Assembly (NCBI GenBank): GCA_964016885.1
Contig: OZ024741.1
Coordinates: 287,680,001-287,744,000, forward strand
Reading direction: 5' to 3'
DNA from: Eledone cirrhosa
Taxonomy: Eukaryota
DNA length: 64,000 nucleotides
A program made the position numbers and the translations under genes. The notes below the pieces were generated by a model, which saw nothing but the letters and a program-made list of their open reading frames with translations, searched no databases and was not told the DNA's origin. Positions 1 through 64,000 of the stretch are shown here, piece by piece (the stretch's first letter is position 1; each line of letters opens with the position of its first letter).

Positions 1-1911
1 ACACTACCACCACAACCATAACAGCAATACTACTAGCACAACAACAGTACCACCACCACAACCATAACAGCAACACTACTACCACAACAACAACACTACC
101 ACCACAACGATAACAGCAACACTACCACCACAACAGCAACACTACCACCACAACAGCAACACTACCACCACAACAACATTCACAACGACAACAACGCTAC
201 CACCACAACCATAACAGCAACACTACTACCACAACCATAACAGCAACACTACTACCACAACAGCAACACTACCACCACAACAACATTCACAACGACAACA
301 ACACTACCACCACAACCATAATAGCAACACTACTAGCACAACAACAGTACTACCACCACAACAATAACAGCAACACTACTACCACAACGGCAACACTACC
401 ACCACAACAACATTCACAATGACAACAACACTACCACTACTACCACAACAGCAACACTACTGCCACAACAGCAACACTACCACCCCAACAACATTCACAA
501 CGACAACAAAACCACCACCACAACCATAACAGCAACGTTAGTGCCACAACAACAACACTACCACCACAACAACATTCACAATGACAACAACACTACCACC
601 ACAACAATAACAGCAACACTACTGCCACAACAACAACACTACCACCACAACAATAACAGCAACACTACTGCCACAACAGCAACACTACCACCACAACAAC
701 ATTCACAATGACAACAACACTACCACTACTACCACAACAGCAACACTACTGCCACAACAGCAACACCACCACCACAACAACATTCACAATGACAACAACA
801 CTACCACTACTACCACAACAGCAACACTACCACCACAACCATAACAGCAACACTACTACCACAACGGCAACACTACCACCACAACCATAACAGCAACACT
901 ATTACCACAACGACAACACTACCACCACAACCATAACAGCAACACTACTACCACAACGACAACACTACCACCACAACCATAACAGCAACACTACTACCAC
1001 AACAGCAAGACTACCACCACAACCATAACAGCAGCACTACTACCACAACGGCAACACTACCACCACAACCATAACAGCAACACTACTACCACAACGACAA
1101 CACTACCACCACAACAGCATTCACAATGACAACAACACTACCACTACTACTATAACAGCAACACTACCACCACAACAGCAACACTACCACCACAACAACA
1201 TTCACAATGACAACAACACTACAACCACAACCATAACAGCAACACTACCACCACAACAGAAACACTACCACCACAACAACATTCACAATGACAACAACAC
1301 TACTACCACAACAACATTCACAATGACAACAACACTACCACCACAACCACAACAGCAACACTACCACCACAACGACAACACTACCACCACAACAGCAACA
1401 CTACCACCACAACGACAACACTACCACCACAACAGCAACACTACTACCACAACGGCAACACTACCACCACAACAGCAACACTACCACCACAACGGCAATA
1501 ATACCACCACAACAGTAACACTACTACCACAACGGCAACACTACCACCACAACGGCAACACTACCACCACAACGGCAACACTACTACCACAACGGCAACA
1601 CTACCACCACAACAGCAACACTACCACCACAACAGCAACACTACCACCACAACAGCAACACTACCACCACAACGGCAACACTACTACCACAACAGCAACA
1701 CTACTACCACAACAGCAACACTACCACCACAACAGCAACACTACTACCACAACGGCAACACTACCACCACAACAGCAACACTACTACCACAACGGCAACA
1801 CTACCACCACAACAGCAACACTACCACCACAACAGCAACACTACTACCACAACGGCAACACTACCACCACAACGGCAACACTACCACCACAACAGCAATA
1901 CTACCACCACT
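1..1911. repeat. AC-rich minisatellite; homogeneous 20-bp unit CTACCACCACAACAGCAACA from ~1341-1910, more degenerate upstream
   Basis: Exact 20-bp period visible (3 units per 60-nt line). The ORFs at 708 and 1323 are frame-rotating read-throughs of this unit. Confidence 0.95.
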
Positions 1912-2161
1912 TGGGTTAACAGTATTAAACGAATCTTGTTTGCCTCTATCAATCTGTTGTTTTCGAGTTTTAATGATGAATGTTTTTGTCATATGTAGAT
2001 GGACGGTTTTATTATGATTGGATAGATTATATATGTGGAATGGTAGGTGGTTGACTCGACCGTTATTTTCTTGTTGATAGCTAGCTGACTCAGATAATGA
2101 TCTGTTCGTATATTATATATGTGGGTGATTATAGATGTATGTATGTATGAATGTATATATG

Positions 2162-2423
2162 TTTGTGCAGTGCCTTTGCTCACTATAAAAGCTTCACGGC
2201 ACAGGCATTGCTTTATATCTGGAGATCTCTCTACACTTGTCATCACATGGTACCATGGGCCCAGCACTATGTGTCAATAATTGTCACAAGTGTAGTGTTT
2301 GTACCAGAGTTTTCAAATCGCTGGCTGGACTGAAAAGTCACACTCGTTCAGCGCATCGGTAGGGGTTCTCCTACATGGATATAAAGTAGTGGCCGTACTC
2401 GAAAACGAGTTGGCAGCCACCAT
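2162..2423 (+). mobile_element. 5'-truncated copy of a short non-autonomous RTE-derived retroelement, followed by (ATGT)n tail to ~2697
   Basis: Near-identical to the reverse complement of 19207-19466. Encodes CSVCTRVFKSLAGLKSHTRSAHR* (2291-2362), like the last zinc finger of the RTE at 9846-11498. Its 3' motif GGCCGTACTCGAAAACGAGTTGGCAGCCACCAT resembles 11766-11798. Confidence 0.85.
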
Positions 2424-3376
2424 ATATGTATGTATGTATGTGTGTATGTATGTATGTATGTATGTATGTATGTATGTATGTATGTATGTATGTATGTGTG
2501 TGTGTGTATGTATGTATGTATGTATGTATGTATGTATGAATATGTGTATATATGTATGTGTATGTATGTATATATGTATGTATGCATGTATGTATGTATG
2601 TATATGTGTATGCATGTATGTATGTATGTAGGAATGTGAGTTTATATGTATGTATATGTCTATGTATGTCTATGTATGTATGTATGTATGTATGTATTAT
2701 TATAATTGGTGGCCTTGGTGTTGGTGGTGGTGGCTGTTGATGTTGTTGTTGTTGTTGTGTGCGTGTGTGTGTGTGTTTTGTTATTTTGAGGGGGGTTTTT
2801 TCTCTCTCTTTTTTTGTTTGTTTTTTTTTTGTTTTGTTTTTTTTATCTTTTGATGCCGCTGTTGTTGTTGTTGTAAATGTTCGTTTCAGTTCATTCTGAA
2901 GCTGTTGTTGCTGTAAACATTAGTGCCGGTGTTGTTGTTGTAGATGTTGGGGTTGAAATCTGGTCGTTTGACTGAGTGATGTATATACACACATATACAT
3001 ACATATCATCATAATCTATAAAGCTCAGTGTGTGGTCAAGCTCCTTCATTATAGAAATCTACGATATAGAATTTCTTCAATTGAAATTTACCATTCAGTG
3101 CTCGAAACAGTTTCAATTGCGTCTTGACGCAGATAATTTTTTCATTTTCACCCACAATTACGCAAAAAATAGATAAAACTCAATATTTTACGATTTTTCT
3201 CTGTCATTTAAACTGCTAAACTCTTTCCACTACCATTCAAAATCTATACAACTTCATACTTTCTGCTACTTTCTCTTTCCAAGCTTGATGGTGATACTGT
3301 CCGTTTTACTCTATAATATCATCTGCTATCCTCCTCTATCTACAACCCACACATTTTGCTACTTTCTCTTTTATAC

Positions 3377-3515
3377 TTCAAACTTACTGATTTATTTCCA
3401 AACGCATACAAACACACACTCACTTCAATTAAACAACGTGCGGGAATTCAAACTTACTGATTTATTTCCAAACGCATACAAACACACACTCACTTCAATT
3501 AAACAACGTGCGGGA
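3377..3515. repeat. 70-bp tandem duplication in the Helitron 5' region
   Basis: TTCAAACTTACTGA...GTGCGGGA at 3377 and again at 3447. Confidence 0.9.
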
Positions 3516-3860
3516 TTTATAACCACAAACATTTGCCATTTGCAACATGTACGTAAAAAAATTCCTTTCTTAAAAATGTCAGTTCATTTTATTTGTTTCA
3601 ATTTACGTTTCTATACACTTTACACAAATATTTTCACATGTACGTAAACAACTTCCTTTCTTACAAATCTCACTTCATTTTCTTTCTTTTAACTCACGTT
3701 TCAATACACTTTACACACTCTGTCGCTATACTTACCTAAACAATTTCTTTCAACTCCAAATATTTGTTTCTTTTCCTTCCACGGTCAAAATTTTTCCACA
3801 TTCCATTCACATTACAATTTCTATCTTTAAGTAACTTTCACCATTTATTTTTCACATAAA

Positions 3861-6800
3861 ATGCCACCGAAAAAGAGAAGTCGCCTCGGCCGCCATACGG
3901 CAGCAGCAGCCGCGCAAAAGGCGATTACCGCAAACGAGTCCTCCGAAAAAAAGAATTTCAGACTTTCACAGAGCGCCTTACGTTTAGCGGAATCACGAGC
4001 TGCTGAAACTTTCCAACAGGGCAACGCACGCCGAGCAAAAAAGGCTTCATACGATGCTGCTTACAGGGCTTCAGAGCGTCCGGAAACAAGGTCGAATCGC
4101 ATGGCTAGAAAGGCTGCTGCTGCTGATGATTCAAGGGCTTCAGAGGGCCCACAACAAAGGGCCACTCGACTGGCTAAAAACGCTGCGGTTACTGCTGCTT
4201 CAAGATTTTCGGAACGTTTCGAACTACCGACCACTCACCTTCATAGGAACAAGGCGGCTTTCACTGCTTTCATGCCTTCTCAAGATGCAGACGGCCGGTC
4301 CATTACCATTGCAAACGTCGCTTCTGCTACTGATGCGACACCTTCCCACGACTCAGACCAGCAGCGTTCTACATTCCAGCGGAACAGTCGACGGTGCAAG
4401 GCTACCCGCGGTCTGACGAGTCCACACAGCCCTTACTGGCAACTACGGGCTTTCAAGTATGAGCCCAACTTCAATTACTCAATGCGCGCCGACATAAATA
4501 TTGGGGAAATATGCTTCAATTGCAAATTCTGCAATGCTAAAAAGTGGGCTGGGGAACCACCTGCAATGTGCTGCTTAAACGGTAAGGTAAGCTTGCACCC
4601 TCTTCGGGAGCTGCCAGTCCCTTTGAAGGAATTACTTACTGGTTCGACCTCAAGGTCATCAAAATTCCTTCAACTCATCAGGAAGTACAATTGTGCATTT
4701 CAGATGACTTCTTTCGGGGCTAACGTTGTCAGAGAAACTGGTTGGATGCCTACTTTCAAGGTGCAGGGCCAGGTGTACCACCTTATTGGGTCACTCCAGC
4801 CACTACAAAATTCCAAACCTTCGTTCCTTCAAATTTACTTCATTTCAAACTACAATACGCAAATTGATGTGCGTTTCGGCGTTATTCCACCACCTGCAAA
4901 CACTGACGCTGACAATTTTGACAGGGACGTGCTGCTCAGTCTGCAAAACATGCTTCATGAGCACAACAGCTACATTCGCAGTTTCAAATACGCCTTGGAA
5001 ACAGCCCCTTCACCAAACTTCACCATTGTCATCGATCTGACAAAAGACCTTCTGGGGAGCACGCACGCCGATATAACGCTCCTTCGTGCAATGAAGTGGC
5101 CATAGTTCTCCATGGTGGACAGCACAATAAGCGAGACATAGTTCTTCAAAGCCGCGACAGTGGTCTTCAACGTATTAATGAGACGCATCGTTCATATGAC
5201 GCCCTGCAGTATCCCCTTCTTTTTCCGTACGGAGAAGACGGGTACCATTTCGGCATTCCTCACCACAAACCAAACTAGCCCACTGCTGCGACATCTAAAA
5301 CTGTTTCATGCATGGCTTTGTACACATACCGCTTCATGACAAGGCATAATGATTTTAGCCCCCTGCACAGCTCACGGGAACTGTTTCACCAGTTTGCAGT
5401 TGACATGGCTGCAAAGATGGAGTCCGAGAGACTGTGCTTCATAAAATTGAATCAGAGGCAGCTGCGAGTAGACTCCTACATCCATTTGCGTGACGGCATC
5501 AGGAATGACACTGACCCCCGGAACATCGGCAAAATGTGCATTCTCCTCTCAACCTATAAGGGGGTGTTGGGGGGGGGGGGGGGGGGGGGCGGTACATGCA
5601 CGAGCGAACACAAGACGCTATGACTTACGTTCGGCATTATGGGCGACCCGATTTATTCATCACCTTTACATGTAACCCCAAGTGGGTTGAGGTTACGCGG
5701 GAACTTATCCCAGGGCAGCAGTACTGCCATCGGCATGATATTATTGCAAGGGTTTTCAGGCAGAAGCTCGCTAAGCTCATTGATTTAATTTTTAAAAGGG
5801 CAGGTTTTGGGGCCTGTTAAGTGCCACATGTATACTGTTGAGTGGCAGAAAAGAGGGTTGTCACACGCGCACATTTTGCTTTGGTTGGTCAACAAAATAG
5901 ACCCGACAGTTCTTGATGACATCATCGCAGCAGAAATCCCGGACCCAACTGTTGACCGGCAGCTGTACGACATTGTGAAGGCACACATGCTGCACGGTCC
6001 GTGCGGTCCCGGTTTTCCTCATGCCACAAAGACCATGTGTGCACTAAACGATACCCAAAGAGGTTCGTGGAGGAGACCCAGACCGGCCGCGACGGATACC
6101 CACTGTACAGACGAAGGCACCCTGACAATGGTGGATTCACTATGACATTGCGGGGTCATCAAGTGGATAATAGGTGGGTAGTCCCGTACTGTCCATTTCT
6201 GATGAAAACTTTTAACGCTCACATAAATGTGGAGTTCTGTCATTCAGTAAAGTCTATAAAGTATATATGCAAATATGTTAACAAGGGTTCTGACGCTGCC
6301 ATGCTCGGCCTTCAAAAGGACAATAGCATGGACGAGGTGTCGGAGTACTTGGCAGGTCGATACATAAGCAGTGGTGAAACTTTTTGGCGGATATTCGGGT
6401 TTCCGCTTCACCAAAGGCACCCCGCCATCATACAACTAGCGGTTCATTTGGAAAATGGCCAGCGAGCTTACTTTACTGAACAGACTGCTGCTCAATTGGC
6501 GGCAAATCCAGAACAAACAACTTTGACCGGTTTCTTTAGGCTTTGCCAAATTGACACATTTGCCAAAACACTTTTATACCCTCAGGTCCCGTCCTACTAC
6601 GTGTGGTCAAACAACAATTGGGTGCGTAGGAAGTCGGGTCAGGATGTTGAAGGACATCCTGGTGTCAAGTTTAACAGTTGTCTAGGAAAAGTGTACACTG
6701 TACCTCCAAACCAACATGAGTGTTTTCACCTTCTACTCCATGAGGTTTTTCCTGGACGCTCCTGGGGGCACTGGGAAAACTTTTGTCAACAAATTAATAT

Positions 6801-8020
6801 TGACTGAGATTAGGCGAACACAAGGCATTGCTGTGGCATCATCTGGAATTGCGGCTACTTTGTTGCCAGGCGGCAGGACAGCTCACTCCACTTTCAAGCT
6901 CCCGCTTGACTTAGCGAAGACTGAGACACCAACTTGCAACATCAGTAACAGCTCCGATCAGGCAGAAGTCTTCAGACGATGCAAGCTTATCGTTTGGGAT
7001 GAATGCACGATGGCCCACAGAGGTGCTCTTGAGGCACTAGACATCAAACACTCTACAGCTCCCATGGGAGGCATAACACTTCTTCTTTCAGGGGACTTCC
7101 GGCAAACACTTCCCGTTATTCCCAAAGGGACTAGAGCTGGTGCAGTAAGTGCGTGTCTTAAGTCATCCACATTGTGGCCACTGGTGAACACTCTCAAACT
7201 TAACACTAACATGCGTGCTCATATGCGACGTGATATCACATCAGCAGCATTTTCTCACACCCTCCTTGCACTTGGCGAAGGCAAAATAACCGGGGATGAA
7301 AATGATAATATTGCCATCGATTCCATTTGTACCATTGTTAATACGCCTTCTGATCTCACAGATGCAGTGTTCCCAGATCTACAAGCTAATTATCAGAATA
7401 TGGATTGGATTGGCCAAAGGGCTATTCTGGCCCCGAGGAATAAAACTGTTCACCATATTAATGATCAAATGCTAAACCTCATTCCTGGGGATGGCTATGT
7501 ATATAAGCCTATCGATACAACTCCTGACCCAGAGGACGTCATCAACTATCCAATAGAGGTATTCAATTCCGTTGAGCCCCCCGGACTACCACCACACATT
7601 CTCAAACTTAAAGTTGGTGCCCCTATAATGCTCATTAGAAATTTGGTTCCCCCGAAACAATGCAATGGCACACGTTTGATCGTTAAGTCCTTATCTCCCA
7701 ATCCTATTGAGGCCACGATTATCACAGGGTGCGGTCGAGGCAACGTTGTGCTCATACCTAGGATGCATGTTTTCCCATCAGGAGCAGACCTACCTTTCAC
7801 ATTTCGGAGGTCCCATTTCCCAGTAAGGCCATGTTTCGCTATGTCAATTAACAAAGCGCAGGGTCAAACACTGTCTGTGGCGGGAATACATTTGGGGGAG
7901 CCATGTTTCTCTCATGGTCAGCTTTACGTTGGCTGCTCGCGTGTTGGCTGCAAGAGTGATGCTTTCGCGTTCGTTCCACAACGAAAAACGAAAAACATTG
8001 TGTACAAGGAGGTTTTATAG
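3861..8020 (+). pseudogene. Helitron RepHel (HUH Rep + PIF1-family helicase) pseudogene, frameshifted, with an internal deletion
   Basis: Rep motifs PDLFITFTCNPKW, EWQKRGLSHAHILLW and KYICKYVNKG; helicase motifs DAPGGTGKT, IVWDEC, GDFRQTLPV, AMSINKAQGQT and HGQLYV; split over ORFs 3861, 5096, 5312, 5596, 5807, 6001 and 6716. Confidence 0.95.
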
Positions 8021-9344
8021 GATTACTACGCTTCATCATTTTGGAACAACACGTTAGTATTTCATTTACATACGACTCTCTTTTATGATGGCATTTACAT
8101 TTTTAGGCGTTTCCTGAAATTACTTCACACTTAACCAACACCTTCCTCCGCTCACCTCTATTTTCATCCATTCGTCATCAAACCAGCAGCCTCATCTTCT
8201 ATATCCAACGTACATGAGACATCTACCCCTACATCTACACTCTCACTATTAAAGTTTACATCAGCGACAACACGATCGCAACATACACTTTCAAAACTAA
8301 GCAACAGATCATTTTATACAACAACAAATTTACTCATAATGCCGATCAATGAAAACATCTCCACCACAGACGTCTGCCGGTCTGACATATGGTGAGTAGA
8401 TGCTATTGTTCTAGATTTTATAAATTACCCGTATTTACTTACCCATACTTAATTCCCCTCTTGCCTACATAGGGCATCGATTCTCTTTTAACACACCATG
8501 AAGTTTTGTAACAGCACATCCGCTGCCGTTCGTGGAAAACGAAGAGGCCCTATTCACCTGCGAACGTTTTACACCCCCTTCCACGACTATCAAATTCTTA
8601 CAATTATGAGAACAATAACATGGCCCTTTTCAAGGCAACCTCATATTCAATTCTTACACCATTCTACGAGGGGGTAGGAACCCCTTTACAGGCCTTTCTA
8701 TACACTTACAAATATATTCATTCGGCGTAAACTTATATCAATCTTTGCCTGAATAATCATAATTCAGTGCAATCATTAACAGTACTTTCAAGCAATTCAG
8801 CCCCGAGCAACGCCAGGCACTTCTGCTAGCATATATATATACACATTCAACAGAGAGTAGAGAGTTTGACAACAGGTCGATGACTTTAGTCTAGATAGGG
8901 TAATGACATGTGATGGTGGGGAGAGAGTGTAGACGTTATTGTGGTGGTGGGGGCAGTGAGATGTATCTAGTTCATTTGACCGTTTTCTTCTCTTTGCAAA
9001 ATTTAAATTTTAGCCATGTTATATTGAGATGTAAGTAAATGTAAAATGTAAAATATAAATGAAAGTCAATCTGTAATACGATCGGCTTCAACTATACAAA
9101 CTCTTGAAAGTGAACAGTTGACATAATCTTGTAATTTTGTATCAGTAATGACGGTAATATATATATATATATATGTGTGTGTGCATTTGTTTGTATGTAT
9201 GAGTGTTGCTGTGTGCGCGCGTATGTATGCGTGTGTGTGCGCGCATATGTATGCGCGTGTGTGTATGTCGTACGTATAAGTGTCAATAAGTGAGTTTTTT
9301 TGTTTTTGTTTTTTTTTTGCGCGGGGACATAGAAATAATCGGGC

Positions 9345-9592
9345 TGGATGCCCGATCGCGCAGTTAAACCACTGGGAATGAAAACCCCTAGCCCTTGTCA
9401 GGGCATTCTTCTAGGAGAAGGCATCTCAGGAAACTGGGTTAACTCCGATATAAAACCTGCGGCTCAGTAGTTACCGATGATGTTGATCTTTTCTTCTTTT
9501 CGGGTTATAGCTACTGTCGCTCAGAGTGTGAGATTGGCTCAGTGCACAGTCTTTCCTCACTTTAAAAATATTCGTCACGCACAGGCATTGCA
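9345..9592 (+). mobile_element. RTE LINE 5'-UTR segment
   Basis: CTAGGAGAAGG...AACTCCGATATAAAACCTGC...GATGATGTTGA...CACAGGCATTG; homologous to the reverse complements of 19420-19610 and 22440-22620. Confidence 0.7.
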
Positions 9593-9624
9593 CGAGTGCA
9601 TTAATAATTATTAATAGTGTACTA

Positions 9625-9655
<31 letters not shown>

Positions 9656-9845
9656 TATTATTACTTTTTTTTTTTTTTTTTCCAATTCAATGATGTTCCA
9701 GAACAATATAAAAGAGATAATTGGCAATTTAGGTTCTGGAACAAAAAAGATAATTGGCAATAAGGGCAGGGGCCCCAGGTTATCACAGCCTGGGCCCGCT
9801 CGTCATCGTGCCATTGTAATAGAGCCAAACAAGGCATTTACTAAT

Positions 9846-11800
9846 GAAAGTGAATCTGGTTTTCGTGCTGGACGCGGCACTACTGATATGATCTTCTCAG
9901 CTAGACAGCTCCAGGAGAGGTGCATGGAACAAGGCTTAGATCTGTATCAGGTTTTTGTCGATCTGACGAAAGCTTTCGATACTGTTAACGGAGATGCATT
10001 ATGGAAGGTTCTCCAGAAACTTGGTTGCCCTGATAAGTTCCTTGCTTTAGTTAGGTCTTTCCATGACGACATGAAGGCTTGGGTTAATGTCGGAGGAAAC
10101 ATGTCGGAGCCTATCTCAGTAAAAAATGGAGTGAAACAGGGGGATATTCCAGCACCGATCCTGTTTGCCATATACTTTGCAATGGTTTTCTGTATTGCAT
10201 TCAGGAATTGCGAGCATGGTGTTTACATCCGATATCGAACCTCAGGCAGCATATTTAACATCAGGCGTTTTGCTGCGAAGACAAAAGTATTTACATCAAT
10301 CATAAGAGACCTCTTGTATGCAGATGATTGCGATCTTGTAGCACACACAGAGAGTGATATGCAGCACATTTTGAATGCATTTTCTGACGCTTGCACTGCC
10401 CTGGGATTGACTGTCAGTCTCAAGAAAACCGTCGTCATGTACCAACCTGCCCCTGGTAAGCAGTACACTGAACCAAACATCTATGTGTATGGCAAACTAC
10501 TTGGAGTGGTTGATCAGTTTGTCTACCTGGGAAGCACTGTCAATCGATACGGCAACCTTGACAGTGAAATCTCACTTAGGATTAGGAAAGCAAGTGATGC
10601 ATTCGGAAAGCTAGAAAGGAGACTCTGGGGTCGGAGAGACATATGCAGGAGGACAAAGGTAAAGGTGTACAGGGCATGTGTGCTCTCTTGTCTTCTTTAT
10701 GCTTCCGAGACCTGGGTCACATATCGACACCACCTTAAGCAATTGGAGCGTTTCCATCAGATGTGTCTCAGACGGATCCATGGCGTTCACTGGAGGGAGC
10801 ACATCAGTGATGTCGAGATTTTGGAAAGCTCTATGTGTGACAGTATAGAAGCTCTTGTGCTTAAGCAGCGACTCCGTTGGAGTGGTCACTTTGCCAGGAT
10901 GAAGGATTCTAGAATACCAAAACAACTCTTTTATGGAGAGTTGGTTAAAGGAAAACGACCGCCACATAAACCAAAAAAGAGGTATAAGGATTCCTTGAAA
11001 GCCTCTCTGAAAGACGCTAACATCTCTGCTGATACATGGGAAAATATTGCTGCTGATCTTAATAAATGGAGAAAGACTGTATATGATGGAAAAGTTGCCT
11101 TTGAGGTATCTCGAATCGCATACGAGAAAGTAAAGCGGGATGTGAGGAAGGGCATTGCTGTTGCACTTCCAGACGGCGAGGGTCCTCCTATGGTGCTGAC
11201 ATGCAGCGTCTGTGCGAGACTCTGCCTAAGCAAAGCTGGACTCGAAAGTCATCTTCGCAGTCATAAAGTAAGACCAGTGGTTGACTACCAGGCTGCTGTT
11301 GGAGATGCTACTCATCATGCTTGCCAAACATGTGGTAGAGAATGTAGATCAGCAGGAGGGCTCAAGCGACGTGCAAGAGTACATGAACTCCAACCACAGC
11401 CGGCTATTCCCAGTGAATGTTTTGGTTGCCGACTCTGTGCAAGACATTTTAGATCATTGGCTAGGCTAAAAAGCCACATTCGATCGCAGCGCTGTTAGTT
11501 GCTATCGTATGTGTGTGTGTGTATATATATGTTTATGTGTGTGCGTGTATGTGTATATATATAGGTATATGTATATTATTATTGTTGTTGTCGTTATTAT
11601 TATTGTTATTATTTTATTATTATTGTTATTAATATATGTGTGTGTGTGTGTATATGTATGTGTGTGTATGTGTGTATGTGTATATGTGTGTATATATATA
11701 TTTCTTTTTTTTATTTTATTTTATTTTTTATTTATTTATTAATTTTTTTTTTCTCCTCGTGCAATGGCCATACTCGATAATGAGGGGGCAGCCATCATCA
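9846..11800 (+). mobile_element. RTE-clade LINE, RT domain to 3' end (no endonuclease); open frame to 11498
   Basis: ESESGFRAGRG, VDLTKAFDTV, GVKQGD, LLYADD, FVYLGS, LRWSGH, RIPKQLFYGEL; C-terminal C2H2-like fingers; 3' UTR split by a microsatellite at 11509-11750; (TGTA)n-like tail. Confidence 0.93.
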
Positions 11801-12136
11801 TGTGTGTATATATGTATATATGCATGTATGTATTTATGTGTGTGTGTATGTATGTGTGTATGCATGTATGTATGTATGTGTGTATATATGCATGCATGCA
11901 TTTATGTATGTGTGTATGCATGTATGTGTGTATGTATATATGTATGTATGTATATATGTATGTATGCATGTATGTACATATGTATAAATGAATATGTGTG
12001 TCTGACTGTATTTATGTATGTATGTATAAGTGTATGTATGTGTGTATGGTTGTATGTATGAACGTGTGTTGCGTATGCATGTGTGCATGAATGTATATAT
12101 ATTTGTATGTACTCGTGTATATGTGTATGCATTGAT

Positions 12137-12180
<44 letters not shown>

Positions 12181-12346
12181 ATGTGTGTGTATACATGTGT
12201 GGGTGGGTGAATATACGTATATATGAATATTTATCATATTTTTGTAAGATTCTATATGTATTTATATATGTATGTGCGTGTGTGTGTGTATACATGTGTG
12301 GGTGTATATATGAATATTTGTCAAGGTCTAAGGTTCTATATGTATT

Positions 12347-12403
<57 letters not shown>

Positions 12404-12834
12404 GTGTATATATATATATACATATATGTGTGTGTATGTATATATATGTGTGTGTGTGTATATATAAGACGTTGTGTATATGGGTGTGTTTATACGATCT
12501 CCCTTCCGACTAGGCATACACCCATACACATGTATTTAAAAATAAGGTGTCTGTTGGTTACAGAAGAAATATATTGTATATGTACATATAAAGAGGTTCT
12601 AATTATCACGATATATTTCTGTATTTATATGTTTGCTTACTCTATTGATTGTCTTTTTTCTGATGGCGTCTATTCTTAACATTATTTATGATTCAAATTT
12701 ACTATTTTACTTACAAATTTATTAATATATATCATGGTGTGCTTTATCGAGGTTGGTGGTAAGGATTGATACATTTGCTATCTAAAACGATCGTAAATCA
12801 TTAGATTTTCTTATTCTTTCGTTGTTTAACAATT

Positions 12835-15245
12835 TATGAGGTGCATACTTGAAGCTTTGATTCTTTTTTAGAAGAAACAGCTATAATGGTCCTGGGTCGG
12901 ACGCCATGCTTTGCAGCAAAGAGTTATGGCCCTTTATGATTTGAGTTCAAATCCAGCTGAGGTTAACTTTGCCTTTCATCCTTACGGGGTCGATAAAATA
13001 AAGTACCAGTAATGTACTGGGTAATTGCTGGCCTTGTGCCAAAAGTAGAAACGATTATTATGTCGACTAGCAGAAAAACCACCCTCGGGTGGTTTTCTGC
13101 TAGCATGTGTTGTGTGTATATTATATTATACGCAAGTATATATGCATGTAGATATGATACATCAAATAACATCGTAATTGACAATATACACAGAAATTGA
13201 ACGAAGACTATGTTAAACTGTCTTATGTAATCAGTAACGTAATCCATGATACATTAAAAAAAAACGATATTATATATAAACTGCATTCGGAGAAAATTGG
13301 TGACAAAAATATATGAATATTTATTTAAATGATCACTAACCGGAAGTGTTGAAATTTGAAAATTTTAACGGGTGAATTTTTAAATAAGTAATAACATATA
13401 TTTAATGAACAGCCACGAAATTTAGTGAATAAATTATGTAATATTCATTCATTATTTATGCCGAGGTTTACTTTGCCTTTCATCCTTACGGGGTCGATAA
13501 AATAAAGTACCAGTAATGTACTGGGTAATTGCTGGCCTTGTGCTAAAAGTAGAAACAATTATTTATAGGCGGATTGGTAGTATCGGTAGAGGGTCGGATG
13601 ACATTCTTTGAAGCATAGAGTTACCTCCCTGATTCTATGCTTTGAAGCATAGAGTTACCTCCCTGTATGATCTGAGTTCAAATCCCGCCGAGGTTAACTT
13701 TGCCTTTCATCCTTCCGGGGTCGATAGAATAAAGTACCAGTAATGCATTGGGTAATTGCTGGCCTTGTGCCAAAAGTAGAAACAATTATTTATTCAAAGT
13801 AATCCAACTTATTTTACTAAGGGGATAAAAAATTATAAACCGTACGCAGTCCCGCGCTTCTTACTTTATTATAGTTTAGATTGGCAGTATCGGTAGAGGG
13901 TCGGACGCCATGCTTTCTAGCATAGTTACGTCACGTTACGTTCTGAGTTCAAATCCCGCCGAGGTTAACTTTGCCTTTCATCCTTACGGGGTTGATAAAA
14001 TAATAAAGTACCAGTAATATACTGGATAATTTGCTGGCCTTGTGCCAAATGTAGAAACAATTATTATAGTTTTAAAGGTAGGTGGATTGGAAGTATCGGT
14101 AGAGGGTCGGACGCCCTGCTTTGACGCATAGAGTTACGGCCCTTGCCATTCTGAGTTCAAATCCCGCCAAGGTTAACTTTGCCTTTCATCCTTACGGGGG
14201 TCGATAAAATAAAGTACCAGTAATACACTGGTTAATTGCTTGCCTTGTGCCAAAAGTAGAAACAATTATTATAGTTTTAATATAATTTTAAGGGTGGTGG
14301 TTTGGCAGTATCGGTAGAGCATCAGACATGCTTTGCAGCATAGAGTTACGGCCCTTTACGGTCTAAGTTCAAATCCCGCCGAGGTTAACTTTGCCTTTCA
14401 TCTTTACGGGGTCGATAAATAAAGCACCAGTAATGCACTGGTGCAATTGCTGGCCTTGTGCCAACAGTAGAAACAATTATTATAGTTTTAATATATTATT
14501 TCTATACCTCTAATACACTGACCTGACAAATTTTGCTATACCAGATTGAAGTAGACGACTGTAACAACACTTTGAACACATCCTACTGAACACTGCTTGC
14601 TACAGCTGATTAATTTTCAGAATGCTATCGGGATGTGAAGACAATTTGGAAGCTCGTAATGCAATAAGAATTTGAGTTAAACTGGTCGAAAATGGTACAG
14701 AAATTTATTAAATGATCCAAAATGCGAATGAATTAACTTATATGAGCTGAGAAGGGTAAAGTGGGGGTGAGAGACGATGAGAGGTATGTGAGAATGATGG
14801 ACATTAGAACATCAAAACTAGTTGAGGAAATTCGCAATTTTCTAGATAAAGACTTCTATGTGTTTATAAAGAAAATAGGCATGCAGTTTGAAGCTGGTGT
14901 TTTGCAAAGTTTGTTCCAAAGGGTGTTTAGTGAAAAATAGAAGAGAGGACAAAGATGGACATCAAAACTGTTCAACACACTCCGTACAGTCCAGATCTTG
15001 CTCCCTGTGACATTTGGGTGTTGCCTAAGAACCGAACGGTCAGTCGTTTTGAAGACATTGAGAAGATGAAAAGGGCTGTGACAAGGGTTCTAAACACCTT
15101 CATAGAGCCTTGGCAAAGTGGTTGGAGCGCTAAAACAGGTGCATTGATGTCAGAGGATCCTACATTGAATGGGATTAGAATTTTGTTTGAGATTAATAAA
15201 CGTTTCTCCTGCAGAACTCTCAAAACTTCCTGAAAGCACATTGTA
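12835..15245 (+). mobile_element. Decayed mariner transposon; transposase remnant at ~14650-15170, 5' TIR tentative
   Basis: HTPYSPDLAPCD motif (ORF 14955); N-terminal-like RNAIRI*VKLVENGTEIY*MIQNA near 14655. 12835-12878 partly matches the reverse complement of 15198-15245 (about two-thirds identity by eye). Confidence 0.7.
12894..14490 (+). mobile_element. Cluster of six same-orientation tRNA-derived SINE copies (~200 bp): 12894, 13460, 13568, 13879, 14081, 14293
   Basis: A-box-like TGGCAGTATCGGT; B-box GAGTTCAAATCC; central GCCTTTCATCCTTACGGGGTCGATAAAATAAAGTACCAG; tail GTAGAAACAATTATTAT. Confidence 0.92.
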
Positions 15246-15272
15246 TATATATATGTGTGTGTGTGTGTGTGT

Positions 15273-15543
15273 AAGAAAATGTATTTTTTAATAAAAAAAA
15301 AAAAAAAGAAAAGAAGAAAAATAGATGTCCTACACGGGTGAAAGTAAAAGGAAAAGAGATCGAAAATTCGACTGGAGTCTTTTTAAGAATATTCATTCAT
15401 TTCCTTTACCGGTTTCACAGCTCTTATGCTTTTCAAAAGTAAAATTGAGATGGAGGGTTTGTGGCTTGTCTCGCAAACCACAAACCCTCCATCACAATTA
15501 ATATTCTTAAAACGACTCCAGTTGCATTTTCGATTTCTCCTTG

Positions 15544-15545
<2 letters not shown>
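15273..15545 (-). mobile_element. Fold-back element of the 38141 family; hammerhead motif at 15404-15439 (-), deleted from the right arm
   Basis: Homologous to 38141-38517. Minus strand reads CTT-TTGAAAA-GCATAAGAGCTGT-GAAA-CCGG-TA-AAG. Confidence 0.75.
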
Positions 15546-15574
<29 letters not shown>

Positions 15575-15593
15575 ATAAGAACAAACAAACAAA

Positions 15594-15676
<83 letters not shown>

Positions 15677-15850
15677 CTAAGGCGGGTAAAATTCCCGAGA
15701 TCCATGGACGAGTTCTCTCCAGCGGTCTCTGTCCCTCATTATCGCTGCCATATCCTGCATCTCCAACAGACCAGTGTCTGTCCTTAGGGCATCAACATAT
15801 GTTAACCTTGGTCTTCCTCTTCTAGTGTGTCCATGTAGGGGCTCCCAAAG
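15677..15850 (-). mobile_element. RTE-X-like LINE 3' fragment
   Basis: Minus strand translates LWEPLHGHTRRGRPRLTYVDALRTDTGLLEMQDMAAIMRDRDRWREL. Confidence 0.75.
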
Positions 15851-15884
15851 GATATATATATATATATATATCAGTCAGCTACAA

Positions 15885-16140
15885 ATGTCAGCTACAAACG
15901 ACCACATTGTTCCCTTCCCCAATATCTATTTCCATTCGGAACACACACTCCCGTCGATGGATATGAAATCCAAAATATAGGGACGAATAAATCTCTTGCA
16001 AGGTAACTCCATCTCTGATTTTCTTTTTACGTATCTTTTTACGGTTTTTTTTTTCAACTTTCCCCTTCTTCCTACTACCACCTGATTTTGTTACCCGGAG
16101 ATTCATCCATCTGCATTGTAGAGGCTTACACAACGTCAAT
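15885..16140 (+). mobile_element. PLE terminal-repeat-like fragment (48508 family) with a degenerate hammerhead at 15948-15983
   Basis: Shares AAATCTCT..CAAGGTAACTC and GTTACCCGGAGATT..CCAT.TGCATTGT.GAGGCTT with 48930-49130; (TA)n on both sides. Confidence 0.65.
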
Positions 16141-16178
16141 TATATATATATATATTTATATATATATATGTATATGTA

Positions 16179-16245
<67 letters not shown>

Positions 16246-16742
16246 GAGAGGGGGGCGAGAGAGAGAGAGAAGTGGTAACACAACAGTTAGTTCACCATAC
16301 CGAGAACAATTGTTTCACCTTAGCGGATCCTCAGATATATATATATTATATATGTATATGTATGTATTTATATGTATGTATTAAATATATATGTATGTAT
16401 TTATATATATGCATATATATATACATATAAATAGAGAGGGAGAGAGAGAAAGAAAGAATGAGAAAGAGAAAGAGAGCGCGCTACATACACAGATCAATAC
16501 AGATATACATATATATGTAAAAGTGTTTTGGATGTGAGTTTGAGGAGGTTGAGTGTGTATATGTGATTTAGTTTATAGTTAGATGTAGGTTTATATAGCG
16601 ATGACGCGCTGACAATGTCCTGTCATATGAAGAGCTACAAATAGTGTCTACTTAGAGAGAACCTAATATATCTTTAAATGCCGGAGTAAATGTTCCAACT
16701 GCTGATCTCTCGTCTGATTTCTCGATACTCTCTCATCGCGCA

Positions 16743-16816
<74 letters not shown>

Positions 16817-17099
16817 CCTCCTTTCAACAATTTAATAACAGAAGAGGAACTAAATAAATGATTAAGAGGCGGGACCAATATTTTATTAAAATAGAAGACA
16901 TACAAGAGTTGCCAAGGGTATTTGTATTTAGTCACATAATCAACGACAGATCAAATATTGGTCACGCCAATGATAACAACAACAACAATTATATCCACAA
17001 TATCAAGACAAACTACAATAGCGACAGAAATGACGACAACAACAACTAAAACAATAGCCACCATGTAAACGATAAAAGTGCTGTTCATACAACTGGTTC

Positions 17100-17295
17100 T
17101 CTTCATCCTGAGTTTAAATCCGATTGGACTCAACTTTGCTTCCAATCCTTTCGGGGTTGATAAAATGAAGTACCATTACTCCATCCCTGGACAATAGACA
17201 GGCGGAAACATTAAAGCATCGGACAAGATGCCTTGTAGTAAGTATTTCCACTCTTTGCATTCTGAGTTCAAATCCCGCCTTGATCAACTTGGATG
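17100..17295 (+). mobile_element. Diverged tRNA-SINE fragments
   Basis: CTGAGTTCAAATCCCGCC and ATCCTTTCGGGGTTGATAAAATGAAGTACC motifs. Confidence 0.65.
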
Positions 17296-17489
17296 ATAAA
17301 CTTTATTATTACAACTTGGTTCCTTGGGTGTCTTAAGACAACTCCCCTCTTTTGCAAGTAATCAGATGCTGTCTCCGGTTTGAGGCTACCCTTCTCCCAC
17401 TCATCATTCTCAAGGGATCTGGAAAGGTGTTTAAACTATACCACTTCTCACTAAAAAGTAAAAGAATGTAAATAGTAATAACTATACTT

Positions 17490-17886
17490 CTCCACTATCA
17501 CCGCCACAACCATACCTCTTGCTACCATTCATAAATTCCATTGCCACTACCACCACCACCACAACCATCACCACTATTGCTGCAACTATCACCGCCGTCG
17601 CCACTACCATCACCACCAGCAACAACAGCAACAACAGCAGCAACAACAACAACAACAACAATAACACTACCACCACCGCCACAACATCACCACTATTGCT
17701 GCAACTATCACCGCCGCCGCCGCCGCCGCCACTACCATCACCACCAACAACAACAGCAACAACAGCAGCAACAACAACAACAACAACAATAACACTACCA
17801 CCACCGCCACAACCATCACCACTATCACCGCAACCATCGCCGCCACCACCGCTACCATCACCACCAACAACAACAGCAACAGCAGC

Positions 17887-17982
<96 letters not shown>

Positions 17983-18790
17983 AACACTACCACCACCGCC
18001 ACAACCATCGCCACTATCACCGCAACCATCACCGCCGCCGCCGCTACCATCACCACCACCAACAACAACAATAACACTACCACCACCACCACAACCATCA
18101 CTACTATTGCAGCAGCCATCACCACCGCCGCCACCACTACCATCACCACCACCAACAATAACAACAGCAACAACAGCGATAACACTACCACCACCATCAG
18201 AATCCCCATGTGTTACCTACAACCACTGATACCGCCACCACCACCTCCACCATCACCATCACCACCACAACATTTACTACCAGCATAGTCATCACCATCA
18301 ACATAACCATCACCATAGCCACTACTACCGTCACCATCACCATCATCATCACCACCATCGCCATCACCACCACCATCACCACCAACACCAACACCATTAC
18401 GTATACTACCAACATAGTCCTCCCCATCACCACCACCACCATCACCACCGCCACCAACACCACTTCATATACTACCACCATCACCACCACCATCACCACC
18501 ACCACCATCACCACCATCACCATCGCCATCACCACCATCACCACCATCGCCACCACCACCACCATCGCCACCATCACCACCACCACCACCACCAGCAGCA
18601 CCATCACCATCACCACCAACACCACTACATATACTACCCACATAGTCATCCGCACCACCATCACCACTACCTACCACCATCACTTCCACCACCATCACCA
18701 TCACTACCACCACCATCACCATCACCATCACCACCATCACCACCACCACCATCAATACCACCACCATCGCCATCACCGCCATCACCAGTA
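17490..18790. repeat. (CCA)n/(CAA)n low-complexity trinucleotide tract
   Basis: Pure and interrupted CCA, CAA and CAT runs; the overlapping ORFs are homopolymeric amino-acid runs. Confidence 0.95.
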
Positions 18791-19206
18791 CGACTGTGAT
18801 CACTGCCAGTGAGAAGATGACATCAAAATAGAAACCCTTTAAGCTAAATCTTATCAAAATGAATTAGAATATTCAGTTGTTTTTTGCTTTCTCAAACACA
18901 CACATGCATGTACATTTACACACATGTACATTCAAATACATTCATACAAACATACATAGGAATACGTAGATTTTATGATGCGGTTAATCATAACGGCTGG
19001 AAGAACTTAACATATACATACATCGAGACACGCACACATACACATAAATCGGCATACTATATATATCAAATGTATACCATTTTAGACCTATCATCTATCT
19101 ATATAAACATACATGCATGCATACATACCTACATACATACATACATACATACATACATACATACATACATACATACATACATACATACATACATACATAC
19201 ATACAT

Positions 19207-19640
19207 AGTGGCTGCCAACTCGTTTTCGAGTACGGCCACTACTTTATATCCATGTAAGAGAACCCCTACCGATGCGCTGAACGAGTGTGACTTTTTAGTC
19301 CAGCCAGCGACTTGAAAACTCTGGTACAAACACTACACCTGTGACAATTACTGACACATAGTGCTGGGCCCATGGTACCATGTGACGACAAGTGCAGAGA
19401 GATCTCCTGATACAAAGCAATGCCTGTGCCGTGAAGCTTTTATAGTGAGCAAAGGCATTACACAAAGCCAGTCCCACTCTCTTAACCAAGATGATATTTA
19501 CCAAAAAGAAGAACAAGTCAACATCATTGGATACCATCAGGGTTGCAGGTGTTATATCAGAGTTTTCCTTCTCCTAGAATTCTGCCTTGACAAAGGCTAA
19601 GGGGGTCATCTCTCCCGGTGATTTTGGATGGCCATTGACT
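19207..19640 (-). mobile_element. Bipartite non-autonomous RTE derivative (5' UTR fused to last zinc finger and 3' UTR), flanked by (CATA)n
   Basis: 5' part matches the RTE 5' UTRs at 9345 and 22330-22823; 3' part matches the RTE ORF end; junction near 19400. Confidence 0.82.
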
Positions 19641-19656
19641 CATACATACATACATA

Positions 19657-22320
19657 AGTGTCAATGAGGCCCCATCCCAGAAAGACATAGATTCCTTTTG
19701 GAAAAAAATATGGGGTGAAAAGAAGAATTTCAACCAAGATGCAGTGTGGCTAAGAGAAATCCGAAAGAACTATTGCTCCTACACTACAACAAAAACATAC
19801 GAAATAATTGAGGGTACCCTTGAGACTGATAGGAAAACTCCAAGATAAGAAAACACCAGGAAGAGACATGATTGTCGGCTACTGGTACAAAAAACTGATA
19901 TTCTATCGGAGGTATCTTACTGACCGCCACCAACAAGTTCTTAAGGGAAATACACTTATACCAGAATGGTTGACATTAGCACAAACATTACTGGTCCTCA
20001 AGAACAAAGACACCCACTTGGCAAAAAACTACCGACCCATTGCATGCCAGAACCTGATGAATAAGATGTATACAGCCTGCCTGGACCTATTCTTCCAAGA
20101 TCACTGTGAAAATAATAACATCATCACAGATGAACAAGCAGCTGGAAAGAAAGGAGTTTGGGGATGTGCTGAACAACTCCTAATCTATAAAACTGCGATG
20201 TCGGAGGTGCGACAACTTAGGAGGAATATGGCTACAGTCTGGCTGGACTACAGGAAAGCTTTCAATTCTGTTCCCCACTCTTGGATAATAGAGGCCCACC
20301 AACTTGTTAAAGTGCCAGACATTGTCAGAGCCATAGAGAAGCTGTCTTATCCTAAGGTTAAAGACAGAGAGGGAGGACTCTATTTTCATTGATAAAATAA
20401 AATATCACAGGGGTATATTTCAGGGAGACAGTCTCTCTGTGATATTATTCATCTTGTCATTAAACCCCTTGTCCTTTCTGCTCAAGAAATGTGAGGGATA
20501 CATCATTGGCTCACAGGAGGACAGAAATACGAACCTAACCCATAATTTCTTTGTGGATGATCTGAAACTCTATGGCAAGAACATGGATGGGATGAAGAAA
20601 AATCTTGACCTGGTTACAACGTTCTCAAAGGATATAGGAATGGAGTTTGGCCAAGATAAATGCTCATATATGACTGTAAAGCGGGGAAAAACAACAACCC
20701 AATCTAGCAATATTGTCATCAATGGCCTAACTGTTTCACCGATATCTGATGAGGACTGCTACAGATACCTGCGGATAGATGAGAACATATCCTATAATGG
20801 TATCTGTAATAAAGAACGCGTAACCAGGGAATACTACACCCGGTTAAGAAATATTTTGTCATCGGAACTCTCTGCGCACAATAAAACAGTGGCTCACAAT
20901 GTGTTTGCTGTGCCTGTCCTAACACCAACGTTTGGAATACTCAATTGGACAATAGACGAAATCCGAGCAGTTGATGTTGGAACTCGAAAAATACTAAACA
21001 ACACCGGAAACTTCCACATCAACAGTGACATAGACCGCCTTTACTTGAAACGTAAGCAGGGAGGCAGAGGCCTAACTTCAGTCCAGACAGCATTTGAATG
21101 TCGCATCATATCCTTCCGACAACATCTACGAACCTCGAAGCGTAGGAGTCCGTCTCTCGAGCAAGTCTATCTGCATGAAACAGATAAGATCATGAGAGTT
21201 TGGAAGGAACTCCTCGAGAGATATTCCCTGTGTGATAATCAGAAACTCACACCCAGGGAAGTCGCTCAGCAGTATCGCAGTGAATCCATGGAGGAAAAAC
21301 TGAATGCTTATCAGCAAAACATCATGCATGGATATGTTGCCAGGAAGCTCCAGAGTGAGATAAGGAAAGTAGTCTATCTTGGACCAACAACCACTATATT
21401 GGCTCCCACTTTGAAGGATACACTTTTGCAATCCAAGAACAGGAAATTAACACGAAATACCTGATTCACAAAAGAGATAGGGATGCACGCAAAACACCTA
21501 GATGTGATAACAAGTGCAGACTCTGCAGAACTAACATCGAAGATATCACCCATGTCATCAGCAGCTGTCCAAAGATGTCATCGCGGTACTATCTACCTAT
21601 GAGGTATGATGCAGTGGCCAAAACACTGTACAATGCAGTCCGTAAAAAAGATAGCCCCGATAATAAACACATTAAAAGCTACAACAATGTGGAAGACATC
21701 CACGTACATAATATGAAAGAGTACTGGTGGAATGTTCCAGTAAAAACCCCAATAAAATGCAGGCATATCAGACCAGATATTATAATATGGGACAGGGAGA
21801 AGAAAGCATGCACAGTAGTGGAAATTAGCTGCCCAGCAGATGCCAATATAATATCAAAGATTAGCGAAATGCAGAACTGATGAGAAATCTGCAGATACTC
21901 CACCCTGATTACACCTTCAGATTTATGCCTGTGATTATTGGGGCACTGGGGTATGTTGGTAACTGCCTCAATACAAATCTTGAGAAGCTAGGCTTCACAG
22001 GAACAGAAAGAACACAACTAGTTAGGAAATCACAAGTACAATCCATTAATGGAACAGTAAAAATACGTAAAACATTCCAAAAATGTTGCATCTAATAACT
22101 GCATATACACATGTACAGATACAAAGCATATATACATGCACACATACAACTCAAAACATACACATCCACACATACAATAACATCCATATCTACACATGCA
22201 TGCATACATAATCTACCTAGTTGATGTTGTGTAAATTCCAATGAGAGAGTCTTGTGTCTATGTTAGAAACTGACTCTCTCTCTATTGGTAAAAATTTGTG
22301 AAATTATAAAACCAGAAGAA
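19657..22320 (+). mobile_element. R4/Dong-like non-LTR retrotransposon (RT + CCHC + restriction-like endonuclease), 5'-truncated, frameshifted
   Basis: YRPIAC, WLDYRKAF, GIFQGDSLS, FVDDLKLY, RLYLKRKQGGRGL, CRLC..EDITHVISSC, RPDIIIWD..VVEISCP; 3'-UTR hairpin at 22238-22288; CATA repeats on both sides. Confidence 0.88.
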
Positions 22321-22329
22321 CATACATGA

Positions 22330-22823
22330 TTGCAATACTCTGCTAAGCGTACTGCAATCGCTTGTCAGATTATCGAGTTTGATGCACTTTTAGTTATAGG
22401 CAGCGGCCAGCCACACGAACCTTTAACATATCCTGAACAAACAATGCCTGTGCTTTGAAGGTTTTTTTAAGTGGGGAAAGGCCTTGCACTCGACCAATCC
22501 CACCCTCTGGGCATCGAAAATACTACCCGAAAAGGAGAACTGGTCAACATCATCGTGTGCTTCCGAAACCGCAGGTTTTGTGGGGGGGGGGGGGGGGTTC
22601 AGAGTTTCTCTCTCCTAGAAAGGTGTTGTGACAACAACTTTTGGCCTTTTACTCCCAGGTTAAAAAGGGAGAAAAAAAAGTACTATTTAGATGGCCGTTG
22701 ACTCTACTAAGTTCCTCCACCCTTCTCCGGGTCTTGTATTTCATCCTGCAAGGTGTCCAAATATCACTCTCCTCACCAAGCAAGCTTGGTGGGGTTGTCG
22801 GTTTAATCGCCGACAACCTGACC
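22330..22823 (-). mobile_element. RTE LINE 5' end/UTR
   Basis: Minus strand has CTAGGAGAGAGAAACTCTGAACC, AAAACCTGCGG, GATGATGTTGA and CACAGGCATTG, as in the other RTE 5' UTRs; abuts (CATA)n at 22824-22881. Confidence 0.7.
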
Positions 22824-22883
22824 ACATACATACATACATACATACATACATACATACATACATACATACATACATACATACAA

Positions 22884-23520
22884 TGTGCACCCCAAGTAAA
22901 CAAAAGAGTGAACTACATCCAATCTAGTGTCATGTACTACAATATTTGGTTCGACATATGATTCACCTATAGCAGGTGTGAACATAACCTTTATTTTCGT
23001 GGGGCTGATTTGAAGACCAAAGGCAGTAGACGAAGCTGCAAATCGATTCATAATGTATTGCATGTTCTTCAGAGTGAACCAAAAGGCCAACATCATCTAT
23101 ATAAAGAAGCTCTTTTATCGTTACTCGAAATGTTTTTGAACTTAAATTGAATCTTCTCAAAATAAAGACTCTTCCTATAATCCGAGATTGTAAGAATGTC
23201 TTTTTCACAGTTCTGAAATGTGTAAGCAGTACAGTAAATAATACATAGTAGAAGGCAACTTGTGTCCGAGTACAGCCACTTCTTTGAAATATTTTTTAAA
23301 AAAACAGACATAGGCAAAAAACGTGGTGTTGCTTTGACAGATATGGATGGTGGAATATATGGCTCTCCAGGGGGATGTTGGTATATCACCATATCTTTTT
23401 CAGGCTTCTTGTCGGCCCAAACTGCCGAGAAGCAGTCCATCAGATGTTGAAGGTCTTCTTCCGTGTGGCTAGCAAAGTCACAATTGTCTGCATAAAGAAG
23501 GGTGATAAAAATGTCCTGTT
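22884..23520 (-). mobile_element. Two decayed RTE reverse-transcriptase fragments
   Basis: KELLYIDD...EPNIVVHDTRLDVVHSFVYLG and LLYADNCDFASHTEEDLQH, collinear with the RTE at 9846. Confidence 0.8.
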
Positions 23521-23629
23521 CTTTACAATTTATCTGCCGAGAAAGTGACCGGTCAAAAGTAAGCCCAAAACTAAGAGGCAGGGGCATACATGCATGACAT
23601 GCATGAATCTTTAACTTCTGTAGGAGGAG

Positions 23630-23755
23630 TAGGGGTGGCTTAGTGATATACCTGGAAATGCTGAGATTTTCCAAGAATGAAAATAACCCGCATCCTCCAA
23701 ATCAGGGGTACGGTGAATATCTGAAAGACATTCCAAAGTTTCTGCATTTTTATTT
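23630..23755 (+). mobile_element. R4/Dong-like 3' ORF remnant
   Basis: GTVNI*KTFQSFCI versus GTVKIRKTFQKCCI at 22051-22092. Confidence 0.55.
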
Positions 23756-24291
23756 TTTCTAATATATACGCACCACAACTAAGTAATGTTTTCAATCTTT
23801 TCAATGTTTTCAATCTTTTGAAAGTTTCACATATCGTGGTCATTTGTAGCTATCAATAGCCTATACCCTCGCTATCCCAACGGTTAGGGCCTGGACAGTG
23901 TGTGAGAACGTTCTCTGACATGTTGAACTTCAGGTGCAAGTTACCTCATGGACAAAGTGGACAGAATACAGAAAGTTTAACCACATGTGGTCGTGTGCAT
24001 ATGACAAACACACACATACATACGCACATTCGTAAAGAGTAATCACACACACACACACATACAAACACACGCACGCACAAATACCGTATACAAGAGAGAC
24101 ATACACGCTACAAACATGTGTAGGAGTATAACCACACACACCTATATGTATGCACACACACACTAACTCACTCTATTTACAAATTCCTGTACTGTATTGA
24201 CACAAAAACAAAAGGTCTTGAATTCTGTAAAATACTGGAATAAATCAGAAAAAATACATAAATATACGTGCATATATATATATATATATAT

Positions 24292-24897
24292 ATAAACGGA
24301 AAAAATGAAACGATATTTCATTTCCCACTCTTAGTACGGCTGTTACTTAAATATAAGTATGTACACGTACATACATATATGTATACCGACGTACAGTAGT
24401 ATGTATATATATATATATACATACATGCACACATATGCATATGCACGTATGGATTCACCGAATATTTATTATAATGCTCGGTGTGTTTGTAAACAAACAT
24501 CCCGTATTAAGCCGTAGTGTCTAGCAACCACCGTTGCTCGTTTGTTCAACACTGACAAAGGAACGCTGTACTAGTTTCAAGCTTGTTAGCTATCGTCAGC
24601 AACGTATACCTTCCTGCCAGATTGTTGAACGTATATACTTACCTTATGCATATTAACGGCTGAGTAGCCCAATTTGCATATCGAGTGGGTTAATTGGCCG
24701 GGTGCACCGAAAACGATAAACGGAAAAAATGAAACGATATTTCATTTCCCACTCTTAGTACGGCTGTTACTTAAATATAAGTATGTACACGTACATACAT
24801 ATATGTATACCGACGTACAGTAGTATGTATATATATATATACATACATGCACACATATATATATGCACGTATGGATTCACCGAATATTTATTATAAT
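24292..24897 (-). mobile_element. Non-coding hammerhead-bearing element, ~1.4 copies of a 424-bp unit, in (TA)n
   Basis: Direct repeats 24292-24475 and 24716-24897; hammerhead between them. Confidence 0.8.
24564..24604 (-). ncRNA. Minimal type-I hammerhead ribozyme
   Basis: CGTTG-CTGACGA-T-AGCT(AACA)AGCT-T-GAAA-CTAG-TA-CAGCG. Confidence 0.78.
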
Positions 24898-24898
24898 T

Positions 24899-24966
<68 letters not shown>

Positions 24967-25297
24967 ATATATGTGTGTATGTGTGTGTATATGTATATAT
25001 ATATGTTTGTGTGTGTGTATGTCTGTGTGTGTCTATGTGTGGCTGTGTGTGTTTGTCTGTGTATGTGTGGGTGTGGGTGTGGGTGTGGGTGTGTGGGTGG
25101 AGGGAGGGGGGGGGGGGTCTCTGGATATATTGTACTTCTATTATAAATACATTATTTTGTGTTCAAACATGATAGCGACGCCGGCAGCGATGAGCAGGAG
25201 AAAGACGAGGAGAGGAAAGAAGAGTAAGGAAGAGGAAACAAATGCAATATAACGAATGCCTGTGGCAAAGTGATAATAACAGCAATAAATAGATAGG

Positions 25298-25346
<49 letters not shown>

Positions 25347-25347
<1 letters not shown>

Positions 25348-28300
25348 ACTTTCTATTTATTTGCCACCAGGGCATCAAAGATTGGGACAAATACAAGGGA
25401 GGGAGTTTACATACATTTCAAAGGACGTGTAAAAACATATAACAAATAAAATTCAACAATCGAAGTCCTCAATAGGGAGGGGCCGTTGACGTGGGTCGCA
25501 CACACCCCCGAAAAAAATGTGCAACCCTCCTCCTCGGGAGCACAAAGAGCGGGTGCTCCCTTCCTCTCCTCTTTCTTCTCCTCTCTCACCTACAGGCTGA
25601 TATAGAGAGAAGGCCCATTAACTCGGGCCATTCTCGCCACTTTCACCCACCTTTCATAAAACTTGCTGGGGTAGAGCACCTCTCTCTCCATTCTGATCCT
25701 TCTTCTAAAATAGTACTTGAAAAAAAGGACCAGTTGTTGGCCGGAGAGAAAAGTGTCTGACCTCAGCCCTTTCAACCTCGTCCACCATACAACATCTTTT
25801 GCCATAGCTATCACACAAAGGAAAACCGCCTCTCCTTCGTTTTCGAAGGGGGGAGGCGGTTTGATCATGACCATGTACTCAGTGGTCAACCGGATTGGTC
25901 CCACCCGCGACAGTAGTCGTTCCACATAGCCCCACAGGTCAGCAACGCCCGGGCAGTGTACGAATGCGTGCGCGACGGTTTCCTCGTCACGCACGCATCT
26001 CGGACAGATCTTCTTCGAGGGGTCCCTACCCAGGCGCCAGTGTCTGTAGAGCTTGTCTCGAACGGGTAGAGTTCCTCGGTAGCACTGCCAAGCCAGGGAC
26101 TTTTGTAAATTGTCCATCGGTCCCGGGCCAAACGTCCTACCGAACATACTGGCTAGCTTGTCTTCCTCCATGCCCAGAGCCTCTCCGAGAGCGTCGTCGC
26201 ACTTGCTGCGCACCAACCCTCTATAGAATGTTGAGGTTGAGTCTCCACTGATTGCCGGATCCGCTTGCCAGAGGGCTGTGAGCGCCTGGGCACATTCAAT
26301 GTGCCAGTCGCCCATTTTTCTCGGTCTTTGCTTGACCCAGGATTGCAGCTCGGTGAGTGAGACGAGTCTCGGAAAGGCTCGCCTCACAAAAGGGGCCCAC
26401 ACCGGCTGACCGGTGAGGAATACCTGGAGGTGCCGTAGCCTTAATGCGTGTCTACGCATCGTCAGCCACGGCATCCCCAGCCCTCCGTTCGAAGGGTGTT
26501 GACTGCAGATGGATCTTCTCACCAAAGGAGCCCGCTTCTTCCAAAGGAATCGGAAGAGCGCGCGCTCTATTTTGGCGAGTGTTTTCGCTGGGCAAGACAC
26601 GACGGTCATGTAGATGACGGACGCTAAATAAGTGTTCGCCACCTCCGCTCGACCTTTCAGGGATAGTTTGCACTCGGCCCACTTCTGGGCGAGTGCAAAC
26701 ATCCTGCCCGTTACCTAGTCCCAGTTTTTCTCCACCTGGAGGTCCGGTCCGAACCAGACCCCGAGCAGCTTCACCGGTCCCTCCGTCCAGTGTCCGACGA
26801 CGCCGTCGGAGGGCATCGGTTTGCCTCTCCACGTTCCGAGTTGCAAACCGAAGGACTTGTCCCGGTTCAGCTTGGCTCCTGTAAACCTTTCATATTCCTC
26901 CAGTAAGGTGCCGATCTGCCCGATTTCCGAGGCGCACAACACCATTACTGTCACGTCATCGGCGGAGGCCGACACCGCTTTCCGCAATCCCAGTTCCAAG
27001 AGGATTCCCTGCAACAGCTCCAGCTTCCGCAGTAGTGGCTCGAGAGCCAGCACATACAGAAAGGAGGAGAGAGGGCATCCCTGTCGAATGGTTCGCGCGA
27101 TTGGGACGGCTCCGAGAGGTAGCCGTTCACCTTGACCCTCGAGCAGGTGTTGCTGCTGTGCATTGCAGCAATCCATCCCCTGAAAACGGGTCCGAAGCCT
27201 GCCGCTGCGAGCACCGCATCCAGGTACCGATGGTCGCCCCTACCGAACGCCTTAGATTGATCCAAGTTGATCAGGGCCCCACCAAAGCCGGGTTCGTTCC
27301 CTACCCTCTCTACGATGTATCGCATGAGGTGGAGGTTGTCGTGTATGGACCTGGACGGGATTGCGCATGTCTGCGCTTCTCCCACCAGGTTCCCGACGAC
27401 AAGCGCCAACCTCTTCGCTAACACCTTGGCCAAAATCTTTAACTCTGTGTGTAGCAGAGTTATGGGCCTGAAGTTATCTATGTCATCCCCCTTGTTCTCG
27501 TCCTTCCTCACCAGCCTGACTACGCCCTTGGTCACAGAACTGGGAATTCTCCCGTCCTGTTGCCAGTTGCAGTAGACCGCCTCGAGGATATTGGAGAACA
27601 AGTCCGGCATCGCTACATAAAGTTCGTATGGTAAACCATCGAGACCGGGAGCTTTGCGTTTGCCGCATTGGCTCGGCACTTCCCCTATCTCAGCGGCTGA
27701 AATCGGCCTTTCGCATGACTTCGCCTCCCCGTCCGAGAGCCGCGGCAGACCGTCGAGGTATGGACCTAAATCCATGGCACCCGGCCCGCCGCCCCTCCCA
27801 AACAGTCGTGCAAAGCGCCGTTGAAAGGCCGCGCACATCCGCTCAGGTTCAAGGATCACGCGTCCATCCTGGTCCTTCAAAGACCGAATCGTGGACTTGT
27901 TTCCACTTTTTGCCTCTGTCACTCGGGCCCAGCTAACAGCTTTGGCTCCCTCGTTACCCAGACCACGTATTTTACTCCTGACAACACAGCCCTTGTGCTT
28001 CGCGTCAAAGAACTGGTCTAGGGCCGTACTTGACGCCAGCAGGCCGGCCACGTTGCCACTCCTAATCGCCTCTTCTACTCTATCTATCAATTCCCTTTTA
28101 GTTCTACTCCTATCTGATGCTAATTCCTGACTAAAACCTATCGATTCTATTCTAATTTCTCTCTTGAGAGAGCCCCACCACCTGCTGTTGACAATTGCCC
28201 CCCGATAACCGCTGCTTAACTAGAGTGCTAATCCGCTTACTGTAAGCTTTGTTTGTCGGTAAGGACACGTTTAGCTTCCAGTAACCGGGTCCTTGTCTAT

Positions 28301-31088
28301 GGGTTCTATCAAGGTTGACCACTCCGGTCACCAACTTGTGATCCGAATAGTCAACCATGAACATTCGTGGCCAGCTTAATATGTCCCTATCCTTATTTCT
28401 AACTAGGAACCTATCTAGGTACGACCTAGATGTTCCGCTGCGATTAGACCACTCCACAGTGGCACAGTCGGAAAATCTAGTCGATATCTATCGGCCAGAT
28501 CAAATCGGCCGATTAACCGTTTGAGGCTGTTACACCCCCCTCTATCGGGACATGCCTCTACATAGTCCCAACGTGCATCCAGGATATCATTCCAGTCCCC
28601 CACTAAAAGCAAGGAGCGAGACGTTACCAGAAAAGTCTCTAAGCGTTGGAGGAAGTCCGGTCGCGGTGTCCCAGGTGGGGCATACGCTGCCACCAGCCTG
28701 AAGGCTCCACCTTCACTACTGCCGACGTCTAGAACCACCAGTTGGCCCTCCGGGTCCAGGTGTACCTTCCGTGTTGCGAGGCCAAGGTGTTTTCGCAGCA
28801 GAGCGACCACCCCACCTCCTCCCCCCGGCTGACAGAGAGATGCATAGATCTCAAAGTCGTCGAAGATGGGGGCCAGTTGGTGTTCGCTGCTGATCCTGGA
28901 CTCGCAAATAGCTATCACATCCATTCTGTGCGACCTGAGGTCATTTAAGAGTGTGCCCTGCTTCCAGGATACCCCCAGGCCGCGGATTTAAACATCCAAC
29001 TCTTATAACAGCGATGTTGGTGGTGAAGAGTTTAGAGTGGAGAAAAAGGAAAAGACACCTACCTGTCCTTCTCCTGGGGACCAGGTTGCACAATTTCCAT
29101 GGGGTTGTCGGCGGGGTTGTTTGGTGGTTTGGGATGTGGTGGGGACATCTCTGTGTGGTGGGGTGGAGGTGTTTGGTGGGGGAGAGGGAGGGGTGTCTAG
29201 GGTGGTGGTGGGGAAACATTTCAACAGGACGCGGTTGCTAGGTCTAGTACAGGGGTTCACCACGTCCTCGGGAAAGTTCTGTTTGAGCATTGCGTAGGTG
29301 TCCCTTGGGACCCTAATCATTTTTAAATGCGGTTTAGTCGCCGCGTTGGTGAACATTTTTCCCCTTCGGTTTCCACCGAAGGGTCTTTGTCTATTGTTTG
29401 CACAAGAGTTTTGTTGTTTGTGTTGATGTATGTATAATGTTTTTGTTGTGTTGTGTTTGTTTTTGTTTGTTGTTCTTGTGTGTGTTTGCGTTTTGTAGTA
29501 TGTGTTATGTTTTCGGGAGGGGTGGTTTTTTTTGTTTGTGATATTTGTTCTGTTTGTGCTGGTGGTTGTGTGTTTGTTGTATTTTTGTTGATGTGGTGCC
29601 TTCTTTTCTTTCTTTTTACCGGTTGAAAGGGTTCTCCCTCGTCGTCACTGGTTGACGTTGATAAGGGGTCCTCGTCCGTGTTGTTGGGGAGGGGTATATT
29701 TTGGGGGTTTGTTGTGGTTGCTTTTGTATTTGTTTTAGGTGGGGAGAGTTGGGTGGGACAGTGTCTTGTGTTGTTATTTTTTCGTGTTGTTGTGGTTGTT
29801 GTGGTGGTGGTTGTGTTGTTGTGTGTGGGGTGGGCAGAAGCGTCTTTTTAGGGGGGAATTTAAAAGGGGACAGGAGCCCTCGGGTAACCACTTCTTGAAC
29901 AGTGGTAGCATGAAGGCCGCCTGCCCTCAACAGAAATGTTTATGAAGGCGACTCCATCCAGAGACACACGCTGCGGTATTCTTGCTATCCGTTCTGGTCT
30001 CATTTGGACCAGAACTTCAAGGCTATTGCCGCCGAATACGCCCCCGGTGGATTCGCCTATCGAAAGAATTATGTCCTCATCTTCTAAGAATCCCGTTAGC
30101 ACCCACCAAACATTTGGCCTGATGCCCGAGATTCTTATCTTTTGAGTTCTTTTCCCCAAATATGTGGGGGGGGGAAAGGTGTATGCTTTGGATACAATTG
30201 GCGACACAGAATATTTCCGTGCCGCCAATTCATCTTGCATTAAAACAGATATGCTTCCATACAGTTTCCCTTTCTGTATGAAAGCGATATCCTTCCAGGC
30301 ACTACTTAGGACCAACTCAATTTCGCTTTGGGACAATGGAGCCGGTTTCCTAGTCGTGTTTGAAACTGTCCTAAAAATTACGGTTTTGAGGACTGTGTTC
30401 CTTCTAATTTCTTCGGGGGAGGTAATTGTGAATTCCCCACCTTCCCCGAAACTCACACAATTCCTTGCTTCTTTCAGCAATTTCTTGGCATTCGAGATGT
30501 CCAGTGCCTTGTATGTCTGCGTTTCTCGGACCGCCTGTGCGAAGGAGACTGAAGCTGTGGGTCCGTTTTCTTTCGTGTTGTTATCATTGTTGTTGTTGTT
30601 ATTCGTGTTGGCTTGCTTTTTTCCTTTGTTGATGTTGTCATTATTGCTGTTGTTGGTTGTGTTGTTATTGTCATTGTTGCTGTTGTTGGTTGTGATGTTA
30701 TTGTCATTGTTGTTCTTGTTTGTGTAATTGTTACTTTTGGGGTTTTCACCCATTTCCACAATTTTTTCTTTTGATTCCGTGGTGTCTTTTGCGGGAGTGA
30801 GGAGGGAAGGTTTACAACGTTGTGCTGTTACCTTCTCTCTATCACTTTCCGGGGGGGGGCATGCGTCGTGTTAATGGCGTCCATTGTCACTAAACGACTT
30901 TTTATTGATAACTTATAACTATCAAATTTTGCCCCAAAAAGGGGCGAAATTTATTTTACCCAACGTCTTCAGGCCCAGGCGAGGGGTTAAACACAACAAA
31001 TAACAAGTAGCTTCAACAAACCTACCGCTTCTCGTAATAAATTCCGACAAAATGCAGGAGCGAAACAAAAACACGTCTATCTTCTTCG
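25347..31088 (-). mobile_element. Near full-length Tx1 (L1-group) LINE, decayed; ORF1 ~30760-29000, ORF2 ~29015-25590
   Basis: ORF1 knuckle CYHC; APE motifs DVIAICESR, GDWN, YLDRFLV, SDHKLV; RT motifs KAPGLDGLP, NFRPITLL, DQSKAF, IRQGCPLS, SADD; GGLGMP; CPRC..ETVAHAFVHC; 3' end abuts GATA repeats. Confidence 0.92.
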
Positions 31089-31112
31089 AGATAGATAGAA
31101 AGATAAATAGAT

Positions 31113-31768
31113 ATGTTTCTTTATTAGCCACGGGGCCACAAAAGAAGGGGACAAATACAAAGGGGGAAGTTTACATACAATAAAAACGTGTAAAATGCTA
31201 TCATAAATGTAATTTAAAAATTAATCGATTTTCCCCAATAGGGGGAGACATTTCATATGGGTAACACATACCCCCGAAAAAATGTGCAACCCTCATCTCC
31301 AGGAGTACGAAGAGTTTGTACCCCTTTCCTCTCTTCCACTTTTTCCTCAACCTACAGGCTGATATAGAGAGAAGGCCCATTAACTCGGGCCATTCTCGCC
31401 CTTTCACCCACCTTTCATAAAACTTGCTGGGGTACAGCACCTCTCTCTTCATCCTGATTCTTCTTCCAAAGTGGTATTTGAAAAAAAGAATCAGTTGTTG
31501 GCTGGAGAGAAAGGTGTCTGACCTCCGCCCTTTTAACCTCATCCACCATACAACCTCTTTCGCCATAGCTATCACACAAAGGAAAACCGCCTCTCCTTCG
31601 TTTTTGAAGGAGGGTGGCGGTTTGATCATGACAATGGACTCGGTGGTCAACTGGATTGGTCCCACCCGCGACAATAGTCGTTCTACATAGCCCCACAGGT
31701 CGGTAACGCCCGGGCAGTGTATGAATGCGTGCGCGACGGTTTCTTTGTCTCGCACGCATCTCGGACAC
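31113..31768 (-). mobile_element. Tx1 LINE, 5'-truncated
   Basis: C-terminal CPRCVRDKETVAHAF..C and 3' UTR; bounded by GATA repeats. Confidence 0.9.
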
Positions 31769-31854
<86 letters not shown>

Positions 31855-32712
31855 TTCTTTATTAGCCACAAGGGCGCACAAGAAAAGGGGACAATACAAA
31901 GACATGCCGGGGATTTTACATACAGTCGTGTAAAAAATATAAAAACAATTACAACAATCGAAATCCCCAATAGTGGGGAGGCGCCACAAATGGGTTGTTT
32001 AATACCCCGTCGATAGAACAACCCTCAACTCCAGGAGCGTGTTTTGCAAGTGCTCCTTTCTTCCTTTTGCTCTCTTCCTCAACCTACAGGCTTATAAACA
32101 GAGAAGGCCCAATCACTCGGGCCATTTTCGCTTCATTCACCCACCTTTCAGTAAATTTACTGGGGTGCAGTGCCTCTCTCTCCACCCTGATTCTCCTTCT
32201 AAAGTGATACTTAAAGAAGGGAATCAATTGTTTTCCGAGGAGAAAGGCATCTGTCCTCAGTCCTCTCAACCTCGTCCACCATATAACTTCTTTCACCAAA
32301 GCCACCGTACAGAGGAAAACCGCCTCTTTCGTTTTTTGAAAGAGGCTGGTGGTTTGATCCTTACTATGGACTCGGCAGTCAACTGGATTTGTCCCATACG
32401 CGACAGCAGTTGTTCTGCATAGTTCCACAGGTCGGTTACGCTCGAGCAATGTACCATTGCGTGCAGGACTGTTTCAATGTCCTGCGCGCATCGTGGACAC
32501 GTCCTCTTGGAAGGATCCCTGCCGGGGCGTCCGTGCCTGTAGATCTTGTCACGAACCGGTAGAGCTCCTCGGTAGCACTGCCAGGCCAGGGACCTCTGGA
32601 AGTTGTCCATAGGTCCCGGGCGGAAAGTCCTACCAAACAGACTGGTGAGCTCATCGTCCTCGACGCCCAGAGTCTCTCTGAGCACGTCGTCGCCCTTGTA
32701 ACGTACAATCCT
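31855..32712 (-). mobile_element. Tx1 LINE, 5'-truncated (subfamily of the 51050 copy)
   Basis: ORF2 C-terminus; 3' UTR nearly identical to 51050-51270; (GATA)n on both sides. Confidence 0.9.
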
Positions 32713-32713
32713 T

Positions 32714-32764
<51 letters not shown>

Positions 32765-32922
32765 TGTTTCTTTTATTTGCCACCAGGGCATCAAAAGTGG
32801 GACAAGTACAAGGGGGGAGTTTACACAAAAAGGCGTCCTCAATAAGGAGGAGGCAATAACAATATATAAAAATAATATATAACAAAAAATAAAATTTATA
32901 ACAAAATCCTCAATAGAGAGGA
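32765..32922 (-). mobile_element. Tx1 3'-UTR stub
   Basis: Nearly identical to 56655-56815 and 50371-50535. Confidence 0.85.
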
Positions 32923-33852
32923 GAAATAGTATCAACAAAACATTTTTATTTGTCGAAGAACATATTTTCAATACTGTTTGTGAATGGGCATCTACTTATA
33001 GTGACAGTGTATTACTGGTACTTTATTTTATCGACCCCGTAAGAATGAAAGGCAAAGTTAATACTGACAATAATGCAAATGTGTGATAGTGAAAATTTGC
33101 GCCTTTTCAATAATTTATCGTCTGCTCACGTTGCATTAAAGGGAAATAACTCGTCTCTCAACTATATTTATACAATGTTTTTAGAAAAATTATTTTTAGA
33201 AAAATTATTTTTACAAATATTTACAAACAAAGTGCAGTTTATATTATAATCGGAACTCTGCCTATACTCGATTGCAATATATAAAGAGGAACAAGATACA
33301 AAGATATATTTCCTTATTTGGCACAAGGGCGCACAAAAATGGGACATTACAGAACATGAATATACGCTATTTTGAAGTGTTTAAACATTTTTTACAAACA
33401 AAAATTTAGAATCGTTTTGTACAAACGATAAGTTTTAAAATATTTTACAAACTTTTACGATAGACTTTCATCTTATCTATTGACCGCCTAACCCTAACCC
33501 TAACGTCAATATATTACATTTGTTTTAAAAATAGTTAATATAAATTTTTTTAAATCATATAACGACGAAATAACAAAAATAAATGAACTAAGAAAACAAA
33601 CAAAAAACATGGCGGATGATTTTGAGCAACACTTACTCTGATTGGTTGAAAGTTTAGCCAATGGCATGTAATCACCACGGCCACGGCCAGACCTTGAAAA
33701 AAAATTGACGATCTACACATATATGTTAGAACACTAAAGTGACTTAAACATTCTGTTGTTAGTCACTTCGTGTCTAACAGATATGTGTATGCATATATAT
33801 ATATGTGTGTGTGTGTGGTAGATAAATAGATTGATAGATAGATACATATCTG

Positions 33853-33943
<91 letters not shown>

Positions 33944-34076
33944 ATATATATATTCATTAGTTAAGCAAAGCATGACCACAAATTTCACAAGGAAGACATT
34001 ATTAAAAGATTGTCAACATAGTTTTAGTTTAATGTGAAGAATGTAAAGAATAATAAGAATAATACTAATAATGTCC

Positions 34077-34195
34077 GTTTACAATTGTTTCGCTACTCCA
34101 TATAATGTTTCTGGATCAAATTATTATAGATCATTATTGATCTGGTTCAGTTGAAGATAATTAACTTAGGTAAAATTGGAGCAGTTCATCGGAAC
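34077..34195 (-). ncRNA. Type-I hammerhead motif with long stem II, in a (TA)n-flanked element (~33953-34435)
   Basis: GTT-CCGATGA-ACTGCTCCA...TGGAGTAGC-GAAA-CAATTG-TA-AAC. Confidence 0.68.
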
Positions 34196-34433
34196 TTCAA
34201 AGGAATATAAATTAAGGTAAAAAAAGATGGTTAGTTGAATGTAATGTTCACATATTGGTATTTCACTATGGTGTCCTGGGTCTATCTATTGTCTGCCATA
34301 GGCGAGCAATATTCGTCTGTCGAGGCTGCATTATGTGAGATCTGCCTTTACGCTTTGGCTTCTAACTAATTCACCAATCTCTCTTCTCCTCTCCTATCTT
34401 CATCTCTCTCTTTAAGATTGGTTACTCTTGAAC

Positions 34434-34483
<50 letters not shown>

Positions 34484-34634
34484 TGTGTGTGTGTGCGTTT
34501 CTGTACTCATGTTTACAATGGTCTCACAATTGGAACTGTGTAGTAACTGCTTGCTGAACGTCCCCGTTGGCGATCACACCACAGAGTGGCTGATACTTTG
34601 ACTTCTCTATTAATCTAACGTGAGATAATAGAAT

Positions 34635-35210
34635 TGTTTCTATTTATTGCCACGAGGGCGCAAAAGAAGGGGACAAATACAAAGAGGGGGGGTTACACAA
34701 AGGAACGAGTAAAAAAAAACAAATAACAAATATAAAATTAGCAATAAAGTCCTCATTAGGGAGGAGGCGTTTTGGGGTGTCGCACACCCACCCGAAAAAG
34801 TGTGCAACCCTTCTCCTCAGGAGCACAGAGAGAGGGTGCTCCCTTGTTCTTCCATCTTTTTCACCTACAGGCTCATATAGAGTGAAGACCCATTCGCACG
34901 GGCAATTCTCGCCACTTTCACCCACCTTTCATAAAACTGGCTGGGGTGGAGCACCTCTCTCTCCTTCCTGATCCTTCTTCCGAAATGATATCGGAAGAAA
35001 AGGACCAGTTGTTGGCCGGAGAGAAAGGTGTCTGACCTCAGTCCTTTTAAACGCGTCCACCATACAACCTCTTTCCCCATGGCTATTACGCACAGAAACA
35101 CCGCCTCTCCTTCATTTTTGAAGGGGAGAGGCGGCTTGATCGTTATAATGGACTCGGTGGTCAACCGGATAGGTCCCACCCGTGACAGCAGTCGTTCGAC
35201 ATAGCCCCGG
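34635..35210 (-). mobile_element. Tx1 LINE, 5'-truncated
   Basis: GPIRLTTESI...WWTRLKGLRSD...SLYMSL* plus 3' UTR. Confidence 0.88.
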
Positions 35211-35477
35211 ACAGGTGCTATGTAGGGTAATTAACAACATGGCGGATCTCTGACGCATGTCTCATCAGTAAGCTGATTTCAAATTAGAACTTGTAAAAAC
35301 CAAGGGTGAGGAACCTGAAACCTTAAGACCACCTTTGGTGACTCTGTGGCATGACCTTCTGGAAGAGGTCAGGAGTTTATATTCAAAATATTTTTTTTAT
35401 TGAGTACACAGAACACAAAACTTCGTAGTGACACATGCAGACTCAATTTGGAATAAATAATGTTACATATAGTAATT

Positions 35478-35762
35478 ACCCTGGGCCTCCTACTTGTTGG
35501 TTTCGCCCGTAAAATCTGTCCAGCGATTCTTTCCTGAGACATTCTAACCACATGCCCATAGTATTGGACGGAACCAATAAGTAGGAGACTCAGGGGTAGA
35601 CCTCGAGCAAGTTGGTTGGATAACATCCATGAGCTCTTGGGGATCAAGCCAGATCAGTTGGAGATGGTTGCTTCTGACAGGACCCACTAGAAGGAGTGTT
35701 TTGGGACCATGCCCCACGACTCTCTCAGGAATAAGTGGGCGAAGAAAGGAAGAGGAAGAAGA
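35478..35762. mobile_element. RTE-X-like LINE 3' end with inverted 5' segment
   Basis: Minus strand YYGHVVRMSQERIAGQILRAKPTSRRPR (35480-35565); plus strand RRLRGRPRASWLDNI (from ~35582) and a GAA-rich tail. Confidence 0.65.
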
Positions 35763-36517
35763 TACAGTAATTACATCGTGGAAGAGTCATTTTAGTCATT
35801 CAAAACACACACATATAAACGGTTCCCTTCACTTTACATGGATCATCTATTTCTTCGTATCAATATTAACGTCGCAGTGTTTGTGATCTAATTGCAGTGT
35901 AGCCTTGGCATTGATCAGAAAGCAAACATTACGGCATGGTTTTACACAAAAAAACAATAAATGATTTCTAATTTAGGCAAAAAGCCAGTATTTTGGTGGA
36001 AAGGAAAGTCGATTAAATTGGATGAAAGTCAAAGTTGGCTTTCGAAGGATTTGAACTCAAAACGTAAAGAGTTAAATGAAATATCGAAAAGCATTTTGCT
36101 CGATGCTCTAATGATTCAACCAACCAAAACCCTTTTAAAAAAATGTTTCGTATATTTCTTTTAAATAAATAAAATTGCTTTAGTTTCAACACACGGTCTC
36201 AAAAGATCAAGTCAATTGCCAGGTAGTACATCTCCAAAACGTTATATAGTATTATATCTATTCCAATATTCATGAATTCTTTGAAAAATAAAGTCATTAA
36301 AAAAGGTCGGTGTACGATTTAGTTTTTTACGTTAATATGTTTAATTAAATTTTCACAATAAATGTAATTACACTTTTCAATAAATGTAATAAAATGTTCT
36401 ATGTTGTGACTTTATTACATTACATTTAATTTAAAGCAGACTTCAAATAGAAACTCTCCCCCTCCCACATACCTCTGGTCTAAACTCTAACCTATTTCTT
36501 AGGGTATATATATATGT

Positions 36518-36573
<56 letters not shown>

Positions 36574-36838
36574 ACGTGTGTGTGTGTGTGCGTGCGTGTG
36601 TGTGTGTGTATGTGGCACTAACATAACGTGATTCATAAAAGGTTTGTATATAAAAGTATATACAATGTGTTTATGTATGATAAACATACGACAGGGTTGG
36701 ATTGGTAGGATTGTTAGAGAGTCGGACATGATCGCAGCTTTAAAACAGAGCATAAGGAGACTCTCGTATGTTTATTATGCATAAACATTTCATATATGTC
36801 ACCATGATATATATATATTATAAATATATACATATATA

Positions 36839-36896
<58 letters not shown>

Positions 36897-36897
36897 G

Positions 36898-36983
<86 letters not shown>

Positions 36984-37028
36984 GTGACGAAACATAAGTC
37001 AATTGCATGAACTCATAATCCTTTATTT

Positions 37029-37084
37029 ACTGCTATATATATTTCGATGATAGCCATTGAATGGCTATGACCTCATCAGGCAGT
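37029..37084 (-). ncRNA. Type-I hammerhead ribozyme at the 3' end of a decayed PLE (~36983-37320)
   Basis: ACTGC-CTGATGA-GGTC-ATAGCCA(TTCAA)TGGCTAT-CATC-GAAA-TATATA-TA-GCAGT; upstream minus-strand remnant TLPDGLN. Confidence 0.8.
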
Positions 37085-37975
37085 TAGTCAATTTAATGCT
37101 GTCAGCAGGAATAGTCTTGATTCTCATTGGTCAGTTTGTAGATGGTAGTAGGGTTGGTATTTGACCTCAAAGAGGCAGGTGGTGTTGTAAAATTCAAACC
37201 GTCAGGCAAGGTGACAATAGTTCCATATGACTGATTTTCACACAAAACATTCCTGGTCAGATATATATTCAATTAAGGTTAATAGTATGTAATAGATACT
37301 ACAGGTCATTCTTAAATTGAGGAATTTATGAGGAGTGGTGCTACTGTAATTTATGGTTGGAGTAGAATATTTACAGATAAAAAGACTTATGTAGTTTGGC
37401 TTGTACTACACTCACATCCACCTCCACAGATACACACACACACATCCACACATACAAAATGTGGGGTGGTAATACTTAAAATAATGGTTAGAGTCCAATA
37501 CTTAGATAGTTTAGAAAATTTAGAAATAAAATGTTTATACTGGTTGACTTGTACATACACTCACACCTACCCCCTCAGATACTCACACATCTACACACAC
37601 AAATCCATACATGTGTGTATATGTATATATGTATGTACACACAAGCATATATATATATACTGTATATATATAAAATATACATATATATACAGAACATACA
37701 TATATATAAAATATATATATATACATAAAATATATACATACATAAAATATATACACACATAAAACATACATACATATATATATATAAAATACACATACAT
37801 ATACATATATATATAGAATATATACATACATATATATATAAAATACACATATATACACATATAAAACATACATATATACACATGATATATATATACATAT
37901 ATATATAAAATCAGGTTCAGTAAAACGTGGTTTTTCTGACTCCTAACCAGTAGAGGATCCGGTGGACCGATATAC

Positions 37976-38555
<580 letters not shown>

Positions 38556-38561
<6 letters not shown>

Positions 38562-39990
38562 AAATCCCCAGTCACGGAAGAAGCTGGGGATTTAAAATAA
38601 GACTACAAACCTCCCTGACCCGAGTAAACTTCCTGGACGTTACCCTTGACCTCGATAATGATCTGTACTACCCATACAGGAAACCCAACGACAACCTGCA
38701 CTACATCCACCGCCGGTCAAACCATCCTAGGAACATCACCAATAACCTGGTTAAAAACATCTCCCTCCGCATATCTCGTTTGTCCGCTAATGAGCAGATA
38801 TTCGAGGAACATGCGCCTTATTACAACCAGGCTCTCAAGCGGAGTGGTTTCCGGGAGGAAATATCCTACTGTCCAGCTTCCATTAGCAGAACCAACAGGC
38901 GACACCGCCGCTCACGCAATGTAACATGGTTCAATCCTCCCCACAACGCCGAGGTGACAACTCCTATCGGGAAAATCTTCTTTAGGCTCATCGAAAAACA
39001 CTTCCCACTAAAACACCGCTACCACAACATAATTAACAAAAATACCATCAAACTCTCCTACAGCACCACACCAAACTTTGCACAAAACATCGTATCCTCT
39101 AACAACAAAAAACTCAACCCCTATGGAAGAAATAACCTAAATAGCAGTGGAGAGCCTACCAGGAGGTGCAACTGTCCTGATTGATCCATTTTCCCCCTCG
39201 ACAACAGATGCAGAGACCGTAATGTGATCTACCAGTGCAATGTGAGGACGGACACCTCCAACAAAGCTTATATAGGATTAACCGCATGTGACTTCAAGAC
39301 CCGGCTATACCAACACAGACATACCTTCCGAAACCCGGCCCGGCGTCACGCCAGCACACTTTCGGGCCACATCTGGGACCTCAAGGATAACAATATTACC
39401 TATGATCTCACTTGGAGCTTACTGTCCAGAGCCAACTCTTACACGGGAGGACGCCGTCCGTGCAATTTATGCTCGGAGGAAACCTTACAAATGTTGTTTT
39501 CGACGGACCAACTCCTAAACAAGAAAGACGAATTGGTAACTGCATGCAAACACAGATTGCGTAGGACTTACCTCGCCCTCAAACCCCATAATGACCCGGG
39601 GGGTAGACAAGGGCTGTAACACCCCACTTGCCGACTTTGAAATGGGTAACCCCTGCTTGCAAAGGTAGACGTAAGATCTTCTTTTATATCTTTTTATCGC
39701 TTCCTCTATATTTCCTTCTCCCCCTCCCTCCCCCCCCCCATCCTTTCCTAGTCCTTCCACCCCAGTCCTCTTTCTTTGTCGTCGTCCTTTTCACTTTCTC
39801 GCCCACCCGAGGCAGCCCCTCGGTCCTTTGTAGCCTCAGTACCCCCACCCGCATTCCCCTATTCTATGATAGAACTGGCCGACTCCGCTTTTTATAGCAG
39901 ATGTGATAGACCCCGGATACTTGCTTTCTTATCCGATGGCTGCCCCCTTTTCCGTGCTTTCTACATTGCTTAGTGGTATCTTTGCTTTAA
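38556..39990 (+). mobile_element. Penelope-like element, 5'-truncated (RT thumb + GIY-YIG endonuclease, ORF end 39619; 3' boundary uncertain)
   Basis: VNFLDVTLDL, YRKPND..YIHRRSNHP, WFNPP, CNC..PL..C, IYQC..AYIGLT..FKTRLYQH, CNLCSEE, LNKKDEL..CKH. Confidence 0.9.
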
Positions 39991-40655
39991 TTTCTCGTAT
40001 ATCAGTATTTATTTGGGGGGGGGGGATTCTGAATTAATTTTCCGTATCAAATTTTTCATATACTTCGTACGAGCATTTATGTAGTTTGCACTAGAATTTT
40101 TGTTTCGTAGCGGCACCCTTGGAGATAGTATTAGTATTCATTTTCGGGATTCTGAATTATTATTTCGTATTAGTTTATTTTTTGCACTGGGTGGTTGCTG
40201 GCCTTGTGCCTAGGGTAGAAACAATTATTTCGTATTAGTCTCGGGACTCTGAATTATTATTTCGTGGTAGTTTCTTTAGTATGTCTGGAAAGCATGTCTG
40301 ACCCTCTACCGATACTGCCAATTCACCGCCCATTATTGCTATATAATCCCAACACTAAACACTTGAGCTACACTGTATTGAGTACTCACCACCATCCCTT
40401 CATCACCACATACTCGACGATCAGAGATTCCAGAAATATGCCATATACGCAACATACACTGTTTTTTTAGGATATAAAATGTCATTATTCATAGTTTTAA
40501 GTAGCTATGTGAGGATATATGAAAATCATTTATGATTTTTATTTAAATAAATATAAAAAAATAAAAACTAGGAAAATTGAGAAAAAGCCAGTTTTTATTA
40601 TTGATGTACAAACACTCACACACACACACATATACATATATACATATATATATAC

Positions 40656-40714
<59 letters not shown>

Positions 40715-40799
40715 CACATATATATATATACAAATATATACATGTATATACACACATACACACACACACACATATATATATATATATTATATATATTTG

Positions 40800-40878
<79 letters not shown>

Positions 40879-41307
40879 GTATCTAATGAGTTCCTGTTTA
40901 TATGTATGTTTATGTTGCGTTATATGCGTTTATGCGTATGTTTGTGAATTTGGAAACAAAATGCCATTAGCAAATAGAGTTGCAAGCAATTAAGATTTAC
41001 TACTTATATGAAGTAGGAGGGGGTGAGAGGGGGCAGGAGGAGGAGGAGGGGGAGGAGGAGGATATTATGGATTTAACACAATGTTGTTGTCGTTAATGGT
41101 GGTGGTGGTAGCGGCGCTGCTGATGGAGATGATGCTGTTGGCTGTGATGAGGTGGGGCTGATGTTGGTGATCGTGGTGATGGCGACGGCTGTTTTGGGTG
41201 ATAATGATGGTGACGGTAGTGGTGTTGGTGGTAGTAGTAATAGCAGTGATGATGGTTGTGTTGGTGGTAGTAATGGTTGTGTATGTAGATATATAAATAT
41301 ATATTAA

Positions 41308-43826
41308 CTAGCAGAAGTACCCGGCGTTGCCCGGGTGTAAGTCGACCTTTGGTCTGTTAGAATGTGTGAAAGTTACTTCCCGCGCATCACAGGTTCAAAA
41401 CTTCGAACTTCAATGGAAAAATATAGGTTAGTAGACACAGGTGTGTAATTTATTAATTGTAGTTACACAGTGTATCGTTGAAATTGTTCTCTGCACGACT
41501 GACGGAAGTCAAAATCGCTTGATATTGAATGTTCAGTTAATTTAAAGCAGGGTGAAAATGTCGATTACTTTCAGGGTTTTTTTTTTTTTACAATTTTTGC
41601 GCTCACATGTGCAGAAGAAGAATTAAAAGGGCCTTTATCTTAACCGCGGCATAATGACGAGTCTTTTGTGACAGTTTTCAAGAATATAGGACGTTCCTGT
41701 AAAAAATGTTCCCATGTGTAACTTTGCCTTATTTTTTTTGCGCAAAGTCGAGCCCCGCTTCAGTTTTATTGATTTTTTTACATCAATGCGTGATCTCTGA
41801 AGTAGATTTGAGTAGCTAAAACCCTGTCCCGGTAAATTTGCTATAGGTGAAAAAAAGTTGATCAAAATTGTATCTAGGGTTATTGCCCTTTGCCACAGCC
41901 TCAAGCCTCGTCTGACGGGATGTTGGTGATTCCTCCGTCAGCGCTTGTTGGCGACGAAGGCGAACATCAGCAAGCCTTGTCGTACGTGATGTTGGTGACT
42001 CAACCAGCCGGGAAAGACGTCTATCAGCGAGTCGAGATTCGCGCTCAGCAGGTGTTTCCGAGAGAAAATTAATTAATTCTACTGGTTAGCTAAGCCAATG
42101 GCAGTGTCAATAGTAAATGAGAAAAGTCTAACATGAACAAAAGCGAATCAAGGTAAGACAATAAATTTAATATAACTACGATTAGAATGTTGTAGTTGCT
42201 TAAAAGTGGTGACAGTTAGGATAAACGCAGTACTTGCTAACATTAAGGGAGAATATTGCATAAAGGATTAATCAATTGTGAATGAACTCATACCTGAGAA
42301 CGCCTAATTCGTTGTCTCAAAGCAATAGCTGTACCTTTTTTGGAGGTAAGTCTTGAACGTTTCCGTGTGGGCATAACGACGTGTAACGAAGCTGTTAGGT
42401 TAGAGAGAGGTGATTAAATACAGAGAGAGATTACACCAGATTCGTTAGCATGGTTACTGGTGAATGGGAAGGTTTGGAAATATGATTACAATAACTTACC
42501 GAATTTTCCCGTCTATAAATTGCACTTAAAATAATTAAATTTAATCAAAAAACAGCTCTGCGCTTTATACTCCGGTGAGCCTTATGTATAAATAATACAA
42601 TGGTAATCAATCACGGCTCTAACAGAAGTAATAGATCTAGACTAAAAGTAAAGAAGATAGCATTTTCTGGTTGGCCTTACACACCGTTGCGCGGACCTGA
42701 TTTTAAATGATACGCCTTATATCCTGGTGAGCCTCATAGAGCGGAAAATATCTATTGGAAAAGAATACGAATTCATGACCAAGGTGTGACAAAATAGGCG
42801 TCTATACATCGCCTGAAACAAACTTGTCCAAAACCCTAGGATTTTTCTCGTTAAGTATCCCCCCAAAAGGAACCGTTTTTTAGTTACAAAAAATAACCAA
42901 AGTGTATAGTAGCTATATTTCTGACATATCATGCCAAAAAGAACAATATATTCAAAAAATGTTCTAAAGTACATTCAATCTCTCTTTTTGACCGATATCT
43001 TAATAAGCAAGTTATCTTTTTTTATTGGCTGTCAGTGTCTATCTGCATGCAGGTGTGCACGTGTGCGCAATTAATTTCAAATACGCTCATAACATTTAGT
43101 CGTAAGCAGAACAAAAAATGCCATTAGAGGTGGGCTAATAATGAAGACACAAACCCTGGTGAACTTACGTTTAAACACCCGAAAAGTTACTCACTTCCTG
43201 TGCAAAAGACTGTATTATAAATTAAGTAATTTTTTAGAATCTTTTGTTTAAAAAAGGAAAACATTGGTACGACGTAAATTTTTTTACTTGTATTGTATGT
43301 GTACAACACAACTTGGTCAACGTATTATTTAGTAATTTTTTTTTCAAAAAGCATGATTATTTAAGACTGTTTGAAAATTTACTCACAGCTTTTAGGTTCA
43401 CAAAAGACACCATTAAATTTGGTTCCCTTTTCAGATAGGGATAATACTGTATTTCCACTTGAATAAGGTGGAATATGAAAAGAGAAACTCTTTAATGGTC
43501 GGTCGTTTACTGAGACAGCTGGGAAGACATGCAGCTGGCCGTCCAATCAATAACGCACGTCCTTATATGGGCATATGAAATTTATTTTTATTGCACCAGA
43601 TGTAAACTAAGAGTTCTTGTGTTCGAATTCACATAAAATTTCATTGGAATCGAAAAATATTCTGTCATAGGGCCCGATTATCGATTTTTCGAAAATTTCA
43701 AGTAGCCTATTCCACTCTACGCGTTGAGTTTTATATATGTGTGAGGTTTCATGAAAATTGGATGAACGGTGTAGCCTGCAAGTTCGGTACACTAAACAAT
43801 GTCCATCTTCCCTTTATATATATAGA
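41308..43826 (-). mobile_element. Non-autonomous Helitron (~2.5 kb)
   Basis: Minus strand 5' A|TCTATATATATAAAG; 3' hairpin CCCGGGCAACGCCGGG followed by TACTTCTGCTAG|T; 3' end nearly the same as 8802-8829. Confidence 0.9.
41816..42374 (-). pseudogene. Two-exon remnant of a RepHel N-terminus with STPR-like repeats
   Basis: Exon 1 (42374-42294) MPTRKRSRLTSKKGTAIALRQRIRRSQ; GTATGA donor; exon 2 from 42058 ETPAERESRL..ESPTSRTTRL..ESPTSRQTRL. Confidence 0.7.
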
Positions 43827-43834
43827 TATATATC

Positions 43835-44260
43835 CTAATTGATTGACACCACGAAAGTTAATCATATGCAAATTAGTACGTCCATTTCAGAATAATACAA
43901 AGAGTGAATGGGTATATAAGTCCATCAAAAACCTGATTTCAACCTGGTTGTTTGGATTATATGAACCTTTTCTGATGAGGGCCCAACTAGATCCAAAAAT
44001 CGACTGAAGGTTTTTACTTTTATTTTAATTTACACGGAAATACGTAGTTTCTGGCATGTTTACATGTCTACATATTAAATATGTCTGTATTTATGCGCAT
44101 ATTTGTGCAGTCTCCGTTACCTACGATGTAGGCATGCATGTAATTTTATCGTATATATATATATCCTGACATTTGTAGATTATTCTATGTACTATAATGC
44201 ACCTTTGATGAGTTGTAGTGCACCTGAGCACTGTACACAATAATTTCATTATTATTATTA
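43835..44260 (+). mobile_element. Old PLE-like 3' end with a degenerate hammerhead at 43964-44012
   Basis: HQKPDFN remnant, then AACCTTTT-CTGATGA-GGGCC(CAACTA)GATCC-AAAA...GAAGGTT; (ATT)n end. Confidence 0.5.
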
Positions 44261-45054
44261 TCCCCAATTTTTTCAGCCTCAAATCGTTATACCTCATATT
44301 TACTCACAACTCTCTTCTAGTTAAAAATGTATGCTCTGTAGTACTTTTTGTAGAAGCAAAAACATACTTCAAAATTTCAATCTTACTGTTCACTCCGTTA
44401 TATATAGAAAAGGGTACTCAATACCGAAATAGAGATTTAATATTCATTTTATTAAATATATAAATTAAGAATATATATTTATATATAATTAAAACTGAAA
44501 CGAAGTCATCGGATAGGACCGATATACCTTCTATCGTTTTCTCACTCACTCAATGCTTTAAGTCAGTATCATTAAGATACCAACCAAAGGGAAAGCAGAG
44601 TGCACACTAACAAGTTAAACAATGAGAAAAACGATTTCATGTGGTTAGAGAGTTTGATTCTCTGGCGACAGTCCATATGAAACTGGCGTGCATAGAAATT
44701 AGGTAATGTTTTAAGCATTAAGTAATTGGCTAAGACCAGCTTCATCAGCGGGGAATTAGCCTCTTTGGAACAGATCAGTTTCTAACCCATTCTCTTTGTG
44801 TGAATTCTCCATTGCAGTAGTAAGCTCTACATACAGTGTCACATGAGAGTGAAGGGGAGGTAAGTAACACTGCCTATTTTCAAAGAACGTTTTTCAAATT
44901 GAAAAAAAAAAAAAAAATGAACCACGAAGCACTCAACCAAGGTTTCAGTATAGAAAGGCAAAATTGCAAACAATTAATAAAAATTGAACTATAATAAACA
45001 GAGTAAAAAGTTCAACTTTCAATTTGGATCCGGGTTATTCCTGAAAGCTTAAAT

Positions 45055-45231
45055 AATAATTGTTTCTACTTTTGGCACAAGCAATTATCCCAGTGCATTA
45101 CTGGTACTTTATTTTATCGACCCCGTAAGGATGAAAGGCAAAGTTAACCTCGGCGGGATTTGAACTCAGAATGGCAAGGGCCGTAACTATGCTAGAAAGC
45201 ATGGCGTCCAACCCTCTACCGATACTGCCAA
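45055..45231 (-). mobile_element. tRNA-derived SINE, same family as 12894-14490; further fragments at 33008-33062 (-), 40196-40229 (+), 40291-40330 (-), 49895-49996 (-), 50138-50200 (-)
   Basis: Reverse complement of the array unit, including the B-box. Confidence 0.9.
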
Positions 45232-45796
45232 ATAATGAACATCGATACTGTTAGCATTATTTTTATCCTCCTTGTCATAATTCTTATCCCAAGCGTCTTT
45301 TCAATGTCAAAATGATGTTAACAGCAAGAACTATTATGGTAGTGATCTATTCTTTCATAGGTGATACATACAATGCAAAAGTTGTCATAAAAAATATTAC
45401 TAAACGTCTGAAGATATACATATTATATGCGTCAAAGCATGGCGTCCGATCCTCTACCGATCCTCAGCGGTACATACTGAGTTCGATATGAGCTGATTGC
45501 TTGCTCTTCACATGGATGTGTATATACCTAGACACACTTTTTTGGACGGATGTGTATACACCATAACATACACTATTTGGAGATACGGATGTTACAATTC
45601 AATCTATACACGTATAGCAGAAGACTGAACTGAATTTACTTGCTTGTGTGTGTGTGTGTGTGTGTGTATGGGGCTGTGGTTGACCCAATATTTCCAATTT
45701 GCATCGACAAATTGAGATTTAACCAATGTAGCATTTGTTGTTTTGTAAACTAACTTTTCGGTGAATGCTATGTTGGTATATTCTTATATTTATTGT

Positions 45797-45988
45797 TTTT
45801 CTTTGACATCGCTTCGGTGTGTGTGTACCCACTCACACTAATTGTGACCGTCTATGGTTCTACAGATTTGATAATGTGTTGATGTGTGTATATATATTTT
45901 TTTTTTCTTTGACTTCGAGTCGGTGTGTGTGTGCGTACCCACTCACATTAACTGTGACCGACTGTATTTCTACAGATTTGATTGATGT
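45797..45988. repeat. Diverged ~105-bp tandem duplication
   Basis: TTTCTTTGAC..CGGTGTGTGTG..TACCCACTCACA..TGTGACCG..TTCTACAGATTTGAT occurs twice. Confidence 0.7.
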
Positions 45989-46162
45989 CCAGCGTCTTTT
46001 GCAGCTATTGGGATATAGAAATTTGATTGTTTTATGACCTTAACTGAAGTTGATAGCAGTCGCCGCATTTTGACTGCTTGATCTTCATATGAGGGAATAA
46101 ACTTTGTGAGTGAACATAGCTAATTTTCTCCCTCATATCAAGAATTTGAAGACAATTCATTT

Positions 46163-46236
46163 TCACCTGATGAGATCAGTGATAATTGATCATGGCTTTA
46201 CGATCGATCTATCTCTTATTGAAACATGTGTCGTGA
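46163..46236 (+). ncRNA. Type-I hammerhead motif with long imperfect stem II; element ends at (TA)n near 46425
   Basis: TCAC-CTGATGA-GATCAGTGATA...TATCTCTTATT-GAAA-CATGTG-TC-GTGA. Confidence 0.7.
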
Positions 46237-46489
46237 TTAAAATGATTGGAAATTTTACCTTGCCTTCGGATTTTCATTTTGCTACTAATACTCTGTTTTA
46301 CATCATCTAGTTGTTCCCTTGAATGGAATTGGAGATATACTAAAGCGTGGAGAACTTAATATTGCTAACAAAAATGTATTGGACCGTTTTGCACAACCAA
46401 TAATACACCTTACTACATAACAACTATATATATATATATATATATATTTATATACTTCGGATATTACCTTTCAGTGTTCTACCACTATA

Positions 46490-47469
<980 letters not shown>

Positions 47470-48472
47470 TATATTTGACGGATATATGTATGATATATAT
47501 CATACATTGAGTTAGAAACTCAAAATAGTCCTTTACAATTAGATAGCTCAAAGAAAGAAATTTTTCCGAGCCGTGCAACATAATATATATGAGAGAGATT
47601 AACACAGATATAAGTATACATGTGTTCCAATTGCAACGGACCAAGTTAACTAGGTTGAAAGAAATACTAACTTAATACAATATGGTTTGCCTGACTCAAT
47701 TTAAAGTAATAAATCAATAAAAATAACAAACCTATATCGGTCAAAAGCCTTTGATATATATATATAACGCATGAATAAGTCGAACTCTTCATAGAAAAGA
47801 GTAAAGTTAGAAATGAGAGGAGGATGAAAGAGAAAGAAAGAAGAAAGTAAAAGAAAAAAGACAAATGTAGTGGGCTTCCACACATGCTTCCATTAAACAA
47901 AACCAGATCCTCCTTATAAGATGGGAATCAACCCTATGCTATATTAGAGAACCCTTTCCCAATTCTCCGTATAGTTATGAGAAAAACAGAACCACAGCAT
48001 TATAAAGCGAACATTTTAACCACACAACCATCCCGGATTCGATTTTTCAACGGTAATTGTCTCATCAACCCTGGGACAATGAAAGCCAATTAGCAAATAA
48101 TAGCGATGGTGGCTGGATGTGAAACCAGAATATAAAGGGAGATAACTAAATGCCAACATTCTACAGAGATTAGATTGTCTACAATCATCTTCATTGCAAA
48201 AGAAAAATATTTCGAAATCCTATTAATTTTGAATTGTTTAAAATATTCGTGAGAGTAAATACTTTTGATAAGGTATTCGCAAGAGTAAATATTCTGATAA
48301 CTTATTGAAATATGCAGCATTTATATGGCTTCGTTGCTAAATATATATCAAACCAGGCAGTTGTAATAGCTATAATAAAAGCTATTATATGAAAAATTTC
48401 AGTCTACGAAAAGTTTCTATTTATTCGACCTCTAGATAGTATACACCACACACACACACAAACACATATATT

Positions 48473-48507
<35 letters not shown>

Positions 48508-49132
48508 GAGAGTATTGAAGTTTGCTTGAAGCATTGTGGAACAATAAGTAAATATCTTTAAGTCGTTTGGAAGCCTCGACAATGCAAATGGGTAAATCTC
48601 CGGGTAACAAGGTCCGGTGGTGGAGAGAGAGATGTAAGTGGGTGTACGTTGAGAAGCGTGGTGTGTATAAGATGTGTGAGATGTGTAGAATGAAGGGAAG
48701 AGTATAAAGGATAAAATTAAAATAACAACACACGAGAGAGTTACCTTGGGAGAGATTTAATAGTCCCTATATATTTCGGATTCACATCCATCAACTGGGG
48801 GTTTTTTCCGGGGTGGGGGAAAAGGTTGTCTGTCGGACGCGTTCCGGACTTGTCCGACAGACAACCTTTTCCCCCACCCCGGAAAAAACCCCCAGTTGAT
48901 GGATGTGAATCCGAAATATATAGGGACTATTAAATCTCTCCCAAGGTAACTCTCTCGTGTGTTGTTATTTTAATTTTATCCTTTATACTCTTCCCTTCAT
49001 TCTACATATCTCACACATCTTATACACACCACGCTTCTCAACGTACACCCACTTACATCTCTCTCTCCACCACCGGACCTTGTTACCCGGAGATTTACCC
49101 ATTTGCATTGTCGAGGCTTCCAAACGACTTAA

Positions 49133-49138
<6 letters not shown>
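48508..49138. mobile_element. (TA)n-flanked palindrome of a PLE terminal repeat; arms 48552-48838 / 48852-49138; variant hammerheads at 48765-48800 (-) and 48890-48925 (+)
   Basis: ~287-bp near-perfect inverted repeat; left terminus CTTGAAGCATTGTG is shared with the PLE 3' end at 62157-62190. Confidence 0.85.
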
Positions 49139-49190
<52 letters not shown>

Positions 49191-49327
49191 AGAAACACAG
49201 TAAACCGTGTGTCTAATATTACGAGGGTTGAAAGACCACATTTGTTTGAAAAATTTAACCATGAAGCAGACAGAATGATAAAATAAAATTAAATTATATT
49301 ATACAAACCGCCTCAATAACAATTATA

Positions 49328-49408
49328 TCTCTCGGACAGATTAGGGATAATCTGTTTCGTCCAGAGTGTGTGTTGCAACAGATAATCCAGGGCATCATCA
49401 GCGAGAGA
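49328..49408 (-). ncRNA. Type-I hammerhead ribozyme (mirror copy, one stem II mismatch)
   Basis: Reverse complement of 49657-49736 with GGAC instead of GGGC in stem II. Confidence 0.8.
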
Positions 49409-49656
49409 ATCTGATTAAATGCGACAAACACAATAGTACCAACGTTCACACAGAAAGATGAATTTATCACCTCGTGCGCCGCAAGTCAAAAGTGGTATGA
49501 GTGTATTGGTTAGAAACAACAGTCCAACACACGAAACTTAATAAGCTCACCTCATGAGGGAGCCGAAATATAAATGAAAGTTAGAGTTAATAAGGTGATA
49601 AATTCATCTTTCTGTGTGAACGTTGGTACTATTGTGTTTGTCGCATTTAATCAGAT

Positions 49657-49736
49657 TCTCTCGCTGATGATGCCCTGGATTATCTGTTGCAAACACACTC
49701 TGGGCGAAACAGATTATCCCTAATCTGTCCGAGAGA
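49657..49736 (+). ncRNA. Canonical type-I hammerhead ribozyme
   Basis: TCTCTCG-CTGATGA-T-GCCC...GGGC-GAAA-CAGATTA(TCCC)TAATCTG-TC-CGAGAGA; 7-bp stem I, full stem III, GUC cleavage after 49729. Confidence 0.9.
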
Positions 49737-50306
49737 TATAATTGTTATTGAGGCGGTTTGTATAATATTATTTTATTTTATTTTATCATTTTGTCTGCTT
49801 CATGGTTAAATTTTTCAAACAAATGTGGTCTTTCAACCCTCGTAATATTAGACACACGGTTTACTGTGTTTCTTACTACATATATATTATTATTATAATT
49901 GTTTCTACTTTAGGCACAAGGCCAGCAATTACCCAGTGCATTACTGGTACTTTATTTTATCGACCCCGTAAGGATGAAAGGCAAAGTCCACCTCGGGTAT
50001 TATTATTATAATGCTCAGTATTTATGCATGGAGCTTATTCATTACAGGGTTTCAGTAAGAGTTATTAACTCTAACTTTCATTTATATATATATATATTCA
50101 CACACATACATATAATATAATATATAATATAATATAATAATTGTTTCTACTTTTGGCACAAGGCCAGCAATTACCCAGTACATTACTGGTACTTTATTTT
50201 ATATAATATAATACAATAATGTATAATATAGTATTTATATAATATCTCTGTGTGTGTGTACATAAAAAGAGAGAAAGTGGGCAAGAGAGATGAAGGACAG
50301 ACAGAC

Positions 50307-50370
<64 letters not shown>

Positions 50371-50371
<1 letters not shown>

Positions 50372-51020
50372 TATTTCTTTTATTTGCCACTAGGGCATCA
50401 AAAGTGGGACAAGTACAAAGGGGGGAGTTTACACAAAAAGGCGTCCTCAATAAGGAGGAGGCAATAACAAAATATAAAAATAAAATAAGATATAACAAAA
50501 AATAACATTTTTAACAAAATCCTCAATAGAGAGGAGGCGCCTTGGGGGGTCGCACACACCCCCGAAAAAAGTGTGCAACCCTTCTCCTCAGGAGCACAGA
50601 GAAGGGGTGCTCCCTTGGTCTTTCATCTTCCTCACCTATAGTCTGATGTAGAGTGAAGGCCCATTCACACGGGCCATTCTCGCCACTTTCACCCATCTTT
50701 CATAGAAACGGCTGGGGTGCAGCACCTCTCTCTCCATCCTGATCCTTCTTCCGAAATGATATCGGAAGAAACGGACCAGTTGTTGGCCAGAGAGAAAGGT
50801 GCCCGACCTCAGTCCTTTCAGACGCGTCCACCATACAACCTCTTTCGCCATGGCTATTACGCACAGAAACACCGCCTCTGCTTCATCTTTGAAGGGGGGA
50901 GGCGGCTTGATCATTACAATAGACTCGGTGGTCAACCGGATCGGTCCCACCCTTGACAGCAGTTGTTCGACATAGCCCCACAGATCGGCTACGCCCGAGC
51001 AGTGTACTAATGCGTGTGCA
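50371..51020 (-). mobile_element. Tx1 LINE, 5'-truncated
   Basis: ORF2 C-terminus and 3' UTR between (GATA)n at 50307-50370 and 51023-51050. Confidence 0.9.
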
Positions 51021-51050
51021 TTAGATAGATAGATAGATAGATAGATAGAT

Positions 51051-54000
51051 TTCTTTATTAGCCACAAGGGCGCACAAGAAAAGGGGACAAAGACATGCCG
51101 GGGATTTTACATACAGTCGTGTAAAAATATTGAAACAAACAATTATAACAATCGAAATCTCCAATAGAGGGGAGGCGCCACAAATGGGTTGTTTAATACC
51201 CCGTCGATAGAACAACCCTCAACTCCAGGAGCGTGTTGTGCAAGTGCTCCTTTCTTCCTTTTGCTCTCTTCTTCAACCTACAGGTTTATATACAGAGAAG
51301 GCCCAATCGCTAGGGCCATTTTTGCCACATACACCCACCTTTCAGTAAATTTACTGGGGTGCAGTGCCTCTCTCTCCACTCTGATTCTCCTTTTAAAATG
51401 GTATATAAAGAAGGGAATGAGTTGTGTCCGGAGAGAAAGGCATCTGTCTTCAGTCCTCTCAATCTCGTCCACCATACAACCTCTTTCACCATAGCCACTA
51501 TACAGAGGAAAACGGCCTCTCTTTCGTTTTTGAAAGAAGTTGGCGGTTTGATCCTAACTATGGAGTCGGCAGTCAACTGGATTTGTCCCATACGCGGCAG
51601 CAGTTGTTCCGCGTAGTTCCACAGGTCGGTTACGCCTGGGCAGTGTACAATTGCGTGCAAGTCGGTTTCAATGTCCTGCGCGCATCTTGGACACGTCCTC
51701 TTGGAAGGATCCCTGCCAGAGCATCCGTGCCTGTAGATCTTGTCACGAACTGGTAGAGCTCCTCGGTAGCACTGCCAGGCCAGGGAACTCTGGAAGTTTT
51801 CCATGGGTCCCGGGCGGAAAGTCCTACCAAACAGACTGGTGAGTTCGTCGTCTTCGACGCCTAGAGTCTCTCCGAGCACGTCGTCGCCCTTGTGACATAC
51901 TAACCCTCTATAGAATGTCGAAGTGGAGTCTCCACTGATTGCCGTACCCGCTTGACAGGGGACTGTGAGCGCCTGAGCGCATTCAATGTGCCAGGCGCCC
52001 ATCTTCTTCGGTCTTCGCTTGACCCAGACTGCAGCTCCGTCAGGGAGACAAGTTGCGGGAAGGCCTGTCTCACAAACGGGGCTCACACCGGTTGGGGGTC
52101 GGTGAGGATAACCTGTAGATGCCGTAGCCTCAGCGCATGCTTACGCATCATCAGCCACGGCATACCCAGCCCTCCGTTGACAACAGACGGATCTCCTCAC
52201 CAGTGGAGCCTGCTTCTTCCAAAGGAACTGGAAGAGCATACGTTCCATCTTGGTGAGGTGTTCACGGGGACAAGCGGCAGTAGATGACGGACTCTGTGAA
52301 AGTGTTCGCCACCTCCGCTCGACCTTTCAAGGATAGTTTGCACTCTGCCCATTTCTGGGTGAGCGCAAATACCTTGGCCGTGACCTCGTTCCAGTTTTTC
52401 TCCATCTGGAGGTCTGGACCGAACCAGACCCCGAGCAATTTCACCGGTCCGTCCGTCCAGCGTCCGACGACGCTGTCGGACGGCATCGGTTTGCCTCTCC
52501 ACGTTCCGAGTTGCAAACCGACAGACTTGTTCGGATTCAGTTTTGCTCCTGTGAGCCTTTCATATTCCTGCAGAAAGTTGCCGATCGCCCCGATTTCGGA
52601 GGCTTCCGATACCATTACCGTTACGCTTTCCGCAGTCCCAGCAGCTGCAGCAGCTCCAGCTTCCGTAATAGTGGCTCTAGTGTCAGTACGTACAAAATAG
52701 AGGAGAGAGGGCATCCCTGTCGAATGGAACGCGTGATTGCGAACGGTTCCGATAGGTAGCCGTTCACCTTGACCATCGAGCAGATGTTGGTGTGCATTGC
52801 GGCGATCCAGCCTCTGAAGACGGGTCCGAAACTTGCCGCCTTGAGAACCGCTTACAAGTATCGATGGTCGACCCTATCGAACGCCTTAGACTGATCTAAA
52901 TTGATCAGAGCCCCACCAAAGCCGGGTTTACACCCCACCCTCTCTATGATGTATAGCATGAGGTGGAGGTTGTCGTGTATGGACCTGGTCGGGATTGCAC
53001 ACGTTTGCGCTTTCCCTACCAGGTTCTCGACAACAAGCGCCAACCTCGTTGCCAACTCCTTGGCCAAAATCTTTAACTCTGTGTTGAGCAGAGTTATGGG
53101 CCTAAAGTTGCTTAGTTCGTCCCCCTTGTTCTCGTTTTTCCTGATCAGCATTACTACGCCCCTGCCTGCAGAACTAGGAATTCTCCCGTTCTGCTGCCAG
53201 TTGCAGTAGACGGCCTCGAGGATGCCAGAGAACAAGTCCAGCATGCCTATGTAAAATTCATAGGGTAGACCATCTAGACCGGGTGATTTGCGTTTCCAGC
53301 AGCGGCCCAAAGCGTCCCGTATCTCAGTGGCTGTGATCGGTCTTTCGCAGAACTCGGAGTCCGTGTTCGAGAGACGCGGCAGGCTGTCGAAGTATGAACT
53401 AAAGTCCATTGCCCCGTTCGGCTCACCTCGTTCGCGCAAAGTGCCACTGAAAGGCCGCGCACATCCGCTTGGGGTCAAGTAGCACGGGTCCGTTTGGGTC
53501 TTTTAAAGACCGAATCGTGGACTTGTTGCCACTTTTCGCCTCTGTCACTCGGGCCCAGCTAACAGCTTTCGCTCCCTCATTTCCTAGAGCACGTGATTTA
53601 CTTCTGACCACGCAGCCTTCGTGTTTCGCGTCGAAGAACTGGTCCAGTGCCGTTCTCGTTGCTAGCACTCTATCTACGTTGTCACTCCTAAGCGCCTCCT
53701 CTTCCTTGGCTACTAGTTCTGTTTCTGTTTTGTTTCTCTCTAAGGCTAACATTCTGCTAAAGTCTATCGACTCTACTCTAATTGCTTTCTTGAGGGAGTA
53801 CCACCATCTGTTGTTGACGATGGCACCTATGAATTGTTGCTTAACTAATCTATTTATCCGTTCACTGTAGGCTTTACGTGTCGGTAGCGACACGTTCAGC
53901 TTCCAGTATCCGGGTCCTTGTCTATGTATTCTATCACGGTTGACTATGCAGATGACTAGTTTGTAGTCTGAATAGGCAACCATGTGCATTTGTGGACAGC

Positions 54001-56527
54001 TTAACATCTTCTTGTCATTCTCTCTAATGAAAGCCTATCTAAATACGATCTAGATGTCCCGCTACGGTTTGCCCACATCCACTGTGGTGCAGTCGGGAAA
54101 TCTAGTCGATATCTATCGGCCAGTTGAAATTAGCCGATTAGATGTTTGAGGCTGTTGCACCCCCTCTACTGGGACATGCCCCCACATAGTCCCATCATGC
54201 ATCTAGGATACCATTCCTGTCCCCCACTAACAGTAAGGAGCGAGACGTTCCCAGAAAAGACTCTAGACGCTTAAAGAAGTCTGGCCGTGATTGCGATTGC
54301 CCGGTCGGGGCATAAACGGCCACCAGTCTGAAGGCTCCACCTCCAATACTGTTCACGTCTAGGACTACCAGTCTACCCTCCGGGTCCCAGTGTACTTGCT
54401 GTCCAGGTTTTTCCGAAAAATGACAGCCACTCCCCCTCCACCTCCTGGCTGACAGAGAGATGCGTAGATCTCAAAGTCATTGAAAATGGGGGTTAGTTGC
54501 TGCCTGTTGTGGATCCTGGACTCGGTGATGGCTATCACATCCAGACCGTGTGAACTAAGGTCGTTTAAAAGTTGGCCCTGTTTCCAGGGCATCCCTAGGC
54601 CACGCACATTCACGCTTCCAACTCGTAAACTAGCCATGCTGGGGGAGAAGAGTTGGCGAAAAAGGACGAAAAGGTGCACTTACCTTTTCGTTTCCTGGAG
54701 ATCGGGTTGTTCAATCTCCATTTGGGTGCTGGAGGGGTGTTTGGTGGGGTGGGGAAATATTTTAACAGGACACGGTTGATGGGTTTCTGGCAGGGGTTGC
54801 CCACGTCCTGCGAAAATTTATTTTTCAAGTCATTATAGGTCTCCATAGAAACCCTTATAAGTTTAAGGTGTGGAGACGATTCTGATTTAACGAAAGTTTT
54901 GCACTCCGTCTCCACCTTGGGGTTTTGGGAGCTGACCTCCATCAAACTCTTGTTGTTTGTGTTGATGTATGCGTATTGTTGTTTGTGTTTTTGTTGTGTT
55001 GTTTTGCTGTTTGTTTTGGTGTGTTTGTTTGTTTCGTGTGTTGTTGTTGTTGTGGTAGTGGTTGTTTTGGTGTTGGTGTTGGTAACAGTGTTTTCTTTTA
55101 GATTGTTTTGGTTGAGCGTATTTGTAAAGGGCAGGAGGCCTTTAGGTGTGTGATGCTATTGCAACGAAAGCAATGTGATTTTCGTCCCTCAACCGAAATG
55201 CTTAGGTGGCTGTTGTTGTCCACCAGCACTTTTTCTGGTATTTTGGAAATTCTTTCCGGGCTCATTTGTACCAGAATCTCCAATTTTGTACCAGACCAGG
55301 TGTCTGGTTGACTTTTTGATGGAGAGAATGGTGTCTTTTCTCTCCTCTAAAAATCCTGCCAATATCCACCAAATATTAATATTTGGTGGTATGTTTGTAA
55401 TTCTGATTTTTTGTGTCCTTTTTCCCAGGTATGTGGGGAAAAGGTGTATTTTTGTGACAGTATTGGCGTCACTAAGTATCTTTGTGCAAGGGCCTCGCTT
55501 TTGAGGAGTACCGAAATACCCACCGTACTGTTAGGCCCTCTGCATAAAGTCAATGTTTACAATATCCCCTTCAAGGTTGCCTCAATTTCCTCTTGACTGA
55601 GGAATGCTGGTCGTTTTGTTTCATTTGAAACAGTTCTGAAGATAAATGTTTCCAGACGAATTTCTGGGGGTGAGTTTATCTGAAATCCACCGTTTTCACC
55701 GAAAGTGATAAACTTCTTTGCTTCAGAGAGCATCTGTCTTCGCATTGGAGATATCGAGATCTTTGAACTCTTGTTTCTTGATGACTGTTTGCGCAAAAGT
55801 TTTTTTGGTGTTGTTGTTATTGTTGTTGTTGTGGTTGTCGGTTTTTCCGTTTGTAGTTGTGTCAATGGTTTCATTTTCTGTTGTCTTTCTGTTGTTTTTT
55901 CTGTCTGTTGTACTATGTGTGATTCGATCTTGTTTTTATTTTTGTTGTCCATATTGGCTTCCATGGTGACGCCAATACATGCGGCGTTAGATGTAACGTT
56001 ATTATTATTTGTGATTGTTTCTGTAAAAGTTATTTTTTTGGTGTTGTTGTTGTTGTTGTGGTTGTGGTTGTGGTTGTCGGTTTTTCCGTTTGTAGTTGTG
56101 TCTATTGTTTCATTTTTTGTGGTTTTTGATGTCTGTTGTAAGCTGTGTGGTCCATCTTGTAAGTTGCATTTTTCGGCTTCTTGGCAAAACAAAAGTTTGT
56201 TGTCACTATTTGTCTCCATAGTGACGCCTATGTAGGCAGAAATTGCGGCAACGTTACTCTCAGCCTTTCTCTCTCTAATTTCTTCGTCAGCGTTCGGTAG
56301 CGTTGTTTCTACTAATCTAGCCATTATCGATAGCAAAAATATTAAATTTTTGGAAATTTTTTAAATAATTTTCCCGCCCCTGTGGGGAGAAAACTGAGAT
56401 TACCACCCAGCTGACAATTCAGCCTGGGTGTTAATCTATCAAAAAATATAAATTTTCACACAATAAATTCTGTTTTTGTATAGAAAAGTTTACAAAGACT
56501 TACCGACGATCTACCGCACGTCAAGTC
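51051..56527 (-). mobile_element. Near full-length Tx1 LINE, decayed; ORF1 ~56336-54610, ORF2 54637-51278
   Basis: ORF1 CFRCNSITHLKASC; ORF2 start MASLRVGSVNVRGL; APE, RT (KSPGLDGLP, DQSKAFDRVDH) and CCHC motifs; (GATA)n on both sides. Confidence 0.92.
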
Positions 56528-56539
56528 GATAGATAGATC

Positions 56540-58920
<2,381 letters not shown>

Positions 58921-58929
58921 TATAAATGG

Positions 58930-59235
58930 CTATGTTATCCAGAAACTTGAAAATGATGTTAACATCAATAGGAATGTAGCCTCACTTTGATTGGCGACTG
59001 ATATATCACATCACATTTCTTAGCTTATACTTTCGCAATCCAAGATCAAGAGATATCTATCAAACACCTGTTCAACACAAAAAATAGCAAAGTCCTTAAA
59101 ACCTCCAAAATATCGATTTTGTTACATTTTTGTTGAAAAACATAACAGATATTATCAGCAATTATCCAAAAATGTCAAGATATTAGCTTCGTATGCGACA
59201 TGACACTGTTGTTAAAGCAATATATAATGTCTAGG
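58930..59235 (+). mobile_element. Old R4/Dong-like fragment
   Basis: IQDQEISIKHL and RHDTVVKAIYN, collinear with 21430-21640. Confidence 0.6.
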
Positions 59236-59524
59236 TAAAAATATAAAAAGACGTAAGTCCGTCAATTGCCTTGACTTGAATGTAAATAAATCTACATCAA
59301 TCTAATGCAATCCACGAACTCAAACAAACTCATAAATAAACTTACATTCAACCCCACTCACCAGACTCATACCGTACAAGAAAGAGTAAAAATCAAAAAT
59401 GTACTTTAAAACCATACCCCAAATTTCCTGGCAAAACAAATACCAACTTGCACCAATTACTTATCAAGGGCGATAAACAACGTCAGGCTGCATTCGTCAT
59501 ATGACGTAGTTTCTATATTTCAAG

Positions 59525-59680
59525 GCGGAGAATTGGCAGAGTCCTTAGAACTTTGGATAGAATGATTTGGGTTATTCGTTTCGGCTCTCTGTTCTCTGAG
59601 TTCAAATCCCTCCGAGGTCAACTTTGTCTTTTATCCATTTAAGGTAGATAAAAAAGAATCAGTGTAGTACTGCGGTCGAT
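59525..59680 (+). mobile_element. Diverged tRNA-SINE
   Basis: GGCGGAGAATTGGCAGAGTC...CTGAGTTCAAATCCC..GAGGTCAACTTTG. Confidence 0.7.
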
Positions 59681-60392
59681 TCTTCCTCTATATCTTTTTT
59701 CTCCCTTCCATTCTCTCACTTTCTATTCTTATGCCCTAGAAACGACGTATGTCAATACGGTGACACTATGATTCTCTCAGGAGTTACGGGACTATGCATG
59801 CATGCTTAATATTTTGAATGTTGAATGTATTAATACATCCAGCATATAGAATATTGGTGAAACATTTCCGTAAAATCGCCTCCTAAATGGAACCAAGTTA
59901 AGCATACTATAGTTGATTTCAACAGAAAGCAAAAGCTGTATAGATAAGTATCTAGGCAGATGTAAACATTTCTTTCAAAATTAATGAAAAAGCGAACATT
60001 TAAGTTCAAGCTACAAATTCTTAATCTAGATTATAGATTTACATGTGCATACATAATCCACAAAACTCTACATGTTTAAAAAATAATCTTAAAATGACGG
60101 GATTTTAAAGTAAGGAAAGATAACATCGTACTTGTATTCAACATATATATATGTATGTGTGTGTGTGTATCTACGTATATGTATATGCATATATATATAT
60201 AGAGAGAGAGAGGGGGGGTAAAATCCCCACCGCGGCGCGAAGCTGTTTTGGCTTCTGTCACGCAAGCCGAAACCGCTTGGCGCCGCAGTAGGAATTTTAC
60301 CAATCTACCTATCTGTATACCCACTTTGCATTTCCCCATGCATTGAGTACTCCCATGATTAGTGGTCTCCCCGGTCTCAGCACTGCAGACTC

Positions 60393-60450
<58 letters not shown>

Positions 60451-60629
60451 CGCTCTACATGTGAATAGGCTTGCACAGAAGGAGTTCATTCTTTTTTTAA
60501 ATTGTATGTAGTCATGTGTACAGTTTACTATAATATCGTATTTTGAGCTGATATAACTTTTTCACCTACATCTTTTCAGTTTTTATATTTGAAAGCGAAT
60601 TTCTTTATATCTATATCTATATATATGTA

Positions 60630-60663
<34 letters not shown>

Positions 60664-60667
<4 letters not shown>

Positions 60668-61200
60668 GACAAACATAGAATATTCGAAAATATTCTGTAT
60701 GTTTATAATAAACATTTTGAAGACCCAATCGCTATAGAATAGAATACGTCACGTATTACAATTTGAGATTCTCGATAAAAGCAAGGGAAGTAATCTACGC
60801 GTTTCATTCTTATTAGAAATCATCAGGATTACATATCCAATGCTTTTATCGAGAACGACACAGCTAGAGACTTATAGAATACTTAGCTGTGTACAGGAAC
60901 TGGTTTGAAAGAGCGGTAGCCGGTCCGGCAGAAATTAGAATTTGGATTTAATGCTCTGAAATAGCGATATATATGTGAAGACAAACATAGAATATTCGAA
61001 AATATTCTGTATGTTTATAATAAACATTTTGAAGACCCAATCGCTATAGAATAGAATACGTCACGTATTACAATTTGAGATTCTCGATAAAAGCAAGGGA
61101 AGTAATCTACGCGTTTCATTCTTATTATAAACATACAGAATATTTTCGAATATTCTATGTTTGTCTTCACATATATATCGCTATTTCAGAGCATTAAATC

Positions 61201-61205
<5 letters not shown>
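60664..61205 (-). mobile_element. Hammerhead-bearing non-coding element: ~1.5 copies of a 312-bp unit plus a fold-back arm
   Basis: Direct repeat at 60664 and 60976; 61122-61205 is the reverse complement of ~60940-61023; (TA)n on both sides. Confidence 0.85.
60790..60832 (-). ncRNA. Minimal type-I hammerhead ribozyme
   Basis: GTAATC-CTGATGA-T-TTCT(AATA)AGAA-T-GAAA-CGCG-TA-GATTAC; perfect 6-bp stem I. Confidence 0.85.
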
Positions 61206-61256
<51 letters not shown>

Positions 61257-61257
<1 letters not shown>

Positions 61258-61591
61258 GGAAAAAATGAAACCAAATTTCATTTCTCACTCTTAGTACGGC
61301 TGTTACTTAAATATAAGTATGTATACGTACATACATATATGTATACAGACGTACAGTAGTATGTATATATATATACATACATGCACACATATATATATGT
61401 ACGTATGGATTCACCGAACATTTATTATAATGCTAGACACTGTACGGCTTAATTCGGGATGTTTGTTTACAAACACACCGAGCATTATAATAAATGTTCG
61501 GTGAATCCATACGTACATATATATATGTGTGCATGTATGTATATATATATACATACTACTGTACGTCTGTATACATATATGTATGTACGTT

Positions 61592-61598
<7 letters not shown>
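61257..61598. mobile_element. Fold-back copy of the 24292 family (does not reach the hammerhead)
   Basis: Left part matches 24297-24478; spacer 61435-61480 is the reverse complement of 24479-24522; right arm from 61481. Confidence 0.85.
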
Positions 61599-61669
<71 letters not shown>

Positions 61670-61694
61670 GTCCTGTATATATATATATATATAT

Positions 61695-62082
61695 ATATTT
61701 ATTAAAATAACAGATTAAAGTTTAAGCAAAGAATCGCTGCTTTCACCCTTAACGGGATCTTCTGAAACTAACAAAGTCAATCTGTAAACGCAGATGACGT
61801 ATTATTCGTTTTTTCCCGTTCTTTGCCAGCGAACGTTACCACGAACCAAAGTATCGTCTTCCTGTCTTCCTCCGGTTGCAACGTTTTTTGAAATATCCAG
61901 TTCTGCGTTTACAGATTGACTTTGTTAGTTTCAGAAGATCCCGTTAAGGGTGAAAACAGCGATTCTTTGCTTAAATTTAATCTGTTATTTTAATAAATAT
62001 TTGCTCTACGGTTCTTATATATTTGATATATATTTTCCTTATCGAGCCCTCTTTGGATTTTAGTCTTCAATTTTATTATTAT

Positions 62083-62086
<4 letters not shown>
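61695..62086. mobile_element. (TA)n-flanked fold-back element, arms 61695-61794 / 61902-62000, degenerate hammerhead-like core
   Basis: ~100-bp inverted repeat; CAGAAGA-T-CCC(GTTAA)GGG-T-GAAA at 61932-61955. Confidence 0.7.
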
Positions 62087-62156
<70 letters not shown>

Positions 62157-62159
<3 letters not shown>

Positions 62160-62648
62160 GAAGTTATAGTTCACTTGAAGCATTGTGTAATGAGGTATAA
62201 ACGTTTGTATTTGTAAAGCCAAAACAATGCAGAATAAAAAATGCAAATGCAAAAGATATTGTTGACAATTAGTCTTTTACCTTAAATTTATTTAAATATC
62301 CTTAATTTTCGAGATAATATCTCTTCTTCGGAGGGAAGTAAAGCGGTTAAACCAGTGTTCTAAATAGCTTGCCAAGTCATGCTGACAGGAAATGGTATAG
62401 AGAATCTGTTCTATCTCTAATGTCAAAGAGTGAAGGTTAGGTGGATAAAGAGTAGTCTTTCTTTAAAAGGGGTTTTGTACATGTATGTTTAAGTGTGTGG
62501 GAGAATACGTGAAGGTGTAAGTATGTGTGTGTGTGTGTGAGTGTGAGAAGATATGTCTATACGTGAATGTGGGGGATAGATGCTCTATCGTGTTAAAACT
62601 GGTCTTTGTGTGTGTATGTGTGTGTGAGAGAGAATAAGTGGAGGTGTA

Positions 62649-62688
<40 letters not shown>

Positions 62689-64000
62689 TGCGTGTGCGTG
62701 TGTGTGAGAAGGGGGGTGTAAGTATGGGGCTAGATGCTCTATCATAAATTGGGTGTTGAGTTCTAGTCTATTATTGATTGGTGGTTGTGTTGTGTCTACA
62801 ATCAGTGCTTCCTTAATTCTAAGATTGCCGAGGTTTCTTTCCTTAGTTTCTATCCTAACTGTTATGTTTTTGTCGGTGTTCTTGCATTTCACTAGGTGTT
62901 TCTTAAATGAGGAAGCATTAGTATTGAGGTGTTCTTTTATTCTTATGTGAAGTGGTCTGGTGGTGCTACCTGCGTAGAAGTTTCTGCATTTGTCGCACTC
63001 TAATCTGTATACGACGTAAGCCTGGTGGCATAGGTCTGTGTCGTTGATGGGGCAGTTGGCTAGCCTGCAGCGACTGTCATGTCTGGTGGAGTGTCTTTTG
63101 GTTAGCCGTCCGCGTAGAGAAGGTCCTGAGTGGGCTAGTTGGATATCTAGTCCTTCTCGTCTGATAGCTCTGCGGATGGTTGCTATTGTTTCCTCACTGA
63201 AGTGTGAGAGCTTCAGGGAGCAGGTGTTAGTGCCTCCGGTGTGGTGTCCTCTGTTCTTTCTGACACGGTTCGTGGTGGACGTCGGGTATCTGTTCAGTTT
63301 GAGTACTTCCAGAAAATGTGTGGTGTGTGTGTCTCGGTCTCTTGCGTCGGTGCATTTGTTCCAGATACGCGTAGTTCGTTCCTTATGTATCCGAACTTAG
63401 CGCCGGCTGGGAAGGCCGATCTGAAATGTACAAACAGGTCCCTGCTGGCGGCTTTTTTATAGAAGTAGGTGTGGATGTGACCTTACTCTGTTACCCTGAG
63501 TTGGAAGTCCAGTAGGGATAAGGATCCGCGGTCATCAGGGTGTTCCATGCTGAACTTTATACTGGCGTCCATGCTGGAGAATGTCGTGTATATTTTATCC
63601 GCCTCATGGGATGATGTAAGGATGAGTATGTCATCTACATATCGGGTGAAGAAGGTATGGGAATGGCAGGTGTTGAGGGCTCGGCATTCTAGCTGGTTCA
63701 TATAGGTGATGGCCAGCAGGCCCGATAGGCTGGATCCCATGGGTAATCCTGTTGTCTGTCTGTATGTGTAGTGGTGGAAGGTGAAATACGTGTTGTCCAC
63801 TGTGAAGGACAAAAGCTGGTGTATGTCCGTCGAATGGAGGCCGTAACAGTAAATGTCCTCTGCAACCACGCAGTCCGTCAATAAATCGACAGCTGGATGA
63901 GCGGGGACTGTAGTGTAGAGGGAGACAACGTCGAGGCTAAAGGCGTATTTATTTAGTTTGAGTTGTTCTGGTTGGAGTTGGTGTAATCTACGTATGACTT
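62157..64000 (-). mobile_element. Penelope-like element (RT + GIY-YIG), runs off the window; 3' end in (TA)n; minimal hammerhead at 62300-62334
   Basis: YRQTTGLPMGSSLS, RYVDDIL, LSLLDF; VVYRLECDKCRNFYAGSTTRPLHIRIKEH; IKEALIV..QPPINNR; CCT-CCGAAGA-A-GAGAT(ATT)ATCTC-GAAA-ATTA-AGG. Confidence 0.92.

What the first reader, a model, noticed from the sequence alone, without database searches (positions are those of the whole stretch)
60664..61205. 312-bp retrozyme-like unit: more than one round of copying, then fold-back on microhomology
Seen: the unit restarts after exactly 312 bp, carries one hammerhead, and breaks off inside the second hammerhead at TTATTA (61122-61127), where it continues as the reverse complement of sequence ~100 bp upstream that ends in TAATAA. 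The unit's own ATATATAT run (60967-60974) lies just before the point where the element joins genomic (TA)n. Inference: priming by (TA)n annealing to an AU run, copying of a circular or tandem RNA, then snap-back synthesis.
Basis: partly seen in the sequence, partly recalled or inferred. Interest (0 to 1): 0.78.

Follow-up and report, generated by a model that had tools for sequence, protein, structure and literature searches.

The report
Ribozyme repeat copied from both ends
A young family of 312-base ribozyme-bearing repeats sits in TA runs as two back-to-back arrays that start at two fixed points 35 bases apart, likely because a borrowed Penelope-type enzyme pair copies one small, probably circular RNA from both ends of a cut chromosome, which would explain a long-unexplained shape of these mobile elements.

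Summary
The 312-bp unit carries a type I hammerhead motif (minus strand) and has about 1,000 near-identical units in this genome. In 99 loci, 83 of 102 elements are two inverted arms between TA runs. 71 of the 83 have one outer end at site S (after the unit's TA run) and the other at site T, 35 nt further 3' on the RNA. None is S+S or T+T. Either arm can be longer (40 vs 31), and in 9 of 83 each arm holds sequence the other lacks, so neither was copied from the other. Both arms share the locus haplotype; one allele occurs 19 times in the genome, all in one insertion, on both arms. Coding Penelope-like elements (PLEs) here follow the same end rule (16 of 16 in one family). Best reading: a non-LTR retrozyme moved by PLE machinery through twin priming, probably on one circle. 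The circle, self-cleavage and the partner PLE are not shown. Retrozymes, the PLE inverted copy and the PLE tail are known; the strict pairing rule and the one-template evidence were not found in 10 searches.

The parts
60606..60663 (.). left TA-rich target run
60664..61127 (-). S arm: 464 nt = 1.49 units, outer end at site S (unit position 1); RNA sense is the minus strand
60664..60975 (-). first full 312-bp unit, 34% G+C
60790..60832 (-). type I hammerhead motif: stem I 6 bp, core CUGAUGA/GAAA, 2-bp palindromic stem III, predicted cut between 60796 and 60795
   Evidence: activity untested
60769..60855 (-). extended stem I (60769-60783 pairs with 60841-60855)
60940..60975 (-). 'tail' segment between start sites T (unit 277-279) and S (unit 1-2), 35-36 nt, holding the ATATATAT run 60967-60974
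60976..61127 (-). partial second unit, cut inside hammerhead stem II
61122..61127 (.). 6-nt microhomology at the centre join (among the longest in the family)
61122..61205 (+). T arm: 84 nt, inverted, outer end at site T (unit position 277), includes the tail
61206..61256 (.). right (TA)n target run

Best explanation
This is a non-coding hammerhead-bearing repeat whose insertions consist of two inverted arms starting at two fixed RNA sites 35 nt apart, likely made when a borrowed Penelope-like protein pair cuts both strands of a TA run and copies one, probably circular, RNA from both DNA ends at once. Shown: the layout, the S+T pairing, the independence of the arms and their shared haplotype. 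Inferred steps: (1) arrays are transcribed and processed to a 312-nt circle; (2) a PLE RT/GIY-YIG dimer binds near the hairpin just 5' of S and nicks both strands of (TA)n; (3) one RT starts at S, helped by the AU run, the other at T; (4) both roll round the template for a random length; (5) the two cDNA 3' ends are joined through 0-7 nt of microhomology or with a few added bases, and filled in.
For: 71 of 83 two-arm elements are S+T, none S+S or T+T; the other 12 have one atypical end. Among the first 100 listed junctions of each kind genome-wide: 33 S/T facing pairs, 0 S/S, 0 T/T. S arm longer 40, T arm longer 31. 9 of 83 loci have 15 nt or more unique to each arm. Arms agree at position 131 in 56 of 57 clear cases, against 55% expected. 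Opposite arms differ by 0.8 per unit, loci by 5.2. Allele 17C: 19 of 19 genome hits in one insertion, 11 + 8 units on the two arms. Unit-private variants are not shared in register from the outer ends (0 of 94), as a mixed linear multimer would give. The same end rule holds in a coding PLE family (16 of 16 insertions with both ends in view, 40-nt tail), in one inverted pair each of two more PLE families and in a sister repeat family (23 of 26 by a rough classifier). An anole PLE protein in vitro cuts and extends both strands, starts at two internal sites that bound the tail, and is predicted to dimerise (PMC11167929).
Against: No RNA data, so neither circle nor cleavage is shown. A GUA-to-GUG change at the predicted cut site, expected from general hammerhead knowledge to cut poorly, fills all or most units at several loci, so cleavage there may not be needed. 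PMC11167929 found unprocessed RNA to be the main substrate. The 22-unit arm of L095 has variants recurring in non-adjacent units, i.e. later satellite-like turnover. Loop lengths show a mild excess of short values (KS p = 0.034). Unmirrored variants may mostly post-date insertion, which weakens both mirror tests. No PLE with sequence homology to the unit was found. The hammerhead lacks the usual G10.1-C11.1 pair.
Confidence: 0.65

Rival explanations
1. Same two-ended priming, but the template is an uncleaved linear multimer read through from a genomic array; long arrays are partly grown later by unequal exchange.
For: Cut-site G variant spread over several loci; L095 turnover; inner ends not enriched at the cut site, 4 of 166, which fits either template; unprocessed RNA is the substrate in PMC11167929.
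Against: Needs donor arrays already uniform for each private allele; 17C has no second locus in this assembly; no unit-level variant is shared in register between arms, 0 of 94.
Confidence: 0.2
2. Dual priming: two separate RNA molecules from one donor, one per DNA end.
For: Shared haplotype would follow if one donor is active per cell; hammerheads with a tiny palindromic stem III work as dimers (PMC4209133); a donor may be missing from the assembly.
Against: Two free RNAs should often choose the same start site; 0 of 71 did. It needs a strictly asymmetric complex.
Confidence: 0.1
3. One reading: one cDNA primed at the AU run rolls, folds back on microhomology and copies itself.
For: Geometrically possible for this copy; centre microhomology of 2 nt or more in 24 of 43 insertion-free joins against 18% expected; shared haplotype is also predicted; slight excess of short loops.
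Against: The second end is a fixed site; either arm can be longer; 23 of 71 would need sequence beyond the first arm's start (a few only marginally); 9 of 83 have mutually exclusive arms; 1 of 95 variants mirrored; 27 of 70 joins carry extra bases.
Confidence: 0.04
4. Fold-back artefact of long-read sequencing or assembly.
For: Palindromic chimeras are a known long-read artefact (recalled); this insertion was not spanned by reads.
Against: Arms are unequal with two different fixed ends and different flanks; short reads of other samples hold the T junction and an inversion joint.
Confidence: 0.01

Closest known systems
Metazoan non-LTR retrozymes (PMC7229834; bioRxiv 10.64898/2026.07.22.740005)
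   Same: 150-450 bp tandem units, low G+C, one type I hammerhead each, non-coding, dispersed; circle template and PLE helper proposed
   Different: In what I read, neither paper describes inverted two-arm insertions, fixed start sites or a tail ('inverted': 0 hits in PMC7229834, 1 in a reference title of the preprint). The preprint ascribes the arrays to local amplification.
EN+ Penelope-like elements: partial tandems, inverted 5'-truncated copy, 30-40 bp tail, (TA)n bias (PMC8557442)
   Same: Same layout, tail length and target
   Different: No ORF here. The paper says the tail is often at only one end and ascribes it to endonuclease resolution; here tail and inversion behave as one strict S+T rule with arms of up to 22 units.
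Anole Poseidon PLE in vitro (PMC11167929)
   Same: Two internal RT start sites bounding the tail; both strands cut and extended; predicted dimer; AT-rich target
   Different: That paper does not link the two sites to the two strands or to inverted copies, reports no homology at the start sites, and does not mention circles or retrozymes.
L1 twin and dual priming (PMC2837659)
   Same: Two RTs primed from the two nicked strands give an inversion joined by short microhomology or end joining
   Different: In L1 it is a variant outcome with a variable second site and an internal deletion; here it is the usual outcome, both sites are fixed, and both arms can copy the same sequence many times.

Membership tests
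Non-LTR retrozyme | Tandem unit of 150-450 bp, G+C under 50%, no ORF | tested here: met
   312 bp, 34% G+C; no ORF of 150 aa or more over the element
Non-LTR retrozyme | Type I hammerhead in each unit | tested here: met
   Motif and fold; by locus majority the core varies only at N7 and N17; Rfam score below threshold; G10.1-C11.1 absent
Non-LTR retrozyme | Dispersed dimers to multimers without LTR structure | tested here: met
   99 loci mapped; arms bounded by TA runs; PBS/PPT not searched for separately
Non-LTR retrozyme | Self-cleavage of the RNA | not testable with these tools
   needs in vitro transcription
Non-LTR retrozyme | Expressed as linear and circular monomers | not testable with these tools
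   no RNA holder listed; indirect support from haplotype fixation
PLE-mobilised element | Inverted truncated copy plus 30-40 nt tail at one end | tested here: met
   71 of 83
PLE-mobilised element | (TA)n target | tested here: met
   flanks
PLE-mobilised element | Sequence homology to the pLTR of a coding PLE in the same genome | tested here: inconclusive
   none among 70 GIY-YIG/PLE stretches examined, out of more than 10,000 candidates
Coding PLE terminus (pLTR only) | Unit continues into an RT/GIY-YIG ORF | tested here: not met
   best PLE protein hit per locus lies 1.2 kb or more from the array in all 99 loci (only the best hit per locus was listed)
Snap-back (hairpin) insertion | Short arm is wholly a copy of the long arm, with mirrored variants | tested here: not met

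The most novel reading that the evidence does not exclude
Twin priming is the normal integration route of endonuclease-bearing Penelope-like elements: an RT dimer sits on one RNA at two sites a tail-length apart, each RT takes one end of the cut DNA, and on a retrozyme circle the two enzymes chase each other round the same molecule for many turns. The inverted copy and the tail are then one event, and retrozyme arrays are born in a single step.
Probability: 0.55. Interest if true: 0.8.

Novelty: new variant of a known kind. Interest (0 to 1): 0.64.

Why it matters
PMC8557442 names the origin of PLE tandem/inverted structures as an open problem, and PMC11167929 leaves the steps after initiation unvalidated. 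A strict S+T rule over 71 young insertions turns this into a direct test: one start site per DNA strand. It also gives a mechanistic fingerprint, beyond co-occurrence and phylogeny, that retrozymes ride PLE machinery, and genomic evidence bearing on rolling-circle reverse transcription of an animal circular RNA. A 312-nt template that both strands copy is a convenient substrate for reconstitution.

Tried and rejected
Snap-back: rejected. Neighbouring PLE (62152-64000) as partner: same end rule but no homology to the unit and no canonical hammerhead found. Partner search through GIY-YIG loci found only further non-coding families between TA runs. Inner ends at the hammerhead cut: no enrichment, 4 of 166. 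A-to-I editing of the template as a general source of locus-fixed variants: A>G 5 of 24 against 14 of 176 singletons, p = 0.06, not supported. Rfam miRNA hits are below threshold and fall on TA-rich hairpins. RNA evidence: no RNA holder listed. Earlier findings: two look-ups returned nothing. Target-site duplications cannot be read in (TA)n and were not tested. The host looks octopus-like by recall of its repeats; not tested. Literature: 10 searches showed no paper stating the pairing rule; the library lacks most subscription papers, including older Penelope reviews, and I read no supplements (Fig. S2 of PMC11167929 and the preprint's supplements may bear on the novelty claim).

Full report
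Observation. The unit 60664-60975 restarts at 60976 and matches without error to 61127. There the sequence turns into the exact reverse complement of 60940-61023, sharing TTATTA/TAATAA, and both ends meet TA runs. The hammerhead is on the minus strand, so the RNA runs right to left and both outer ends of the insertion are RNA 3'-side ends. It is a type I motif with a 6-bp stem I extended by a long helix (z = -5.95), a 4-bp stem II closed by U-U instead of G10.1-C11.1, and a 2-bp palindromic stem III, the kind reported to need a dimer to cleave (PMC4209133, passages). Rfam scores it below threshold. Activity is untested.

The family. The own genome (3.0 Gb) gave 211 matches among 39 scored candidates and 1,025 exact hits of a 26-nt motif. 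I mapped 99 loci on the unit: 39 from the unit search including the window, 40 anchored on the left-type junction and 20 on the right-type junction. The anchors were taken in list order from 138 and 125 genome-wide hits, of which 100 each were listed. Of 102 elements, 83 are two inverted arms and 19 are single-orientation or complex. Outer ends fall in two classes: S (unit position 1-8, or 304 with the G after the TA run kept) and T (270-281, including a subfamily with a change at 285). 71 of 83 are S+T, 12 have one atypical end, none is S+S or T+T. In the anchored sets only one end was selected; the partner end was free. The junction lists alone give 33 facing S/T pairs and no S/S or T/T pair. 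The first templated bases of S and T lie 35 nt apart.

Snap-back or two primers. Snap-back needs the second arm to be a copy of the first. The S arm is longer in 40 and the T arm in 31. In 23 of 71 the short arm would need sequence beyond the long arm's start (a few only marginally). In 9 of 83 each arm holds at least 15 nt found nowhere in the other, for example L097 with T arm 277-28 and S arm 1-101. One variant is mirrored about the centre and 94 are not, though many may post-date insertion. Implied loops spread over 0-308 nt with a mild excess of short ones (15 of 71 at 60 nt or less; KS p = 0.034). Of 70 joins without an N gap, 43 have no added bases and are enriched for microhomology (24 of 43 with 2 nt or more against 18% expected, p = 5e-8; 9 with 4 nt or more); 27 carry 1-30 extra or mismatched bases. 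This is the pattern of two cDNAs joined end to end, as in L1 twin priming (PMC2837659, passages). The window copy's 6-nt overlap is among the longest and is not typical.

One template, many rounds. 105 of 166 arms exceed one unit, both arms do so in 34 of 83, and the longest has 22 units. Arms of one insertion share alleles: 56 of 57 clear cases at position 131 (two mixed cases left out), 55% expected. Units differ by 0.8 between opposite arms, 1.9 within arms (inflated by L095) and 5.2 between loci. Allele 17C occurs 19 times in the genome, all at one S+T insertion, 11 units on one arm and 8 on the other. A variant fixed in every unit of both arms and nowhere else is what repeated copying of one monomer gives. 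A donor missing from the assembly, or later conversion, could mimic it. Unit-private variants are never shared in register from the outer ends (0 of 94). Against a circle made by self-cleavage: a GUA-to-GUG change at the cut site is present in 21 units at 10 places, filling all or most units at several loci on at least two haplotype backgrounds, and L095 shows later turnover. Inner ends ignore the cut site (4 of 166), so the RT reads through it.

Priming. At S the target TA run is in register with the unit's ATATATAT. Most S ends lack the following G; 9 keep it, which shows priming inside the run. At T only 2 nt match, yet T is used as often. A sister family (2,709 motif hits) keeps the T site, tail and adjacent hairpin at 76-82% identity with an imperfect AU run and follows the same rule in 23 of 26 paired loci; the three called S+S begin in tail-like sequence on reading, and 24 loci had no pair in view. 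Start sites therefore look protein- and structure-set, with the AU run as an aid (inference).

Who moves it. A degenerate PLE with a C-terminal GIY-YIG lies 1 kb to the right. Its family has intact 900-aa frames, and 16 of 16 insertions with both ends in view have one tail-less and one 40-nt-tailed arm (loci chosen mostly as inverted pairs). One inverted pair in each of two other PLE families behaves alike, with spacings of about 43 and 64 nt; one of them has a hammerhead 127 nt from S, against about 131 here. None is homologous to the unit, and no array runs into a PLE frame. The partner is unidentified; PLE mobilisation rests on shared anatomy.

What is known. PMC7229834 (abstract, passages, Discussion) defines non-LTR retrozymes, shows circles in coral, mussel and axolotl, and proposes PLEs as helpers. 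The 2026 preprint (parts 1-3 of 5, the full main text) supports PLE origin by co-occurrence and phylogeny. PMC8557442 (passages) describes the inverted copy, a 30-40 bp tail often at one end and (TA)n bias, and calls their formation unresolved. PMC11167929 (parts 1-2 of 4, the main text) shows two internal start sites bounding the tail, extension of both strands, a predicted dimer, and no need for ribozyme cleavage in vitro. The element works like, and by sequence criteria is, a non-LTR retrozyme with full PLE insertion anatomy. The strict one-site-per-arm rule, its use against snap-back, and the one-template evidence were not found in 10 searches of a library that lacks most subscription papers.

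Verdict. Two-ended priming about 0.9, circular single template about 0.65-0.7, combined 0.65. New variant of a known kind; interest 0.64.

Noticed in passing
window 61308-61607 and 61718-61978: Two more short inverted two-arm insertions between TA runs, from other repeat families with copies elsewhere; arms are unequal, as in the S+T layout.
   Followed up: partly
window 62152-64000 (-): Degenerate PLE with RT and C-terminal GIY-YIG ending in (TA)n at its tailed site; a very large family with intact 900-aa frames and no canonical hammerhead by my scan.
   Followed up: yes
window 49177-49887: Inverted pair of 296-nt arms with outward-facing hammerhead-like motifs whose two outer ends appear to be the same site, a possible exception to the S+T rule in another family.
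   Followed up: no
L079, L104, L091, L265-L270, unit position 133: RNA A-to-G change at the predicted cleavage nucleotide, in a U-A-G context, recurring on several haplotypes and 5 of 6 units in L079. Could mean cleavage is dispensable, or that the junction A of a circle is sometimes edited; the general editing test was not significant.
   Followed up: partly
L095 815-7768: 22-unit arm with variants recurring in non-adjacent units: a retrozyme insertion turning into a satellite.
   Followed up: partly
loci L031-L188 and window 24599, 37079: Many unrelated type I hammerhead families lie in the flanks, so the genome is rich in retrozyme-like repeats.
   Followed up: no
L160 2425-2870; L189-L243: Older sister family (2,709 motif hits) that shares the start-site region but not the hammerhead sequence.
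   Followed up: partly
window 3831-8020 (+): STPRs and PIF1 helicase frames, likely a Helitron remnant.
   Followed up: no
window 9618-11498, 20337-21464, 25590-28219, 56919-58981: RT and zf-RVT fragments of other retroelements.
   Followed up: no
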